NCBI GenBank assembly: GCA_965219995.1
Contig: CBDCOX010000002.1
Coordinates: 3,040,001 to 3,104,000 of the forward strand
Direction of reading: 5' to 3'
Length of the DNA stretch: 64,000 nucleotides
Source of the DNA: Candidatus Latescibacterota bacterium
GTDB taxonomy: Bacteria; Latescibacterota; UBA2968; GCA-2709665
The stretch's first letter is position 1; the number at the start of each line of letters is the position of its first letter. Both the position numbers and the translations under genes were made by a program. The notes under the pieces were generated by a model that was not told the origin of the DNA, did not search any database, and saw only the letters and a program-made list of their open reading frames with translations. Positions 1-64,000 of the stretch are shown here, one piece after another.

Positions 1-992
1 GTATTGAATCCCTTCTTGTATCCCAGGGCTTCGGCGCGCTCCCGGTCGGCTTCCGTGGGTTTGGGCGGCCCGAAGCGTTTCAGGTTTTCACGTACGATCT
101 CACACATCGCCCTGTTGGGCAGACGGGGGTATACGGCGGTGATGCGAGACCATTTCATCTTCGTGTCCGTGGCTCTGGCGGCGCCCCGTGCGCAGGCGGT
201 GAGACGCTCGCGCACGCCGTCGACCTGCTTGCGGTCTTTCCCCCGAACGAAATACCAGATTTTCGCATAGGCCGGCACCACGTTGGGTGCGTCTCCTCCA
301 TCGCGGATCACGGAATGGATCCTGACGTTTTCGGGGACATGCTCCCGGAGATAGTTGGCGGCAATATCCGTGAGCATCACGCCGTCCAGCGCGCTGCGGC
401 CCCGGTGGGCCGCAGCGCCGTGGGCGGTACGGCCGAAGAATTCGTAGACGACGGAGTCCAGCGACGACCCGCCGAAATTATTGACGCCGGAAGAGTTTCC
501 CGGATGCCAGGCGAGGCAGGCGTCCAGGTCCCGGAACGCGCCGTCGCGGGCCATATAGACTTTGCCGGCCAGCGTCTCTTCCGCCGGGCAGCCGTAGTAG
601 ACGATTTTCCCGGATGTGCCGGTTGATTCGAGAATCTTCGCAGCGGCGACCGCACCCACGGCCGGGGCAACGCCCAGGAGGTTGTGGCCTCAGCCGTGAC
701 CCCATTGCCCCTCCTCGGAACCGCAGTTGGGCAGCGCGTCGTATTCGCCGAGCATTCCGACCGCCGGCATGCCGGCGCCACTGGTCGCGCGAAATGCAGT
801 GGGGATATTCTTGAACGGGAACTCGACGTCGAAGCCGCGCGAGGCCAGGTAGTCCGCGATAGCCCGGGAGGATTTGACCTCCCGGAAGGGGCGTTCCGCC
901 CAGGCATGCACCCGGCCGGAGAGGTCCCTGGCCCGCTTCGACTCGGCAGCGACGGCGCGATTGACGAGACGCTTTTTTTCTTTCTGTTTCAT
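1..992 (-). CDS. M20D/AbgB-like amidohydrolase, 3' end outside window, in-frame UGA at 690-692 (candidate selenocysteine)
   Basis: ATG at 992 after an AGGAG RBS. Translation reads GEYDALP...GQWGHG*GHNLLG...YYGCPAEE...GKVYM...AWHP...FFGRTAH...GRSALD...YLREH...APNVVP, the AbgB motif series, in one frame across the UGA. Confidence 0.9.
656..689 (-). promoter_or_regulatory. Putative bacterial SECIS hairpin directly 3' of the UGA
   Basis: Minus strand after UGA: GG CCAC AACCT CCTGGGC GTT GCCCCGG CC GTGG. Upper stem GGGC/GCCC, apical loop begins with G 19 nt after the UGA, lower stem CCAC/GTGG. Confidence 0.55.
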
Positions 993-1041
993 GATTTTCT
1001 CCTGTCCATCCATGTCTATTCCGATTGCTGAGTGAAATGGG

Positions 1042-2130
1042 CTAGACCCTCGCGACGGCATCGGCCACCGCATCGCCCGCCTCACGCGTCCCGGCGGCGC
1101 CTCCCAGGTCTGCGGGGTGATTCTTCGGACTGTCCAGCGTTCGATCCACGGCGCGGTCAATCGTCTCCGAGGCCGCGGCGGCTTCGGGATCGTTGTGGCG
1201 CGCGCCCAGCCAGGACAGCATCATCCCCGAGGACAGGATCTGGGCCATGGGGTTGGCAATTCCCTCCCCCGCGATATCGGGGGCGGTTCCGTGGGACGGC
1301 TGGAAGACGCCGTAGCGGTCACCCACGTCCGCGGACGGCGCCATCCCCATCCCGCCGATGGTGGCGGCGGCCAGGTCGGAGATGATATCCCCGAACATAT
1401 TTTCCGCGACGACGACGTCGTACCAGCCGGGGTTGCGCAGCTGGTACACGGTGAATGCATCCACGTAGGCGTAGTCCCGTTCGACGTCGGGATAGGTCGC
1501 CGCAATCTCGTCGTAGATCTGACGGAAGAACGCCATGCTCTTCAGAATGTTGGCCTTGTCGACCGAGGTGACGCGAGTCTTGCCGTCGGCGGGCGCCCCC
1601 TTCCGCTGCCTTGCGATTTCAAAGGCGTACCGGACGATCCGCTCGGTGCCGGCGCGGGTGATCACCATGTTGTCCACGGCGAGGCTGTCACCCACGCGTA
1701 CCCCCGCGCCGCGGGAGGCATAGAGGCCCTCGGTATTCTCACGCAGGATGACGTAATCGAGCGGCGGATCTCCATCGAGAAGCGGCGGCACGCCGCGATA
1801 CTTCTTGATGGGCCGGATCCCGGCGTAAAGGTCCAGTTCGAAGCGGAGTGTCAGTTGGGGTGCGATTTCCGTGCCGTCGGGAAAACGGACGTCCGGATCG
1901 CCGGCCGAACCGAAGAGCACGGCATCGGCCTGTTTGCAGGCTTCGAGCGTGGATTCCGGGAGGTCCTCGCCGGTTTCAGCGTAACACCCGGCGCCCACCG
2001 GATGTTCGGAAAACGTGAATCGAAGATCGGGATGCGGCTCCTCCAGGGCGAGGAGCACTTTGAGCGCTTCCGCGACGACTTCCGGGCCGACGCCGTCTCC
2101 GGGGAGCACAGCGATGTTGTACGTTGGCAT
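1042..2130 (-). CDS. Isocitrate/isopropylmalate/tartrate dehydrogenase family protein
   Basis: Motifs IAVLPGDGVGPEV, RENTEGLY, VDKANIL, NMFGDIISD, HGTAPDIAG. Confidence 0.9.
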   Translation of the reverse strand: MPTYNIAVLPGDGVGPEVVAEALKVLLALEEPHPDLRFTFSEHPVGAGCYAETGEDLPESTLEACKQADAVLFGSAGDPDVRFPDGTEIAPQLTLRFELDLYAGIRPIKKYRGVPPLLDGDPPLDYVILRENTEGLYASRGAGVRVGDSLAVDNMVITRAGTERIVRYAFEIARQRKGAPADGKTRVTSVDKANILKSMAFFRQIYDEIAATYPDVERDYAYVDAFTVYQLRNPGWYDVVVAENMFGDIISDLAAATIGGMGMAPSADVGDRYGVFQPSHGTAPDIAGEGIANPMAQILSSGMMLSWLGARHNDPEAAAASETIDRAVDRTLDSPKNHPADLGGAAGTREAGDAVADAVARV

Positions 2131-2155
2131 TCCCGTCCTTTCTGGGTACGAAGCT

Positions 2156-3319
2156 CTACGAACCGCGGCGTGGGCGCTGGCGATCGCGGATCCCGATACG
2201 GAATCCGCCCGCGGACTTCACGCCTCGTTCCAGTACGTCCGATTCGACGTCGAATCCGGCGCCGGGCGTTTCAGGGACGACCAGCCTGCCGTTTCGCATC
2301 CGCCATCCGTCCAGGACGATGCCCGGCATGTCCGCGGGGGCCGCTTCCAGGAGGCTGAAGTTGGGAATGGAAGCGGCGAAATGGGCATGGGCGTACCGTT
2401 CGATGACGCTGCCCCAGCAGTGGGGAGCGCACTTCGCGCCCCATGGTTTGATCCGGTCCGCGGTGGCTTTCCACCAGGTCAGCCCCTTGTAGCGGAAGTC
2501 GTGCTGCACGATATCGATCCATCCTTTTTCCACCATGTCGAAGAAGCCGGGCGGAGGCGGCCCGGATTCACCGTCGGCCACGAGCGTGTCGTAGCCTCCC
2601 CGGTCGATGGCTTCCTTAAAGGCCTCATTGAACGCCCGGTCTTCGGGAAACGGCTCTTCGAACCAGTAGATCCCCGCGTCCCGGCATCGTTCGAGAATGT
2701 CCAATGCGATATTGAGCGTGGCGCCGTTGTTGGCGTCAACGAGAATTTTCGCGTCCGGTCCCGCGGCTTCGCGGACCGCGTGGATCACCAGCACGTCCCT
2801 GTCCGTACCTTCGCGAACCGGCATCCAGCGGGCGCCGCGCCCGATTTTGATCTTGAAATTGCAGTAGCCGGAATCGCGGCCGGTCCGGACTTCCTCGCGG
2901 AAGATTCGCCGCGCCTCGTCGTCGGTGGTGCCCAGATCGTCAATGTAGATGGAACCGTCGTAGAGTTCCACCTCACGGGCGCCGCGCGCGCCAAGAAGTC
3001 GAAAAAGGGGGATCCCTTCACATCTGGCGGCCAGGTCCCACAGGGGCAGGTCGATTGGAGCGCCATCGGCAGTCGACCCGCCGGGAAGTTCGAAGAGCGC
3101 CGAGGGGCGCATTCCGAGCAACGCTTCGGCGCGTTCCCTGCCAATGGCAGACCAGCCGATGCCCACGGCGCCGCCCGTGGTGCAGATACGAACGACCGGA
3201 TCGGTGACGGCGGGACCATGGACGCCGATGCGGGCGTTGGATCCCACGACGCGCGGGCGCTTTCCGTGCAGTACGACTCTTTCGATCCTGGCGATCGGGT
3301 CGGAAAAGGCACTTGACAT
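2156..3319 (-). CDS. Mandelate racemase/muconate lactonizing enzyme family (enolase superfamily)
   Basis: Motifs IDLPLWDL, FKIKIG, LVDAN, WFEEP, DGE, APH. Confidence 0.85.
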   Translation of the reverse strand: MSSAFSDPIARIERVVLHGKRPRVVGSNARIGVHGPAVTDPVVRICTTGGAVGIGWSAIGRERAEALLGMRPSALFELPGGSTADGAPIDLPLWDLAARCEGIPLFRLLGARGAREVELYDGSIYIDDLGTTDDEARRIFREEVRTGRDSGYCNFKIKIGRGARWMPVREGTDRDVLVIHAVREAAGPDAKILVDANNGATLNIALDILERCRDAGIYWFEEPFPEDRAFNEAFKEAIDRGGYDTLVADGESGPPPPGFFDMVEKGWIDIVQHDFRYKGLTWWKATADRIKPWGAKCAPHCWGSVIERYAHAHFAASIPNFSLLEAAPADMPGIVLDGWRMRNGRLVVPETPGAGFDVESDVLERGVKSAGGFRIGIRDRQRPRRGS

Positions 3320-3440
3320 GAAGGGTTTCCGGGATCCGGGACTGAACGGTACGATCCGATAAAGTAAGCCAAAAACCGGTGGTTGGAAATCAAAAAAGCC
3401 GGCGTTACAGGGCCCCTGTATTGCACACGGGAATTAGGTC

Positions 3441-3469
3441 TTGACGGACGCTACAAGATGTAGTACTTT
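3441..3469 (+). promoter_or_regulatory. sigma70-like promoter upstream of the smc leader
   Basis: TTGACG-N17-TACTTT. Confidence 0.55.
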
Positions 3470-3706
3470 TCAGACACCGCAACGGATTATTCCCCAATCT
3501 GTTGCGTATTCCTCACCTCCCCATCTATCCCCGTTTCGTTTTTATATTCGTGATTCCGAATAAATAGCGAACGTCCGCGCGGTCCGGGCGGCGACACGGC
3601 GGACAGGAACGGTTGTCGTTCCTGCCCCGCTGTTGTGCCGTTCCGTTTCCCTAGCATGCGTGCGTACCGGCCGTCCGGATGTTCGGGCTTTTCAGGGGGC
3701 GGAACC

Positions 3707-6700
3707 TTGCACCTTTCGCGACTGACGGCATTGGGTTTCAAATCCTTCGTGCAACAGCTGGACCTTTCGCTGCAGAAAGGCATCACCTGCGTTGTCGGCC
3801 CCAACGGATGCGGCAAATCCAACGTGGTGGACGCGCTGCGCTGGGCGCTGGGCGAACAGCGGGTCCGGTCGCTGCGCAGCAACAACATGGAAGACGTGAT
3901 TTTTTCGGGTACGCGAAACCGGAAACCGCTCGGCATGGCGGAGGTATCGATCACCATTGACAATGCGGAGCGGGTTCTCTCGACCGACTATTCCGAAGTG
4001 ACCGTGACCCGCCGGCTGTTCCGGTCCGGAGACAGTGATTACCTTTTGAACAAGGTTCCCTGCCGGTTGAAGGACATTCAGAATCTGCTGATGGACACGG
4101 GGCTGGGCGCACACGCCTATTCCGTGATCGAGCAGGGAATGATGGACGAGATCATCAGCGACAAACCCGAGGAACGTCGGCGGCTGTTCGAAGAGGCGGC
4201 GGGTGTGACCCGGTACAAGGTACAGCGTCGGGCGGCGTGGAACCGTCTTGAGTCCGTCCGGCGGGACCTGGAGACCGTGGATGCCGTGATGGGTGAAATC
4301 GAGCGGCAGGTGAAGTCACTCGCCCGTCAGGAACGGAAGGCCCGCCTCTACCGACAGCTTGCAGACCAGATGAAGGACCTCGACGTCCGGCTCGGACGCC
4401 ACCGGTTCTTTCAGATGTCCGAAAGGTCCCGTCCCATCGCGGACGAGATGGCTTTTCTGAATGAGGACGTCGAAGTGGCCGCCGGAGATATCGCCCGCCT
4501 GGAGGCGCGGCTGGAAGCCGTCCGGGCGGAACTGGCGGAGCGCGATCAGGCGCTGGCGGACGCGAACGCGGAAGTGAGCAGACAGAGCCAGCTCGTGCAT
4601 CGGAAAGAGACGCATATCGCGGTCGCTCAGGAGAGAATCCGATCGATCGACGCCTTCCTGGAGCAGGCCGACCGGCGGCAGGAGGTCATGGCGGCGCGGC
4701 TGGATTCGGCTCGCAGGCAATCGGCGGCGGCGAAGCGGCAGGGCGCGGAGACCCGGGAAGCATTGCGGCTGGCGGAAGGGGAACTGAAGACGGAACGGGG
4801 CGAGCTGGAAGCGACCAACCATGCGCTCGACGCAAGGCGAACCCGCGCCGACGAGCAGAAAACCCAACTGATAGCGACCCTGGGTGAAATCAACAAGGGA
4901 AGCGGCCGGTTGGAACGCGAACGGGCGAGGCTGGAGGGAATCGCGCAACACCAGGCCCGCCTCGAAGCCGACGCAAAGCAGTCGGCGCTCCGGAAAGAGG
5001 AGGCGGACGACTCCGGACGGGAGGCGGAACGGCAGATCGAGCGCCTGGAACGCGAGTTTGAAGAAAAGAGCCGGCTGAAGGAGACATACGCCGCGGAATA
5101 CGGGCGGCTGCTCGAACAACAGCAAGACTTGAACGGGGAGCGCAGCCGGTTGCTGGCCAGAAAAGAGGCCGACGATGCGCGGGTTGGACTTCTGAAAAAG
5201 CTTCGGGAAGGATTCGAGGGGTATTCGAGCGGCGTCCGCGCGCTGGCGGTGGACTCTCCGTTTACGGATCGCGTGCGCGGCGTGGTTGCGGACCGGATAG
5301 ACGTGGACGCGCGGTACACGATCGCCATTGAAGCCGCCCTCGGACGGGCGCTGGAATGTCTTCTGGTGGATGAACCCGCCGACGCGTTGAAGGCCATGGA
5401 CTACCTGCAATCGGGCGACCTCGGATCGGCGGCGTTTCTGCCGCTGGATTCGGTTTCGAACGGTCACGAAACCCCCTGGACGCAGCCGGATGCGGACGGC
5501 GTGACGGGCAGGGCGTCGGACCTGCTGCACGGCCAGGATTCTCCGGTACACGCGCTGCTTCGCCGCACGCTCGTGGTGAACAACGCCGAAACCGCAATTG
5601 GGCTGTTGGAAGAAATGCGGACTCGCGGCATCGACGTGGTTACCGAGAACGGCGAGTTGTTCTCGGCCGACGGCACGATATACGGCGGGAAGGCAGCCGA
5701 CGGCGGCACGGGCCTGATCGGGCGCCGAAACGAGATCGAAACGCTGGAAGCGAACCTGAGGGCCGCCGGTTCCGACATGCAGGCGCTGGATGCGGGACTT
5801 GAGGAAACCTCCGCATCGCTGGACGAGTCTCAGGCTCTTATCGACACGACGGACGGGATTCTGGCCGACCTGAACAACCGTTTGGCCGCACATCGCCGGG
5901 AGCTTCAGATCGCGCAGGCCGAAGAGCAGCGACAGTTGCGGATGGAGGTGGACCTGCGGGATGAAATCGCGGCGGCGATGAACGACGAAACGGGCCTGAG
6001 AGATGCGATCTCTTCCGAGGAGGCGGAACTTGGCGTGCTTCAGAAACGCCGGGAGCAACTGGAAACGGCGACGCGCGAGGCCGACGCGGCGCTGCGGGAG
6101 CGCGAACGTCAGCAGCGGGCCGAGCAGGACGCGGTCTCCGGGAGGCTGGTGGAGATCGCTTCACTGAAAGGCAGCGTGGACCGGCACGAACACGAAGGGC
6201 AGGCGCGGACCCGGGACATGGTCGAAACCGACCGGGAAATAAAGCGACTGGCCGCCGACTGCGAGGAACGCCGAAAGGAAAGGCACGACCTGGAAGAGGC
6301 CGCGGAGGATTCCGGGAAGGAACTGGAGCGCCTGCATCGCACGCAGGACGAACTGGAGGCGAAGCGGGACCGGCAGGCGGAGCGGCAGCAAGCGCTGTTG
6401 ACGGATGCCCGGAAGCTGGAAGAGGAAGCGCGGGACAAAAACCGCCGGGCGAATCAGAACCGGGACCGTCTGGTTCGACTGCAGGGCGAGATGGCGGAAC
6501 TGAAGACGGGATCCGAGGCGTTGCACGCTCGAATACTGGATGAATACGAGGTGGACGTCAGGGACGCGGGCGCATTGGAAGATCCGGAATTCGATGAAGA
6601 CGCGGCCGAAAGACGGGCAGGTGAGCTGCGCGAACGGCTCCGCCGGATGGGTCCGGTAAATCTCGCCGCCGTGGAAGAGTACGAGGACCAGAAGAACCAT

Positions 6701-7303
6701 CTCGAGTTCATGGCCAAACACCGGGGCGATCTGCTTGAAGCGGCCGAAACCCTTCAGCGGACCATCTCCCGGATCGACCGCACCGCCCGCGGCCGGTTCA
6801 TGGCGACTTTCGATGAGATCAAAGAGAATTTCCGGAACACGTTCACGGCGTTCTTCGAAGGAGGCCGGGCGGACCTCCTGATGCCCCCGGACGAAGACCC
6901 GCTGGAGGCGCCGCTGGAGATTATCGCCCGGCCCAGAGGCAAGCGGCTCCAGCACATCAATCTGCTTTCCGGGGGAGAGCGGGCGCTGACCGCGATCGCG
7001 CTGTTATTCGCGATCTACCTGGTCAAGCCCAGCCCGTTCTGCATCCTCGATGAGGTGGACGCCCCGCTGGACGACGCCAACGTCACCCGCTTCGTGCGGG
7101 TGCTCAAACGGTTCGCGGCCGACACGCAGTTCATCGTGGTGACCCACAACAAGGTCACGATGGATGCGGCCGACTGCCTGCATGGCATTACAATGGAAGA
7201 GCCGGGGGTCTCCAGGCTGGTATCGGTCAGACTGGACCACGAAACCCCGGGCGGCAACGGACAGGCGAAAGCGCTGGCGGAAACCACGGCTGCGGACGAT
7301 TGA
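3707..7303 (+). CDS. smc: Chromosome segregation protein SMC
   Basis: Probable TTG start. GFKSF, Walker A VGPNGCGKSN, long coiled coils, hinge region, LSGGE, ILDEVDAPLD, VTH. Confidence 0.97.
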   Translation: MHLSRLTALGFKSFVQQLDLSLQKGITCVVGPNGCGKSNVVDALRWALGEQRVRSLRSNNMEDVIFSGTRNRKPLGMAEVSITIDNAERVLSTDYSEVTVTRRLFRSGDSDYLLNKVPCRLKDIQNLLMDTGLGAHAYSVIEQGMMDEIISDKPEERRRLFEEAAGVTRYKVQRRAAWNRLESVRRDLETVDAVMGEIERQVKSLARQERKARLYRQLADQMKDLDVRLGRHRFFQMSERSRPIADEMAFLNEDVEVAAGDIARLEARLEAVRAELAERDQALADANAEVSRQSQLVHRKETHIAVAQERIRSIDAFLEQADRRQEVMAARLDSARRQSAAAKRQGAETREALRLAEGELKTERGELEATNHALDARRTRADEQKTQLIATLGEINKGSGRLERERARLEGIAQHQARLEADAKQSALRKEEADDSGREAERQIERLEREFEEKSRLKETYAAEYGRLLEQQQDLNGERSRLLARKEADDARVGLLKKLREGFEGYSSGVRALAVDSPFTDRVRGVVADRIDVDARYTIAIEAALGRALECLLVDEPADALKAMDYLQSGDLGSAAFLPLDSVSNGHETPWTQPDADGVTGRASDLLHGQDSPVHALLRRTLVVNNAETAIGLLEEMRTRGIDVVTENGELFSADGTIYGGKAADGGTGLIGRRNEIETLEANLRAAGSDMQALDAGLEETSASLDESQALIDTTDGILADLNNRLAAHRRELQIAQAEEQRQLRMEVDLRDEIAAAMNDETGLRDAISSEEAELGVLQKRREQLETATREADAALRERERQQRAEQDAVSGRLVEIASLKGSVDRHEHEGQARTRDMVETDREIKRLAADCEERRKERHDLEEAAEDSGKELERLHRTQDELEAKRDRQAERQQALLTDARKLEEEARDKNRRANQNRDRLVRLQGEMAELKTGSEALHARILDEYEVDVRDAGALEDPEFDEDAAERRAGELRERLRRMGPVNLAAVEEYEDQKNHLEFMAKHRGDLLEAAETLQRTISRIDRTARGRFMATFDEIKENFRNTFTAFFEGGRADLLMPPDEDPLEAPLEIIARPRGKRLQHINLLSGGERALTAIALLFAIYLVKPSPFCILDEVDAPLDDANVTRFVRVLKRFAADTQFIVVTHNKVTMDAADCLHGITMEEPGVSRLVSVRLDHETPGGNGQAKALAETTAADD

Positions 7304-7369
7304 CCGGGGCGGTTGGAAATCGCGCAACGGTTCCCGAGGAAACGTTACGGCATCCGGATGAAAAACACC

Positions 7370-7407
7370 AAAGGATCGGCCGCACTGCGCTGCCGATCCT
7401 TTTCTTT
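7370..7407 (+). terminator. Intrinsic terminator after smc
   Basis: AAAGGATCGGC...GCCGATCCTTT followed by T-rich tract, between convergent genes. Confidence 0.7.
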
Positions 7408-7478
7408 GCGCGGTTCACTCCGGCGAAGGCATCCACCGCCCTGATCCCGACGTCAGATTTTCGGCCAACCCGATGGCT

Positions 7479-9554
7479 TCAAACGGAGCCCAGGCTCTTG
7501 AGGATCTTCGCGACAATGGCATCCGTGTCGCGGATTCCGACTCCGGACAGCCGCTCCAGGATCATCCCCTGCGGGTCCACCAGAAAATAGGCCGGAATCC
7601 CGCGCACGCTATAGGCGCTGGTCGTCTTGGAACGCCATGCCCCCGCACGCACGTGCACCCCTTCGATCCCGTGTTTTTCGATGGCTTTGCGCCATGCGGC
7701 GTCGCTCGAATCCAGTGAGAGGTTGAGGAAAACCACCGGCTGACCGGCGGTTTCTTTCTTTATCTTTCTGAGATCGGGCAAGTTGCTTATGCACGGCCCG
7801 CACCAGCTTGCCCAGAAGTCCAGCAGCACGACCTTGCCCCTGAACTGGCTCAGCGATACGGGCCTGCCGTCCAGATCCTCCAGCGTGAAATCCGGGGCCG
7901 GACGTCCCGGCTGGAGGGCCATCGCCTTGTCCAGCGCCGCCTGGACCGGCGCGTTGTATTCGGGATAGGGATTGGTCGTCCGGTAGTCCCGCCACTTGCG
8001 ACGGACCAGTTCAAAGCTGTTGCCGCCGTACTCGAAACTTCGGATCAATTCCCCTGCCAGGAACCAGTAAAGCACGCGCCCATTCAATTTCTTCTCGGCC
8101 AGCTCAATCCTGTGTGGAAGCCTGGGCATGGACCGTTTCCTGATTGCATAGATCGAATCCAGCTTCGCCTGCACCGCCTGCGCCAGACCCAGACTCGTGA
8201 GGTCCAGCTTCCGGGACAGGCTGAGCGGCTGACGATTTTCGTACAGGGAGTCCAGATGCGCGACAAACTCCGGCGACGGGTCCAATTCCGACAGATCCAC
8301 CATTTCCGACAACCTTTGCGTCTTGTGGATCGAATTCAATTGCCCTTCCATGTCCTTGCCTTCTTCTACGGGCAGCCGGAGAACCAGCGAACCGCCTGTG
8401 GTATCGATTTCCGGTTTTTTCAGCTTGCTTGAAGTCGTGATCCTGTACGATCTGCCACTCCTTTCGTAGAAGGAGTCGAGACGGGCGTGAGCTGCCTGGG
8501 GGACGCCCAATTTCGGCAGATCGATGATGTCGGACAGTGTGGATTTGCGCCTGTTGTCATACAGCGAGTCAAGTCTGCCCGCGACAGGTTTCGGCAGATC
8601 CGACGCACCCAGACGGATCATTTTTGACAGTTTCGGATGCCACCCGTACCGCGCGTAGAGTGAGTCGAGACCTGCGACGGTCTCCTCCCGAAGATCCAGA
8701 CTCGACAGATCGTATTGATCGCTGAGTCTGTTGGACGGCGGCATCCTCATCATTTCCAGGTCCAGCGTCCGGATGAGGTAGGTACTATACGTACCCATAC
8801 CAATTGCCTTTTCGTCCACCAGCGGGACCCGTTTCAGGAAGTCGTGAAATTCAGGCGGGATATCCGGGTTCTCGCGGCCGGTGGCGCGCCGGTAATTTTC
8901 CGGGTATGAAATCTTCAGAAAGGCATACGTGTAGTTGAAAAAGCGCGTCGCGTACTCGACGAATTCCGGCGAGAACGCGTATCTCGTTCGCCGCATCTCC
9001 AGGAATTCAAGCTGGTCCGTGCGCCACCCGTCCGCCAGGCGGGCGAAGGCTTCCGCGTCCATTTTCCTGGAGTCCCTGACTATCTTCTGGAAGTCCTGGA
9101 ACCGGGGGTACCATTCGACAACAAACCGGCTGTTGTCCGCATTGTTTCCGCTGAACCGGAACGAGGTGTGGAGACGGCCGGGGTGGATTTTGATATGCAG
9201 GCTGTCGCCGGGTTCGACAAAGAAAACCAGCGGACCGGGCTTGAAGGCATACGACACGGCCTGCCGCACCCATTTCCATGGGACGCTTCTGGTTTTGAAA
9301 CTTCCCCTGACGAGGGTCCCGCGGACGACGGGAATCTCGAGCGCGAACCGGTTCCGGCCGTCCAGAGCCACGCGCTGCTCGGATTGTCGACCCAGTGCCC
9401 AGGGCGGGTCGTAACGGAACGTGATCTCACGCGACGTGGGGTTGCGTACTTCGCCGGTGATGATCGCGACCGATGGCGGGCCGGTTTCTGACGCCGAGGC
9501 GAAAGTCGACATCGTCATGAAGGCCGCGAGGGTACTGACGGAAAGGCTATTCAT
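7479..9554 (-). CDS. Exported TlpA/ResA-family disulfide reductase with long N-terminal region and internal repeats
   Basis: Signal-peptide-like N-terminus. C-terminal PAPDFTL...LLDFWASWCGPC...GIPAYFLVD. Confidence 0.85.
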   Translation of the reverse strand: MNSLSVSTLAAFMTMSTFASASETGPPSVAIITGEVRNPTSREITFRYDPPWALGRQSEQRVALDGRNRFALEIPVVRGTLVRGSFKTRSVPWKWVRQAVSYAFKPGPLVFFVEPGDSLHIKIHPGRLHTSFRFSGNNADNSRFVVEWYPRFQDFQKIVRDSRKMDAEAFARLADGWRTDQLEFLEMRRTRYAFSPEFVEYATRFFNYTYAFLKISYPENYRRATGRENPDIPPEFHDFLKRVPLVDEKAIGMGTYSTYLIRTLDLEMMRMPPSNRLSDQYDLSSLDLREETVAGLDSLYARYGWHPKLSKMIRLGASDLPKPVAGRLDSLYDNRRKSTLSDIIDLPKLGVPQAAHARLDSFYERSGRSYRITTSSKLKKPEIDTTGGSLVLRLPVEEGKDMEGQLNSIHKTQRLSEMVDLSELDPSPEFVAHLDSLYENRQPLSLSRKLDLTSLGLAQAVQAKLDSIYAIRKRSMPRLPHRIELAEKKLNGRVLYWFLAGELIRSFEYGGNSFELVRRKWRDYRTTNPYPEYNAPVQAALDKAMALQPGRPAPDFTLEDLDGRPVSLSQFRGKVVLLDFWASWCGPCISNLPDLRKIKKETAGQPVVFLNLSLDSSDAAWRKAIEKHGIEGVHVRAGAWRSKTTSAYSVRGIPAYFLVDPQGMILERLSGVGIRDTDAIVAKILKSLGSV

Positions 9555-9745
9555 ACCTCAAGCCCTCTCTATTCAGATCCGGACATCAGCCAACCTCAAT
9601 TTGCATAAACATGCAATCGACAACCCGGTCAGATACGAAGAAATGGGTCATTTCGACTCTGCATATCCGGTTATAGCCGGTGATTGTGGAAATCCCCAAT
9701 CTGCGACATCGATTCGCCACTGATCTCGTGTGTAAATTCAATTTC

Positions 9746-9792
9746 GCCAAAAAACAGAAACGAATCAAGGCTAACCTTGATTCGTCATTTTT
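9746..9792 (-). terminator. Intrinsic terminator downstream of the Kelch gene
   Basis: Perfect 11-bp stem ACGAATCAAGG-CTAA-CCTTGATTCGT with T-runs on both strands. Confidence 0.65.
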
Positions 9793-10031
9793 CAGAGACG
9801 TTCATTCGAAGTTACGCAAGTGATTAAAGGTGATTTAACTGCTGAATTCTATGATCCTTCAGGTCACTGGACGTGAACGGAAGAGATGTCCTTCCTGACG
9901 ACCTTTTCGGCCCGTTGAGGAAATAACTTCAGGGTCACGGCGTTACCACACACGCCGCTTTGCGCGGTTACTTTTTGTGCCTTTTGTGCTTTTTGTGGCC
10001 AATTTTTCGGTTTTCTTTTATCAAATTGAGG

Positions 10032-11156
10032 TTAAGGCGTGAAGATGAAAATCTGATCCGTAATCGACTCAGGAGAATGACCGCCATCCGTCGTCTTCAA
10101 TCCGCCGGCGATAACGACGCGGCCGTCATCGAGGAGCGTAACGGTCGCACCGTGTCGCCACTGCCCTACGCTATGTCCCGTAGGTGAAAATACCCGAGTG
10201 TCCGGATTATACAGTGCGATATTGCCGTTTTCATTGTGGATGAAAAACACCCGGCCGGACGGCAGCAGCAGGGCGGCTAACGGATCCATTGCGGAAGTTC
10301 CGGCGGGCGAGAAGGTGTTTGTTTCGGGGTCGTAGATCTCGGCCGTCTGTACCTGAGGCCCGTTTTCGGGAAAGCCGCCAACGATCAGAACCCTGCCATC
10401 CTGAAGGAGCACGGCAGTATGGCCGAAGCGGTCGACCTGCAGATGACCGGCTTCCGTAAATTCATTCGACGAGGGATCGTAGATCAGATTCCGTCCGGCC
10501 AACTCGACTCCACGGAATGTGTGGGCTCCTCCAACGATCAGCACGCGGCCGTCCTTCAGCAAAGTCGCCGTATGGCCATTTCCGGGATGGTCCATCGCAA
10601 TTGTGTCGGAAAATGTGCCTGTAGCGGGATCGAAAACGCGCCATCGTCCACCCGCGGGTGACCCGCCGATCAAAAGGACCTCTCCGTTGGGCAACAGGGT
10701 GGCAGTGCTGGTCCCGAATGTCAAGGGCCCGTCTGCAACGGCGTCGAATCTGCCGGAGTGAGCATCGTATCTCTCAATGGGCAGTTTACCACCATAGCTG
10801 GATATCATCAGAACCCGACCGTCGGGAAGCAATATTCCGTGGTCCCTGTGGCGACTGACAGTCAGGTCTCCGGTAGGCGTTGAGATCCCGGTCTCAGGAT
10901 CGAAAATCTCAGCGCTGTCAAGATAATCGGACTCCCAGACACCACCTCCTGCGGGAGGTAGCGCCGCATTGCCCCCGGCAATGAGGACCTTGCCATTCTG
11001 CAGTCGTGTCGCGACATGCAGATTTCGGGGTCGAGTCAGATTTCCAACCTCGTGCAGTCCCCGTTCATGGTCCGGCATCATCACCGAATCGCTACCGCAA
11101 GCGCAGAAGCTCGTGACGACAAGCAGCGCCTTAGGGAATCTGGCAATCATTTCCAT
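10032..11156 (-). CDS. Kelch-repeat beta-propeller, probable lipoprotein
   Basis: About six repeats of H-TA-LL-DGRVL-GG...AEIYDP. Lipobox-like FCACG. Start uncertain (11150, 11156 or 11189). Confidence 0.85.
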   Translation of the reverse strand: MEMIARFPKALLVVTSFCACGSDSVMMPDHERGLHEVGNLTRPRNLHVATRLQNGKVLIAGGNAALPPAGGGVWESDYLDSAEIFDPETGISTPTGDLTVSRHRDHGILLPDGRVLMISSYGGKLPIERYDAHSGRFDAVADGPLTFGTSTATLLPNGEVLLIGGSPAGGRWRVFDPATGTFSDTIAMDHPGNGHTATLLKDGRVLIVGGAHTFRGVELAGRNLIYDPSSNEFTEAGHLQVDRFGHTAVLLQDGRVLIVGGFPENGPQVQTAEIYDPETNTFSPAGTSAMDPLAALLLPSGRVFFIHNENGNIALYNPDTRVFSPTGHSVGQWRHGATVTLLDDGRVVIAGGLKTTDGGHSPESITDQIFIFTP

Positions 11157-11642
11157 TCTTCTGTTTTTAGGAGTCTGTGAGCGCGACATCTACGCGACAG
11201 GGCTGGCGATGCGGGCAGACAGGTATGTCCGCCTGCCTGCGCTGCAGGCAGGCCCAACCTGCACACAGGCCTTCCTCACTACTCGCGTTGGGATTCGATC
11301 CTGCCGTCCTCTTCGCTGACGTCGATTGGCGTGTATCTCCTGAATCCCGTAGAGCGGTTGGTCCGTCTCTCGCTGTACGACTTTTTTTTAGCCCGCTGGA
11401 TCCATCAGCCTTCTGTAACTCGCGGTTGTCGTCTCTCCAGATTCCGGCGAACCGTTGCGGCGTACACGAAGCCCCTCCAGGATATCCATGAATAGATCGA
11501 GCTAACGCCGCTACGCATAGATAAACGACTGCCGGCCAGCCCTCCAGATCTTAACCCGCCCAACCATGTTTGTTCGGTGGTTTGAATTAGCCGGGGCCAA
11601 AATCGAAATTCCGCGGGATGTAATTTCGCAGTAGCTCTTGTG

Positions 11643-13472
11643 CTACTGCGAACGATACTCGGATATTTTCTCCTTCACGAGATCTACCAGTCGTTCGCCG
11701 CGCAGGTTTTTCGCGATGATCTCCCCATCGGGGGCAATGAGAAACGTGGTTGGCCACGCCACGATACCGTAAGCTTTTTCAATCTTCTCGGTGGAAATCC
11801 CGTTGGCATACGGGATTTCATGAATCCTTATGAAATCTTCCAGGTCTCTTGGATCATTGTGAGCCAGACCAATGATCGTGAGTCCCCCGTCCGGAAAAGA
11901 CTCGTGAAGGTTCTTGAGATTCGGAAGTTCGTTTATGCAGGGACCGCACCATGTCGCCCAGAAGTCAAGAAAGACAAACTTCCCTCGATAATCGGAGAGC
12001 CGCAGCGAGTCTCTACCTGCGGCCGGCGCCACGAATTCGGGTGCGGCACTTTCTTCTCGCAGGTTCAGTGCATTCGACATCCGTTCAACGCCGCTGCCCT
12101 GGACCGTCCTGGAATTCGGATATTTGCGAATCAGATAATTCAGAACGTTGCGCGCGGCAACTGCGTTTCCGTAATCCCGGAAATGTTGTGCCGCACGCCA
12201 GAGCACTTTTTCCCCTTCACGTGAATCGGGCGGCAGGTTTCGTTCCTTCGCCACCAGAATGCCGGTAAAGAAAAAAGGCGGAACGTTGTATTTCTCGCCG
12301 AGATCCGGTGCGTGTTGTAGCCCTTCATCGAGGCGCAGATAGGTGATTGTATCGTACGTCCTAAAGAAAATGGAATTCGGATCCATTTTCTTTGCCAACT
12401 GCGCCATCTGGCTAAAGTAGCTCTCGTAGACCGTACTCTGATAGTGCTCCCTTCTCTTTTCTTCGAACTCCTGTTTATTGTGTCTCAGACTTTGCAAACC
12501 CTTCATCGCTTCAGCGTGGGGATGAAATCTTTTCAGGAATTCAAATCTAATTTTTACGAAGAGTTGTTCGAAATAAGCGGGGTATCGATTCGCAATTTCC
12601 CGGAATCTTTCTTCGCGCTCGATAAAGGCGGAAACGTCGCTCTCTGAGGATTGGGTGGTGTCGCGTTTGCTGAACAGAACCTGCATGTTTTCTTTTTGGA
12701 AAGTGTAGATTTCATCCACAAGACTGGCGAAGGCAGCCTGGTGTTCCCCGCCTGAGAATTCGGCTCTTGAGTCCCTCTTCGGCCGGACATACTGAGACGG
12801 ATCGAAGATAACCTCTCCACCTTCGTAGATTGAGTTGAATGTAACGAAACTACGAGGGTTGGGAATTGCACGGGAATGACTCAAGTCATAAACGTCGCTA
12901 CCACCGTTACTTACAATAAACCGATATCCACCGCCGACTTTAACGGGACTATCGCCTGGCAAAACCCACACGCTGTCTTTCCTCACCATTTCAATCGCGC
13001 CCCACGGCCGCCATCGACAAAAGTCACCCCACAGTTTGACCCATTCTATACCGGGCTTCAGACCGAAAGGTTCAAGATAAGCCGTCACATTTGCGTGAGT
13101 GCCGGCGTCAGGAACAAGCACTGACGTTTTTAACGTCTCATAACCGAAGGCGGAGATAACAAGCGTATACAGCCCGGGTTCCACGTCGAAAGTGAACTCC
13201 TTAGTGTCTAGCGACCGGGAGTTTTTCGGCCTGACGACAAATGGTCTCCACGTCAATTTCAATTCTTCTATCCCCACATAAATTGAATCCGGAATCGCCT
13301 TTCCATTTAACTTGATCGTCCCTGAAATAGTCGATCTGGAGGGTCTTTGCTCGTCGGGTCGTCCCGAGATTTCCAGATCCGGCTGTTGGACAACAGACAG
13401 CATTGAATCTGTTGACGCCGATACGTCGCCGGGAAGGAACAGGAAAAGTGCAGTCGCGATTCTCAAATTCAT
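11643..13472 (-). CDS. Exported TlpA-family redoxin with N-terminal beta-sandwich (carboxypeptidase-regulatory-like) domain
   Basis: Signal peptide, PGLYTLVISAFGYE, C-terminal FLDFWATWCGPC...WPTTFLIAPDG. Visibly more AT-rich than the flanks. Confidence 0.85.
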   Translation of the reverse strand: MNLRIATALFLFLPGDVSASTDSMLSVVQQPDLEISGRPDEQRPSRSTISGTIKLNGKAIPDSIYVGIEELKLTWRPFVVRPKNSRSLDTKEFTFDVEPGLYTLVISAFGYETLKTSVLVPDAGTHANVTAYLEPFGLKPGIEWVKLWGDFCRWRPWGAIEMVRKDSVWVLPGDSPVKVGGGYRFIVSNGGSDVYDLSHSRAIPNPRSFVTFNSIYEGGEVIFDPSQYVRPKRDSRAEFSGGEHQAAFASLVDEIYTFQKENMQVLFSKRDTTQSSESDVSAFIEREERFREIANRYPAYFEQLFVKIRFEFLKRFHPHAEAMKGLQSLRHNKQEFEEKRREHYQSTVYESYFSQMAQLAKKMDPNSIFFRTYDTITYLRLDEGLQHAPDLGEKYNVPPFFFTGILVAKERNLPPDSREGEKVLWRAAQHFRDYGNAVAARNVLNYLIRKYPNSRTVQGSGVERMSNALNLREESAAPEFVAPAAGRDSLRLSDYRGKFVFLDFWATWCGPCINELPNLKNLHESFPDGGLTIIGLAHNDPRDLEDFIRIHEIPYANGISTEKIEKAYGIVAWPTTFLIAPDGEIIAKNLRGERLVDLVKEKISEYRSQ

Positions 13473-13569
13473 GGCACAACCCTTACGGACTTGGACTTCA
13501 CTGTTAGACTTCTGCGCAAAGTGCGTTCATGTTTATTCATGCTATCAGCCACCGAATGGCGTTGAAATC

Positions 13570-13690
13570 CCCCCACCGCATCAGCCGTCGCCGGCACTTC
13601 GACCCTTCGACAAGCTCAGGGGCCGAGCTCAATGCAGGCATGCTGAGGGGAGCGGCTCGGCTTCTGCGACCCCCCCTCAAGGGGGGAGTG
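13570..13690. repeat. REP-like CCCTTCGACAAGCTCAGG element, copy 1
   Basis: Same motif recurs at about 18300-18441 and 40400-40525. Ends in a CCCCCCTC/GGGGGG hairpin. Confidence 0.65.
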
Positions 13691-13778
13691 ATTACACCGT
13701 TGAACGCGTTGACGCGTTCACATTCACTGATTTGGCTGCGGCTGACTACAGCGAAGGCTCGCTGGGAATGAACTTGAA

Positions 13779-15872
13779 CTATTCCGATTTTCTTGGGTTT
13801 TCAAAGATGGCCAGGTGGTTGTTCAGAAGGGCATATATATGATCGCCCGCCGGGATAAACATATCGCGCCCCCGCGCGGCCTCTCGCCGGTCAGATCCAA
13901 AAATTCCGGCGCCGGTCCGATACGTCAACCGACGATCCAATCCGAGTCTCTCTTTGCGCTTATACGCGCCGTAGATGGTTTTGCCATACGTCTGAACCGC
14001 TGCGCCCCTGAGAGCGTAGGCAGTTTCTCCTTCAATCATCATCAACCGCGGCAGTCCGGTCCATGGGAGGTAATCCACCTCCACCGGCTTTCGTGGATCG
14101 CTGATGTCCAGAATCGCGATTTCCCTGGGGAGATGTCGTTCAATGTAAGCCCTGTCGTTCCCGATGGTCAGGGGCCCCAATCCGGGAGGCGCCGCAATCA
14201 TGTGGGACTGTAGCCCGCGGGACTCGAAAAAGCGCCAATACGCCGGCCCAAATCGGCCCCTTGCTTCTTCCAGTTTCTTCTCGATGCGTTCCCTGATCGA
14301 ACCGGAAGCCAGTCCTTCCAGGACTTCCCGTACCAAATTCTCATATTCGATCGAGCGACCGAAACGACGCAGCGGGGTCCGGCTCAGTACTTCGGGCCCA
14401 CCTGGATCGGACAGATCGAGTACCACGAAATCGTGTCCAAGAGTCAGGAACAGGCGAGATCCCGCAACCTGCATTGCCCACTCATTGTTCCAGACATGCT
14501 TGTCTGTTTCTGCGATTGAATACGCGTGGATGTTTGGAGGTGGACCCTTTTCCAGTACGTCGAAACTGTGCAACTTCAGAAAGTCATTACTGAGTAAACC
14601 GACGTATAAACGGCCATCCCAGACGCCCCATCCCACGAGCCTGGGAATGCGCCCCAACCACGGGGTTGGTCCCTCTTCAACCGCGTGCACCAGGTTCACT
14701 GCCTGCACGAGGGGACGGTCGGGCCGGCTGAGATTGAAGACGGCCACACCCACGCTGTCCCGAACCTCGCCCCATACATAGGCGCGGGTCGCAGACAGGG
14801 CCAACCGTTCGAACCGCCACCCGGGTTTCTCCGCCCGGCCGATCTCGGCGGGGGCTTGCGGATCCGATACGTCCACGACGCTCAGGCCCCGCTCGAGAAG
14901 CACGACAGCCATTCCATCCTTTAACGCCAGGTCCGCTACGTCCATCTTGTATGACACGCTGCCAATCGGCTGCACTGGCGGTTCAAGCATGCGTCCAAAC
15001 CGGGACCAGTAGACATCCATCCCAACGACTGCAATCGCACAGATCGCCGCAAGCCCCCCAACGACCCATTGAAAGCGCTTGCTGATCTGCTGTTTGAACA
15101 CTCTACACGTCAACAGCAGAATGGCGCCAGCCACGACTACGGCTACGACACCCCTGGTCAATAAAAGAGGTACGTCGAACGCCTTCCTGAGAATTCCGGC
15201 GTGGCCGTGCACGCCGATGGAAAACAGGAGCCTGAAATAGAATGCCACGATTGGGGGGCCCCAGTTCCACGCGATCCCTATAAATACGGTTGCTACCCAT
15301 GCGGCCATCAGGCACATCACCGCGGCTTTGAAGGGATGATCGGTAAGAGTCGAAACCAGTACGGCCGCGCTGTACGGAATCAGAAAGGCCAGGAACCACA
15401 ACAACAGTACCCGGGCGTACCCGACGTCCTCCAGAGTCTCCTCTGCCGGGATAGTCGACCCCGTAAAAAAAACAGTCGTGCGGAACCCGCCTTCACCAAA
15501 GATCCAGCTCCCATCCAGTGACAGCCCGACAAAAATCCCGCCCCAGTACCCGGCCAGGATTGCCAGCAATCCTGCTGCACCCACAACGAACTTTACGATC
15601 AGCATCTTGCGGATTTCAAGGGGCCGACACAACAGAAACGGCAGCGTCGTTCGGCTACGTTCCCGCGCGATTGCATCCATCCCCATCAGCACCGCTCCAA
15701 TGAGCCCAATGAAGTGACCGACAGTACTGACGTCTGTGCCGAGGATGACGCGTTGGGGATACTCCCACAGATTGTATACCAGTCCCGCGATCATCGCCAG
15801 GCCGGCGCATGCGGCGACTTTGTAGGCGGATTCGCGGGCCTCCTTCCAGAACAGAGCGCCGATGGGGTTCAT
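13779..15872 (-). CDS. ABC-2-type permease fused to a C-terminal LVIVD-like beta-propeller
   Basis: N-terminal LFWKE, ARER...LLCRPL and about six TM helices. C-terminal repeats GLSVVDVSDPQAP, VVLDLSDPGGP, AILDISDPRKP. Confidence 0.8.
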   Translation of the reverse strand: MNPIGALFWKEARESAYKVAACAGLAMIAGLVYNLWEYPQRVILGTDVSTVGHFIGLIGAVLMGMDAIARERSRTTLPFLLCRPLEIRKMLIVKFVVGAAGLLAILAGYWGGIFVGLSLDGSWIFGEGGFRTTVFFTGSTIPAEETLEDVGYARVLLLWFLAFLIPYSAAVLVSTLTDHPFKAAVMCLMAAWVATVFIGIAWNWGPPIVAFYFRLLFSIGVHGHAGILRKAFDVPLLLTRGVVAVVVAGAILLLTCRVFKQQISKRFQWVVGGLAAICAIAVVGMDVYWSRFGRMLEPPVQPIGSVSYKMDVADLALKDGMAVVLLERGLSVVDVSDPQAPAEIGRAEKPGWRFERLALSATRAYVWGEVRDSVGVAVFNLSRPDRPLVQAVNLVHAVEEGPTPWLGRIPRLVGWGVWDGRLYVGLLSNDFLKLHSFDVLEKGPPPNIHAYSIAETDKHVWNNEWAMQVAGSRLFLTLGHDFVVLDLSDPGGPEVLSRTPLRRFGRSIEYENLVREVLEGLASGSIRERIEKKLEEARGRFGPAYWRFFESRGLQSHMIAAPPGLGPLTIGNDRAYIERHLPREIAILDISDPRKPVEVDYLPWTGLPRLMMIEGETAYALRGAAVQTYGKTIYGAYKRKERLGLDRRLTYRTGAGIFGSDRREAARGRDMFIPAGDHIYALLNNHLAIFENPRKSE

Positions 15873-16768
15873 GGCTGTCCTCCTGATTCCGGCTGGACGT
15901 GGGCGACGAAGGCCTCCTCGAGGCCGACGTCCATCACGTCCTCGATATGCCCGCCCTGCGCCTGGATGCGCGCGGCCTGTTCCTCGCCGTAGTCCACCAC
16001 GGTCAGCAGCCGCCGCGGTCCCTCCCCCTGCACCGAGCGCAGTCCTTCGATGTCCGTCATTCGATCCTCGCCTTCCTGCAGCCGTACTGTGACGCGCTTG
16101 ACCGACCCTTTCACGTCGTCCACCGAGCCCTCGCTCACCAGGCGGCCCTTTTCGATAATCGCCACCCGGTCGGCCACGCGTTCCACCTCGTGGACGAGGT
16201 GAGACGACAGGAAGACCGTGCGGCCTTCCTCCTGGATCAGTCCGATGATGCTTTCAAGAAAGTCGCGACGCACCACCACGTCCAGCCCCGATGCCGGCTC
16301 GTCCAGGACGAGCAGCCGCGGCTCGTGGCCGAGGGCCAGGGTGAGCGCCAGCTGGGCATTCATCCCTCGTGACAGGTGTTTGACCTTCTGCTCCGGATCC
16401 AGGCCGAACCGTTCGATCAGCCCGTCTACCCTGTCCTGGTTCCAGGTCTCGTAGAACTGGCCGGTGAACCAGACGAGTTCCCGTACTCTCATCCATCCGT
16501 ACATCACCCGGTTTTCGGCCACGTACCCCACCTGCCGCCGCAGCGCCAGGGAGTCACTTGCCGGATCCAGCCCCAGAACCTCCGCCCTTCCACCGGTCGG
16601 CCGAAGCAGGTTCATGAGAATCTGGATCGTCGTGGTCTTGCCCGCGCCGTTTCGGCCGAGGAATCCGCAGACCGTCCCCGCGGGCACCTCCAGATGCAGA
16701 TCGTCCACCGCTGTGAGTTTGCCGAAGCGGTGGGTCAAGCCCTCGATTGCGATCGCTGTATCGTTCAT
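15869..16768 (-). CDS. ABC transporter ATP-binding protein (YtrB-like)
   Basis: GRNGAGKTT, LSRGM, LVLDEP, SSH. Start at 16768 (GGGAG RBS) or 16801. Confidence 0.92.
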   Translation of the reverse strand: MNDTAIAIEGLTHRFGKLTAVDDLHLEVPAGTVCGFLGRNGAGKTTTIQILMNLLRPTGGRAEVLGLDPASDSLALRRQVGYVAENRVMYGWMRVRELVWFTGQFYETWNQDRVDGLIERFGLDPEQKVKHLSRGMNAQLALTLALGHEPRLLVLDEPASGLDVVVRRDFLESIIGLIQEEGRTVFLSSHLVHEVERVADRVAIIEKGRLVSEGSVDDVKGSVKRVTVRLQEGEDRMTDIEGLRSVQGEGPRRLLTVVDYGEEQAARIQAQGGHIEDVMDVGLEEAFVAHVQPESGGQP

Positions 16769-16793
16769 ATCGACTCCCTGTGTTCTGTCCCGG

Positions 16794-17183
16794 TCACTCA
16801 TTGTTCCGAAAGCGGTCGAGCCGTTCCCGGATTACCTGCTCCATCTCCTCAGGAGACAGTTCCAGTTCGACGCCCTGCACCAGCGCCCGGTCGAGCAACT
16901 CCCTTACGATTTCCAGTTTTTCCTCCCGGGATATGGTGACGTCCCGCTCGGCGACGTACGTGCCCATCCCCCGCTTCTTGTAGATGAATCCCTCGCGCTC
17001 CAGCTCCAGATAGGCGCGCGCAACGGTGTTCGGGTTGATCAGGTACTGAGCGGCGAAATCCCTCACGGAGGGCAACTCTTCGTGCGGCTTGAGCACCCCC
17101 CGCGCCATCTGATACCTGATCTGTTCCATCATTTGCAGGTAGATGGGCACGCCGTTGGCCGAGTCTATGCGCAAGGGCAACAT
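16794..17183 (-). CDS. GntR-family regulator, YtrA subfamily
   Basis: 129 aa with PIYLQ, LPSVR, INPNTVARAYLELEREG, RGMGTYV; first gene of the ABC operon. Confidence 0.92.
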   Translation of the reverse strand: MLPLRIDSANGVPIYLQMMEQIRYQMARGVLKPHEELPSVRDFAAQYLINPNTVARAYLELEREGFIYKKRGMGTYVAERDVTISREEKLEIVRELLDRALVQGVELELSPEEMEQVIRERLDRFRNNE

Positions 17184-17209
17184 GGCTGTGTTCCTGTGCC
17201 AAGAGTATT

Positions 17210-17233
17210 ACTGTATGAGTGAACCGATACAGT
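17210..17233. promoter_or_regulatory. Putative YtrA operator
   Basis: Inverted repeat ACTGTAT-N10-ATACAGT about 27 bp upstream of the regulator start. Confidence 0.7.
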
Positions 17234-17317
17234 GACATACTAACAAAACCCATCCGGAAATGCAAGTGCTTTTTTCGAATCGGAGAAAAAGCGGTGCGGT
17301 GAACTTCGCGGAAGGGC

Positions 17318-17342
17318 GGGCGCCCACAAGGGGCGCCCCTAC
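17318..17342 (-). repeat. GTAG-type REP palindrome
   Basis: Minus strand GTAGGGGCGCCCCTTGTGGGCGCCC. Confidence 0.6.
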
Positions 17343-17665
17343 AATCACGGGTAGCGACGGCAGGGTGATGGCACGGGGGAATTGCCCACACCCAAGTCGC
17401 AGGAGATGCTTCGTCAAGTTCCTGGGTTTTCGGGGGACCGGCACACATTTTGCAGCCATTGACACCAGGCGCGACTGCGAGTTTCGGTTTCGCTGCAGAA
17501 TCTCGGAGCAAAGGAATTGCGTTCGGAAAACCTCACGAAAGACATCGTTGTGCGCCGCATACTGAAGTTGGTTTTTTTGCCTTTGTCATTGTTGCATTTC
17601 CCATTGACAGCGCGCGATCTTTATTCTTAATTTTATTTCATTGGCGCAAGAAGGGAGAGGCCCGA

Positions 17666-18103
17666 GTGAAGTGGGTGTCCATTTGGAGCGTCAAGGAATC
17701 TGACAGGATTTTGTTTGGAGTTTTGTCGGTCCTGGTGTTCATCATTGGTGCGTTGGATCTGGTTTCCAGAAAGAGCTGGTCCGGCCTTTATTTTTCCGAA
17801 GACGTAGTCATTTTGGGCGCCTGGTCGGTCACTTTCGCCTACTTCACAATAGGAGCAATTGACATCATGGGTATGTTCGTTGGGACGATGACTGAATACG
17901 TGGCCGAATGGTATAAAAACAGGGTTCTCGAAAACGCGCGCGAAGAGATGCGGGAACAGGTTCGTGAGGAAGTCCGAGAAGAGATTCGAGAGGAAATCCG
18001 GGAACAGGTTCGTGAGCAAGTCCGAAATCAGGTTCGAGAGGAAGTCCTTCAGGAACTTCGGGAGGGCAGTCAGGACAAGACAGATGCTGGTGAAGTAAAG
18101 TGA
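17666..18103 (+). CDS. Small membrane protein with two TM helices and a C-terminal RE(E/Q)(V/I) repeat helix
   Basis: GTG after an AGGGAGAGG RBS. Two hydrophobic segments, then REEMREQVREEVREEIREEIREQVREQVRNQVREEV. Confidence 0.65.
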   Translation: MKWVSIWSVKESDRILFGVLSVLVFIIGALDLVSRKSWSGLYFSEDVVILGAWSVTFAYFTIGAIDIMGMFVGTMTEYVAEWYKNRVLENAREEMREQVREEVREEIREEIREQVREQVRNQVREEVLQELREGSQDKTDAGEVK

Positions 18104-18195
18104 ACATCCCGTTCCAATAAACCTGATAAACTGCAACTTCCAGACTGTGTTGGTATTGGATTTCCTGTAAGAGTGTCATTCGGTATAATTACAAT

Positions 18196-18271
18196 GTGGC
18201 AAGCATATTGCCCCCCGGAGGATAGCATTCTCCGGCCGACGCTCCTGTCCGCAGCAGGGGCGTTTCTTTTT
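18196..18271 (+). ncRNA. Candidate small RNA, copy 1
   Basis: TATAAT at 18184-18189, C-tract, hairpin CCGGAGGA-TAGCA-TTCTCCGG, terminator ACGCTCCTG/CAGGGGCGT plus T-run. Repeated 280 bp downstream. Confidence 0.6.
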
Positions 18272-18299
18272 CAATGCGACGGTTTTCGTGCGATTGACA

Positions 18300-18441
18300 A
18301 CACCCCGCCGCGTCAGCCCTCGCCGGTCCATCGACCCTTCGACATTTCGACACCCTTCGACCCTTCGGCAGGCTCAGGGCAACGCATGCTCAGGGAGCGA
18401 GGTCGATGCAGGCAGGCTCACGGTACCGACTCGGCTTCCGC
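18300..18441. repeat. REP-like CCCTTCGAC/GCTCAGGG element between the two sRNA copies
   Basis: Similar to 13570-13690 and 40400-40525. Confidence 0.6.
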
Positions 18442-18475
18442 TTGACACCCATATTGCAGGTTGTTAAATTACAAT

Positions 18476-18552
18476 GTGCTAAGCATATTGCCCCCCGGAG
18501 GATAGCATTCTCCGGCCGACGCTCCTGTCCGCGGCAGGGGCGTTTCTTTATT
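18476..18552 (+). ncRNA. Candidate small RNA, copy 2
   Basis: TTGACA(18442)-N17-TAAATT promoter. Differs from copy 1 at three positions, all in loop or variable sites. Confidence 0.6.
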
Positions 18553-18652
18553 ATGCAACATCAAGCATACCGCGTACCAGGAAAGTGATTCGCCTGATTG
18601 TGTCAAGTGTCCGATGCCAGTCTATGTGTCAGCCTCATAGGAGCAGGATGTC

Positions 18653-19330
18653 TTGTTGACCTCGGAAGAATGGATGGTTCTGGCCCTGTCGCTGCGCGTG
18701 GGGCTGGTCTGCGTGCTGTTGAGCCTGCCCGCGGCGGTGATCCTGGGTTGGGTGCTTGCCAGGCGTGAATTCCGGGGCAAAGTGCTGCTTGACGGGCTGT
18801 GCCACCTGCCCCTGGTGCTGCCCCCTGTGGTGACCGGGTACGTGTTGCTGTTGCTGTTCAGCCGTCGAGGTTTTCTGGGGGGCTTTCTGGAACAGGCGCT
18901 GGGATTTCAGGTGGCGTTTACCTGGAAAGGGGCGGCGCTGGCGTCGGCTGTTGTGGCATTCCCCCTGGCGCTGCGCGCCATCCGGCTGGCCATCGAGGCG
19001 GTGGACCCCAGGTTGGAACACGCGGCCCGCACATTGGGCGCGGGACGGCTCAGGGTCTTCCTGACGGTAACGCTGCGGCTGGCCGCGCCCGGGCTGCTGG
19101 CAGGCGCATTGCTGGCATTCGCGCGAAGCCTGGGAGAGTTCGGCGCCACGATCACCTTTGTGTCGAATATCGCCGGGGAGACGCGGACGCTGCCCCTGGC
19201 GATCTTCACCTACATCAACCGGCCCGGCGGCGACGCGGCCGTCGCCCGTCTGGCGATTCTGTCCGTCATCCTGTCCTTTGCGGCGCTGGTGGCCGGCGAG
19301 GTGGTGGCCCGGCGAATGAGGAGAACATGA
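18653..19330 (+). CDS. modB: Molybdate ABC transporter permease
   Basis: LPLVLPPVVTGY, FTWKGA, EHAARTLGA, FARSLGEFGAT, TRTLPLAI. Confidence 0.95.
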   Translation: MLTSEEWMVLALSLRVGLVCVLLSLPAAVILGWVLARREFRGKVLLDGLCHLPLVLPPVVTGYVLLLLFSRRGFLGGFLEQALGFQVAFTWKGAALASAVVAFPLALRAIRLAIEAVDPRLEHAARTLGAGRLRVFLTVTLRLAAPGLLAGALLAFARSLGEFGATITFVSNIAGETRTLPLAIFTYINRPGGDAAVARLAILSVILSFAALVAGEVVARRMRRT

Positions 19331-19331
19331 C

Positions 19332-20411
19332 GTGCTCTCCATCCGCGTGAAACGGTCGCTACCGGGATTTACCCTTGAAGCGGCGGTGGAATGTCCCTAT
19401 CCGGTCACCGCGATCTTCGGGCCTTCCGGCGCCGGAAAGACCACGCTGCTGGACCTCGTGGCGGGCCTGCACGCACCGGACGACGGCGAGATCCGTCTGA
19501 ACGACCGCGTGCTCTTCTCCTCCGAAACGGGCGTGAATCTGCCGCCCGAACAGCGCCGTGTGGGGTACGTGTTTCAGGAAGACCTGCTGTTTCCACATCT
19601 GACCGTGATGGAAAACCTGCGGTACGGTTACGACCTCCTGCCTCCGGATTCGCGCCGGTTCGAGGTGGGACCGGTTGTGGATCTGATGGGACTGTCCGGC
19701 CTGCTCGACCGGCGTCCGGCGCGTCTGTCGGGCGGCGAACGGCAGCGGGTGGCGCTGGGTCGGGCGATTCTGGCCTCGCCGGAACTGCTCCTGATGGACG
19801 AGCCCCTGGCGTCGCTGGATCAGGAACTGAAAGACCGCATCATCCCGTACCTGCGGCATATCAGGTCGGACCTGGGCATCCCGATTCTCTATGTGAGCCA
19901 TTCGGTCGCCGAGATCCTGGAGTTGACCGGACAGGTGATTGTCCTGAAAGCCGGACGCGTGCTTGCCCACGGGGACTTTTTTCACGTTGTCCATCACCCC
20001 GAGGTGCTGCCGCTGGCCGAGGCGCACGGGTTCGAAAACGTGCTGCCGGTGGAGGTGGTGGCGCAGGACGGGTCTCGAAGAGGCTGCCGCGTGCGTTTCG
20101 GAAGTCAGGAGCTTCGGGTGCCCCCCTGCGACAGGCCCGCGGGAAGCCGGATTTTTATCGGCATTCGTGCAAACGACATCATCCTGAGCAGGAAACAGCC
20201 GGAGGGGTTGAGCATTCGCAATGCGATGCGGGGCCGGATCCTCGACGTGCAGGACGTGGACGGCAAACAACTGGTCTACGTGGACGTGGGAAAACGGCTG
20301 GCCGTGGAGGTGACCCTGGAAGCGCTGGAGGAGTTGGGCCTGGAGGTCGGCGACCCGGTGTTGTGCCTGGTGAAAGCCCACTCGATACGAATCGGCCCGA
20401 ACGTGGATTGA
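19332..20411 (+). CDS. modC: Molybdate ABC transporter ATPase with TOBE domain
   Basis: FGPSGAGKTT, LFPHL, LSGGERQRVA, LSIRN...LVKA. Confidence 0.95.
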   Translation: MLSIRVKRSLPGFTLEAAVECPYPVTAIFGPSGAGKTTLLDLVAGLHAPDDGEIRLNDRVLFSSETGVNLPPEQRRVGYVFQEDLLFPHLTVMENLRYGYDLLPPDSRRFEVGPVVDLMGLSGLLDRRPARLSGGERQRVALGRAILASPELLLMDEPLASLDQELKDRIIPYLRHIRSDLGIPILYVSHSVAEILELTGQVIVLKAGRVLAHGDFFHVVHHPEVLPLAEAHGFENVLPVEVVAQDGSRRGCRVRFGSQELRVPPCDRPAGSRIFIGIRANDIILSRKQPEGLSIRNAMRGRILDVQDVDGKQLVYVDVGKRLAVEVTLEALEELGLEVGDPVLCLVKAHSIRIGPNVD

Positions 20412-20445
20412 AGGAGCCGGGTGACGGGGTCCGATCCGATGCCCT

Positions 20446-21402
20446 TCATCCCTGCCCTGATTCCTCGCCGTCATAGAGCAGCCTGAGAAGGGCAAGGAAG
20501 AGCCGGTCGCGCCGGTTTCGCGCCTGATCGATGGATTCGGGTGTGTATTCGTGGAAACCGCGGCCGGTCTTGACGCCGTAGTGCCCCGCTTCAACCAGTT
20601 TCTCGATGTTGCGAGGAAGTTCGGTGTCGGACCGGATGTCCTGAACGAGGATCCGGTAGACGAGAGCCGAGACGTCGAGACCGCCGAAGTCCCGCACGGT
20701 CAGGGGTCCGATGGCGGCCAGGCGGAATCCGACGCTGGCCCGGACCGCCCGGTCGATATCCTCGGCCTCGGCCACGCCTTTGTCGAGCAGGTCCCAGACT
20801 TCACGCTGCATGGCGACCTGGATGCGGTTGACCAGGAAGCCCGGGAGTTCCTTCTTGAGGGGCACCGGAACCTTGCCGATACGTTCCAGGACGTTTACGG
20901 CGGTCCTTACCGTCGACCCGGTCGTGCGCTCTCCGGGTACGACTTCCACTAGCGGCACCAGATGGGGCGGATTGAACCAGTGGGTAACCACGGCCCGGAC
21001 GGGATGCGAAAGGTCCCGGGAAATGTCGGTCATGGGAAAGGAAGAGGTATTGCTGGCCAGAATGGTCTCCCGCGAGACGACGGCTTCAACGCGGGCGAAG
21101 CATTCCCGCTTGACGTCCAGGTCCTCGCGAATGGCTTCCGTAACAAACCCGGCGGGTTCCACGGCGTCGCGTTCGCTGTTGAACACGGCGATGCGTCCAA
21201 GTGTCTTCGCGACCGTTTCCGGCGTGTCCATCCCCGCCTCAATGCGCTGCCGCAGGTTGGATTCGATCCGGCGGTGCAGAGATTTACGTGCCGTCGGGGA
21301 CTCGTCGTAGCAGCGGACCGGGTGTCCCGCGGCCGCGAATGCCTGCGCGATCCCGTGGCCCATCGTGCCCAGGCCGATGACGGCTATGGTCTGGAATTCC
21401 AT
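20446..21402 (-). CDS. 3-hydroxyacyl-CoA dehydrogenase family protein
   Basis: GLGTMGHGIA, ASNTSS, HWFNPPHLVPLVE, PGFLVNR. Confidence 0.9.
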   Translation of the reverse strand: MEFQTIAVIGLGTMGHGIAQAFAAAGHPVRCYDESPTARKSLHRRIESNLRQRIEAGMDTPETVAKTLGRIAVFNSERDAVEPAGFVTEAIREDLDVKRECFARVEAVVSRETILASNTSSFPMTDISRDLSHPVRAVVTHWFNPPHLVPLVEVVPGERTTGSTVRTAVNVLERIGKVPVPLKKELPGFLVNRIQVAMQREVWDLLDKGVAEAEDIDRAVRASVGFRLAAIGPLTVRDFGGLDVSALVYRILVQDIRSDTELPRNIEKLVEAGHYGVKTGRGFHEYTPESIDQARNRRDRLFLALLRLLYDGEESGQG

Positions 21403-21411
21403 TTCGTTTCG

Positions 21412-22152
21412 CTAGATTGTCTTGCCGCCGTCCACCACCAGGACCTGACCGGTAACCAGTTCGTTGACGACCAGGCCCAGAATCGCATTGGCGATGTCTT
21501 CGGGTTCCGCGACACGCTGGAGGGGCGTGGCTTCACGATTCACGCGAACGAATTCTTCCCAACCCTTTACCCAGCGTGTATTTACGATACCGGGGGCCAC
21601 GGCGTTTGCCCGAATGCGGGGCGCCTGGCTGACGGCCAGGGATTTGGTGAGGGAGATCAGCGCCGCCTTGGAGGCGCAATACGCGATGGAACTGCCCTGC
21701 CCGCAGGTGCCGGCGATCGATGCCACGCTCACGATCTGCCCCCCGGCTTCGGGCATTCTGGCGATCGCCGCCCTGGCGCAGTAGAAAGCCCCCTTCACGT
21801 TGACGTCGAAGACGGGGTCCCAGGCGTCGTCGGTGAGGGCCTCGAGGTCGGCCAGGGGTACGAAGACGGTGGTACCCGCGTTGTTGACCAGGATGTCCAG
21901 GCGGCCCAGCTCCCCGACCACGCGGTCCACCATCTCACGCACGGCGCTCTCGACCGACACGTCGGTGCGGATTGCGATCGAGTTTCGGCCAAGCGCACGG
22001 ATATCGGCGGCCGTGGCTTCGGCTTCCTTCCTGGAACGCGAATAGTTGACGGCCACGTCGGCCCCTTCCGAGGCGAGCAGCAGACAGGTCGCCCTTCCGA
22101 TTCCCGTGCCGCCGCCGGTCACGAGCGCGACCTTTCCGTCCAAACGGCCCAT
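21412..22152 (-). CDS. Short-chain dehydrogenase/reductase
   Basis: TGGGTGIG, NNAG, YCASK. Confidence 0.92.
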   Translation of the reverse strand: MGRLDGKVALVTGGGTGIGRATCLLLASEGADVAVNYSRSRKEAEATAADIRALGRNSIAIRTDVSVESAVREMVDRVVGELGRLDILVNNAGTTVFVPLADLEALTDDAWDPVFDVNVKGAFYCARAAIARMPEAGGQIVSVASIAGTCGQGSSIAYCASKAALISLTKSLAVSQAPRIRANAVAPGIVNTRWVKGWEEFVRVNREATPLQRVAEPEDIANAILGLVVNELVTGQVLVVDGGKTI

Positions 22153-22195
22153 ATAGGATCCTTTCGATTTGGTGTATGGGGAGTGTTCTCAAGAA

Positions 22196-23467
22196 CTACG
22201 AATCTGCAAACGGGATGGCGACGACGTCACGGATGTCTGTTGAGCCGGCAAGAACCATCAGCAAACGATCGACGCCCAGGGCGATCCCGCCTGCCGGCGG
22301 CATACCCGCTTCGAGGGCGCCCAGGAATTGTTCGTCGATCGGATAAGCCGGACGACCGCTGTCCTGTCGCTGCGCCGCTTCATCTACCAGCCGGGCCCTC
22401 TGTTCCGCGGGGTCGTTCAGTTCCGTAAAGGCGTTGGCGAGTTCCACGCCCGAAACATATAGCTCGAACCGCTCCGCGATACCGGGCGCATTCTGTTTCA
22501 ATCTGGCGAGAGCCGCCATCTCCGCGGGGTAATCCACGAGAAAGGTCGGGCGTCCCGCGCCGAGGCGTTTTTCCACGGCATCCAGAAACACCTTGAAATA
22601 GGCGATCTCAAACGCATCGCCGGAAACGACCGACCGGTGGCCCCTCCGGCGCGCTTCGCGAATGAACGCGTCGAGATTTTCCGCGGGATCGGAATTCACG
22701 CCGGCGTACCGTTCAAATGCTTCCCGCACGCTCAGGCGTTCCCACGGGGGGGTGAAGTCGACGGTTCGACCCCGGTACACGATGGATGATTTCCCGGTGA
22801 GTTCACGGACCAGGCCATGAATCAGATTCTCCGTGTCACCCATGATGGCGGTGTAGTCGGCGTAGGCCCGGTACCATTCGAGGAGCGTGAATTCGGGGCT
22901 GTGCATGGGTCCGGGCGGGTCCTGGCGGAACGACTTGCAGATCTGGAAGATGCGTTCGTACCCGGCCGCCAGGAGGCGCTTCATCGCGTATTCGGGTGAG
23001 GTCGGCAGATAATACTGTTTCACGTGCCCGTTGGCGCGGTAGTGGGTTTCGAAGGCGTCCAGATGGGGTTCCATGCCGGGGCTGCGAACGAGCAGCGGCG
23101 TTTCGACTTCCAGGAATCCCGCGTTCTCGAAAAAACGCCGCACGAATGAAAGAACCCGGGCGCGCAACCGCAGGATCCGGGATGCGGGTCCTGATTCGGG
23201 CGGCCGCAGAGCCGGCGCCAGAACCCGGTGGCTTCGGACCCGAAATGCCGGAGGCCGCCAGACGCCCCGTACCTCCACCACGTCTCCCGGCAGAAGATTT
23301 CCCGACGCCTCGAGGGGCGCTTCGCCCGACTCGTCAACCAGCCGCGGATTGTCCGGCCCCGCGCCGGCAACAATCCGGCCGGCCAGAATCGCATCGTCGC
23401 CCGGCGCAAGGTCCGCGACGCGATGGGTACGGGCGCACCCCGGAGGATATGGTTTGGATTCAGACAT
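22196..23467 (-). CDS. epmA: EF-P lysine beta-lysyltransferase EpmA (GenX/PoxA) with N-terminal extension
   Basis: TSPEYAMKRLLAAG, HSPEFTLLEWYR, AERFELY..GVELANAFTEL, PIDEQFL, GIALGVDRL. Start uncertain (23467 or 23539). Confidence 0.88.
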   Translation of the reverse strand: MSESKPYPPGCARTHRVADLAPGDDAILAGRIVAGAGPDNPRLVDESGEAPLEASGNLLPGDVVEVRGVWRPPAFRVRSHRVLAPALRPPESGPASRILRLRARVLSFVRRFFENAGFLEVETPLLVRSPGMEPHLDAFETHYRANGHVKQYYLPTSPEYAMKRLLAAGYERIFQICKSFRQDPPGPMHSPEFTLLEWYRAYADYTAIMGDTENLIHGLVRELTGKSSIVYRGRTVDFTPPWERLSVREAFERYAGVNSDPAENLDAFIREARRRGHRSVVSGDAFEIAYFKVFLDAVEKRLGAGRPTFLVDYPAEMAALARLKQNAPGIAERFELYVSGVELANAFTELNDPAEQRARLVDEAAQRQDSGRPAYPIDEQFLGALEAGMPPAGGIALGVDRLLMVLAGSTDIRDVVAIPFADS

Positions 23468-23701
23468 GCCAATGACCGTGGACCGGTTGGCGCCTGATGG
23501 CGCGGCAAAGATATGGAAAATCTGTGCGGGAACGGACATTCGGAATATAGGTTAACCGGTGTCGGGGAGCAACAGGCATCCGCGCGCGACGGGATTCCAT
23601 ATGGAAAAATCCCTTGCCGACGGTTCTTTTGCGGTCATATATTTCGGGAGTACATTTCTCCAAAGAAGCTTCTGTCGCGATTTCGGGAGGTCCCGACCGT
23701 C

Positions 23702-24283
23702 ATGAAACGCCGAACAGCCACCTGTGCGTTTTTCTGTTCACATGCCTTTATTACATTTACAATGCTCCTGCTTTGCTGCGTTCCGGCGTGGGGCGGCTCT
23801 TTCAAAGCCGGCGCCGGTATCTTCTTCAACAATAATGAACCCGGGGGAGGCGTATCCGTCGACCTGAGCGACGCGGGACTGGGGCTTTCCCCTTTTGCGG
23901 ATTATTTCGGCAACTCCGGGTCGAGCGTCTTCGGCGGCGGGCTCAATATCGTCGCAAAACGCGCCGGGGGCGAGCAGTCGCAACTCTATATCGGCGTGGG
24001 GGGAGGCATCGCCTCAGTGGAGGTCGAAGAATCGTCGGCCGGCATCACCGGTTCGGCGTCAAAAACACAGGCGATGGCAGACTTCGTGCTGGGCATCGAA
24101 TTCGACTTGCACGAAAACGTCGGGGGGTACCTTCAGGTGAAGTGGCTTGGGACCTTCGGCGGAGGCAGAGTAGACATTACGGGTGAGGTTGAGGGAAGGA
24201 CGGTTACGATACCGGACGCGATTGACCTGGAACTCAGAAGTTTCGCCGCCCAGGCCGGCGTATCGATCGGCTTCTGGAAGTGA
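23702..24283 (+). CDS. Small outer-membrane beta-barrel protein 1
   Basis: Signal peptide (PAWG), alternating amphipathic strands, LYIGVGGG, terminal strand AGVSIGF. Confidence 0.7.
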   Translation: MKRRTATCAFFCSHAFITFTMLLLCCVPAWGGSFKAGAGIFFNNNEPGGGVSVDLSDAGLGLSPFADYFGNSGSSVFGGGLNIVAKRAGGEQSQLYIGVGGGIASVEVEESSAGITGSASKTQAMADFVLGIEFDLHENVGGYLQVKWLGTFGGGRVDITGEVEGRTVTIPDAIDLELRSFAAQAGVSIGFWK

Positions 24284-24368
24284 GTGCCAATGCTGGCGGG
24301 CGGAACGCGTTGTCGGTGATGATCTGAAACTGAACTTCCATCCCCGCGAAAAGATTTGGTGATTGGAC

Positions 24369-24407
24369 ACCGCCGGCCTGTCTCCAGAGATGAAGCCGGC
24401 GGTTTTT
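24369..24407 (+). terminator. Putative terminator after beta-barrel gene 1
   Basis: ACCGCCGGC...GCCGGCGGT followed by T-run. Confidence 0.5.
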
Positions 24408-24511
24408 CGGTTGATTTCCAGCCCTGTTTTGGCGATTATTGATGTGGTCAAACCCTTCTTGAATCCTGATTTTCCAGAGCTCGACGCCGCACCAGACCCA
24501 GGGAGGCTTCA

Positions 24512-25117
24512 ATGCACGCGTTAACCCGCGCTCTCTTTGCCATCTGCGTTGCTGCAATGCTCACGACTTCCGCCGCGTGGGCGCAGCACGCGGTCAAGCT
24601 GGGCGCAGGCATACACTTTGACGAAGAAACACCCGGTATCGGACTCGCATACGACATCAACGCCTCGGAAGGGCTGGTCGCGTTTTCACCGTTTATCGAT
24701 TTCTTCACCAAATCCGAAAACACGGTATTCGGGGGCGGGTTGAACCTGGTCGTGAGACGTCCCGTGGGAGAAAAAGGCGTCTTCTATTTCGGGGGCGGTG
24801 GCGGCGTAGGCAGCGTGACTTCCGTGAGGGAATTCGAAATCGAGAGTGAGACCGAGACCACGGCGCCGGCCGATGAGAGGGTGGAAGCATCAAGAACGCA
24901 GGCAATGGTCGATGTGCTGGTCGGCCTGGAATTTGCCACGACCGAGAGAGCATCGGTTTTCCTGCAGGCCAAGTGGATCGGCATGTACAGCGGAGAACCC
25001 GAAGTGTACACGCTTTCCGATGGCCGGGAGGTCGCGCCCGAGCTGGACGTGAAGAGCTTCGCATTCCAGGTTGGCTTGTCGATCAATATCGGCCAGTCAG
25101 AATATGAAGGTTATTGA
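24512..25117 (+). CDS. Small outer-membrane beta-barrel protein 2
   Basis: Signal peptide AWA. Shares SPF.D.F, VFGGGLN, Y.G.GGG, AS.TQAM.D, LQ.KW, SFA.Q.G with protein 1. Confidence 0.75.
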   Translation: MHALTRALFAICVAAMLTTSAAWAQHAVKLGAGIHFDEETPGIGLAYDINASEGLVAFSPFIDFFTKSENTVFGGGLNLVVRRPVGEKGVFYFGGGGGVGSVTSVREFEIESETETTAPADERVEASRTQAMVDVLVGLEFATTERASVFLQAKWIGMYSGEPEVYTLSDGREVAPELDVKSFAFQVGLSINIGQSEYEGY

Positions 25118-25177
25118 TAACACCCGTCGCGCGTGAAATTGCGATGACCGCGGGTGACCGCGCGTATTGGAGGCATA

Positions 25178-25681
25178 ATGAGAATTCGACTGGTAGCTTT
25201 GCTGTCCGGCCTCGCCTTACTGACGGCCGCGCCCGCCGCCGCAAGAGATTTCGCGGTGAATTTCGGGGGCGGCACGCTCTTCGACTCGACTCGGCCTGGC
25301 GGTCATTTTTCGTTCGAGATGTCGCTCAGCGACGAGTATCCCACCCACCTCGCCCCTTTCTGTGAATTTTACGACGATTCGGGCACAAGGATTATCCCGG
25401 TAGGCATTTCGCTGCTTTACAAACCGCCCCTTTCGGAATACGGCGGCACGATATATTTCGGCGCCGGCGGCGGCGCATTGCTTATTCGGGGACAACCCGG
25501 TCCCGGCCTTCCAACGGGAACGGACGGAATGATTACGGTGGCGGGCGGTCTGTCGTTTGGCGTGGGCACCCGCGCGGGCGTCTTCGTGCAGGTGCGCTGG
25601 TTCCGATCGTTCGAGGATCAGACCGCGGAGAACGAAATCGGCGTTCAGGCGGGCTTGCGTTTCTATCTGTCGGAAGGCTGA
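25178..25681 (+). CDS. Small outer-membrane beta-barrel protein 3
   Basis: GGAGG RBS, signal peptide AAA, APF, IYFGAGGG, VFVQVRW, QAGLRF. Confidence 0.72.
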   Translation: MRIRLVALLSGLALLTAAPAAARDFAVNFGGGTLFDSTRPGGHFSFEMSLSDEYPTHLAPFCEFYDDSGTRIIPVGISLLYKPPLSEYGGTIYFGAGGGALLIRGQPGPGLPTGTDGMITVAGGLSFGVGTRAGVFVQVRWFRSFEDQTAENEIGVQAGLRFYLSEG

Positions 25682-25706
25682 TTACAATACAGCAAACGGG
25701 TTCACT

Positions 25707-25746
25707 CAAAAGCGCCGGAATCCCTCTTCAGGGTGCCGGCGCTTTT
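25707..25746. terminator. Bidirectional terminator
   Basis: AAAAGCGCCGG...CCGGCGCTTTT between convergent genes. Confidence 0.7.
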
Positions 25747-25839
25747 CATTTGAACGATCCGGATCGCCATAAACGTGTGGCTGTCCAGGCGCGCTGCCAT
25801 AGACGGCCGGGCGGCAATCGAGCGACCGTCGCGGCGGCG

Positions 25840-27339
25840 TCAACCGCGGTTCCTGAGCAGATCAACCAGTAGACGCACGCCCACGCCCGTGCCTCCCTTG
25901 GGGACGTGCGGCAGGTCTTTTTGCGCCCACGCGGTGCCCGCGATGTCCAGGTGAGCCCATGGAAACTCCTGTACGAAGGCTTCGATGAACGCCGCGCCCG
26001 TGATGGCGCCGCCGGCCCGGCCGCCGGTGTTCTTGATGTCGGCAACGTCGCTCTTCATCTCCTCCCGGTGTCCGTCCAGAATGGGAAGACGCCACGCGAT
26101 CTCGCCCGTTCTTTCTCCCGCGGCGGCAATTTCGGAAGCCAGTGCGTCATCATTGGAGAATAGCCCGCTGGCCTCGTGTCCGAGGGCGATGACGCACGCG
26201 CCGGTAAGCGTTGCCAGATCGATGGCGGCAGACGGTTTGTACGCCGCGGCCCAGGCCACGGCATCGGCCAGGACCAGGCGGCCTTCGGCGTCCGTGGACC
26301 GGATTTCGATGGTTTTTCCGAGCAGGGACCGGATGATGTCGCCCGGCTTGAGCGCGCGGCTGCCGGGCATGTTCTCCGAGGCGGCCACGAGGCCGATCGT
26401 GCGGACCGGCAGGTTCAGCCGCGCCACCGCCTGCATGGCGCCGATGACCGCGGCGGCCCCGCCCATGTCGAATTTCATATCCCACATGCCCTCGGAGCCT
26501 TTGATGGAAATACCGCCGGAGTCGAATGTGATGCCTTTGCCGATAAGCACGACGGGCGCCCCTTCCGGATCCCCGCCGTCGTGTTCGAGAACGACGAATC
26601 TGGGGGGTTGCGCGCTGCCCTGCGCCACCGCCTGGATGGTGCGCATCCCTTCCCCCTCGATCCTCTCTTCGTCGAAAACCTCGCAACGGAGGCCTGTTTC
26701 GCGGGCCATCGTTTCCGCGTGATCGGCAAGTATGGCGGGCGTCATTTCGTTTCCCGGATGACTGCCGAGGTCGCGGGCAAGACAGACGGCTTCGGAAATG
26801 ATTCGCCCGGTCTCCGCCCCCGTTTCAATGTCAGCCCCTTTTTCCGCCTGGAATTCGACCAGCGTGAGACTTTCGAGTTCACCGGTTTCGTCTTCGTCTC
26901 GGCTCTTGTACGGTGTGAATCGATAGGTGCCCAGAATGGCGCCTTCGACAATGGCCTGGGCGGCCTCGGAAGCGTCCATCCCGCCAACCCCGGCCCCGTG
27001 AATGATCGAAGCCAGGTGTCCCGCGCCCAGGCTTTGCGCACGCTGCGACGCGACCGCGGAGACCTGCCGGACCCGGTCGAGGGTGAAGTCCTCACTCTTG
27101 CCCAGACCCACGAGAATCACACGCCTCGCAGCGATGCCGTCTTGTGGATAAAGGACGGCGGCCTGCTTGAACTTGCCGGTGAAGTCCCCACCGGAAATCA
27201 GATGCCGGATCTGGCCGTTCATGGCCCTGTCCGCGGCGCCCGTGGCGCCACCGGGCACGGTGACGCCCTCGAAAAGATTCACCACAATGGCATCCGCCTC
27301 GTACGCCGCGATGTTATCAATCGCAACCGATATGTTCAC
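25840..27339 (-). CDS. pepA: Leucyl aminopeptidase (M17)
   Basis: GKGITFDSGG, MKFDMGGAA, TDAEGRL, DLATLTGA, WAHLDIAG. Confidence 0.96.
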   Translation of the reverse strand: MNISVAIDNIAAYEADAIVVNLFEGVTVPGGATGAADRAMNGQIRHLISGGDFTGKFKQAAVLYPQDGIAARRVILVGLGKSEDFTLDRVRQVSAVASQRAQSLGAGHLASIIHGAGVGGMDASEAAQAIVEGAILGTYRFTPYKSRDEDETGELESLTLVEFQAEKGADIETGAETGRIISEAVCLARDLGSHPGNEMTPAILADHAETMARETGLRCEVFDEERIEGEGMRTIQAVAQGSAQPPRFVVLEHDGGDPEGAPVVLIGKGITFDSGGISIKGSEGMWDMKFDMGGAAAVIGAMQAVARLNLPVRTIGLVAASENMPGSRALKPGDIIRSLLGKTIEIRSTDAEGRLVLADAVAWAAAYKPSAAIDLATLTGACVIALGHEASGLFSNDDALASEIAAAGERTGEIAWRLPILDGHREEMKSDVADIKNTGGRAGGAITGAAFIEAFVQEFPWAHLDIAGTAWAQKDLPHVPKGGTGVGVRLLVDLLRNRG

Positions 27340-27366
27340 AAAACCTCCCTTGGCCCCTTTAATTCA

Positions 27367-27849
27367 TAAAACGGAACTTACATGGATAGACAGGATGGGC
27401 AGGATAAAAACCAAAAAGCGCGAGAAAACCAGAAGGCACGACAAATGCACGAGAAAACGAGTAACGGCGGTGAACCAAACCATCATAGACCGCACGTCAT
27501 CACGCCGGCCACCGAGATCACTGAACATTCGCGGTTTTCCTTTGTCATACACTGAATTTTCAAAGAAAACGAACCGTTTTCGTGAATCTTTCACCATAGC
27601 CTGGATAACTCACTAAACATGAACTTACATGGATGGACAGGATGAACAGGATAAAGACCAAGAGCAGGACAAATGCTCATGATTCCGGGCCAAACCGATG
27701 GATCCTTACCTCCGTGGGCAACGAAACATCACCCTGACCAATCAATTTCGTAGTTCATGAAATACTGTCGCAAAAACTTCGCTGAATTTATTGAAAAACA
27801 ACCCGTTATACATCAAAACCATGGGATTTCGTGAATAATCCACCATAGA
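27367..27849 (+). repeat. Diverged tandem duplication of about 240 bp headed by GGA-rich motifs
   Basis: Both units start GAACTTACATGGAT.GACAGGATG..CAGGATAAA.ACCA (27374, 27621) and end TTTCGTGAAT....CACCATAG. Confidence 0.7.
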
Positions 27850-27888
27850 AGCTGTTTTGAAATCCCGGCGGTGACGGCATAACGGGAA

Positions 27889-28527
27889 CTACCATCCGCC
27901 CGAACGTCCCGCAAAGAAAGGATTGGTCGATTTCTCAGCCCCCACGGTGGTGAAGGGGCCATGGCCGGGATAGACCCTCGTCTCGTCGTCCAGAATCAGG
28001 ATCTTCTCCCGTATCGACCGGAGCAGAACGTCCGCGTCGCTGCCCGGCAGGTCGGTGCGGCCGATCGAGCCGGCGAACAGGGTATCGCCCACGATCGCGT
28101 GGCCCGGCCATTTGAGGGTGATATTGCCGGGTGCGTGCCCCGGCGTGTGGACAATCGCAAAGGTTTCTTCACCCATCCTGACAACGTCGCCTTCTTCGAG
28201 AAACCGGTCGATGCGCGGCGGCGGCTCCGCGTCCATGCCGACGGATCCGGCGATTTCGACCAGGTTTTCGACCCTGAGACGGTCGGCCGGATGGACCGCG
28301 AAGGGGGCGCCGGTTTCGCGGACGGCGGAGGACGCGTGTGCGATGTGGTCGTAATGCCCGTGGGTGGCGATGACTTCCACGATTCGGATGTCGTCTTCCC
28401 GGACGAGTCCCATGACGTCCGGGATGTTGTCGCCCGGATCCACGATGATGCCTTCGAGGGTCTTTTCGCAGGCCAGGACGTAGCAGTTCACCTGCAGGGG
28501 TCCGACGACGATCGATTTGAAAATCAA
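27889..28527 (-). CDS. MBL-fold metallo-hydrolase (glyoxalase II/YcbL-like)
   Basis: TTG start, VNCY, THGHYDH, HTPGH, GDTLF..SIGRTD, PGHG. Confidence 0.92.
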   Translation of the reverse strand: MIFKSIVVGPLQVNCYVLACEKTLEGIIVDPGDNIPDVMGLVREDDIRIVEVIATHGHYDHIAHASSAVRETGAPFAVHPADRLRVENLVEIAGSVGMDAEPPPRIDRFLEEGDVVRMGEETFAIVHTPGHAPGNITLKWPGHAIVGDTLFAGSIGRTDLPGSDADVLLRSIREKILILDDETRVYPGHGPFTTVGAEKSTNPFFAGRSGGW

Positions 28528-28593
28528 GAAATACCCCTTCTTGGAAGGATGATCTTCGAGACTCCCTATATCGTCCTGACAGGTTGCCAGAAA

Positions 28594-28820
28594 GCGGTGA
28601 GACGTGAGACGGGAGACGGGAGATGACATCGTTGCTCGATCGGTTCTTCCTTTTTGCCTCCGGCAAGAGATGAAACCACAAAGGGCAACAAAACCCGTGA
28701 GACGCAAGACGGTAGACGGTAGATGACGTCCTTGCCCGACTGATTCTCGCTTAATGCCTCCGGCAAGAAGTGAAACTACACGGGGCAGACAATCTCTCAC
28801 GTCTCACGTCTCCCCTCTCC
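28594..28820 (+). repeat. Modular heptamer-bounded repeat, locus 1 (A-A')
   Basis: (GACGGGA/GACGGTA)n runs, two module-A copies 100 bp apart, closing inverted (GTCTCAC)n run. Confidence 0.9.
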
Positions 28821-28826
28821 CTGCTT

Positions 28827-30152
28827 TTATGCCAGGCCTTCCTCCCCGGCGTGGATGGACGCGAGGACCCACGGATCCCGGGTTTCAACCCGGAACGCCT
28901 TTACCTTCCGTCGCATCGCCTCCGCGATTTCCGCCACGTCCGGATCGTGGATCAAATTGGTCGACTCCGCCGGATCGGCGTCGACGTCGAACAGTGCTTC
29001 CGCATCCTGATGCAGGAATCGTTCCGTGGGGCGCCGCCCCATCATCCCGATCCCCTCCGACAGGACCGCCTGCCACGTTGGGGACGCCCACAGATCGCCC
29101 GGTATCGGCGTGGTCAACTCGGGGTACAGGTTGCGCACGTATTTGTACTTTCTTCCCCTCAACACGCGATACGGATAATAGTTCGTCACCTCGTGGAACG
29201 AATGCGAAAAGAACGTCTCGTCCCATCCTTCCGGATGCGTCTCGTCCAGAATCGGAATCAGCGAGCGTTCGGGAAGCCCGTCCGGCGGTTTCACGCCACA
29301 CCACTCCAGAACCGTAGGCGCGATATTGCACCAGTTCACCAGCGCGTCGCACCTGACGGACGGCGCGTCCGGCCGGACCAGAATCAACGGGCATCGATGC
29401 CCGGAGTCGAACGACGACCCCTTCGCACCGGGAAACGGCATCCCGTGGTCGCTCATCACAACAATCAATGTGTCCTTCGCCCGGCCGGCGGCCTGGAGCG
29501 CATCCACCGCCATCCCGATCCCCCGATCCAGCCTGGATACGGACTGGTAATACTCCGCGAGTTCCCGCCGCACGGCGGGGTGGTCGGGCAGGAAATCGGG
29601 CACCACGACCTCGTCCGGCGAATAAGTTATCTCCTCCACCCCGGGATAGGTCTCCTGATTTCCGAAATTGCGATGCGGATCTCCGAATCCCATATGCAGA
29701 TAGAAGGGTCTGTCGCCGGTCTGCGCGAGAAACTCCCCGGCCTTTCCGGCCATCTCAGCCACGTTCCGCGTACCGCCGCGCACCCGTTCCGCGTTGTACG
29801 TCCATGGATAGACCGCTTCGGGCTGCACGTGCAGCTTGCCCACAATCCCGGTGGCAAAGCCCGCCGGCCCGAGGGCGCCGGTGATGGAGGGCATGGACAG
29901 CTGGGTATGAAAATTGTGGATCCCATGCGTATGTCCGTACTGTCCGTGGGTATGGCTGTAATGCCCCGTCAACACGCACGCCCGGCTGGCGGCGCACGAC
30001 GGCGTCGTACAGAAGGCTCCGCTGAACACCGTTCCACGAGACGCCAGCGCGTCCACGTTCGGGGTCCTGATCACCGAATTCCCGTAACACCCGGCAATCG
30101 GGCTCCAGTCGTCGGCAATCAACAGGAGCACGCTGCGATGTTCCGTCGCCAT
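28827..30152 (-). CDS. Sulfatase (N-sulfoglucosamine sulfohydrolase-like)
   Basis: IADD, formylglycine motif CAASRA..LTG, GKLH, DPHR, SDHG. Confidence 0.92.
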   Translation of the reverse strand: MATEHRSVLLLIADDWSPIAGCYGNSVIRTPNVDALASRGTVFSGAFCTTPSCAASRACVLTGHYSHTHGQYGHTHGIHNFHTQLSMPSITGALGPAGFATGIVGKLHVQPEAVYPWTYNAERVRGGTRNVAEMAGKAGEFLAQTGDRPFYLHMGFGDPHRNFGNQETYPGVEEITYSPDEVVVPDFLPDHPAVRRELAEYYQSVSRLDRGIGMAVDALQAAGRAKDTLIVVMSDHGMPFPGAKGSSFDSGHRCPLILVRPDAPSVRCDALVNWCNIAPTVLEWCGVKPPDGLPERSLIPILDETHPEGWDETFFSHSFHEVTNYYPYRVLRGRKYKYVRNLYPELTTPIPGDLWASPTWQAVLSEGIGMMGRRPTERFLHQDAEALFDVDADPAESTNLIHDPDVAEIAEAMRRKVKAFRVETRDPWVLASIHAGEEGLA

Positions 30153-30216
30153 GACGCTCCCTCATCGAGTTCCGCGTGGGTGAATCGGCTTGTCAGGTGG
30201 GGCAGGATCACTTATC

Positions 30217-30657
30217 TTAGGATCCCGCCGCACGAACGGGGATCCCCAGCATCCTGTGTTTCAACGATGCGTTTTCCCCGTTCTTGATTCTCCACAGCAA
30301 AAATACCATCAGCAAAATACCGGCGCCGTCATACAGCACGTCGGTCCAGGTTCCCAAGCGCTCCGGAACGGCATTCTGATGGATCTCATCGGTCACGGCG
30401 TAACAGACGGAAAGCGCCGCGCTCCATGTCAGACATGGAGCGAACCGCCGCTTTTCCGTCCGGAGCGACCGCAGCCAGAGATAGGTCAGGATCGCATATT
30501 CGGTCAGATGGGCGAGCTTGCGAACCGCGTAGTTCAAGACGCCGAACCAAGCCTCCGTCGCATCCGCGGACATCCCGAATGCCATCCATCTGCTCGACAT
30601 CAGAAAGATCAGTCCCATCCAACCCGCCAGCGCGATTCGCCACCGTATGACCGTCAA
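30217..30657 (-). CDS. VanZ family membrane protein
   Basis: WMGLIFLMSS, RKLAHLTEYAIL, YAVTDEIHQ..VP.R...D. Probable TTG start. Confidence 0.85.
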   Translation of the reverse strand: MTVIRWRIALAGWMGLIFLMSSRWMAFGMSADATEAWFGVLNYAVRKLAHLTEYAILTYLWLRSLRTEKRRFAPCLTWSAALSVCYAVTDEIHQNAVPERLGTWTDVLYDGAGILLMVFLLWRIKNGENASLKHRMLGIPVRAAGS

Positions 30658-30795
30658 TCCGACCTCGATTCGCCTATAGCCAGTTCGCCAGATAAGTTGA
30701 ACTCTAAGATCGCCTTTTGAAAGAATCGCGTCAAGCACAAACCCGGCCGTCACGGGATTTCGCAGGCCGGGCGCCATTGATCAGGAGTTTCCTCG

Positions 30796-31470
30796 ATGCA
30801 AGCCTATCAGCAGGAGTTCATCGACTTCCTCGTCGAGACCGGCGCCCTTCGCTTCGGCGAATTCACGCTGAAGAGCGGGAGAGCGTCGCCCTACTTCTTC
30901 AATGCCGGGCAATTCAACACCGGTACGGAAATCGAGCGCCTCGGGTACTACTATGCCTGCGCCATCCGCGAGTTCGACGTAACGCCCACACTCGTCTTCG
31001 GGCCGGCCTACAAGGGCATTCCCCTTTGCATCGCCGCAGCCATCGCGCTCCGCCAGCGGTTCGACGTCGAGACCTGCTATGGTTTTGACCGCAAAGAGAT
31101 CAAGGAACACGGCGAGGGGGGCTGGCTCGTAGGAAAGGAACCCGACGAACGGGACCGCGTCGTGCTGGTAGACGACGTTGTGACCGACGGCGCCACAAAA
31201 ATCAACATGATCGACAGACTGAAGGCAGCCTGCAGCGCCCGGCTGTCCGGCCTGGTCATCGCTCTGGACCGCAAAGAGAAAAATGCCGACGGGGAGGACG
31301 CCGTAGGGGCCCTGCAATCCGTAACCGGCGTACCCGTGCGGTCCATTGTCACCATCCATGACATCCTGGAATACCTGCCCGGCCGCAGCATTCACGGCCG
31401 GGTCGCGCTCACCGCCCCCCTGAAGAGGCAGATCGAGACTTATCTCGACGAATACGGGATTCCCGCATAA
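30796..31470 (+). CDS. pyrE: Orotate phosphoribosyltransferase
   Basis: GEFTLKSGRASPYFFN, FGPAYKGIP, RKEIKEHGEGG, LVDDVVTDG. Confidence 0.96.
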   Translation: MQAYQQEFIDFLVETGALRFGEFTLKSGRASPYFFNAGQFNTGTEIERLGYYYACAIREFDVTPTLVFGPAYKGIPLCIAAAIALRQRFDVETCYGFDRKEIKEHGEGGWLVGKEPDERDRVVLVDDVVTDGATKINMIDRLKAACSARLSGLVIALDRKEKNADGEDAVGALQSVTGVPVRSIVTIHDILEYLPGRSIHGRVALTAPLKRQIETYLDEYGIPA

Positions 31471-32683
31471 CGGGACCCTTCGATTCCCACGGCCATCCCG
31501 ACTCCCCGCAGTACCCCGCCGCTGTCATCGCGTACACCCGCGCCACCCGCACCAACTCGTCCACGGACACAGCTTCGGACAGCGTATGCGCCCCTTTCGC
31601 GTCCGGACCGTGCGTCAGCGCCGGGATACCTGCGAGGGCCGCGTACGCATTGCCGTCGTCCACGAACGGTTTCCCGCCGACAGGCAGTTCTTTGCCCGAA
31701 ACCGCCGCGTGCGCCGACTGAAACGCGTTGACGATCGCGTCTTCGCGTGAGATCCTGAACGCGTCCCCCTGAACCTGGAAATCCACCGTCGCCGGCGTCC
31801 CGAACTCCTGCGCGAGCGTGTCAACCAGCGAACGAAACTCCCTTTCGATCGCTTCCGTACGGCCTGGCGTGACCCATCGCCTCGTGCCCCGAACAGTGCA
31901 AGCCACCGGCGCCTGGTTGTAGATCTCACCGGATTCCATGAACCCCACAAATACCGTATCGCATCCGGACCAGGGGTCGGTACTTTTTTCCAGCGTACGG
32001 TTGAGGTCCCGGAGGCGGCACACCAGTTCCGCGCCCGCCCCCAGGACGTCGGGAGTATCAGGCGCCCGGAGAACCTCGTGCACCGGATCCCCGTCTCTGT
32101 GCAGCGAAACCTCGAAAATGGCCATTCCCCGGCCCGCAAGAGGCAGTCGATCGGCCAGATACTCAGGCAGCATCACAGCGTCGCCCACGTAGCCTTCCGC
32201 AACCAGCGCCCGCACCTGTCGCCGATCTCCCCAGGGTCCTTCGTGGTGGTCGTGCGCGGTGAGCAGCACAGCCCCGCCGGAAAGCGCGTCCGTCTCGCGC
32301 AAGGCGCGAAGCGCCTCGACCGCCGCCGCGATGCCGCCCTTCATATCCGAGGCGCCGGAACCGTACAGGACGCCGTCTTCCAGCCTGGGCGGGACAAAGG
32401 GCAGATGCACCGTATCCAGGTGCCCGTCGAACTGCAAGGTGCGTCCCGGCCGCCCGGTGTCCAGCCGGGCCACGACCGCGGGCGCCTCCGGCCAGTCCGC
32501 CTCCGGTCGTTCGACCTCGAATCCGTCCCCGGTCAATATGTCCGCCAGGCAATCCGCCGCGGCGCCGGCGCTCCGGGTGGGGCTGGGCACCGCCACAAGC
32601 GCCATCGCGGTTTCCAGGAGCCGTTTTCGATGAATCGCGGATCGAATCCTGTTCGGCCTGCCCGTCTCTGACGTGTCGTCCAT
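31409..32683 (-). CDS. M20/ArgE-DapE family metallopeptidase/deacylase
   Basis: DGHLDTV, G.GASDMKGG, HGP...AH..E. 3' end overlaps pyrE by 62 bp. Confidence 0.88.
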   Translation of the reverse strand: MDDTSETGRPNRIRSAIHRKRLLETAMALVAVPSPTRSAGAAADCLADILTGDGFEVERPEADWPEAPAVVARLDTGRPGRTLQFDGHLDTVHLPFVPPRLEDGVLYGSGASDMKGGIAAAVEALRALRETDALSGGAVLLTAHDHHEGPWGDRRQVRALVAEGYVGDAVMLPEYLADRLPLAGRGMAIFEVSLHRDGDPVHEVLRAPDTPDVLGAGAELVCRLRDLNRTLEKSTDPWSGCDTVFVGFMESGEIYNQAPVACTVRGTRRWVTPGRTEAIEREFRSLVDTLAQEFGTPATVDFQVQGDAFRISREDAIVNAFQSAHAAVSGKELPVGGKPFVDDGNAYAALAGIPALTHGPDAKGAHTLSEAVSVDELVRVARVYAMTAAGYCGESGWPWESKGPVMRESRIRRDKSRSASSGGR

Positions 32684-32935
32684 GAAACCCTCCCCGGCCA
32701 ACGCCCGTACGACCTGTACCGCGCGCGAAATACAGACGTCGGGCGATGGAGAAAAACGGGAAAAATGGTTGCGCTGTGTGCAGCAAATGTGGTATACATA
32801 TACCCGGTCGGGGGCGCGCCGCCGGGGGATCGATGAACAATATAGAGCAACTCCGGCGCACTTCAAGTACACAACCGGGCGCCGCCCGGCGGACCGACCA
32901 CCGTCGACCCATTCTTTCGGATTCGAGGAGGCAAC

Positions 32936-34102
32936 GTGACGCGGGGCAGAGCCGACGACCCCCTTGCGATTACGCTGGGCGTGGAGGAGGAGTTCTTCCT
33001 GATCGATCCGGACACGGGCGATCTTCTCCCGGACCCGGACCGCCGGATTTTCGAGGACTGCGAGAACAACCGGGGGCCCCACAAGGTGGTGGCGGAATTC
33101 CTCCGGTCGCAGATAGAAACCACCACAAGAGTCTGCCGGTCCGTGGAAGAGGTCCGCGAGGCCCTGGCGGAGACCCGACGCCTCGTCATCGATGCGGCGG
33201 CAAGCCACGGAGCCGCGGTCATGGCCGCCTCCACACATCCCTTTGCGGCCTGGCACAACCAGGTCGTGACGGCAGGCCGACGCTACGAACAGTTCGCGAT
33301 GACCTATCAGCAGGCGGTTCGCGAACTGCTCGTCGGCGGAATGCACATCCACGCGGGATTCGGCGACGCGGACAGCCGCGTGAGGGTCATGACGGCGCTG
33401 CGCCAGCACCTTCCGCTGCTTCATGCGCTTTCGGCCTCATCCCCGTTCAGCAGCGGTCGGGAAACGGGTTTCAAGTCCTACAGGATCACCCTGTTCAGCA
33501 GTCTGCCGCGCACAGGCCTTCCCGGCCCGCTGCGCAACTGGGAGGAATTCGACCGCCTGGTATCGGAGTACCAGCGCATGGATTTCATTCAGGACAGCAC
33601 CGAATTGTGGTGGCACATCCGGCCGTCCCTGGCCTTTCCGACGGTGGAGTTGCGCATCTGCGACATCTGCCAGACCGTCGATGAGGCCGTGTGCGTTGTG
33701 GCGCTGTATGCTTCGCTGGTGCGTCACCTTCTGCGGCTGGACATGGAGAACCGCCTGCCGCCGGAACCTCCCACGGAGTTGATCGCCGAGAACTGCTGGC
33801 TCGCACAGCGATACGGCGTCCTCGCGTTCCTTGGCAATACCGGGGGCAAGGGACGCACGGATATTGACGAACTCGCCCACGCGCTCGTGGACGAGCTCGC
33901 AGACGATGCACGAGCCCTGGGCTGCGAGTCGGAACTGCGCCATGCTCTGGACGTGATCCGGAAGGGAACGGGCGCTGACCGGCAGATCGATCATTTCCGC
34001 CTGCGCCGTCTGGAAGGCGATTCGGAACCGGAAGCCCTGCGAGAAGTCGTCGACCTCGTGGTGGAGGATACCCGGCGCGGTGTCCCCGGCCTGCCGGGGT
34101 GA
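32936..34102 (+). CDS. Carboxylate-amine ligase (YbdK/GCS2 family)
   Basis: TLGVEEEF, SQIE, ASTHPF, GMHIH, ASSPF, WWHIRPS..FPTVELRICD. Confidence 0.92.
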   Translation: MTRGRADDPLAITLGVEEEFFLIDPDTGDLLPDPDRRIFEDCENNRGPHKVVAEFLRSQIETTTRVCRSVEEVREALAETRRLVIDAAASHGAAVMAASTHPFAAWHNQVVTAGRRYEQFAMTYQQAVRELLVGGMHIHAGFGDADSRVRVMTALRQHLPLLHALSASSPFSSGRETGFKSYRITLFSSLPRTGLPGPLRNWEEFDRLVSEYQRMDFIQDSTELWWHIRPSLAFPTVELRICDICQTVDEAVCVVALYASLVRHLLRLDMENRLPPEPPTELIAENCWLAQRYGVLAFLGNTGGKGRTDIDELAHALVDELADDARALGCESELRHALDVIRKGTGADRQIDHFRLRRLEGDSEPEALREVVDLVVEDTRRGVPGLPG

Positions 34103-34932
34103 CAATAAGGAACAATCCATTGTCTTACCAGGAAGTAATCACCCAACTCAAGGCGCAGATCCAGCAAGTCGCCCAACAGTTGATCGATGCCTCGCCCCGG
34201 ATCGCGGGCGCGCTCGCCCTGGCGTTGCTGGGCCTTGCGCTGGCGTACCTGGTCCGCGCGCTGAGCCGGAGGATGATCGCGGGGCTGGACCGGCTGGTCC
34301 CGCGTCTCATGCTGCTCCGGGGACGAGGGGCGGAAATCAGGAACGCCGCCGGCTGGGCCATCGGTCGTGTACTCTTCTGGCTGGTCCTGCTCTTTTTTCT
34401 CACAGCGGCTACGGAACTGCTGGGATTGCCGGTCGTGTCCGTCTGGCTGAACGGTATCGTCGTCTATCTGCCGCAGTTCCTCGCAGCCGTCCTGATTGTG
34501 TTCGCCGGCCTGGTCGGCGGGCAGTTTCTCAGGGACGTCATCAAGGCGACGGGCTTGTCCTACGCGACAGCCCTTGCCCGCCTGGGCCAGGTGTCGGTGG
34601 TGGTCGCAAGCGCCCTCATCGCCGTGAACCAGGCGGGATTGAACGTCGACCTGCTGACCAGCGGGCTTCTGCTCGTCTTCGGAGTCGCCCTCCTCGGCAG
34701 CGCGCTGACGTTTGCTCTGGGGGCCCGTACCACCGTAGCCAACATACTGGCCTCGTACTATCTGCAGAAAACCTACCGTGTCGGTCACCGGGTCAGCATT
34801 GAGAACTTCCAGGGAGAGATTGTTCAGATCACCGCTACCGCTGTGGTGCTGGATGCCGATGAGGGGCGAATCTCGGTTCCGGCGTCGGTCTTTGCCGAAC
34901 AAGCGTCAATTCTGCTCGTAGAGAGGAAATGA
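34099..34932 (+). CDS. Small-conductance mechanosensitive channel family protein (TM-helix repeat type)
   Basis: Repeated P...A.L TM segments. ALGART.VAN.LA, G.RV.I...GEI. Confidence 0.8.
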   Translation: MTIRNNPLSYQEVITQLKAQIQQVAQQLIDASPRIAGALALALLGLALAYLVRALSRRMIAGLDRLVPRLMLLRGRGAEIRNAAGWAIGRVLFWLVLLFFLTAATELLGLPVVSVWLNGIVVYLPQFLAAVLIVFAGLVGGQFLRDVIKATGLSYATALARLGQVSVVVASALIAVNQAGLNVDLLTSGLLLVFGVALLGSALTFALGARTTVANILASYYLQKTYRVGHRVSIENFQGEIVQITATAVVLDADEGRISVPASVFAEQASILLVERK

Positions 34933-34936
34933 GACG

Positions 34937-35794
34937 ATGGACAAGGCATCGAATGTGATCGATCACTTCATCCGCGCCCATGCTCCGGAAGCCGCCCGCG
35001 TACTGGAAAACTGCTCGCTGGACGATCTGGCGGCATTTTTTGAAGGGACCCCGCCCGATCTGGCGACGTCCCTTTTCAATACGATGGAATCGAGCATTGC
35101 GGTGGCCTGTCTGGAGCGCATGCCGGCGGCGGAAGCCGGCATCGCCGTGGGCGGGTTGCCGGCGGATCGTGCGGCCCATCTCGTTCGCCGGATGAAGACG
35201 GAGACGAAGGCGGCGATTCTGGAAGCGTTGCCCGCCGATTTCACCAGGCATCTGAATCGCCTGCTGCGTTACCGTGAGGAGACCGCGGGCGCATTGATGG
35301 AGTCGATGGTTTTCACCGTCCCGCCGGAGGTCTCCGCCGGCGAGGCGCTGGACCGGTTGCAGACAAGCCCGGCCCGCGTTCTGTATTACCTGTATGCCGT
35401 GGATCGAGATCAGACACTGGCGGGCGTCATCAGTCTCAAGGATCTTCTGGGCGCCGATGAAGGGAGTTCCGTCGCTTCGATCATGCGCAGGGAGGTGATG
35501 TTCCTGCGAACGGAAGATTCGGTGGCTTCGGTGCTCGTCCATCCTTCCTGGATGGAATATCACACCCTGCCCGTACTCGATGAGCAGGGCCTGTTCGCAG
35601 GGGCGCTACGCCACAAGACCCTCTGTCAACTGGCCGGGCACACGGATCGGCTTCTGCGCCCCGGCCAGGCAGGAACGGCGCTGGGAGAGTTATACCGCAT
35701 CGGACTGTCGGCCCTGGCCAAGAGCGCACTCGGGGCGGAAGACCTCCAACCGTCCATTGGAGATCGTCCCGGATTCGCAAGGAGTGCCGAATGA
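34937..35794 (+). CDS. Soluble MgtE-N plus CBS-pair protein
   Basis: Helical N-domain, LLRYREETAGALM, two CBS motifs (YLYAVD, LPVLD); no membrane domain. Confidence 0.82.
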   Translation: MDKASNVIDHFIRAHAPEAARVLENCSLDDLAAFFEGTPPDLATSLFNTMESSIAVACLERMPAAEAGIAVGGLPADRAAHLVRRMKTETKAAILEALPADFTRHLNRLLRYREETAGALMESMVFTVPPEVSAGEALDRLQTSPARVLYYLYAVDRDQTLAGVISLKDLLGADEGSSVASIMRREVMFLRTEDSVASVLVHPSWMEYHTLPVLDEQGLFAGALRHKTLCQLAGHTDRLLRPGQAGTALGELYRIGLSALAKSALGAEDLQPSIGDRPGFARSAE

Positions 35795-37110
35795 TGGAAA
35801 ACACGAAGGCTTCGCAGGCCCTGATTCGGGCCTTTTTTCGACTCCACCCCGGAGAGGCCGCCCGGGCGCTGGCCTCGACGCCCGTCCCCGAGGCTCTCGA
35901 TCTGCTTGAAACTCAGGCTGGCGACCGGGGCGCGCAGGTCTTCCAACGTCTCGACCCGGATCGGGCCGTGGCACTCATGGAACACATGGAGGATCCCCTG
36001 TTCCGGAGGCTCTGGAGCGCGATGGACGAAGGGGCCGCCGCCTCACTCCTGGCCCGGCTGTCGCCGGAGAACCGTTCCGCGCGTCTTTCTTCGCTGCCCG
36101 TCAGATTGGCTGACGAAATGAAGGAACTGATGAGCTACCCGCCCGGGTCGGCCGGCCAGATCATGGATTGCTCGGTCACCGTTTTCAGCGCCGAGGAGAC
36201 CGCGGAGGAAGCGCTCACCCGCATCCGCTCGTTTCCTGAGCGCCGCATTCTGGATCTGTGCGTCGTGGATGATGACGGGAAGCTGACCGCGGTGCTTCCG
36301 CTTCAGGAAGTCGCGGTCGCCCAGCCCGATGACCGCCTTGGACAGCTCGCGCATGGCCCGCCTGTCTACGTGCAGGCCATGTCATCGAGGGAGGAAGTCG
36401 TTGAATTGCTCGAGGCCCACAAATTGGCCTCGCTGCCGGTCATTGGCGGTGTCGACGGCGGGCTTTGCGGAATCATCCGGCACGATGCCCTGGTGGTGGC
36501 CGCCAGGCACGAGGCAAGCGGAAACGTGCAGACGATGGTCGGCGCCGGACGGGAGGAACGCGCCCTTTCCGGGCCGGTGCTTGCCGTGCGCAACCGGCTG
36601 CCATGGCTGCAGGTCAATCTGGGTACGGCCTTTCTGGCCGCCGCGGCGGTCGCCCTGTTCGAGGATACCATCGCCAGGTTTACCGCTCTGGCCATATTTC
36701 TGCCGGTGGTCGCGGGCCAGGCGGGCAATACCGGCGCACAGGCGCTGGCCGTGGCCTCTCGCGGCCTGGCGCTGCGCGAATTCAGGCCGCGACGATGGTT
36801 TCCCGTTGCCCGCAAGGAATTGCTGGCCGGGTTTGTCAACGGACTCGCCGTGGCGCTGGTCGCGTCCCTGGCAGCCTACCTGTGGTCCGGAACGGCCGGG
36901 CTTCCGCTCGTTCTGGGCGTGTCCATGGTGTTTTCCATGTCCATGGCCAGTCTCACCGGGGCGCTCATTCCCATTGTGCTTACCGCTTTGGGAAAGGACC
37001 CGGCCCAGTCGGCGTCGATCTTCCTGACCACCGTAACCGACGTCATCGGATTCGTCAGCTTTCTGGGCCTGGCCACCCTGATGGCCACATCATTCGGGAT
37101 GACATTGTAG
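35791..37110 (+). CDS. mgtE: Magnesium transporter MgtE
   Basis: YPPGSAGQIM, CBS pair, RLPWL.VNL, AGNTGAQ, DPA.SA..FLTTVTD. Confidence 0.9.
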   Translation: MMENTKASQALIRAFFRLHPGEAARALASTPVPEALDLLETQAGDRGAQVFQRLDPDRAVALMEHMEDPLFRRLWSAMDEGAAASLLARLSPENRSARLSSLPVRLADEMKELMSYPPGSAGQIMDCSVTVFSAEETAEEALTRIRSFPERRILDLCVVDDDGKLTAVLPLQEVAVAQPDDRLGQLAHGPPVYVQAMSSREEVVELLEAHKLASLPVIGGVDGGLCGIIRHDALVVAARHEASGNVQTMVGAGREERALSGPVLAVRNRLPWLQVNLGTAFLAAAAVALFEDTIARFTALAIFLPVVAGQAGNTGAQALAVASRGLALREFRPRRWFPVARKELLAGFVNGLAVALVASLAAYLWSGTAGLPLVLGVSMVFSMSMASLTGALIPIVLTALGKDPAQSASIFLTTVTDVIGFVSFLGLATLMATSFGMTL

Positions 37111-37124
37111 CGTAAGGAAGAAGG

Positions 37125-37420
37125 AAAACCTGAGAGCGGGGAGACGTAAGACGGGAGACGGTAGATGACGTCCTTGCCCAATTGGTTCTTCCCTTATGCC
37201 TCTGGCAAAAAATGAAACCACACGGGGCAATTAAACCCGTCAGACGCAAGACGGTAGACGGTAGTTGAAGGCGGTGAGACGGTAGAGGGTAGACGGTAGA
37301 TGATAACGTTACCACAGTGCTTTTCACGCTAACCGTGCCTGTTTCTTTACCGAAATGGTAACGACGAGAAAGACCATAGGGCACGGATATCATCTCCCGT
37401 CTCACGTCTCCCGTCTCACC
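37125..37420 (+). repeat. Modular heptamer-bounded repeat, locus 2 (A-B)
   Basis: Module A at 37165, module B at about 37300, closing inverted heptamers. Confidence 0.9.
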
Positions 37421-37451
37421 AGGGGGTGAGGGGTTGGTGGGAGAGGTCCTG

Positions 37452-38228
37452 CTATTTCCCACCCCCGCTATCCGGCTTCAACGTTCGAATCAACTCGATG
37501 ATGTCGTCCGTAACGTCCATAATATGTACCCCCGCGGGGACGACGAATTCGAACTGTTCTTCGTCGAACTTTACGTTTGTTTTCATCGTTTCAAACTCCC
37601 GCGACAGCAGCTCCCGGTCCTGCGCGTTATAGTACCTCATCTCCCGTAACAGGCCATCCTCGGGGTGGACCGAGAAACGGACCCTGGCAGGCGGTTCCGG
37701 CAGGTCCGCGTAAAGCAGCGTGACCTCGGGTACGGCCTCGAACACGCGAAGAATCTCGCCCTTCAACGTGTCCGTTCCGGAATATCTGATCGACTTCCAT
37801 TTCAGCGCACGGAAGGGGTGCAAGGGATTCGGCTGGTCCGCGTCCGCCTCCACCTGCGTCGCCCGATAGACCCTCGCCGCGTTGACACGGTAGACGATCT
37901 TCTCCTCGGGGTCGTATCGCCACAACAGGCTGCCGTCCGAAACGATCGTCTGACGGATCCGGCCGGCCAGCACACGAGCAACGTGCATCCTGACCGGCGC
38001 CTGTATGGCGATATCGTCCAGAATCTCAACTTGCTCGCCTTCGACGGTCAGCAGCTGTCTGACCCGCGTTTCACAGGTCTTTACCGATTTCAGCTTTTCC
38101 TGAATCGCGACCATCAGACCATCGGTTTTGGAATCGCCGGTTGACATTTTCTCCGCGCTCGCCGGTCCACTCACTGCTGTCGCACACAGGGCAAGACAGA
38201 CCGCCAGCGTTATCCGAACGCTAAACAT
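37452..38228 (-). CDS. LolA-like lipoprotein carrier/sorting protein
   Basis: Signal peptide, QTIVSDG..LWRYDPE, C-terminal FEFVVPAGV. Confidence 0.75.
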   Translation of the reverse strand: MFSVRITLAVCLALCATAVSGPASAEKMSTGDSKTDGLMVAIQEKLKSVKTCETRVRQLLTVEGEQVEILDDIAIQAPVRMHVARVLAGRIRQTIVSDGSLLWRYDPEEKIVYRVNAARVYRATQVEADADQPNPLHPFRALKWKSIRYSGTDTLKGEILRVFEAVPEVTLLYADLPEPPARVRFSVHPEDGLLREMRYYNAQDRELLSREFETMKTNVKFDEEQFEFVVPAGVHIMDVTDDIIELIRTLKPDSGGGK

Positions 38229-38294
38229 GAAGGAACTCCTTTCACGGCCGACAGGTTGCAAACTCCTGGCCTCGCATCCATCGTCAGACGCCCG

Positions 38295-39035
38295 TTACAA
38301 TTTACGGAAGATCACTCCCACAATCAGCCCCGCGGCCAGCGCCACGACAACCGAGACCACGCCGTACAGCCCCCCGTTCCGGAAGGCGACGTTGGAAATC
38401 GCCCGTACAAGCCCGGTTTTTTCGACGGAAAACGTCCGGACCGTCTCCGAAACCGGATGGTGTTCCCGGAAGCAGTAGAGTGTCGCACGGTACACTCCGG
38501 GTCGAACGGCGGCCGGAATCCGGAACTCGGATCGAAAAACGTCGAATGCGCCGTCCCCGTCCGACATCTCAATGGAGCCGGGACGCACCGCGTAGAATCC
38601 GCGTTGGGTCTTCAGGCGAAGGAACTCGTTGAACACGAACCCGTCATCGCCGGGAGGCGACTGCTGGACGGCGACGCTTCGCCGCAACGCGTCATACCCT
38701 TCCCCGACGGCTTCCAACTGCCGTTCGACGTGCGACGAATCGGACGAAGCGGCCACCAGATAAAGCCCCGGCAAAGCGTCGAACACCACACGGCCTGCGC
38801 TCATCCACAAAGGGCCGCGTTTGTCCTTTCTGCGATACGTGACAGCGCGCCGTTCCCCTTCCAATTTCAAAACGACCCGGCAATCCGCCGGCACCGTTCC
38901 AGTCACAACAAGCCCGGCGCCCCGGAAGAAAAGGTCGACCTCAACGCGCGAAGGAGACAGCTGGAGCGACGGTTCCGCCGCGCACGGCGCGGAAAGAAGC
39001 GTCGTCAACAGCCAGGCGCAGACCCGACCGTTCAT
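38295..39035 (-). CDS. TIGR02186-like exported protein with C-terminal TM
   Basis: VDLFFRGA, RRK.K.GPLW, PG.Y, V.K.G, LYG. Translationally coupled to the TauE gene, the usual pairing. Confidence 0.8.
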   Translation of the reverse strand: MNGRVCAWLLTTLLSAPCAAEPSLQLSPSRVEVDLFFRGAGLVVTGTVPADCRVVLKLEGERRAVTYRRKDKRGPLWMSAGRVVFDALPGLYLVAASSDSSHVERQLEAVGEGYDALRRSVAVQQSPPGDDGFVFNEFLRLKTQRGFYAVRPGSIEMSDGDGAFDVFRSEFRIPAAVRPGVYRATLYCFREHHPVSETVRTFSVEKTGLVRAISNVAFRNGGLYGVVSVVVALAAGLIVGVIFRKL

Positions 39036-40024
39036 CCGCGACCTCCTCGGACTGTAAGCAGAACAGGTGGTTCCGAGAGGAGTTCGATCAGCATGATCCC
39101 CATCACCAGGAGCACAATCGCCGCTAAAAACATCTTGAACTGCTCCGCGCCCAGACGCCGGCCGATCCGGACACCCGCCTGCGTCCCCAGCGTCGAGCCC
39201 GCAAGCAGCATCAAGGCGAGCACGAAGTCCACGGTATGGTTCGTATAGGCATGCAGCAGGGTCACGTTGATGCACGTAAACATCACCTGCAGGAGGCTGG
39301 TCCCGACCACCACCGGCATGGGCATCTTCAACACGTACAGCATGGTCGGTACCATAATGAAGCCGCCGCCCACGCCCATAATCGCGGCGAGCATACCCAC
39401 CAGGATTCCGAGGCCCAGCGGAACCAGCACGGACATGGTCGCACCGGCTGTTTCGAACCGAATTCTCCACGGCAACGCCCGGTTGAGCCCGGAGAACCAG
39501 GACGCCACCCGCGCCATCCGGTTCACCAGGGCCAGAGGACGTTCCGCCCAGGTGATCCGGAATTCCTCCCTGGGGCGGCCCACCGCCTTTGCCGCTGTTC
39601 CCCCGCGCAACCCCACGAGCCCGTCCACGAACATAATGCCGCCCACCGACGCCAGCATGAGCACGTAGCTGATATGGATGACCAGGTCCGCGCTGCCGAC
39701 GGCCCGCAGCGCCTTGATCAGTTGCACGCCTGCCGTACCGCCAGCGACCCCGCCCACAATCAGAACGGCAGCCATCCGCAGATCGACGTTTTTCAACCTC
39801 CAGTGGGCATAGACGCCGGACGCAGAGGCCGCCACGATCTGATTGGCGTCGGATGCCGCGGCAATCGTGGGCGGGATTCCGATCATAATCAGCAGAGGCG
39901 TCAGCAGAAACCCCCCGCCCACGCCGAACAGACCGGAAAGCACACCCACGCCGGCTCCCAGCGTCAACAGAAGCCACAAATTGACGCTCGTGCCCGCAAT
40001 AGGCAGATACAAGGAGAGATCCAC
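39032..40024 (-). CDS. Sulfite exporter TauE/SafE family
   Basis: YLPIA, LSGLFGVGGGFLLTP, MGVGGGFIMVP, VVGTSL. Confidence 0.92.
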   Translation of the reverse strand: MDLSLYLPIAGTSVNLWLLLTLGAGVGVLSGLFGVGGGFLLTPLLIMIGIPPTIAAASDANQIVAASASGVYAHWRLKNVDLRMAAVLIVGGVAGGTAGVQLIKALRAVGSADLVIHISYVLMLASVGGIMFVDGLVGLRGGTAAKAVGRPREEFRITWAERPLALVNRMARVASWFSGLNRALPWRIRFETAGATMSVLVPLGLGILVGMLAAIMGVGGGFIMVPTMLYVLKMPMPVVVGTSLLQVMFTCINVTLLHAYTNHTVDFVLALMLLAGSTLGTQAGVRIGRRLGAEQFKMFLAAIVLLVMGIMLIELLSEPPVLLTVRGGRG

Positions 40025-40399
40025 GCCGTCCTCCTGAAAACGCGCTGCGAGACGCGAAAGAGACAGATCTCATAATCTCCCACGCGCGGTGAAAAGTCAA
40101 GCGGAAACCCGGGTTCAACGTCCGCCCCGGACGCAGGGATCTCCGCCGGAACGGGGCCCGGCCAGGGCACGAAGAACCGCGACTGCCAAGTGCTCAGGCC
40201 GTTCCAATTTCTCTTTCAAATTCAGGTGCAACAGCTTAGATTCCAATTCGCGGAACCGTCGGTCTCGGCCGGCGATATCCGCAAGTCCAGGGCCCGCTGC
40301 AGATTCGCTCGGATTGCAGCAGAGAAGCACTGAGTTTACTGGCCCGATAGTATTCTTACCGTTCGCTCTACGTTCATTCCGTCTCGCTGAAACGTGGTC

Positions 40400-40525
40400 A
40401 TTGAGCTTGTCGAAATGCCCGCGTTTCACTATCCGTACGGGGCCAATCGACATCCCTTCGCCGACCCTTCGACAAGCTCAGGGAGCGGCTCAGGGCTGAC
40501 GCGCTGGTTCCTGAATCTGTCGAAG
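40400..40525. repeat. REP-like CCCTTCGACAAGCTCAGG element with inverted partners
   Basis: TGAGCTTGTCGAA near 40402, TTCGACAAGCTCA near 40468, CCTGAATCTGTCGAAG near 40510. Confidence 0.6.
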
Positions 40526-40548
40526 CTTCTTCGCTGAGGAGAGGGTCC

Positions 40549-42225
40549 ATGCCTCGCCTGACCGGCGGCCGGTTCATCGCTGAGACGTTTCACGGATATG
40601 GCATTACCCATGTGTTTTTCATGCCCGTGATCGCGCCTCGCGCCCTGATGGAAATGGAACGGCTGGGAATCCGGCGCATTATGACCCACGGTGAGAAAAG
40701 CGCGGCCTATATGGCCGACGCCTATGCGCGCGTCCGCCGGGGCGCGGGCATCTGCATGGCGCAATCCGTTGGCGCCGCAAACCTCGCTGCCGGGTTGCAG
40801 GACGCGTACCTCGCCTGTTCTCCGGTTATCGCCGTCACCGGGCGTCAGACCCAGATCAACCGGCACCGGCACGCGTACCAGGAAGTGGACCACGTTGCGC
40901 CGTTCGATGCCGTCACGAAATACAACGTTCTGGTGGACCGGCCCGAGCAGTTGCCCTATTTCCTCCGGCAGGCCTTCAGGGAAGCCACGACCGCAACGCC
41001 CGGGCCCGTGCACCTCGACATGGCGGGATTCATCGGCGAGGTGGTCGTGAACGACGAAGCCGTTCTGTACGTGGTCGCCGAAGAACCCTTCGCCCAATTG
41101 CCCCCCTTCCGGCCCGAGCCCGATCCGGAAGCCGTTCGCAGGGCGATCGATCTGCTAGCGGCCGCGGAACGGCCGATACTCGTCGCCGGCGGAGGAGTCA
41201 TCGCGTCGGGCGCCGGGGCGGAGCTTCAGGCATTCGCGGAGAAGCTCGCCATTCCGGTCGCAACGTCGTTGAACGCCAAAGAGGCCCTTCCTTATAACCA
41301 TCCCCTCGGCGTGGGCGTCTGCGGGCTGTACTCCCGCGAATGCGCGAACCGCGCCGTTTGCGAGGCCGACCTGGTCTTCTTTATCGGAAGCCACACCGGC
41401 GGACAGGTCACGAACGACTGGACGGTCCCTCCAGCCGGCACCCATGTCATTCAGCTCGACATCAACCCGGCTGAAATCGGACGCTCCTACCCGATCCGCC
41501 TCGGAATTCAGGCCGACGCGAAAGCCGGGCTGTCAAGACTGATCGACGCCGCGGCCGCGGCCGTCACGCGCAACGACTGGACGTCGCGCGTCCGGCAACT
41601 CGCCGCCCAATGGCGGGAAAGCGTGGCCCCGTACGTCAACTCGGACGAGATACCCATCCGTCCGGAGCGCCTCTGCCGGGAACTGACCCGGCACCTGCCC
41701 TCCGACGCCATTCTCGTTTCCGATACCGGACACGCCGGAATCTGGACGGGAACCATGATCGATCTCAACCATCCGCGTCAGTCCTACATCCGATGCTCCG
41801 GCTCCCTCGGCTGGGGCATTCCCGCGGCCGTCGGCGCCAGGTGCGCCGCTCCGGACCGGCCGGTCGTGTGCTTTACGGGCGACGGCGGCATCTGGTATCA
41901 CGTCACGGAACTGGACACGGCCGTTCGAAACGACATTCCCGTTGTCATCGTGGTGAACAACAACCATTCCCTGAACCAGGAAAAGGGAATCAACGAAGAT
42001 ATCTACGGCGGCCCGGAACCGGGGTCCGACGAACTCTGGCACATGACCGACGGTGACTTTGCGAAAATGGCGGAGTCTATGGGCTGCGTGGGCATCACGG
42101 TCCGGCGCGCCGCGGAGTTCGGGAGCGCCCTGGAACAGGCGATCGGGTCGGGAAGACCCGCCGTTATCGACGTCAAGACCCACATAGACGGGATCGCGCC
42201 GCAGGCCTGGTCGCCGCCGGACTGA
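40549..42225 (+). CDS. Thiamine diphosphate-dependent enzyme (acetolactate synthase-like)
   Basis: HGEKSAAYMADAYAR, PGPVHLD, GDGG...VVNN ThDP motif. Confidence 0.9.
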   Translation: MPRLTGGRFIAETFHGYGITHVFFMPVIAPRALMEMERLGIRRIMTHGEKSAAYMADAYARVRRGAGICMAQSVGAANLAAGLQDAYLACSPVIAVTGRQTQINRHRHAYQEVDHVAPFDAVTKYNVLVDRPEQLPYFLRQAFREATTATPGPVHLDMAGFIGEVVVNDEAVLYVVAEEPFAQLPPFRPEPDPEAVRRAIDLLAAAERPILVAGGGVIASGAGAELQAFAEKLAIPVATSLNAKEALPYNHPLGVGVCGLYSRECANRAVCEADLVFFIGSHTGGQVTNDWTVPPAGTHVIQLDINPAEIGRSYPIRLGIQADAKAGLSRLIDAAAAAVTRNDWTSRVRQLAAQWRESVAPYVNSDEIPIRPERLCRELTRHLPSDAILVSDTGHAGIWTGTMIDLNHPRQSYIRCSGSLGWGIPAAVGARCAAPDRPVVCFTGDGGIWYHVTELDTAVRNDIPVVIVVNNNHSLNQEKGINEDIYGGPEPGSDELWHMTDGDFAKMAESMGCVGITVRRAAEFGSALEQAIGSGRPAVIDVKTHIDGIAPQAWSPPD

Positions 42226-42245
42226 AACGGGAAGGGGATGACCCT

Positions 42246-43115
42246 GTGTCCTCATCGGACGGAGATGGTCTCAGACTCCTGGTCGTGGTCGCCCATCCGC
42301 ACGACCTGTGCCACATGGGCGGCACCTGCGCCCACCACGTGGATCGCGGCGACCGCGTTTCCGTGGTGGCGATCACCGCCGGGCAGCGCACCCATAACGA
42401 AAAACTGGCCGACGAACTGCGCAAGCCGCCGGACCTGAGAGACCGGGAGGTCGTCCGCGCATCGCAGGAAGGTTACGCAGAACGCAAGACAGAGGAATTC
42501 GCAAGGGTGTGCGCCGTCTTCGGCATCGCCGACGTGACCGTACTGCCGTTCTCCGATCATCCCCTCGAGGCAACGGAGGACGTGGTTGCGGCCGTCGCCG
42601 GGGTCCTGTACGACGTCCGTCCTCACATGGTTCTGACCCACGCGCCTTACACCCTGCCGGACCGGCGGTTTCAACATGCGTGGGTCAACGACCACACCGC
42701 AACCGGCATTGCGGTTCAAAAGGCGCTCAACCACGTGGGCATTCCGGACACCGAGCAGGGCCGGGCGCCCCACCGGGTGGCCGCCGTCTACTATACGGGC
42801 ATCGACTACGGATTCCACGAGGTCGACGTCTGCATCGATATTTCCGATCATGTCGACAAGCGGATAGCGGCCGAGAGAATCTTCGAGTCCCAGGGGCACA
42901 CGGCGGAATTCGCGAAAAAGCGGATCGAGTCCAGCGCCGGATTTCAGGGTTGGAAGGCCGGCACGGGCTATGCCGAGACCTTCATCCGCGGGTACCGGGA
43001 GATTTCCCGGTATCTGTCCGTCTCCGAAGAAAATCTCCGGCTGGCGGAGAGCTCTCACGAGGAACGCCTGCGCCGGATTACCGGGGGAAGTCCGCATGGC
43101 GAACAGCAGGCGTAA
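42246..43115 (+). CDS. PIG-L/LmbE family deacetylase-like protein
   Basis: LLVVVAHPHD, T.G, P..VLTH, NDH, VCIDISD..DK, AE.F. Confidence 0.8.
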   Translation: MSSSDGDGLRLLVVVAHPHDLCHMGGTCAHHVDRGDRVSVVAITAGQRTHNEKLADELRKPPDLRDREVVRASQEGYAERKTEEFARVCAVFGIADVTVLPFSDHPLEATEDVVAAVAGVLYDVRPHMVLTHAPYTLPDRRFQHAWVNDHTATGIAVQKALNHVGIPDTEQGRAPHRVAAVYYTGIDYGFHEVDVCIDISDHVDKRIAAERIFESQGHTAEFAKKRIESSAGFQGWKAGTGYAETFIRGYREISRYLSVSEENLRLAESSHEERLRRITGGSPHGEQQA

Positions 43116-43281
43116 GGCAACGGCGGGCAGATGAGCCGAACCGCCCGGGCGACGCCCCTCGAACGTGCGGTCCGGGCACGCGGGTTTGCTGTTGCCTGCA
43201 CGAACCGGATTCAACATATTCCCGCATCGACGTACGATCATCGCACGCGCATCCCACAACCCGATGGCAAGGAAGGTCTCT

Positions 43282-44847
43282 ATGCATAACGTCCGTTGTC
43301 GTTCCGTTGTCATTCTCTGTTTGATCCTTCTCCTGACACTCGTCTTACCAGTCATGGCATTTGCGCAGGATACCGCCGCCGCCGAATCGGGTAACAGCTG
43401 GATACAGAGCCACCTCGCCGACCTGGACAGGCTCTTCGGAAACACGGTCGAACTCCTGGCCGCGGTCCTCTTCGCCTCCTTCGGCACGGGCATTCCGCTC
43501 ATCGTCGTGGTGCTGCTTCTGGGCGGCATCTATTATTCCTTCTTCTTCGGATGGATCTCCGTGAAGGGGTTCCGCCACTCCATCGACATCATCCGGGGAC
43601 GCTACGACAATCCGAACGACCCCGGTGAGATTTCACATTTCCAGGCTCTCACCAGCGCGCTCTCGGCAACGGTCGGACTCGGTAACATCGCCGGCGTCGC
43701 CATCGCCGTCAGCCTCGGCGGCCCGGGAGCGATCTTCTGGATGCTCGTTACCGCGGTCTTCGGCATGTCCTCCAAGCTCGCCTCGTGCACCCTTGCCGTC
43801 ATGTACAGGAAGATACACCCGGACGGCCGCGTCTCCGGCGGCCCGATGTATTACCTGGAGAACGGTCTCAAACTCAAGGGAATGGGGGAATTCGGCCGTA
43901 CCCTTGCGGTGATGTTCGCCTTTCTGACCGTGGGAGGAAGCCTGGGCGGCGGCAATATGTTCCAGGCCAATCAGACGCTGGAAATCCTGGGCACCGTCTC
44001 GCCGGTCTTCAAGACCTACAACTGGCTGGTCGGCATCGTGCTCGCCGCGATGGTCGCCGTCGTGATCATCGGAGGCATCCGGCGAATCGGCCGCGTCACG
44101 TCGCGGGTGGTTCCTACCATGTGCCTGTTGTACGTGGCCACGTGCCTGCTGATCATCCTCTCCAACTTTACCCGCATCCCCGAGATGCTGGTCACCATCT
44201 TCGGCCAGGCCTTTTCGCCCCAGGCGCTCTACGGCGGCTTCATCGGCGTGCTGGTCACCGGTATCCGGCGCGCCGCCTTCTCGAACGAAGCGGGCCTCGG
44301 ATCCGCGGCGTTCGCGCATGCCGCCGCCAAAACCGACGAACCCGCCCGGGAGGGCATGGTCGCGATGATCGGGCCGTTCATCGACACGATCGTCATCTGC
44401 CTGATGACGGGCCTCGTCTGTCTGATCACCGGCGTCTATGCAGATCCTCAATTCCTCGGCCAGGCTCAGCAGGGGCAGCCCGTCGGCGCCGCGATGACGG
44501 CCGCCGCTTTCGAGACGTTCATCCCCGGCGCACGCCACGTGCTGGCCATTGCCGTTGTGCTCTTCGCGTATTCCACCATGATTTCCTGGTCCTATTACGG
44601 AGAGCGGGCCTGGGAGTATCTCTTCGGCGACGGGACGATTCTCGTGTATCGCATCATCTTCGTCGTCTTTGTCTTCCTGGGCGCCGTTACCGCGCTGACC
44701 AACGTACTGAACTTTACCGACATGATGATTCTGGGAATGGCCTTCCCGAACATCATCGGCGGCGTGATCCTCAGCCCCCATATCAAGGCAACGCTCAACG
44801 AATACTGGGACCGGCTGAAATCCGGGCAGATGAAGGTTTACAAGTAA
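43282..44847 (+). CDS. Alanine/glycine:cation symporter (AlsT/AGCS family)
   Basis: GEISHFQAL, TVGLGNIAGV, GGPGAIFWM, GGPMYY, FSNEAGLGS, FIDTIVIC. Confidence 0.95.
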   Translation: MHNVRCRSVVILCLILLLTLVLPVMAFAQDTAAAESGNSWIQSHLADLDRLFGNTVELLAAVLFASFGTGIPLIVVVLLLGGIYYSFFFGWISVKGFRHSIDIIRGRYDNPNDPGEISHFQALTSALSATVGLGNIAGVAIAVSLGGPGAIFWMLVTAVFGMSSKLASCTLAVMYRKIHPDGRVSGGPMYYLENGLKLKGMGEFGRTLAVMFAFLTVGGSLGGGNMFQANQTLEILGTVSPVFKTYNWLVGIVLAAMVAVVIIGGIRRIGRVTSRVVPTMCLLYVATCLLIILSNFTRIPEMLVTIFGQAFSPQALYGGFIGVLVTGIRRAAFSNEAGLGSAAFAHAAAKTDEPAREGMVAMIGPFIDTIVICLMTGLVCLITGVYADPQFLGQAQQGQPVGAAMTAAAFETFIPGARHVLAIAVVLFAYSTMISWSYYGERAWEYLFGDGTILVYRIIFVVFVFLGAVTALTNVLNFTDMMILGMAFPNIIGGVILSPHIKATLNEYWDRLKSGQMKVYK

Positions 44848-44865
44848 CCGCGCACATCCGCAGAA

Positions 44866-44900
44866 GAGGGGCGCTGCAACATCGCAGCGCCCCTTTTTTT
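44866..44900 (+). terminator. Intrinsic terminator
   Basis: GGGGCGCTGC-AACATC-GCAGCGCCCC followed by a run of T. Confidence 0.85.
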
Positions 44901-44904
44901 ATTG

Positions 44905-45032
44905 GGAAGACGTAAGACGGTAGACGGTAGATGACGTCCGTGCCCGATTGGTTCTTCCTTAATGCCTCCGGCAAGAAATGAAACCGCACAGGGCAGACAA
45001 TCTCTCACGTCTCACGTCTACCCTCTCACCGC
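44905..45032 (+). repeat. Modular heptamer-bounded repeat, locus 3 (A')
   Basis: Module A at 44931 between direct and inverted heptamer runs. Confidence 0.9.
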
Positions 45033-45037
45033 CTCTT

Positions 45038-46018
45038 CTATACATCCGCGATCGATACCGGTTCGCCGGTTTCGAGAGACCGGTTCACCGCCACCACGAC
45101 CTCCTGCGTCCTTACGGCATCCGAGTACGGACACCGCAGCTTCGATCCGTCGCCTGTACGCACCGCTTCGATGAAGGCGTTGTCCATCTCCTGCCAGTAA
45201 GGGTTGCCCACCTCGATGTGTTCCGACCGGTCGCCCTGCACAACGGTAATGGATTTTCTCTCGTTGTACTGGATTACCATATCTTTCGTGAAAATATCCA
45301 GCCCGCCGCGATGTCCGCACGACAGGAAACAGGCCGAAAAGAGCGTCGCCAGCATGCCATTTTCGAAAATCAACGTGGCCGCGCTCGCGTCTTCGATATC
45401 GTAGCCCTCCACGTCCGTCATCAACCCCGTACGGCCCCCTGCGAATACGGTTTTCACCTCGCCGAACAGATACCGGGCCATATCGGTCACGTGGACCGTT
45501 TGCTCGACGGCCTGACCGCCGGACATTCGCTTCCGCCGCCACCAGGGGGTGCCCGGCAGCCCGCCCATCCAGTACCCGATGGCCAGCCCCACCGGACGGT
45601 CCGCAAGCAGGTCCCGCGTCCTGTCGATGATGTCCAGGTACCTGCCCTGGAAGCCCACGCAGGAGATCACGCCGTGCTCCCGGATGGCCGCGTCAGCCTC
45701 CCGCGCCGTCTCCATACCGAGCGAGATCGGTTTCTCGACGAAGAGCGCGATTCCCTTTTCCGCGGCCATAATCTCCTGCTTCTCGTGCGCAAACGGCGGA
45801 ATGCAGATGTAAACCGCATCCAATTCCACTTCGTTCAACATGGACCGGTAGTCGGTGAATACGCTTGCATCCCACTCCGCGGCGGCCGCGGCGGCCTTCG
45901 CCCGTTCCACGTCGCAAACGGCCACGACCGACACGTCGTCTATACGTTTCAAGTGCCGGCGATGCGCGCGTGAGATGTTGCCCGCGCCAATAAACCCAAC
46001 CTTCACCGTCATCCTCAT
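45038..46018 (-). CDS. Gfo/Idh/MocA oxidoreductase
   Basis: VGFIGAG, DAVYICIPPFAH, FVEKP. Confidence 0.92.
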   Translation of the reverse strand: MRMTVKVGFIGAGNISRAHRRHLKRIDDVSVVAVCDVERAKAAAAAAEWDASVFTDYRSMLNEVELDAVYICIPPFAHEKQEIMAAEKGIALFVEKPISLGMETAREADAAIREHGVISCVGFQGRYLDIIDRTRDLLADRPVGLAIGYWMGGLPGTPWWRRKRMSGGQAVEQTVHVTDMARYLFGEVKTVFAGGRTGLMTDVEGYDIEDASAATLIFENGMLATLFSACFLSCGHRGGLDIFTKDMVIQYNERKSITVVQGDRSEHIEVGNPYWQEMDNAFIEAVRTGDGSKLRCPYSDAVRTQEVVVAVNRSLETGEPVSIADV

Positions 46019-46063
46019 ATCCTTTACGGAATACGATCCCTGACGGCCGGCGCCGTCCGGTAT

Positions 46064-48838
46064 CTATTTCAACTCTTCCTTCAGCGCCCTGATCGTCTCC
46101 TCCAGCGCCTTCATTTCCTTGCCCGCCAGCTCCCAGTCCCACTGCTGCAGGGCCGAACGCACACGGGAATAGTGGGCATCGGCTTTTGCCGCCAGTTCGG
46201 CGGCGGATTGTCCGGTCTGCATGGCTACGTGAGCCGCGGGCGCTTCCTCTTCACCGACCGCAACGGTGGCGCCTGCTCCGGCCCCGAACAACTCCGACAG
46301 GGCCTCTTCGAATGTACTCCGCATCACCACCTGCCCGCCGAAAGCGACAATCACCTGCTTCAACTCCGGAATCGCCGTACTGCGTTCCTGCTGCCGCCTG
46401 GCCGGCGGCTGGCCGCCGGGCATGCCCTCTTCCTGTCCGTACGCCTGCTGTTCGGGCTCCTGCCTCGCTTGCAGATAGATGGGTTCAACGTAGATGAACG
46501 ACCGCTCCACCGGGATGGCCAGCAGGTTTCCGCGGATCACCTCCGAGCCCCGCTGCCCCCACAACGTGAGCTGGCTGGAGATTTCCGGCTGCTGGTCCAC
46601 CCGCGCTTCGATCTGCATCGGGCCGTAGATCAGCTTGTCTTTGGGCAGTTTGTACACCAGCAGATGACCATAGTTTTCACCGTCGGACCGAGCCGCGAGC
46701 CAGGCGATCATATTGTCCCGCTTTTCGGGCGTAAACGGGACCATCAGCAGGAATTCCTCCCGCTCCTCGCCGGGCAGCTTGACGATAATGTAGTAGGGAA
46801 GCATCTTCTGCGGCTGGTCGCTGTAGATCTCGTTCGGAATCTCCCAGAGATCTTCCTGGTTGAAGAAGACGTTGACGTCTTCCATGTGATATGTCCGATA
46901 CATGATCGCCTGTCTGAAAAACAGGTCGATGGGATACCTCACATGCGCCCTGAGACCTTCCGGCATCGCGGACATCGGCTGGAACACGCCCGGGAACATT
47001 TCACCGTACGCACGAATCAGCGGATCTTCCGTATCCACCTGATAGAAACTGACCGTGCCGTTATACGCGTCGACCACGACCTTCACGGAATTCCTGATGT
47101 AGTTGATCCGCATGCGTCCCGACCGCGTCGAATACGGATACATGTCCGAGATCGTGTACGCATCCTGTATCCAGTAAAGCCTGCCTTCGGACGCCACGAC
47201 GTAGGGATCGGTGTCGTACATGAGGAAGGGTACCAGCGTCTGAACCCGCTCCCGGATCTGACGTCTGAACATGATTCGGCTTTCCGGCAATATGTAGCCG
47301 CTCAACAGAAGGCTCACGTCCCAGAACCGGATGGCAAACGACAGCCGATTGATAAAACCGCCCGTGGGAACGCCGCCCATCCCCTCGTACGTCGAATACT
47401 GGTTCTCGTCGCCTTTCGGATAGTCGAATTCCTCGATGCCCGTCTTCACCACCACGTAAGCGTAGGTTCTTTCACCGTAATAGATCTCCGGCCTCTCGAC
47501 CTCCAGTCCGGAAACCGAAACGGGCGGAATGTCCTTGACCATGAACGCCGGCAGACCCTCCGGGGTCACGTGGTTCACCGGGCTGATGGTCACCCCGTAT
47601 CCGTGGGTATACTGCAGGCGTTCGTTGACCCAGTTTCTGGCCTGGGCCGGCAAACGGTTGGTATCCAGTTCCCGGGCGGACAACATCACCTGTCTGTAAA
47701 CCCCGTCTACCGTATACCGGTCCACGTCCACGCTCGGAAAGACATAGTACGGCCGGATCTCCTGCACCTGCTGATAGGTCTGCTTGAGGGGGCGCTCATC
47801 CCAGATCCGGATATTGCGCATTGTCAGGGGATTTGCCTGAATATCCGCCAAAGAGAGGTCTTCGGAAGCCTCGAACGGCTGCTCGTCGATCCGGTCCAGC
47901 CCGTATGCCCGGTTCGTCGCCTCGATGTTATATTTGATATAGGGACCTTCCCGCCGGAGTTCGCTTGGCTCCACCACCAGCTTCTGGACCACGGTCGCGG
48001 GGACCGCCCCCACGACGATGGTACCGATAACCAGCACGCCGACGCCCCTGAGCGGCAACCGGGAATTGGGCTTCCTGACGTTCAGAAACAGGAAGACCGC
48101 CGTCGCCAGAAAGACGATCACCATCACCCAGTAGGCCCAGATCTGAACGTTGACGTCCACGTAACCGGCGCCGAAAAACCGACCCTGCGAGTAGAGCAGG
48201 CCGTAAATCTTCAGCCGGTACTTCCACGCCAGCGCCAGAAGGAATACGCCGCCCAGTCCCGACAGATGGGCCATGGGACGTTCCCCCACCTCGAGACCTT
48301 CCCGGATACCAATGCCCCCCGCCGCGACGTACATCACCACCACGATCAGCGCCGACAGCACCAGTGCCGCAATCAGAAACCCGGACAGGAAATCGTAGAA
48401 CGGCAGCAGGAACACATAGAAGCCCACCTCCCGATTGAATATCGGATCCACGGCGCCGAACGGCTGTTCGTAGAGGTACCTCAGCAGAACCGGCCACTGG
48501 CTGGCGCCGATGTTGCCCAGGATGAATACCAATACAGCCGCGATGAACACCTGGGTTTTCCTGGACTGCAATACGCCGGCGGGTTCGTCGTCAACCCGTA
48601 CCGCACGCTGTGTTACGCGTCCCGCAATCAACAGGTTCACCCCCACCACGATTGCCGCGATCGCGCCGAAAATCATGCCCGATCCGAAGCGGGCGCGAAT
48701 GATACGCCAGAACACCGAATCGTATTCCAGGCTTCTGAACCACAGCCAGTCGGTATAGTACGATACCAGGAAACTGATTCCGAAAAACCCGCCAACCAGC
48801 ACGGCAAGAACGATCCACCCCCGCGGACGCCGATCCAT
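46064..48838 (-). CDS. UPF0182 family membrane protein
   Basis: YTDWLWF, DPIF...GFYVF.LP, NIRIWD, DVDRY, YTHGYG, NYIRNSVK, FYN/FFNQEDLW, GNLL.IP. Confidence 0.93.
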   Translation of the reverse strand: MDRRPRGWIVLAVLVGGFFGISFLVSYYTDWLWFRSLEYDSVFWRIIRARFGSGMIFGAIAAIVVGVNLLIAGRVTQRAVRVDDEPAGVLQSRKTQVFIAAVLVFILGNIGASQWPVLLRYLYEQPFGAVDPIFNREVGFYVFLLPFYDFLSGFLIAALVLSALIVVVMYVAAGGIGIREGLEVGERPMAHLSGLGGVFLLALAWKYRLKIYGLLYSQGRFFGAGYVDVNVQIWAYWVMVIVFLATAVFLFLNVRKPNSRLPLRGVGVLVIGTIVVGAVPATVVQKLVVEPSELRREGPYIKYNIEATNRAYGLDRIDEQPFEASEDLSLADIQANPLTMRNIRIWDERPLKQTYQQVQEIRPYYVFPSVDVDRYTVDGVYRQVMLSARELDTNRLPAQARNWVNERLQYTHGYGVTISPVNHVTPEGLPAFMVKDIPPVSVSGLEVERPEIYYGERTYAYVVVKTGIEEFDYPKGDENQYSTYEGMGGVPTGGFINRLSFAIRFWDVSLLLSGYILPESRIMFRRQIRERVQTLVPFLMYDTDPYVVASEGRLYWIQDAYTISDMYPYSTRSGRMRINYIRNSVKVVVDAYNGTVSFYQVDTEDPLIRAYGEMFPGVFQPMSAMPEGLRAHVRYPIDLFFRQAIMYRTYHMEDVNVFFNQEDLWEIPNEIYSDQPQKMLPYYIIVKLPGEEREEFLLMVPFTPEKRDNMIAWLAARSDGENYGHLLVYKLPKDKLIYGPMQIEARVDQQPEISSQLTLWGQRGSEVIRGNLLAIPVERSFIYVEPIYLQARQEPEQQAYGQEEGMPGGQPPARRQQERSTAIPELKQVIVAFGGQVVMRSTFEEALSELFGAGAGATVAVGEEEAPAAHVAMQTGQSAAELAAKADAHYSRVRSALQQWDWELAGKEMKALEETIRALKEELK

Positions 48839-49040
48839 GATTTCTCCTTTTCCGAGTACACGACGAAACGATGAATTCGACAACAAGAAAACAAAAAAAC
48901 CGCTTGCTGTCAGCAAAAACATTTCGGCGCCCCGGTGCGGACATTGCGCCGCGCCTAATCGTTGACATCCGGCGCCGCATTAATCTTATTGTCCGTATCG
49001 TACATCGGTTTCGCGGCATGACCCGAATCAGGAGAACGCC

Positions 49041-49829
49041 ATGTCGGAATTTCAGGATAAAGCGGTCATCGTCACCGGCGGGGCAAAGGGCATCGGCAGC
49101 GGCATCTGCCTGGCTTTCGCCAGGGAGGGCGCCCGTGTGCTCTGCGCCGACGTGGACGTAAAGGCAGGTAGACGTCTGGCCGCGGAAAGCGACGCCCTCC
49201 CGGGCCATATCCGCTTCCAGGAGGCGGACGTCGCACGGGACGACGCGTGTCGCGGGCTGGCGGGGACCGCCGTTTCGGAGTGGGGCGGCGTGGATATCCT
49301 CTGCAACAACGTGGGCATTCAGCCGACCGACAGCTACCTGCCTGCACACGAACTGCCCGAAGACACGTGGGACGCCATCCTGAACGTCAACCTGAAGAGC
49401 GCCTTCCTGATGACCCGGCACTGCGTCCCGGAGATGATCAAACGCGGAGGCGGCGTGATTATCAACACGGCCAGCGTCCAGGGTCTTCAGTCCACCAAAG
49501 GCGTCTGCGCCTACGCCGCCAGCAAAGGCGGCATCCTCTCGCTGACGCGGCAACTCGCCCTGGAATACGCCGAAGACAATGTGCGCGTGCTTGCGGTCAA
49601 CCCCGGCACCATCGACACCCCTCTGGTCGACGAAGCCCTGAAGGCCATGGGCGGCGACGAGAAGGAACAGCGCGAACGGATGGGCCGGTCCCATCCCATA
49701 GGCCGGATCGGAACCCCCGACGATATCGCGCAGGCCGTCCTGTTCCTCGCCAGCGAAAAAGCCTCGTTCATGACGGGCGAGAACGTGTGCGTGGACGGCG
49801 GCATGATGGCCAGAGGCGCCTGGAGCTGA
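49041..49829 (+). CDS. Short-chain dehydrogenase/reductase
   Basis: TGGAKGIG, NNVG, YAASK, PG.IDTP. Confidence 0.92.
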   Translation: MSEFQDKAVIVTGGAKGIGSGICLAFAREGARVLCADVDVKAGRRLAAESDALPGHIRFQEADVARDDACRGLAGTAVSEWGGVDILCNNVGIQPTDSYLPAHELPEDTWDAILNVNLKSAFLMTRHCVPEMIKRGGGVIINTASVQGLQSTKGVCAYAASKGGILSLTRQLALEYAEDNVRVLAVNPGTIDTPLVDEALKAMGGDEKEQRERMGRSHPIGRIGTPDDIAQAVLFLASEKASFMTGENVCVDGGMMARGAWS

Positions 49830-49857
49830 TCATCCATCCAGGGTCACAACCGCATCT

Positions 49858-50313
49858 ATGGACTTTCATCCCTTTATCGTCCACTTCCCCGTCGCCCTGC
49901 TCACCGTCGGCTTCTTCTGCGACGCCGCCGGCGTTCTTCTCCGCAGGGACCACCTCCTCCGCACCGGCTACCTCCTTCTGGTTCTGGGCGCCGTCTCCGC
50001 GATCGCGGCCGCCCTCACCGGAAACGCGGCCGAGGACAACGCCGCCCGAGTCCCCGGCATCGCCGCCGCGCTCGAGCAGCACGAGTCCATCTCCACCGCA
50101 GCCACATGGCTGGCCATCGGGCTTGCCCTCTTCCGCACCCACCTCACCGTCAGGAGGAAGTTCGCCGGGAACCTCCGGTTCGCGTATTTCGTGGTCGCGG
50201 CCGCAACGGCTGTTCTCATTGCCGTCAGCGGATACACCGGAGGCCGAATGAGTTATGAATACGGGCCGGGTATCAGGCCTGTGATGGAAACCCTGGAAGC
50301 GGGGAGACGGTAG
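49858..50313 (+). CDS. DUF2231-like membrane protein
   Basis: HPFIVHFPVAL, TG, HE, GY.GG...Y.YG.G. Stop codon falls inside the adjacent repeat. Confidence 0.82.
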   Translation: MDFHPFIVHFPVALLTVGFFCDAAGVLLRRDHLLRTGYLLLVLGAVSAIAAALTGNAAEDNAARVPGIAAALEQHESISTAATWLAIGLALFRTHLTVRRKFAGNLRFAYFVVAAATAVLIAVSGYTGGRMSYEYGPGIRPVMETLEAGRR

Positions 50314-50672
50314 ATGACATCAATGCCTTGTTGGTTCTACCTTTATGCCTCCGGCAAGAAATGAAGACCCACGCGGCAATAAAATCGGTGAGACGTAAGA
50401 GGGTAGACGGTAGAAAAAAGCGGTAAGACGTGAGACGGTAGACGGTAGATGACATCATTGCCGGATTGGTTATTCCATAATGCCTCCGGCAAGAGGTGAA
50501 ACCACACGGGGCAATAAAACCCGTTAGACGCAAGACGGTAGACGGTAGATGAAGACATTTACAGCAGTGTTTCTACACAAACCGTGCCTGCTAATTTACC
50601 GTTATCGTAGCAATCAAGAAAAACTATAGGGCACTGATATCATCTCCCGTCTAACGTCTCCCGTCTCACCGC
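50299..50672 (+). repeat. Modular heptamer-bounded repeat, locus 4 (A-A-B)
   Basis: Module A at 50314 and 50449, module B at 50549, closing inverted heptamers. Confidence 0.9.
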
Positions 50673-50818
50673 ATTGCTTGCGTTTCGTTCTTGATCGGTG
50701 AGGCGTTGTACGCTACCTTTCGAGCGAATGGCGCGAGCGCGTCCACGCCGTTCCGGGCGCCGTTTTTCGCCGCGGCCGGCACATTGTCATATAAGCTTGT
50801 TCGGAAAGGCCCGACAGC

Positions 50819-53167
50819 ATGCATCCCGCCCCACATCCTCCGTTTCGCACCGCCGCCGTCCTGGGCGCGGGTGTCATGGGATCGCAGATTGCCGCCCACC
50901 TGGCCAACGCCGGCCTGTCCGTTCATCTTCTGGATCTTCCGGGCGACGAAAGAAACCGAAACGGGATTGTCGACGGCGCGCTGAAGGGACTCGATCGTCT
51001 CAGCCCCGCTCCTTTGTTTACGGAAGGAACCGCTCGACGCATCACCCCCGGCAACATCGAGGACGACTTCCACCGTACTACTGAAGCGGACTGGATCATC
51101 GAAGCGGTCGTGGAGAAACCGGACGTCAAGCAGGAGATCATGGCGCGCGTGGAAGCCGCCGCGAACAGCCACGCCGTCATCTCCACCAACACCAGCGGCA
51201 TTCCGATCCACCTGATCGCACAGGACCGGTCCGCAAATTTCAGGCGGCGCTTCCTCGGCGCGCACTTCTTCAACCCGCCGCGCTACCTCAAGCTCCTCGA
51301 ACTCATCCCCCTTCCCGATACCGATCCGTCCGTTGTCGAACGCATCTCCCGTTTCGGCGGCGAACGGCTTGGAAAAGGCATTGTTGTCGCGAACGACACG
51401 CCCGGCTTCATCGGCAACCGCATCGGCGTGTACGCCATGATGCAATGTATCCGGGCCTTTACGGACGAGGGGTATACGATCGAGGAAGTCGACGCCCTCA
51501 CAGGCCCTCTGCTGGGACGTCCCAGGTCCGCCACGTTCAGAACCGCGGACGTTGTCGGTCTGGATACGCTCGTGCACGTTGCGGGTTACCTCCACGATGC
51601 CCTGCCGGACGACGAAAGCCGGAACGGTTTCCGGGTTCCCGAAGTGGTCGACCGGCTGGTTGCAGACGGGGCCACCGGCGCCAAGGCGGGCAGCGGGTTC
51701 TATAAGAAAGAGGGTCGAAACATCCTCTCGTTCAACCCCGAAACCCGGGCTTACGAGCCGGCGGCGGAACAGAATCTGGGCGACCTCGAACCCATTCGGA
51801 AACAGAGGGACCCTTCCCGGCGCCTCCGCGGCCTCTACGCGAGCGACGGGCGGGCGGGCGCCTTCTTCCGGAATCATCTCCTCGAAGTCCTGTCGTACAG
51901 CGCCCGCCGCATCCCGGAGATCACCGCCAATCCGGCCGACGTCGACCGCGCGCTTCGCTGGGGATTCGGCTGGGAGGCGGGGCCCTTCGAGATGTGGGAC
52001 ACGATCGGGTTCGATACCCTCCTCAAGGACATGGCGGCCGAGAACATCCCCCTGCCGGGCTGGATCGAGAGGATGTCCGGAGCGGGCGCCGCCGGATTCC
52101 GCGACCGCTCGCGGGTCTATATGCCGGATCGCGGATACGTGCGGGAATCCCGGGACGAAACCGCCTCGCCCGCGGTTCGCACGGACAAGCCCCGCGTCCG
52201 GTGGCAGAACGAGGACGCTGCTCTCCTGGACCTGGACGAGGATATCGCCCTCTTCGAATACCGCTCCAAGGCAAATACCATGGGTGAGACACTCGTTCGC
52301 GGGCTTGTTGACGCCGTGGACATCGTCGAAACGGGAAATTACCGCGGCATGGTCATCTGCAACGGAGGGAAGAATTTCTCGGTAGGCGCCAACCTGGGGG
52401 AGATGGTCGCACACGCGGAACAGAAACGTTTCGACCGGATGGACGGACTCATCATCCATTTCCAGCAGATGATCCAGCGTGTTCACTATTCCGCCAAACC
52501 GGTCGTCGTGGCCACACACGGCCGCGTCCTCGGCGGCGGCTGCGAACTCACGCTGGCCTGCGCGAGTCCCGTGGCCGCGGCGGAATCCTACATCGGACTC
52601 GTGGAACTGGCCGTGGGACTCATTCCCGGCGGCTGCGGCACCATGCGCATGGCAGCGATTTCGCACGAGCGGGCGTCGTCCGAGCAGGACAGCCACATCC
52701 AGCCCTTCCTGACCAGGGCCTTTGAAACGGTGGCGATGGCAAAGGTATCCAACAGCGCCTATCAGGCTCGGGAATTCGGGTTTCTTCCGCCGGGATCGCC
52801 CATTGTGATGAACCAGGACCGCCGGCTGCACGCCGCCAGACAGGAAGTCCTGCGCCTCTCGAACCTGGGATACGCGCCGCCGCCGGTCCGCAACGGCATC
52901 CGGGTACTCGGGCAGCCGGCCCGCGCGCGGTTCGAGGTGACAACCTACAATATGCTCCGTTCGGGTTTCATCACCGAATACGACCGCTATCTGGCGAACC
53001 GGTTCGCGTACGTGCTGACCGGCGGGGACCTCAGCGGCCCCGCGAACGTACACGAAGACTACCTCCTGGAGCTGGAACGCGAAGTCTTCGTCGCCCTTAC
53101 GGGCGAAGAGAAGACCCGGGAACGAATCTACAGCATCCTGCGAACCAACAGACCCCTGAGAAACTGA
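50819..53167 (+). CDS. fadN: 3-hydroxyacyl-CoA dehydrogenase/enoyl-CoA hydratase (FadN architecture)
   Basis: LGAGVMGSQIAAH, HFFNPPRY, C-terminal crotonase region NFSVGANL, LGGGCE, ends R...L.T.RPLRN. Confidence 0.9.
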   Translation: MHPAPHPPFRTAAVLGAGVMGSQIAAHLANAGLSVHLLDLPGDERNRNGIVDGALKGLDRLSPAPLFTEGTARRITPGNIEDDFHRTTEADWIIEAVVEKPDVKQEIMARVEAAANSHAVISTNTSGIPIHLIAQDRSANFRRRFLGAHFFNPPRYLKLLELIPLPDTDPSVVERISRFGGERLGKGIVVANDTPGFIGNRIGVYAMMQCIRAFTDEGYTIEEVDALTGPLLGRPRSATFRTADVVGLDTLVHVAGYLHDALPDDESRNGFRVPEVVDRLVADGATGAKAGSGFYKKEGRNILSFNPETRAYEPAAEQNLGDLEPIRKQRDPSRRLRGLYASDGRAGAFFRNHLLEVLSYSARRIPEITANPADVDRALRWGFGWEAGPFEMWDTIGFDTLLKDMAAENIPLPGWIERMSGAGAAGFRDRSRVYMPDRGYVRESRDETASPAVRTDKPRVRWQNEDAALLDLDEDIALFEYRSKANTMGETLVRGLVDAVDIVETGNYRGMVICNGGKNFSVGANLGEMVAHAEQKRFDRMDGLIIHFQQMIQRVHYSAKPVVVATHGRVLGGGCELTLACASPVAAAESYIGLVELAVGLIPGGCGTMRMAAISHERASSEQDSHIQPFLTRAFETVAMAKVSNSAYQAREFGFLPPGSPIVMNQDRRLHAARQEVLRLSNLGYAPPPVRNGIRVLGQPARARFEVTTYNMLRSGFITEYDRYLANRFAYVLTGGDLSGPANVHEDYLLELEREVFVALTGEEKTRERIYSILRTNRPLRN

Positions 53168-53222
53168 TCCCCGTGCGATCCGGCCCGACGGATCGCGTGA
53201 AAAGGAAGAGGTGGAGCCCGCC

Positions 53223-54407
53223 ATGAACAACGAACCCTGCATCGTGAGCAGCGTCCGCACGGCCGTCGGCAAAGCCGGGAGAGGGGCCCTGCGCAATGTG
53301 CGGCCCGAAACCATGGGCGCGTCCGCGGTCAACGGCGCCATGGCGCGCGTTGAGGGCCTCCTGCCCGAAAGCGTCGACGACGTGATCATGGGCTGCGCGT
53401 TTCCCGAAGCGCAGCAGGGCATGGTTCTCGGCCGCGTTGTCGCGCGGAAAGCCGGCCTGCCGGAAACGGTTCCCGGCGTGACCATCAACCGTTTCTGCGC
53501 CTCCGGGCTGCAATCCATCGCAATGGCCCACCAGGCGATTTCCGCGGGCCAGGCCGACGTCATCGTGGCGGGCGGCGCCGAATCCATGAGCCTCGTGCCC
53601 ATGGGCGGCAACCACTTCATGCCGGACCCCGACATCACGCGGGAGGACCCGGACCTCTACATCGACATGGGCAACACCGCCGAGAATCTCGCGGAGAGCG
53701 AAGACATCTCCCGGGAGGAACAGGACGCGTTCGCGCTGCGTTCCCACCAGCGCGCGCTGAACGCCGCCGCAGGAGGCCGCTTCAATGACGAGATCGTGCC
53801 CATGCACGTTGTGGACACGGTGTACGACAATGGCGGCGCCACGTCCACCGAAACGACGTTCAGGGCGGACGAAGGGCCTCGCGCCGACACCAGCGCCGCC
53901 GCCCTCGCCCGGCTCCGGCCGGTCTTCCGCGCCGGCGGCACCGTCACGGCGGGAAACGCCTCCCAGGTGTCGGACGGCGCCGCGGCGACGGTGGTGATGA
54001 GCGAACAAACGGCAAGAGAACTGGACGTGGAACCCATGGCGCGGCTCGCGGGTTACGCCGTGGCCGGCGTGGCGCCCGAAATCATGGGGATCGGCCCCGC
54101 CGAAGCCGTGCCGAAAGCGCTCCGCCAGGCGGGCCTCACTCTGGACGACGTCGGCCTGATCGAACTGAACGAGGCCTTCGCGGTCCAGGCGCTCGCCGTC
54201 ATCGGCAGACTGGGCCTGGACCGGGAACTCGTCAACGTCAACGGCGGGGCCATCGCGCTCGGACACCCCCTGGGCTGCACCGGCGCGAAACTCACTGCCA
54301 CCCTCCTGCATGAGATGATCCGCCGCAATGTCCGCTATGGCATCTGCACGATGTGTATCGGCAGCGGGATGGGCGCGGCGGGTATTTTTGAGAACCTGAG
54401 GGCATAA
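53223..54407 (+). CDS. fadA: Acetyl-CoA acyltransferase (thiolase)
   Basis: [26 protein letters not shown]. Confidence 0.95.
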
Positions 54408-54412
54408 GATGC

Positions 54413-56860
54413 ATGGACGTACTGACTTCCACCTGCGGAGTCCTGTCCTTTTCGTACGTCGAAGCCTTCGCCGTTGGGGTTCTCGTATGCGCCCTGGGTT
54501 ATGCCGGCGCGCCGTTGTGGCTGTGGACCGTTCTTTCGGCCGCGTTGATGTGGACGTTCGGAGCGCCCGGCGGCCTCTGGTGGGGCTTCGGCCTCCTCGC
54601 GCCGCTGTTTAACCTGCGCCCGCTGCGCCGCACGCTGATATCATCGTGGATCCTCAAGATCCTCAAGGCGCTCCGCCTCCTTCCAACCATCTCGCCGACC
54701 GAGCAGGCCGCCATCGAAGCCGGAAGCGTATGGATCGACGCCGACCTCTTTTCCGGCAAACCCGATTTCAAACGCCTCAACAGCGAACCCTATCCCGACC
54801 TGGCCGAAGAGGAACGGGCATTCCTCGACGGACCCGTGGAAAGCGCGTGCCGCCTGGCCGACGACTGGGAGATTCACCGGAACCGGGACCTGCCGGAGGA
54901 ACTCTGGGATTATCTCAAAGCGCAACGGTTCTACGGGATCATCATTCCGGAGGAATTCGGCGGGCTTGGATTCTCCGCATCCGCGCACAGCGCAATCGTG
55001 GGCAAGCTGGCCTCCCGCTCCATGCCGCTGGCCGTCACCGTTATGGTGCCCAATTCGCTCGGGCCGGCGGAACTCCTGATCCACTACGGCACCCGGGACC
55101 AGAAGGAACACTACCTGCCCCGGCTGGCGCGCGGGGAGGAAATCCCCTGCTTTGCCCTCACCGAACCGGACGCCGGCTCGGACGCCGGGAGCATCCGGTC
55201 CAGCGGGGTTGTCTTCAAGGACGAGGACGGGCGGCTGTGTCTGCGGCTGAACTGGAACAAGCGGTATATCACCCTGGCATCCGTCTCCACGCTCATCGGC
55301 CTGGCATTCAAACTCCGGGACCCGGAAAACCTTCTGGGCAAGGGCGAGAGCCCGGGGATAACTTGCGCCCTCGTTCCACGAGACACGCCGGGCGTTGTCG
55401 TGGACCGAAGGCACGATCCGATGGGCGTGCCCTTTCACAACGCCCCCACCAGGGGCAGGGACGTCATCGTCCCTGCCGACGCCATCATCGGCGGGTCCGA
55501 AGGCGCGGGCCAGGGGTGGCGCATGCTCATGGAATCCCTGGCGGCGGGGCGCGGCATTTCGCTGCCCGCGACTGCAGCCTTCGGCGCCAAGCTGACCGCG
55601 CGCGTGGCGGGCGCCCACGCCACCGTACGCAAACAGTTCGGCCTGTCCATCGGGCAATTCCAGGGAGTCGAGGAACCGCTCGCGCGCATCGGCGCCTTCA
55701 CCTACCTCATGGAAGCAGGGAGGCGTTTCACGTGCGGCGGCCTGGACGGGGGCGCGAAATCGGCCGTTGTCTCGGCCATCGTCAAATACAACCTCACGGA
55801 ACTCCATCGGCGGGCCATTATGGACGGCATGGACGTCCTGGCAGGCAACGCCATCGCGCAGGGACCAAGAAACCTGCTCGCCAGGTCGTATCTCTGGGCG
55901 CCGATCGCCATCACCGTGGAAGGCGCGAATATCCTCACGCGCACATTCATCACGTTCGGGCAGGGCGCGATCCGGTGCCATCCGTACATCTATCAGGAGA
56001 TCCAGGCGCTCAGATCGAACGACCTGCGCGCCTTCGACCGCGCCTTCTGGGCGCATGCGGGCCACTTCATCCGAAACGCCTTCCGCGCCACTGCCCTGAG
56101 CCTGTCGCGAGGACACCTGGCGCGATCGCCCGTGCGCGGTCCCGCGGCCCGGTACTACCGCAGACTGGCGTGGGCATCCGCGGCTTTCGCCTTCCTGGCC
56201 GACGTCGCCCTGATCACGATGGGCGGCGCCCTGAAGAAAGAGGAGAAGCTGGCCGGCCGCTTCGCGGACGTCCTCTCCTGGATGTACCTGGGCACGGCCG
56301 CGCTGCGCCGCTTCGAAGCCGAAGGCCGCCCACCCGGCCACCTGTCGTGCGTACACTGGGCGATGCAATACGCGTTCGCGCAGATTCAGGCCGGTTTCAG
56401 CGGCCTGCTCCGGAACCTTCGCGGCCTTCCCGGGCTCGGGATGCTGTTTCGCTATCCCGTCGCGCTGTGGTGTCGCCTGAACCCCATCGGCCGGATGCCG
56501 TCCGACGCCCTCGGCGGCGAGGTCGCGCGGGCCATCCGGACGCCCGGCCCCGACCGGGACGCGCTGACCTCCGACATCTACATGCCGGACTCGGCCGATG
56601 AAGCCCTGGCCCGGCTGGAACGGGCATTCGAGCTGTCCTGTGAGGCCGAGCCGATCGCGCGCAAGATCAAAGGGGCTGCGCGCGCGGGCGTGCTCACGGG
56701 CCGGGACCCCGACCGCCTTGCCGCGCAGGCCCTCGAAAAAGAGCTGATCACGCAGGAAGACGCGGAGCTGTTCCGGCGCGCCGAGGCCGCCCGGGACCAG
56801 GCGATCCGCGTGGACGCGTTCACCCCGGAAGAGTACCTCCCTCTTCCGGAAAAAGCGTAG
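54413..56860 (+). CDS. fadE: Acyl-CoA dehydrogenase, long membrane-anchored FadE type
   Basis: N-terminal [48 protein letters not shown]. Confidence 0.93.
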
Positions 56861-56913
56861 CGGCGCGGCAAGGGTCTCCGGACGCCACCACCGTCTCCCC
56901 GGGAGCGCATTCC

Positions 56914-58539
56914 ATGCAAGGCCAGATGATGGACTATCCGCTCACCCTGGACCGGATCCTCGAGCACGCCAACCGCCTGTATCCGCGCAAACGCATCACC
57001 ACCGGATTGCCCGACGGGACCCTTCACCGGTACACGTACGCGGACCTGCACCGGCGGTCGAAGCGCCTCGCCAGCGCACTGGGCGGCCTGGGCATCGAAC
57101 CCGGCGACCGCGTGGGAACCTTTGCGTGGAACAACCACCAGCATCTGGAACTGTATTTCGCGGTTCCGTGCAGCGGCGCCGTTTGCCATACGCTCAATAT
57201 TCGCCTCTCCGCGGACCAGCTTGCCTATATTGTCAGCCACGCCGAGGACAAGGCCGTCTTCGTGGACGCGACACTGCTGCCCCTCTTCGAAGCCGTGGCC
57301 GCCAGGCTCGACCGCCCCCCGCGGACCGTCCTGTTCAATGCCGATCCCGGAATCAGCACGTCCCTTCCGCACGTCTGCGACTATGAAGACCTGATCGACA
57401 GCGGGAGCGACGCATTCGAGTGGCCCGTCACCGACGAGGCCGCGGCCATGGGACTCTGTTACACCAGCGGCACCACCGGCGAGCCCCGGGGGGCGCTCTA
57501 TTCGCACCGCTCGATGTTTTTGCACACCTTCGGCGTGAACCAGTCCAACGCCGTGGGCATTGTCGAGTCGGATATCGTGATGCCGGTCGTGCCCCAGTTT
57601 CACGCCATGGCCTGGGGTCTGCCCTATGCGTGCGCCATGGCCGGCGCGGACATGGTCCTTCCCGGACCCCACCTGAAACCCGACGCCCTGGCCCGGATGA
57701 TCGCGGATGAAGGCGTAACGGTGCCCGCCGGCGTTCCCACCATCTGGACCGGGCTCTATGAAGAACTGAAGGGCAATCCGCGCGACGTGTCCTGCATCCG
57801 GTCTCTGGTCGTCGGCGGTTCGGCCATGCCGCGCGGCCTGATCGAAGCCTACGAAACGGAACTCAACGTTCCTGTCCTGCACGCGTGGGGAATGACCGAA
57901 CTCTCGCCCCTGGGCACCGTCTCCCGGCTGCAGCGGCATCACCGCGCCCTTTCGGACACGGACAAGTGGGACGTCAAAGCCAGGCAGGGGGTTCCCATTT
58001 GCGGCGTTGACATGAGGATTATGGACGATTCCGGTAACGAAGCGCCCTGGGACGGCCGCAGCATAGGGGAGATTCAGGTCCGCGGCCCATGGGTGATCGG
58101 GAGCTATTACAGACAGAAGCCTTCTGCCGACCGGTTTACGGACGACGGGTGGTTCCGCACCGGCGACGTGGGCGCGATGAGCCCGGACGGCTTCCTCCAC
58201 ATCACGGACCGGACGAAAGACCTCATCAAGAGCGGCGGCGAGTGGATCTCCAGCGTGGAGCTGGAGAACGCGCTGATGGGGCACCCCGCCGTGACCGAGG
58301 CCGCCGTTATCGCCGTTCCCGACGCGAAGTGGACGGAGCGTCCCTTCGCCATCGCCGTTCGTTCGCCCGGCGCGGACCCGGCCACGGCGGAGGACCTCCG
58401 GGCGTACCTGGCGTCGGCATATCCGAAATACTGGGTGCCCGACCGGATTGTCTTCGTAGATCAGATCCCCAAGACGAGCGTGGGAAAGCTGGACAAGAAA
58501 GTCATCCGCCGCAGGCATGCCGAAGGACTGTGGGGATAG
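56914..58539 (+). CDS. Fatty-acid--CoA ligase (AlkK-like)
   Basis: [37 protein letters not shown]. Confidence 0.93.
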
Positions 58540-58570
58540 CCGGCCTCGACCCGGGACAACAGGAACCGCG

Positions 58571-59287
58571 ATGCCGCTCCACCTTAAAAACCCTCACAGC
58601 ATCCTGGCCGTTTTGCAATCCCGGCCCCAGGACGTCTACGAAATCCGTCTGCCCGGTCCCGTCGACGGAACGTGGCGCCGGGTCCGGTCGTCCGCCACCG
58701 AAATTGGCGTCAAAGTCGCGGGCGGGAACCGCACGTCACGGAGGCAAAGCCGGACGGGCCGCGCGGGCGGCGCCGAGGCCGTCGTCCGGGAACGACGCGG
58801 GGTCACCGTGCAGGACCTGTTCGCGAACGTGCCCGAGACCGGACTCTGGCTCGCGCTCGACCGCGTGCAGGACCCGCACAACGTGGGAGCGATCTTTCGC
58901 ACCGCCGCCTTCTTCGGCGTCCGCGGCATCCTGCTCACGCGGGACCGATCCGCCCCGCTCACGGATACCGTGTACGACGTCGCATCCGGCGCGGTGGAAC
59001 ACGTGCCCTTCTGCCTTCCGGCCAATCTCAGCAGGGCCCTCGACCTGGCGCGGAAGGCGAACCTCTGGATCATGGGCGCGACCGAACACGCCGACACCGG
59101 CCTGGACGGGGTCTCAGCCGACCGACCCTGGCTGCTCGTTCTGGGCAATGAGGAACGCGGTCTCCGCCGTCTCACCCTGGACAAATGCGACGTCACGTGC
59201 AGCATTCCGTCCGCCGGAAACGTCACCTCGCTCAACGTCTCCGTGGCCGCGGGTATCTTCCTGCAGAAACTCGCCACCCCGCCGTAA
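58571..59287 (+). CDS. TrmH/SpoU RNA methyltransferase (RlmB-like)
   Basis: LDRVQDPHNVGAIFR, LGNEERG, SLNVSVAAG. Confidence 0.9.
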   Translation: MPLHLKNPHSILAVLQSRPQDVYEIRLPGPVDGTWRRVRSSATEIGVKVAGGNRTSRRQSRTGRAGGAEAVVRERRGVTVQDLFANVPETGLWLALDRVQDPHNVGAIFRTAAFFGVRGILLTRDRSAPLTDTVYDVASGAVEHVPFCLPANLSRALDLARKANLWIMGATEHADTGLDGVSADRPWLLVLGNEERGLRRLTLDKCDVTCSIPSAGNVTSLNVSVAAGIFLQKLATPP

Positions 59288-59423
59288 CACACCTCGCGAC
59301 CAACGACCGGCGCTACCCGGATGCGGTACAGGACCGCACCGCGCATGCTTCGGGAACCGGCCCCCCCTTGTCAGCATCTCCGTTATCCCTTATCTTTTTT
59401 GAAAAAGAGCGGGAGAACTGCCG

Positions 59424-60047
59424 ATGCACGAGACCATCTTCTGGGACGTGGATACCCAGTACGATTTCATCATGCCCGACGGCAAACTGTACATCCAGGC
59501 GGCGGAGAAGATCCTGCCCAACCTGGAGCGGCTCACCGCCTGCGCCCGGGAGCGGAACATCCCCATCTTCGGCTCGGTTGACTACCACAACCCCGACGAT
59601 CCGGAAATTTCGGAGACGCCCGACTTCCGGGACACCTTTCCGCCGCACTGCCTGAAGGGAACGCCCGGCCAGCAGAAGGTGCCGGAAACACGAACCGCAA
59701 ATCCGCTCTGGATCGACGGCGACGCGGTAGATGCGTCGGCCCTCGGTGAGCGGGTCCGTAACCACACGGGCGAGATCATCTTCCGCAAACAGCGCTTCGA
59801 CGTTTTCACCAACCGGAACGTGGAACCGGTCCTGGATGCCGTCCGGCCCGGGCGCATCGTCCTGTACGGCGTCGCCCTGGACGTCTGCAACGCCTACGCC
59901 ATCGACGGCTTTCTCGAGAGGAACACCGCCCCCGTCCAACTGGTCCTGGACGCCACGCAGGCCATCGTTCCCGAACGCGGCGAAACGCTCGTGGAAGACT
60001 GGAAGGCCAGGGGCGTGACGGTCGTGTCGACCGACGAAATTACCTGA
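59424..60047 (+). CDS. Isochorismatase/nicotinamidase-family cysteine hydrolase
   Basis: DVDTQYDF..PDG.L, D.H, FPPHC..GT.G, K, GVALDVC. Confidence 0.88.
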   Translation: MHETIFWDVDTQYDFIMPDGKLYIQAAEKILPNLERLTACARERNIPIFGSVDYHNPDDPEISETPDFRDTFPPHCLKGTPGQQKVPETRTANPLWIDGDAVDASALGERVRNHTGEIIFRKQRFDVFTNRNVEPVLDAVRPGRIVLYGVALDVCNAYAIDGFLERNTAPVQLVLDATQAIVPERGETLVEDWKARGVTVVSTDEIT

Positions 60048-60130
60048 TCGTCAGATCCGCGTTCGATGGGGAACGTGGACGAGATCGGACCGCGGTCGGG
60101 TTTCGACAACAGCCCATACCGGAGCCGCCC

Positions 60131-61231
60131 ATGATACTCGTGAACCGGCACACCCAATCGGGAGGCGCCCCTTTTCGCGCCACATTGCGCATCAGGCCGG
60201 CTTCCCGTATGGAACTGTTCGACGTACGAGGCCGATTGAGAGAGGAATTCGGATCGGACTTCACCCGGTATTCCAGGCAATTCTACATTTCAGACCACAC
60301 CACGGCCGGCTACCTGGATCAGCGCCTCGCTGAGATGTTCGAGCACAACGTGGACAACATCCAGGAATACCTCGACGTCTTCCGGAAGCTCTTTCCCCCC
60401 GATGCCGGCTACGTACACGACGAACTCAATCTGAGAACGGAACTCTCCGAACAGCAGCGCGCCAACGAGCCACTCAACGCCGATTCCCACCTCACGTTCA
60501 TGGGGGGAGGATTGGACAACAGTGCGTCTTATGAACTTCGGGGAAACGAGCCGGTCTGGTTCGTGGAACTCGACGGGGTGCACGTTGGGGGTTCGCGCAG
60601 CCGGCGGACCACGGTGGTTGCATACAGCGGCGAGGAGGAGGCGGCCCGGATGCAGGTGAGGGTGCCCGCGGCCCGTCACCCGATAGACGCCCAGAACCTG
60701 AGGGATCCCGGCTTCGGTTTTATCGCCGAGCTACAGTCACTGGTGCGCAAGCACAGGGTATCGTTCGGCCGGTTCGACGTGTCCCTTGCCCCGACGGAGA
60801 ATCACGCGGGCCTGACCGTCAACGAGTACGAGACCCTGCTCATGACGCATGACCTTCGGGAAGTACTGCGAAACCCCCTCCACTATGTGGCGAAGATCGG
60901 CAAGGCGGCGCTCCGCGCCCCCCGCGCCATTCCCGCGAAGGCCCGCAACTACGCCAGGTACGATGCAGTACAGCTGTTCAACGAATTCGTGAGCCGGGCG
61001 CGCATGGGGGGCTCGGTGGTGGAAACGCTCGTGAATCGGGCGCTGTCGGTACCGGTAGCGCGCTTCTTGCGGATGAAGCGGGAGATCAGCCTGCCCGTTC
61101 TGGACCGCGAAGGAAAGGAAGGAATCGGTGAGATCGGCTGGGGCACCTACCAGAGCCCCATCCTGGTCCAGTGGAAGGTCGCCGCGGGACCGGCCCGGAC
61201 GCTCAACGTGAGGCTGTTGCGGTTCGTTTAG
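60131..61231 (+). CDS. Protein with two divergent YjbQ/UPF0047-like domains
   Basis: HTTAG, YVHD, NADSH, FVELDG..R.R, then HAGLTVNE, ISLPV, GTYQ. Confidence 0.7.
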   Translation: MILVNRHTQSGGAPFRATLRIRPASRMELFDVRGRLREEFGSDFTRYSRQFYISDHTTAGYLDQRLAEMFEHNVDNIQEYLDVFRKLFPPDAGYVHDELNLRTELSEQQRANEPLNADSHLTFMGGGLDNSASYELRGNEPVWFVELDGVHVGGSRSRRTTVVAYSGEEEAARMQVRVPAARHPIDAQNLRDPGFGFIAELQSLVRKHRVSFGRFDVSLAPTENHAGLTVNEYETLLMTHDLREVLRNPLHYVAKIGKAALRAPRAIPAKARNYARYDAVQLFNEFVSRARMGGSVVETLVNRALSVPVARFLRMKREISLPVLDREGKEGIGEIGWGTYQSPILVQWKVAAGPARTLNVRLLRFV

Positions 61232-61238
61232 CCGCGAT

Positions 61239-61294
61239 TGCAAAAAAGACGCCATCGCCCGCACAGATCGCGGGCGATGGCGTCTTTTTTTGCA
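61239..61294. terminator. Bidirectional terminator
   Basis: TGCAAAAAAGACGCCATCGCCCGC...GCGGGCGATGGCGTCTTTTTTTGCA between convergent genes. Confidence 0.9.
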
Positions 61295-61302
61295 CGTTCC
61301 CG

Positions 61303-62406
61303 CTATTTCCCCGCCGCCACGTCGAGGTCTTCGTCTTCGAACAGGCCCAGGTACTTTCCGTACCCGGCGGCCTTCAGCTCATCCACGGGAACAAAGCGCA
61401 GCGACGCCGAATTGATGCAATAGCGTAGTCCGGTCGGCGGCGGTCCGTCGGGGAAGACGTGGCCAAGGTGGGAATCTCCGTACTTGCTGCGGACTTCCGT
61501 GCGGGTCATGAAGAGGCTGCTGTCGACGCGTTCCACGACGTGCCCGGAAACCAGGGGCCGCGTGAAGCTCGGCCATCCGGTCCCGGACCGGTATTTGTGC
61601 GTGGAGCTGAAGAGCGGTTCGCCCGACACGATATCCACGTAGATGCCCGCCTTCTTGTTATCCCAGTACTCGTTTCGGAACGGCCGCTCGGTGCCGTCTT
61701 CCTGGGTCACGTTCCACTGGAGTGGCGTGAGCTTCCGGCGAAGCTCGGCTTCGGGGGGCCTGACCCAGTTTCCGCTGGAAGATTTCGCGGGTTTGTCCCG
61801 CCCCCAGATCCGCTCGATGAAGCGGTCGCGGCCCGAGCCTCTCCGGTAGCGGTTGTAATGGTCGGGCTTCTTCCTGTAGTAATCCTGGTGGTATTCCTCC
61901 GCGGGATAGAAGGTCTGTGCGGGCCGGACGGGCGTGACGATGGGCTCGTCGAACCGGCCGGATCCCGCGAGCGTTTCTTTCGACGCCTCGGCGAGCTTTT
62001 TCTGCTCGTCGTCGTGGTAGAAAATGGCGGACGTGTACTGGTGGCCCCGGTCATAGAACGACCCTCCTGCATCGGTGGGGTCGAACTGCCGCCAGTAGAC
62101 GTCGAGCAGTTGGGCGTAGGTGACGACTGAGGGGTCGTACGTGACCAGCACCGCCTCGATGTGCCTGGTTTGCCCCTTGCTGACCTGCCCGTACGTGGGC
62201 TTCACGATCATTCCGCCGGTATAGCCGGATACCGCGGAGATCACGCCTTCCAGCTTATCGAAAGGGGCTTCGATGCACCAGAAGCAGCCTCCGGCGAACG
62301 TGGCCTGCTCCACGTTTTTCGTTTCGGACCGCCCGTCGCCGGCGCCAAGGGCCAGGGTGACAATCAGAGCGGCGGCGGTAAACAACAGCACAAGGGTCGT
62401 TTTCAT
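61303..62406 (-). CDS. msrAB: Exported bifunctional methionine sulfoxide reductase MsrA/MsrB
   Basis: Signal peptide, [42 protein letters not shown]. Confidence 0.96.
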
Positions 62407-62559
62407 GGGAGTCCCTCCTGACACACCCGATACCCGGGGAACATTGCGCGTGGTCGCGCTGATACGTTGATTCGATGTACTTTGACATAACGCCTGTTGA
62501 CCGGAAATGGTTGCGTGGAACTGAAGAGAAGGAGGAAGGAAAAAGGAAGAAGGAAGAAG

Positions 62560-63122
62560 GAAAACCTGAAACCGGGGAGACGTGAGACGGGAGACGGGAG
62601 ATGACGTCCCTGCCTGACGGGTACTTCTTTTGTGCCTCCGGCGAGAAATGAATCCGCACCGGGCAAGAAAACCGGTGAGACGGAAGACGGTAGACGGTAG
62701 ATGAAGACATTTGCAGCAGTGTTTCCGCATAAACCGTGCCTGCTTATTTGCCGCAATCGTAACGGCAACAAACACTATAGGGCACTCACAGTATCTCCCT
62801 TCTTACGTCTACCCTCTCACCGCTTCTTCGAGACCTACCCCCTGACCCCCTTCCTAAAGGAAGGGGGAAGCAGGATCCTATCACGTGTCGCTCGTTTTCC
62901 TTTCCTTTAGGAAAGGGTCCCTGCCTGCCGGTGGTTTCTCGGCAGGCAGGGGGGATAGGTCTGCGTAAATTCGGTGAGACGTAAGACGGGAGACGGGAGA
63001 TGAAGACATTTACAGCAGTGTTTCTACATAAACCGTGCCTGTTTCTCTACCGTTATCGTAACGACTGGAAGAACCATAGGGCACTGACATCATCTCACGT
63101 CTAACGTCTCCCCTCTCACCGC
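62560..63122 (+). repeat. Modular heptamer-bounded repeat, locus 5 (A-B, nested REP block, B)
   Basis: Module A at 62601, module B at 62701 and 63000; unrelated palindromic block at 62831-62962. Confidence 0.9.
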
Positions 63123-63234
63123 TTTTAGGGAATTTGGGGAAAAGGGGGTTTTGAATTTGATGCTTGATTTTGGTTCTGGCTGATGGCTGACCGCTGATTA
63201 CCGCTCTTTGCTGCTTTACCATACGTTTTCACAC

Positions 63235-63263
63235 TTGATATCTGAACGTTTGTGCAGTATATT
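63235..63263 (+). promoter_or_regulatory. sigma70-like promoter with SOS-box-like site in the spacer
   Basis: TTGATA-N17-TATATT, ATG 6 nt later; spacer contains GAAC-GTTT-GTGC. Confidence 0.6.
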
Positions 63264-63269
63264 CGGGAC

Positions 63270-64000
63270 ATGGCGCACAGCCACCTGGAAATCGAAGAGA
63301 CCGCGGCGCGTTCGGTCCTGATGCCGCAGGACGGTCCGCCCGTTACCCGGTACACCCTGAATCCGTACGTCGGATGCGGCATGGGATGCGCGTATTGCTA
63401 CGTGATGAAATACCCCTATGCCGAGGAACACCCCCTGCCCTGGGGCGCATGGGTGCAGCCCAAGATGAACGCTCCCTTTCTCCTGGGCAAGGCGCGGGAC
63501 AAAATCTGGGGCCGGCGGATCTTCGTGGGTTCGGCCACGGACCCTTACCAATACGTGGAGCGCCAGTACCGGCTGACCCGCCGATGCCTGAACGTGCTGG
63601 AGGACTGCAACCCGAAAGACGTTGTGGTGCATACGCGGAGCCACCTGGTCCTGGACGACCTGGAATTGCTCCGCGCATTCAAGTCCCCGCTGCGGGTGTG
63701 TTTTTCCGTGCCGACGGACGACGATCGCGTACGCAGAAAGCTGGAGCCGCACGCCCCTCGCATCGACGTGCGGCTGAAGACCATGCGGCGCCTCAGGACC
63801 GAAGGCATTCACGTTACCGCGGCGGTGGCGCCTCTGCTCCACTGCGATCCGGCCCGCTTCGTCCGGCTGCTTCACGACGCCGCGGACGACGTCTACACCA
63901 CGTCGATGCGCTATACCGACAAAACGGGCCTCGGATCGACGGACGGAGCCCGGGCCTATTTCGAGAGCGCCCGGTACAGAGACCTGGTCGCCGAAACGGA
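63270..64000 (+). CDS. Radical SAM protein, spore-photoproduct-lyase-like DNA repair family (3' partial)
   Basis: Not in the ORF track. Translated by hand: MAHSHLEIEE...YTLNPYVGCGMGCAYCY...GSATDPYQ..E...LTR..L...TRS.LV..D...LEP.AP. Confidence 0.92.
   Translation, partial: MAHSHLEIEETAARSVLMPQDGPPVTRYTLNPYVGCGMGCAYCYVMKYPYAEEHPLPWGAWVQPKMNAPFLLGKARDKIWGRRIFVGSATDPYQYVERQYRLTRRCLNVLEDCNPKDVVVHTRSHLVLDDLELLRAFKSPLRVCFSVPTDDDRVRRKLEPHAPRIDVRLKTMRRLRTEGIHVTAAVAPLLHCDPARFVRLLHDAADDVYTTSMRYTDKTGLGSTDGARAYFESARYRDLVAET

Follow-up and report, generated by a model that had tools for sequence, protein, structure and literature searches.

A window of 64,000 nucleotides from a genome of the phylum Latescibacterota opens with a minus-strand gene for an M20D amidohydrolase that is interrupted by one in-frame TGA, placed exactly where related enzymes carry a conserved cysteine. 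This raises the question of whether the codon ends the protein or is read as selenocysteine (Sec), and what selenium would do in a hydrolase. Very probably, the gene specifies a full-length enzyme in which UGA 101 is decoded as Sec through a downstream SECIS element, and in which a selenolate replaces the Cys of the H-x-C-G-H motif as a metal ligand. The predicted product would be a 440-residue metal-dependent amidohydrolase or carboxydipeptidase. Its codon 101 would be decoded by SelB and Sec-tRNA(Sec), steered by a SECIS hairpin inside a block 15-43 nt past the UGA, and the selenolate would substitute for a Cys that is the probable ligand, and in the enzyme CsAga the probable bridge, of the two catalytic metal ions.

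A single TGA at a conserved cysteine column

The reading frame begins with the ATG at 992-990 and remains open to the window start and past it, as proposed in an earlier note, made from the letters of the window, which had the frame running on beyond the stop at 690. The complete gene covers G000:C2:3039670-3040992, of which G000:C2:3039670-3040000 lies before the window start. Its only in-frame TGA, at 692-690, stands between GHG and GHNLLG; this context had also been claimed, and both the reading frame and the aligned loci confirm it (Table 1).

Table 1. Features at the M20D locus, in window coordinates
Feature	Coordinates	Strand	Basis or remark
5' 992 nt (330 codons) of the 440-codon M20D amidohydrolase gene	1..992	-	TIGR01891 and PF07687 matches
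Proposed Sec codon, in-frame TGA (codon 101)	690..692	-	column of the conserved Cys, H-x-C-G-H motif
Conserved block GGGCGUUGCCCCGGCCGYRGGUGCGGUYG, 15-43 nt past UGA	647..675	-	synonymous sites nearly invariant, in Sec forms only
Candidate SECIS hairpin C: 5-bp stem, loop CGUUGC	662..677	-	pairing conservation
Candidate SECIS hairpin B: 7-bp stem (664-658 with 653-647), loop RGGU (657-654), 2-bp lower stem	643..668	-	
AGGAG, Shine-Dalgarno-like, 6 nt 5' of the ATG at 992	999..1003	-	read from letters
Isocitrate/isopropylmalate dehydrogenase family (Iso_dh) gene, upstream, co-directional	1042..2130	-	
Enolase-superfamily (MR_MLE) gene, upstream, co-directional	2156..3319	-	

The codon is shared widely within the phylum. 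Among 168 genomes of Latescibacterota surveyed, 57 contain an orthologue, and 55 of these orthologues, each from a separate species genome and free of frameshifts, contain a single TGA as their sole in-frame stop, down to 69% identity. Exactly one TGA was likewise found in 37/37 matched relatives. Its column was identical in 30/30 loci and then in 26 further loci, and all 58 TGA-bearing loci that were read have the TGA at this same column. TGC or TGT occupies the column in 52 of 80 loci from genome contigs, and the non-TGA relatives carry Cys there. The 52 loci belong to Kiritimatiellae, Planctomycetota, Lentisphaerae, Armatimonadota, Aminicenantes, Bacillota and Alphaproteobacteria. Full-length Cys orthologues have up to 77% identity. 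Related genomes therefore show both UGA and Cys at the column, a pairing that the earlier note had proposed looking for, and the UGA is not private to one assembly. In a quick tree, the 40 Sec forms group together as a single clade (SH-aLRT 98) that lies within the Cys forms. These sequences suggest a single origin of the Sec form in Latescibacterota, from an ancestor with Cys, and its retention in three or more families of the phylum.

Selenocysteine machinery and a constrained RNA block

The genome encodes tRNA-Sec (selC), selA, selB and selD, and its selD contains an in-frame TGA of its own, making it a Sec-containing selD. All four genes whose presence had been suggested as a check are thus found, and the machinery co-occurs with the TGA form across the phylum. 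selA was detected in 54/55 TGA-form genomes; in the 55th (G032, 91% complete) selA was not found and a Sec-type selD is present. In the two genomes with stop-free forms, G154 and G058, no selA, selB or selD scored above the cut-off. A general reassignment of TGA to sense was considered and rejected: selA and selB are free of internal stops, so this genome does not use TGA as a sense codon throughout.

The RNA just past the TGA is under unusual constraint. Across 40 distinct Sec forms, codons +6 to +14 show the lowest synonymous diversity of the gene, and the block ranks first of 329 windows (codon entropy 0.187 vs 1.194), whereas the same constraint is absent at these codons in 19 Cys forms. 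A conserved RNA block does follow the UGA, and the case of a UGA with no conserved hairpin, which the earlier note had set against its own reading, does not apply. The hairpin that the note had described is recovered only in part: the candidate hairpins start 12 nt (C), 15 nt (A) and 25 nt (B) past the UGA and not at the 19 nt it gave. These three overlapping folds, with loops CGUUGC (C), GCCG (A) and GGGU (B) in the window sequence, fit the same block, and the data cannot separate them.

Hairpin C is paired in 100% of cells; its covariation is uninformative, with 500/500 shuffles scoring as high. At -3.9 to -6.5 kcal/mol, it is on its own weaker than the -7.5 kcal/mol criterion of the published bSECIS model, and it fits the loop pattern N1-G-U-N-N2-N of that model at a 17-nt spacing. 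The loop CGUUGC occurs in 34/38 sequences, and the loop G is absent in only one of the 38 (L049). The distance of this loop from the UGA is that of selD, the fdhA-like gene, the GPx-like gene and UPPC in the same genome, and these four share the loop position out of five further selenoprotein genes inspected there; the fdhA-like and selD SECIS loops lie 17-18 nt past their UGA. Hairpin B, with a UGA-to-loop distance of 32 nt, places its loop about 15 nt farther away than those of selD, the fdhA-like gene, the GPx-like gene and UPPC. It is paired in 342/342 cells, with one pair varying as G-C, G-U and A-U, and its covariation is weak (one double-sided change; 93/500 shuffles score as high). Its energy is -9.4 to -13.6 kcal/mol, and it agrees with all four published bSECIS constraints, the spacing being at the far end of the allowed range. 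Shifted registers pair in 22-78% of cells, compared with 100% for hairpins B and C. Structure A is the minimum free energy fold of the window sequence; it is paired in 93.9% of cells (500/500 shuffles as high), has a C-A mismatch in 22/38 sequences, and was ranked below B and C. We infer that SelB would bind one of these overlapping hairpins, and the SECIS may be composite, consisting of two adjacent hairpins or of one far from the UGA.

The 53-nt stretch as a whole is no more stable than its dinucleotide shuffles (-22 kcal/mol against a mean of -23.2, z +0.45, 128/200 as good). Because shuffles fold equally well, folding energy alone is no evidence, and the support comes from conservation instead. 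RNAalifold proposed a further long-range stem enclosing the UGA, which is uninformative since all of its variation is C/U opposite G. An Rfam search over positions 400-1000 returned nothing relevant, the sole match being a chance hit to RT-15 (E 0.9). A first genome-wide SECIS scan yielded 247 candidates, mostly spurious; a stricter scan yielded 44, including three plausible further selenoprotein genes, and lost selD and fdhA, so that neither list amounts to a selenoproteome.

The full-length protein might also be produced by UGA readthrough without Sec, in which Trp, Cys or Gly would be delivered by a near-cognate or suppressor tRNA, with the RNA block acting only as a stimulator. Such readthrough would be compatible with the hairpin evidence, which consists of conservation and not of SelB binding. 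We nevertheless consider it very unlikely, given that all relatives lacking the TGA have Cys at the column, that the TGA form is confined to genomes with Sec genes and the two genomes with stop-free forms lack these genes, and that the candidate loops bear the G-G/U motif of the bSECIS consensus model (bSECISearch, as presented in the 2026 AEM review) and look like the loops of other SECIS elements in the genome.

Translation past the TGA and its sequencing support

Insertion of Sec would imply one continuous product, and the codons that follow the TGA bear directly on whether the UGA is instead a true stop, leaving either a split gene with polypeptides of 100 aa and ~330 aa or a decaying pseudogene. 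Gene calling fits a true stop at face value: the table-11 ORF list breaks the gene into 690-1160(-) and 3-659(-), as the earlier note had expected of standard annotation, and the public gene calls are shortened to fragments of 320-336 aa, one of them bearing only the name 'peptidase dimerization domain-containing protein'. However, 4, 2, 2, 5 and 2 different codons are in use at positions +1 to +5, and the encoded residues (G, H, N, L, L) stay the same; because they are retained despite synonymous change, we read the region 3' of the TGA as translated. These residues, a His of the motif among them, precede any possible restart codon and are under purifying selection, and codon +11 is not a start codon in many relatives. 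Moreover, the stop coincides with the conserved Cys at the centre of the metal motif, and the 55 orthologues have one stop and no frameshift down to the identity given above. A true stop is likewise very unlikely, and decoding of UGA 101 as Sec is the reading that we retain.

The codon itself is consistent across sequencing data. Four runs show no other letter at 690-692; this holds for the contigs from two other studies and from an RNA run, and there is thus no TGC or TGT alternative of the kind that would have pointed to an assembly error. Under a 31-letter rule for bridging, the codon is bridged by X8 (359-772), a contig from another study, and by X1, which may be the source sample, and by no other contig. 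X5 (247-718) and the RNA-run contig X18 (553-717), which could be DNA carry-over, cover the codon and end 25-26 nt past it without bridging it. That the TGA is an error of sequencing or assembly found in this one assembly is scarcely credible and was rejected, since 55 separate species genomes carry the TGA and X8, from another study, shows the same letters. Several studies have metagenome runs, from sponge, coral and marine samples, that contain the stretch.

Protein family, metal site and comparison with known systems

The protein scores 184.3 bits against TIGR01891 (cut-off 153.75), which places it in M20D, and matches PF07687 (M20_dimer); PF01546 falls short of E 0.001 on this protein and is precomputed on many orthologues. 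An AlphaFold model (pLDDT 87.6) has HmrA (3RAM, TM 0.88) and PM20D2 (7YH4, TM 0.86) as its best Foldseek matches, and together with PF07687 it gives the two-domain M20 fold with a dimerisation/lid domain. HmrA of Staphylococcus aureus and human PM20D2 (7YH4, 8XZC), which are M20D carboxydipeptidases/aminoacylases, are also the best PDB sequence matches (profile E 5.6e-61 and 9e-51, respectively). Their motif GH[AG]CGHN aligns with GHG-U-GHN, and all three have the PAEE motif and the dimerisation domain in common. They bear Cys at the place of the proposed Sec; identity is 24-27%, and a 7-residue insert (CGSEEGQW) precedes the motif in the present protein, whose C-terminus is also longer. By sequence and model, it is best regarded as an amidohydrolase of M20D with HmrA and PM20D2 as nearest relatives, and by analogy with these two its substrate is likely to be an N-acyl amino acid or a dipeptide.

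The earlier assignment to 'M20D/AbgB' holds for M20D, given TIGR01891 and the fold, and does not hold for AbgB, so the protein is no proven AbgB. AbgB, the p-aminobenzoyl-glutamate hydrolase subunit B, belongs to the same M20D/TIGR01891 superfamily, and JGI labels the Cys orthologues 'aminobenzoyl-glutamate utilization protein B', but this is an annotation label and the AbgB-like 3IO1 is a distant match (E 9.6e-6 and 4.4e-9, Foldseek rank 17). Close similarity to AbgB accompanied by neighbouring abgA/abgT was not observed: the neighbours at the locus are M19, Iso_dh and MR_MLE genes, and no second M20 gene was seen among the flanking genes scanned. The Iso_dh gene adjoins the M20D gene in 22/26 TGA-form loci and the MR_MLE gene is present in 16/26. 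Flanking by M19, Iso_dh and MR_MLE is restricted to the window's family and some relatives, and was never seen in Cys forms outside the phylum; the neighbourhood therefore gives no firm functional inference.

For M20D enzymes, the metal ligand set Cys-His-Glu-His-His is reported from work on ILL2 and HmrA. In 15 orthologues, C/U101, H103, E138/E139, H163 and H371 are invariant at the sequence level, and in alignments the Cys column falls on the CGH motif in 3RAM, 7YH4, 1XMB and 1YSJ. For CsAga (Corynebacterium N-alpha-acyl-glutamine aminoacylase, 6SLF), which has the same M20D subfamily and fold and is distant from this protein (profile E 3.5e-9, 18% identity), a review describes two zinc ions bridged by cysteine. 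That Cys probably corresponds to the present column, as this is the only Cys conserved across M20D matches. In Sapep, according to PMC2937973, the Mn site is bridged by Asp and not by Cys. A metal-ligand role of the Cys column is thus suggested by the CsAga statement, the conservation of the column and general knowledge of the family, and a bridging role of Sec would follow by analogy. Were Sec to replace a metal-ligating Cys in this way, selenium would ligate metal at an active site whose chemistry is hydrolytic and not redox. The earlier note's reading of the UGA as Sec gains support from the TGA conservation, the machinery and the RNA block, and the metal-ligand role that it gave to Sec is putative. 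The benefit is a matter of speculation and could be a ligand resistant to irreversible oxidation or an altered metal preference. We lean slightly towards the broader view that this is the first selenoenzyme in which Sec bridges a dinuclear hydrolytic (Lewis-acid) centre in a purely non-redox role, derived once from Cys and maintained in the families noted above, with selection on oxidation or metal preference, and a composite SECIS, perhaps forming part of it.

To our knowledge, almost all known selenoproteins are oxidoreductases, and a non-redox use of selenium at this site would be rare. The 2026 AEM review counts 119 prokaryotic selenoprotein families, most of them probably redox, and no such family appears in its main text, Table 1 included. 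The same holds for the main texts of BSepDB 2026 and deep-Sep 2025, whose supplementary tables could list it, and for the main text of a 2022 review, in which the nearest entry is 'trypsin-like serine protease'. Our literature search found no paper in which an M20, amidohydrolase or AbgB enzyme is connected to selenocysteine.

If the proposed reading is true, the Sec and Cys forms would constitute a natural pair for probing selenium at a metal site outside redox chemistry, with bearing on ligand pKa, metal selectivity and tolerance to oxidation. Furthermore, because the gene is truncated in public calls, the selenoproteome of Latescibacterota and its peptide and amino-acid catabolism are under-described. 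Sec directly ligates the catalytic metal in formate dehydrogenase (Mo/W-Se) and [NiFeSe] hydrogenase. Like the present gene, these enzymes have a UGA recoded by a downstream SECIS and possess Cys homologues. However, they are redox enzymes, whereas the protein described here is a hydrolase with a predicted dinuclear Lewis-acid centre.

Reading frame and conservation of the in-frame TGA

The earlier note had described an M20D amidohydrolase frame interrupted by a TGA within GHG-*-GHNLLG and split by standard annotation, and re-reading the sequence bore this description out (see table). The window corresponds to G000:C2:3040001-3104000. Past the TGA the frame stays open up to the window start, and a table 11 reading splits the locus into 690-1160(-) and 3-659(-). 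In public gene calls, the TGA form is represented by C-terminal fragments of 320-336 aa (P0025, with 94 member sequences, P0036, P0059, P0087 and others); P0087 bears no more than the name 'peptidase dimerization domain-containing protein'.

In these gene calls, the C-terminal fragment begins with a GTG (+11) or a TTG (+5). If the TGA were a stop and the C-terminal chain restarted at one of these codons, two polypeptides would result, and residues +1 to +5 would be absent from both. Across 40 distinct TGA-form genes, these residues (Gly, His, Asn, Leu, Leu), which include one His of the metal motif and precede any restart codon, are unchanged, while 4, 2, 2, 5 and 2 different codons are used for them, respectively. 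Such a pattern marks a frame that is translated and under purifying selection.

Conservation of the TGA, together with contigs from other studies, excludes both an assembly error and a private nonsense mutation. The orthologue is present in 37 of 41 relatives, each time (37/37) with a single TGA as its only internal stop. Among all 168 available genomes of the phylum, 57 contain an orthologue (E <= 1e-100), with exactly one TGA in 55 and identity down to 69%; the other two, G154 (67% identity) and G058 (45%), carry stop-free forms. The motif GHG-*-GHNLLG was read directly in 30/30 loci. Both UGA and Cys occur at this column in a species-genome collection, where TGA was read in 26 of 80 loci and TGC or TGT in 52, two being left unresolved by the motif pattern. 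Furthermore, public-run contigs from other studies cover 690-692: X8 bridges the site (359-772), and X5 (247-718) and the RNA-library contig X18 (553-717) stop 25-26 nt past the TGA codon. None of the three has a letter other than the assembly's there.

Record titles assign the TGA forms to Candidatus Latescibacterota and the Cys forms to Kiritimatiellae, Planctomycetota, Lentisphaerae, Armatimonadota, Aminicenantes, Bacillota and Alphaproteobacteria. The TGA-form MAGs L057, L060, L066, L067, L070 and L071 bear submitter titles of 'Gemmatimonadota/Gemmatimonadetes bacterium'; L057 is G011 by coordinates, which belongs to the window's own genus in the taxonomy used here. The submitters' phylum labels for these MAGs therefore look at odds with that taxonomy.

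Selenocysteine machinery and candidate SECIS elements

Searching the source genome for selA, selB, selC and selD found all of them. The tRNA-Sec gene, selB and selA are contiguous on the minus strand outside the window (G000:C2:1802578-1806100), and selD is itself interrupted by an in-frame TGA, at the typical G-U-x-x-K site. Since selA and selB contain no internal stops, a general reassignment of TGA to sense is ruled out. In the phylum as a whole, 131/168 genomes contain selA, among them 54 of the 55 with the TGA form; the remaining one, G032 (91% complete, ~430 contigs), carries selD of the Sec type. Neither selA nor selD was found in G154 and G058, the genomes with stop-free forms, and no selB hit there exceeded the cut-off. 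This co-occurrence is a consistent pattern rather than a statistical test, because the genomes are mutually related.

Coordinates of the M20D gene, its neighbours, candidate RNA elements and other likely selenoprotein genes (G000:C2, contig CBDCOX010000002.1 of the source genome; the formate-dehydrogenase-like, GPx-like and thioredoxin-fold genes are named by motif alone)
Feature	Position	Strand	Remarks
M20D gene	G000:C2:3039670-3040992	minus	440 codons, single in-frame TGA
Start codon ATG	window 992-990	minus	AGGAG upstream at 1003-999
In-frame TGA, codon 101	window 692-690	minus	inside GHG-*-GHNLLG
Constrained block	window 675-647	minus	GGGCGUUGCCCCGGCCGYRGGUGCGGUYG; synonymous constraint in Sec forms
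Candidate hairpin B	window 664-658 with 653-647	minus	loop RGGU, two lower pairs; 342/342 cells paired
Candidate hairpin C	window 677-662	minus	5 bp; starts 12 nt after UGA; 100% of cells paired
Iso_dh-family gene	window 2130-1042	minus	upstream, co-directional
Enolase-superfamily gene (MR_MLE)	window 3319-2156	minus	upstream, co-directional
M19 dipeptidase gene	G000:C2:3038562-3039599	minus	~70 nt downstream of M20D gene, outside window
tRNA-Sec	G000:C2:1802578-1802675	minus	adjoins selB and selA
selD	G000:C2:2652952	plus	in-frame TGA, TCG-U-AAK
Formate-dehydrogenase-like	G000:C2:899794	plus	in-frame TGA, CSRA-U-HAPTV
GPx-like	G000:C2:5234593	minus	in-frame TGA, NLASQ-U-GHT
Thioredoxin-fold	G000:C2:5157851	minus	in-frame TGA, U-P-P-C
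Thioredoxin-fold	G000:C2:440055	minus	in-frame TGA, U-P-T-C

Just 3' of the UGA, where the earlier note had placed a hairpin, lies a stretch that is synonymously constrained in Sec forms and not in Cys forms. When codon entropy was computed in 9-codon windows over 40 Sec forms, the window starting at +6 ranked first of 329 (mean 0.187 bits versus a gene-wide mean of 1.194), and the ten lowest-entropy windows all lay between +2 and +11; the same codons in the 19 closest Cys forms gave 1.0-1.8. Three overlapping hairpins, A, B and C, are compatible with this block. According to the main text of a 2026 AEM review, a bacterial SECIS has a loop of 3-9 nt with a G in its first two positions, a stem of 4-16 bp, a distance of 16-37 nt from the UGA and an energy of <= -7.5 kcal/mol. 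Hairpin B fits all four published constraints (4-nt loop, 7-bp stem, 32 nt spacing, -9.4 to -13.6 kcal/mol); across 38 sequences its loop reads GGGU (15), AGGU (22) or GGGC (1). One pair appears as G-C, G-U and A-U and another as C-G or U-G, while shifted registers pair in 22-78% of cells; its covariation comprises one double-sided change, and 93/500 shuffles were equal or better. Hairpin C has the loop CGUUGC in 34/38 sequences, an energy of only -3.9 to -6.5 kcal/mol and no informative covariation. Structure A, the MFE fold of the window's own sequence, has a C-A mismatch in 22/38.

Hairpins of 6-7 bp occur in four other genes of this genome, selD, fdhA-like, GPx-like and UPPC, with loops GGUC, GGUCU, GGUC and AGUUG, respectively, that start 16-21 nt after the UGA; the UPTC gene does not share this spacing. 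Hairpin C resembles these hairpins in spacing, with its GU positioned as in selD, whereas the loop of B lies ~15 nt further from the UGA. Hairpin C is compatible with a shortened B. Shuffled sequence folds as stably as this stretch (z +0.45), and the case for an RNA element rests on conservation, not energy.

Protein family, ancestry and gene neighbourhood

The M20D assignment of the earlier note stood, and its AbgB label was not supported. The protein scores 184.3 bits against NCBIfam TIGR01891 ('amidohydrolases', M20D group; cut-off 153.75), with no more specific or dedicated NCBIfam model matching, and Pfam detects the M20 dimerisation domain. An AlphaFold2 model built with 15 orthologues (mean pLDDT 87.6, pTM 0.88) matched HmrA (3RAM, TM 0.88 on the target) and human PM20D2 (7YH4, 8XZC, 8ZEI and 8ZEL, TM 0.86) first in Foldseek, followed by CsAga (6SLF), ILL2 (1XMB), 4EWT, YxeP (1YSJ) and the AbgB-like 3IO1. 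PDB sequence and profile searches agree (3RAM, E 5.6e-61; PM20D2, 9e-51; 3IO1, only 4.4e-9). From the top rank of HmrA and PM20D2 and the weak 3IO1 match, 'AbgB', which is also the JGI label for Cys orthologues, is an annotation label; sequence and predicted fold make this an M20D hydrolase of the HmrA/PM20D2 type.

In a quick maximum-likelihood tree of 71 distinct proteins (Sec/Cys column masked as X; rows < 380 aa, duplicates and loci L111-L130 left out), the 40 Sec forms group in a single clade (SH-aLRT 98) with the Latescibacterota Cys form L075 (= G154) as sister, and Cys forms from planctomycetes and Kiritimatiellae surround the two. The simplest reading is a single Cys-to-Sec change, although the midpoint root does not prove its direction.

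MR_MLE, Iso_dh, M20D(Sec) and M19 constitute a co-directional cluster kept in the window's family. Iso_dh neighbours 22, M19 17 and MR_MLE 16 of 26 TGA-form loci, and none of the three adjoins Cys forms from other phyla. This context suggests catabolism of peptides or modified amino acids without fixing the substrate, and the conserved cluster may point to a pathway that handles dipeptides or N-acyl amino acids, possibly D-amino-acid-containing. Adjoining the cluster on the opposite strand is an SMC-family protein gene (3635-7303(+), 1222 aa). Two further genes, 7479-9554(-) and 11643-13472(-), encode proteins of 691 and 609 aa that end in an AhpC/TSA-Redoxin-thioredoxin domain, preceded by a long N-terminal region without a Pfam match at E <= 1e-5. 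Window 1-1000 or close relatives are present in sponge, coral and marine metagenome runs (studies P2, P3, P5, P9, P10), which suggests a marine, host-associated habitat for the lineage.

The metal site and known selenoproteins

The M20D gene is very probably a genuine selenoprotein gene. Surprise at a new family is lessened because computation still regularly yields new bacterial selenoprotein families. Our literature search found no link between selenocysteine and an M20, amidohydrolase or AbgB enzyme. The main text of a 2026 review, a 'most comprehensive inventory' of 119 prokaryotic selenoprotein families, mentions no amidohydrolase, M20, hydrolase, peptidase, acylase, dipeptidase or protease, its Table 1 included, and the main texts of BSepDB 2026, deep-Sep 2025 and a 2022 review mention none either, apart from a 'trypsin-like serine protease' in the last. 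The family appears absent from these main-text inventories, a supplement listing being possible.

In 3RAM, 7YH4/8XZC, 1XMB and 1YSJ, the residue aligned with the TGA column is the Cys of the GH[AG]CGH motif. In ILL2 and HmrA, we take this Cys to be among the metal ligands. In CsAga, a Corynebacterium aminoacylase, a review states that a cysteine bridges the two zinc ions; we equate it with the TGA column because this is the sole Cys conserved across these M20D hits. Sapep differs in that its Mn site is bridged by an Asp (PMC2937973). Selenocysteine would take the place of the metal-ligating and probably bridging Cys in this M20D hydrolase. Recoding of this kind is standard; a non-redox metal-ligand role in a hydrolase is unusual.
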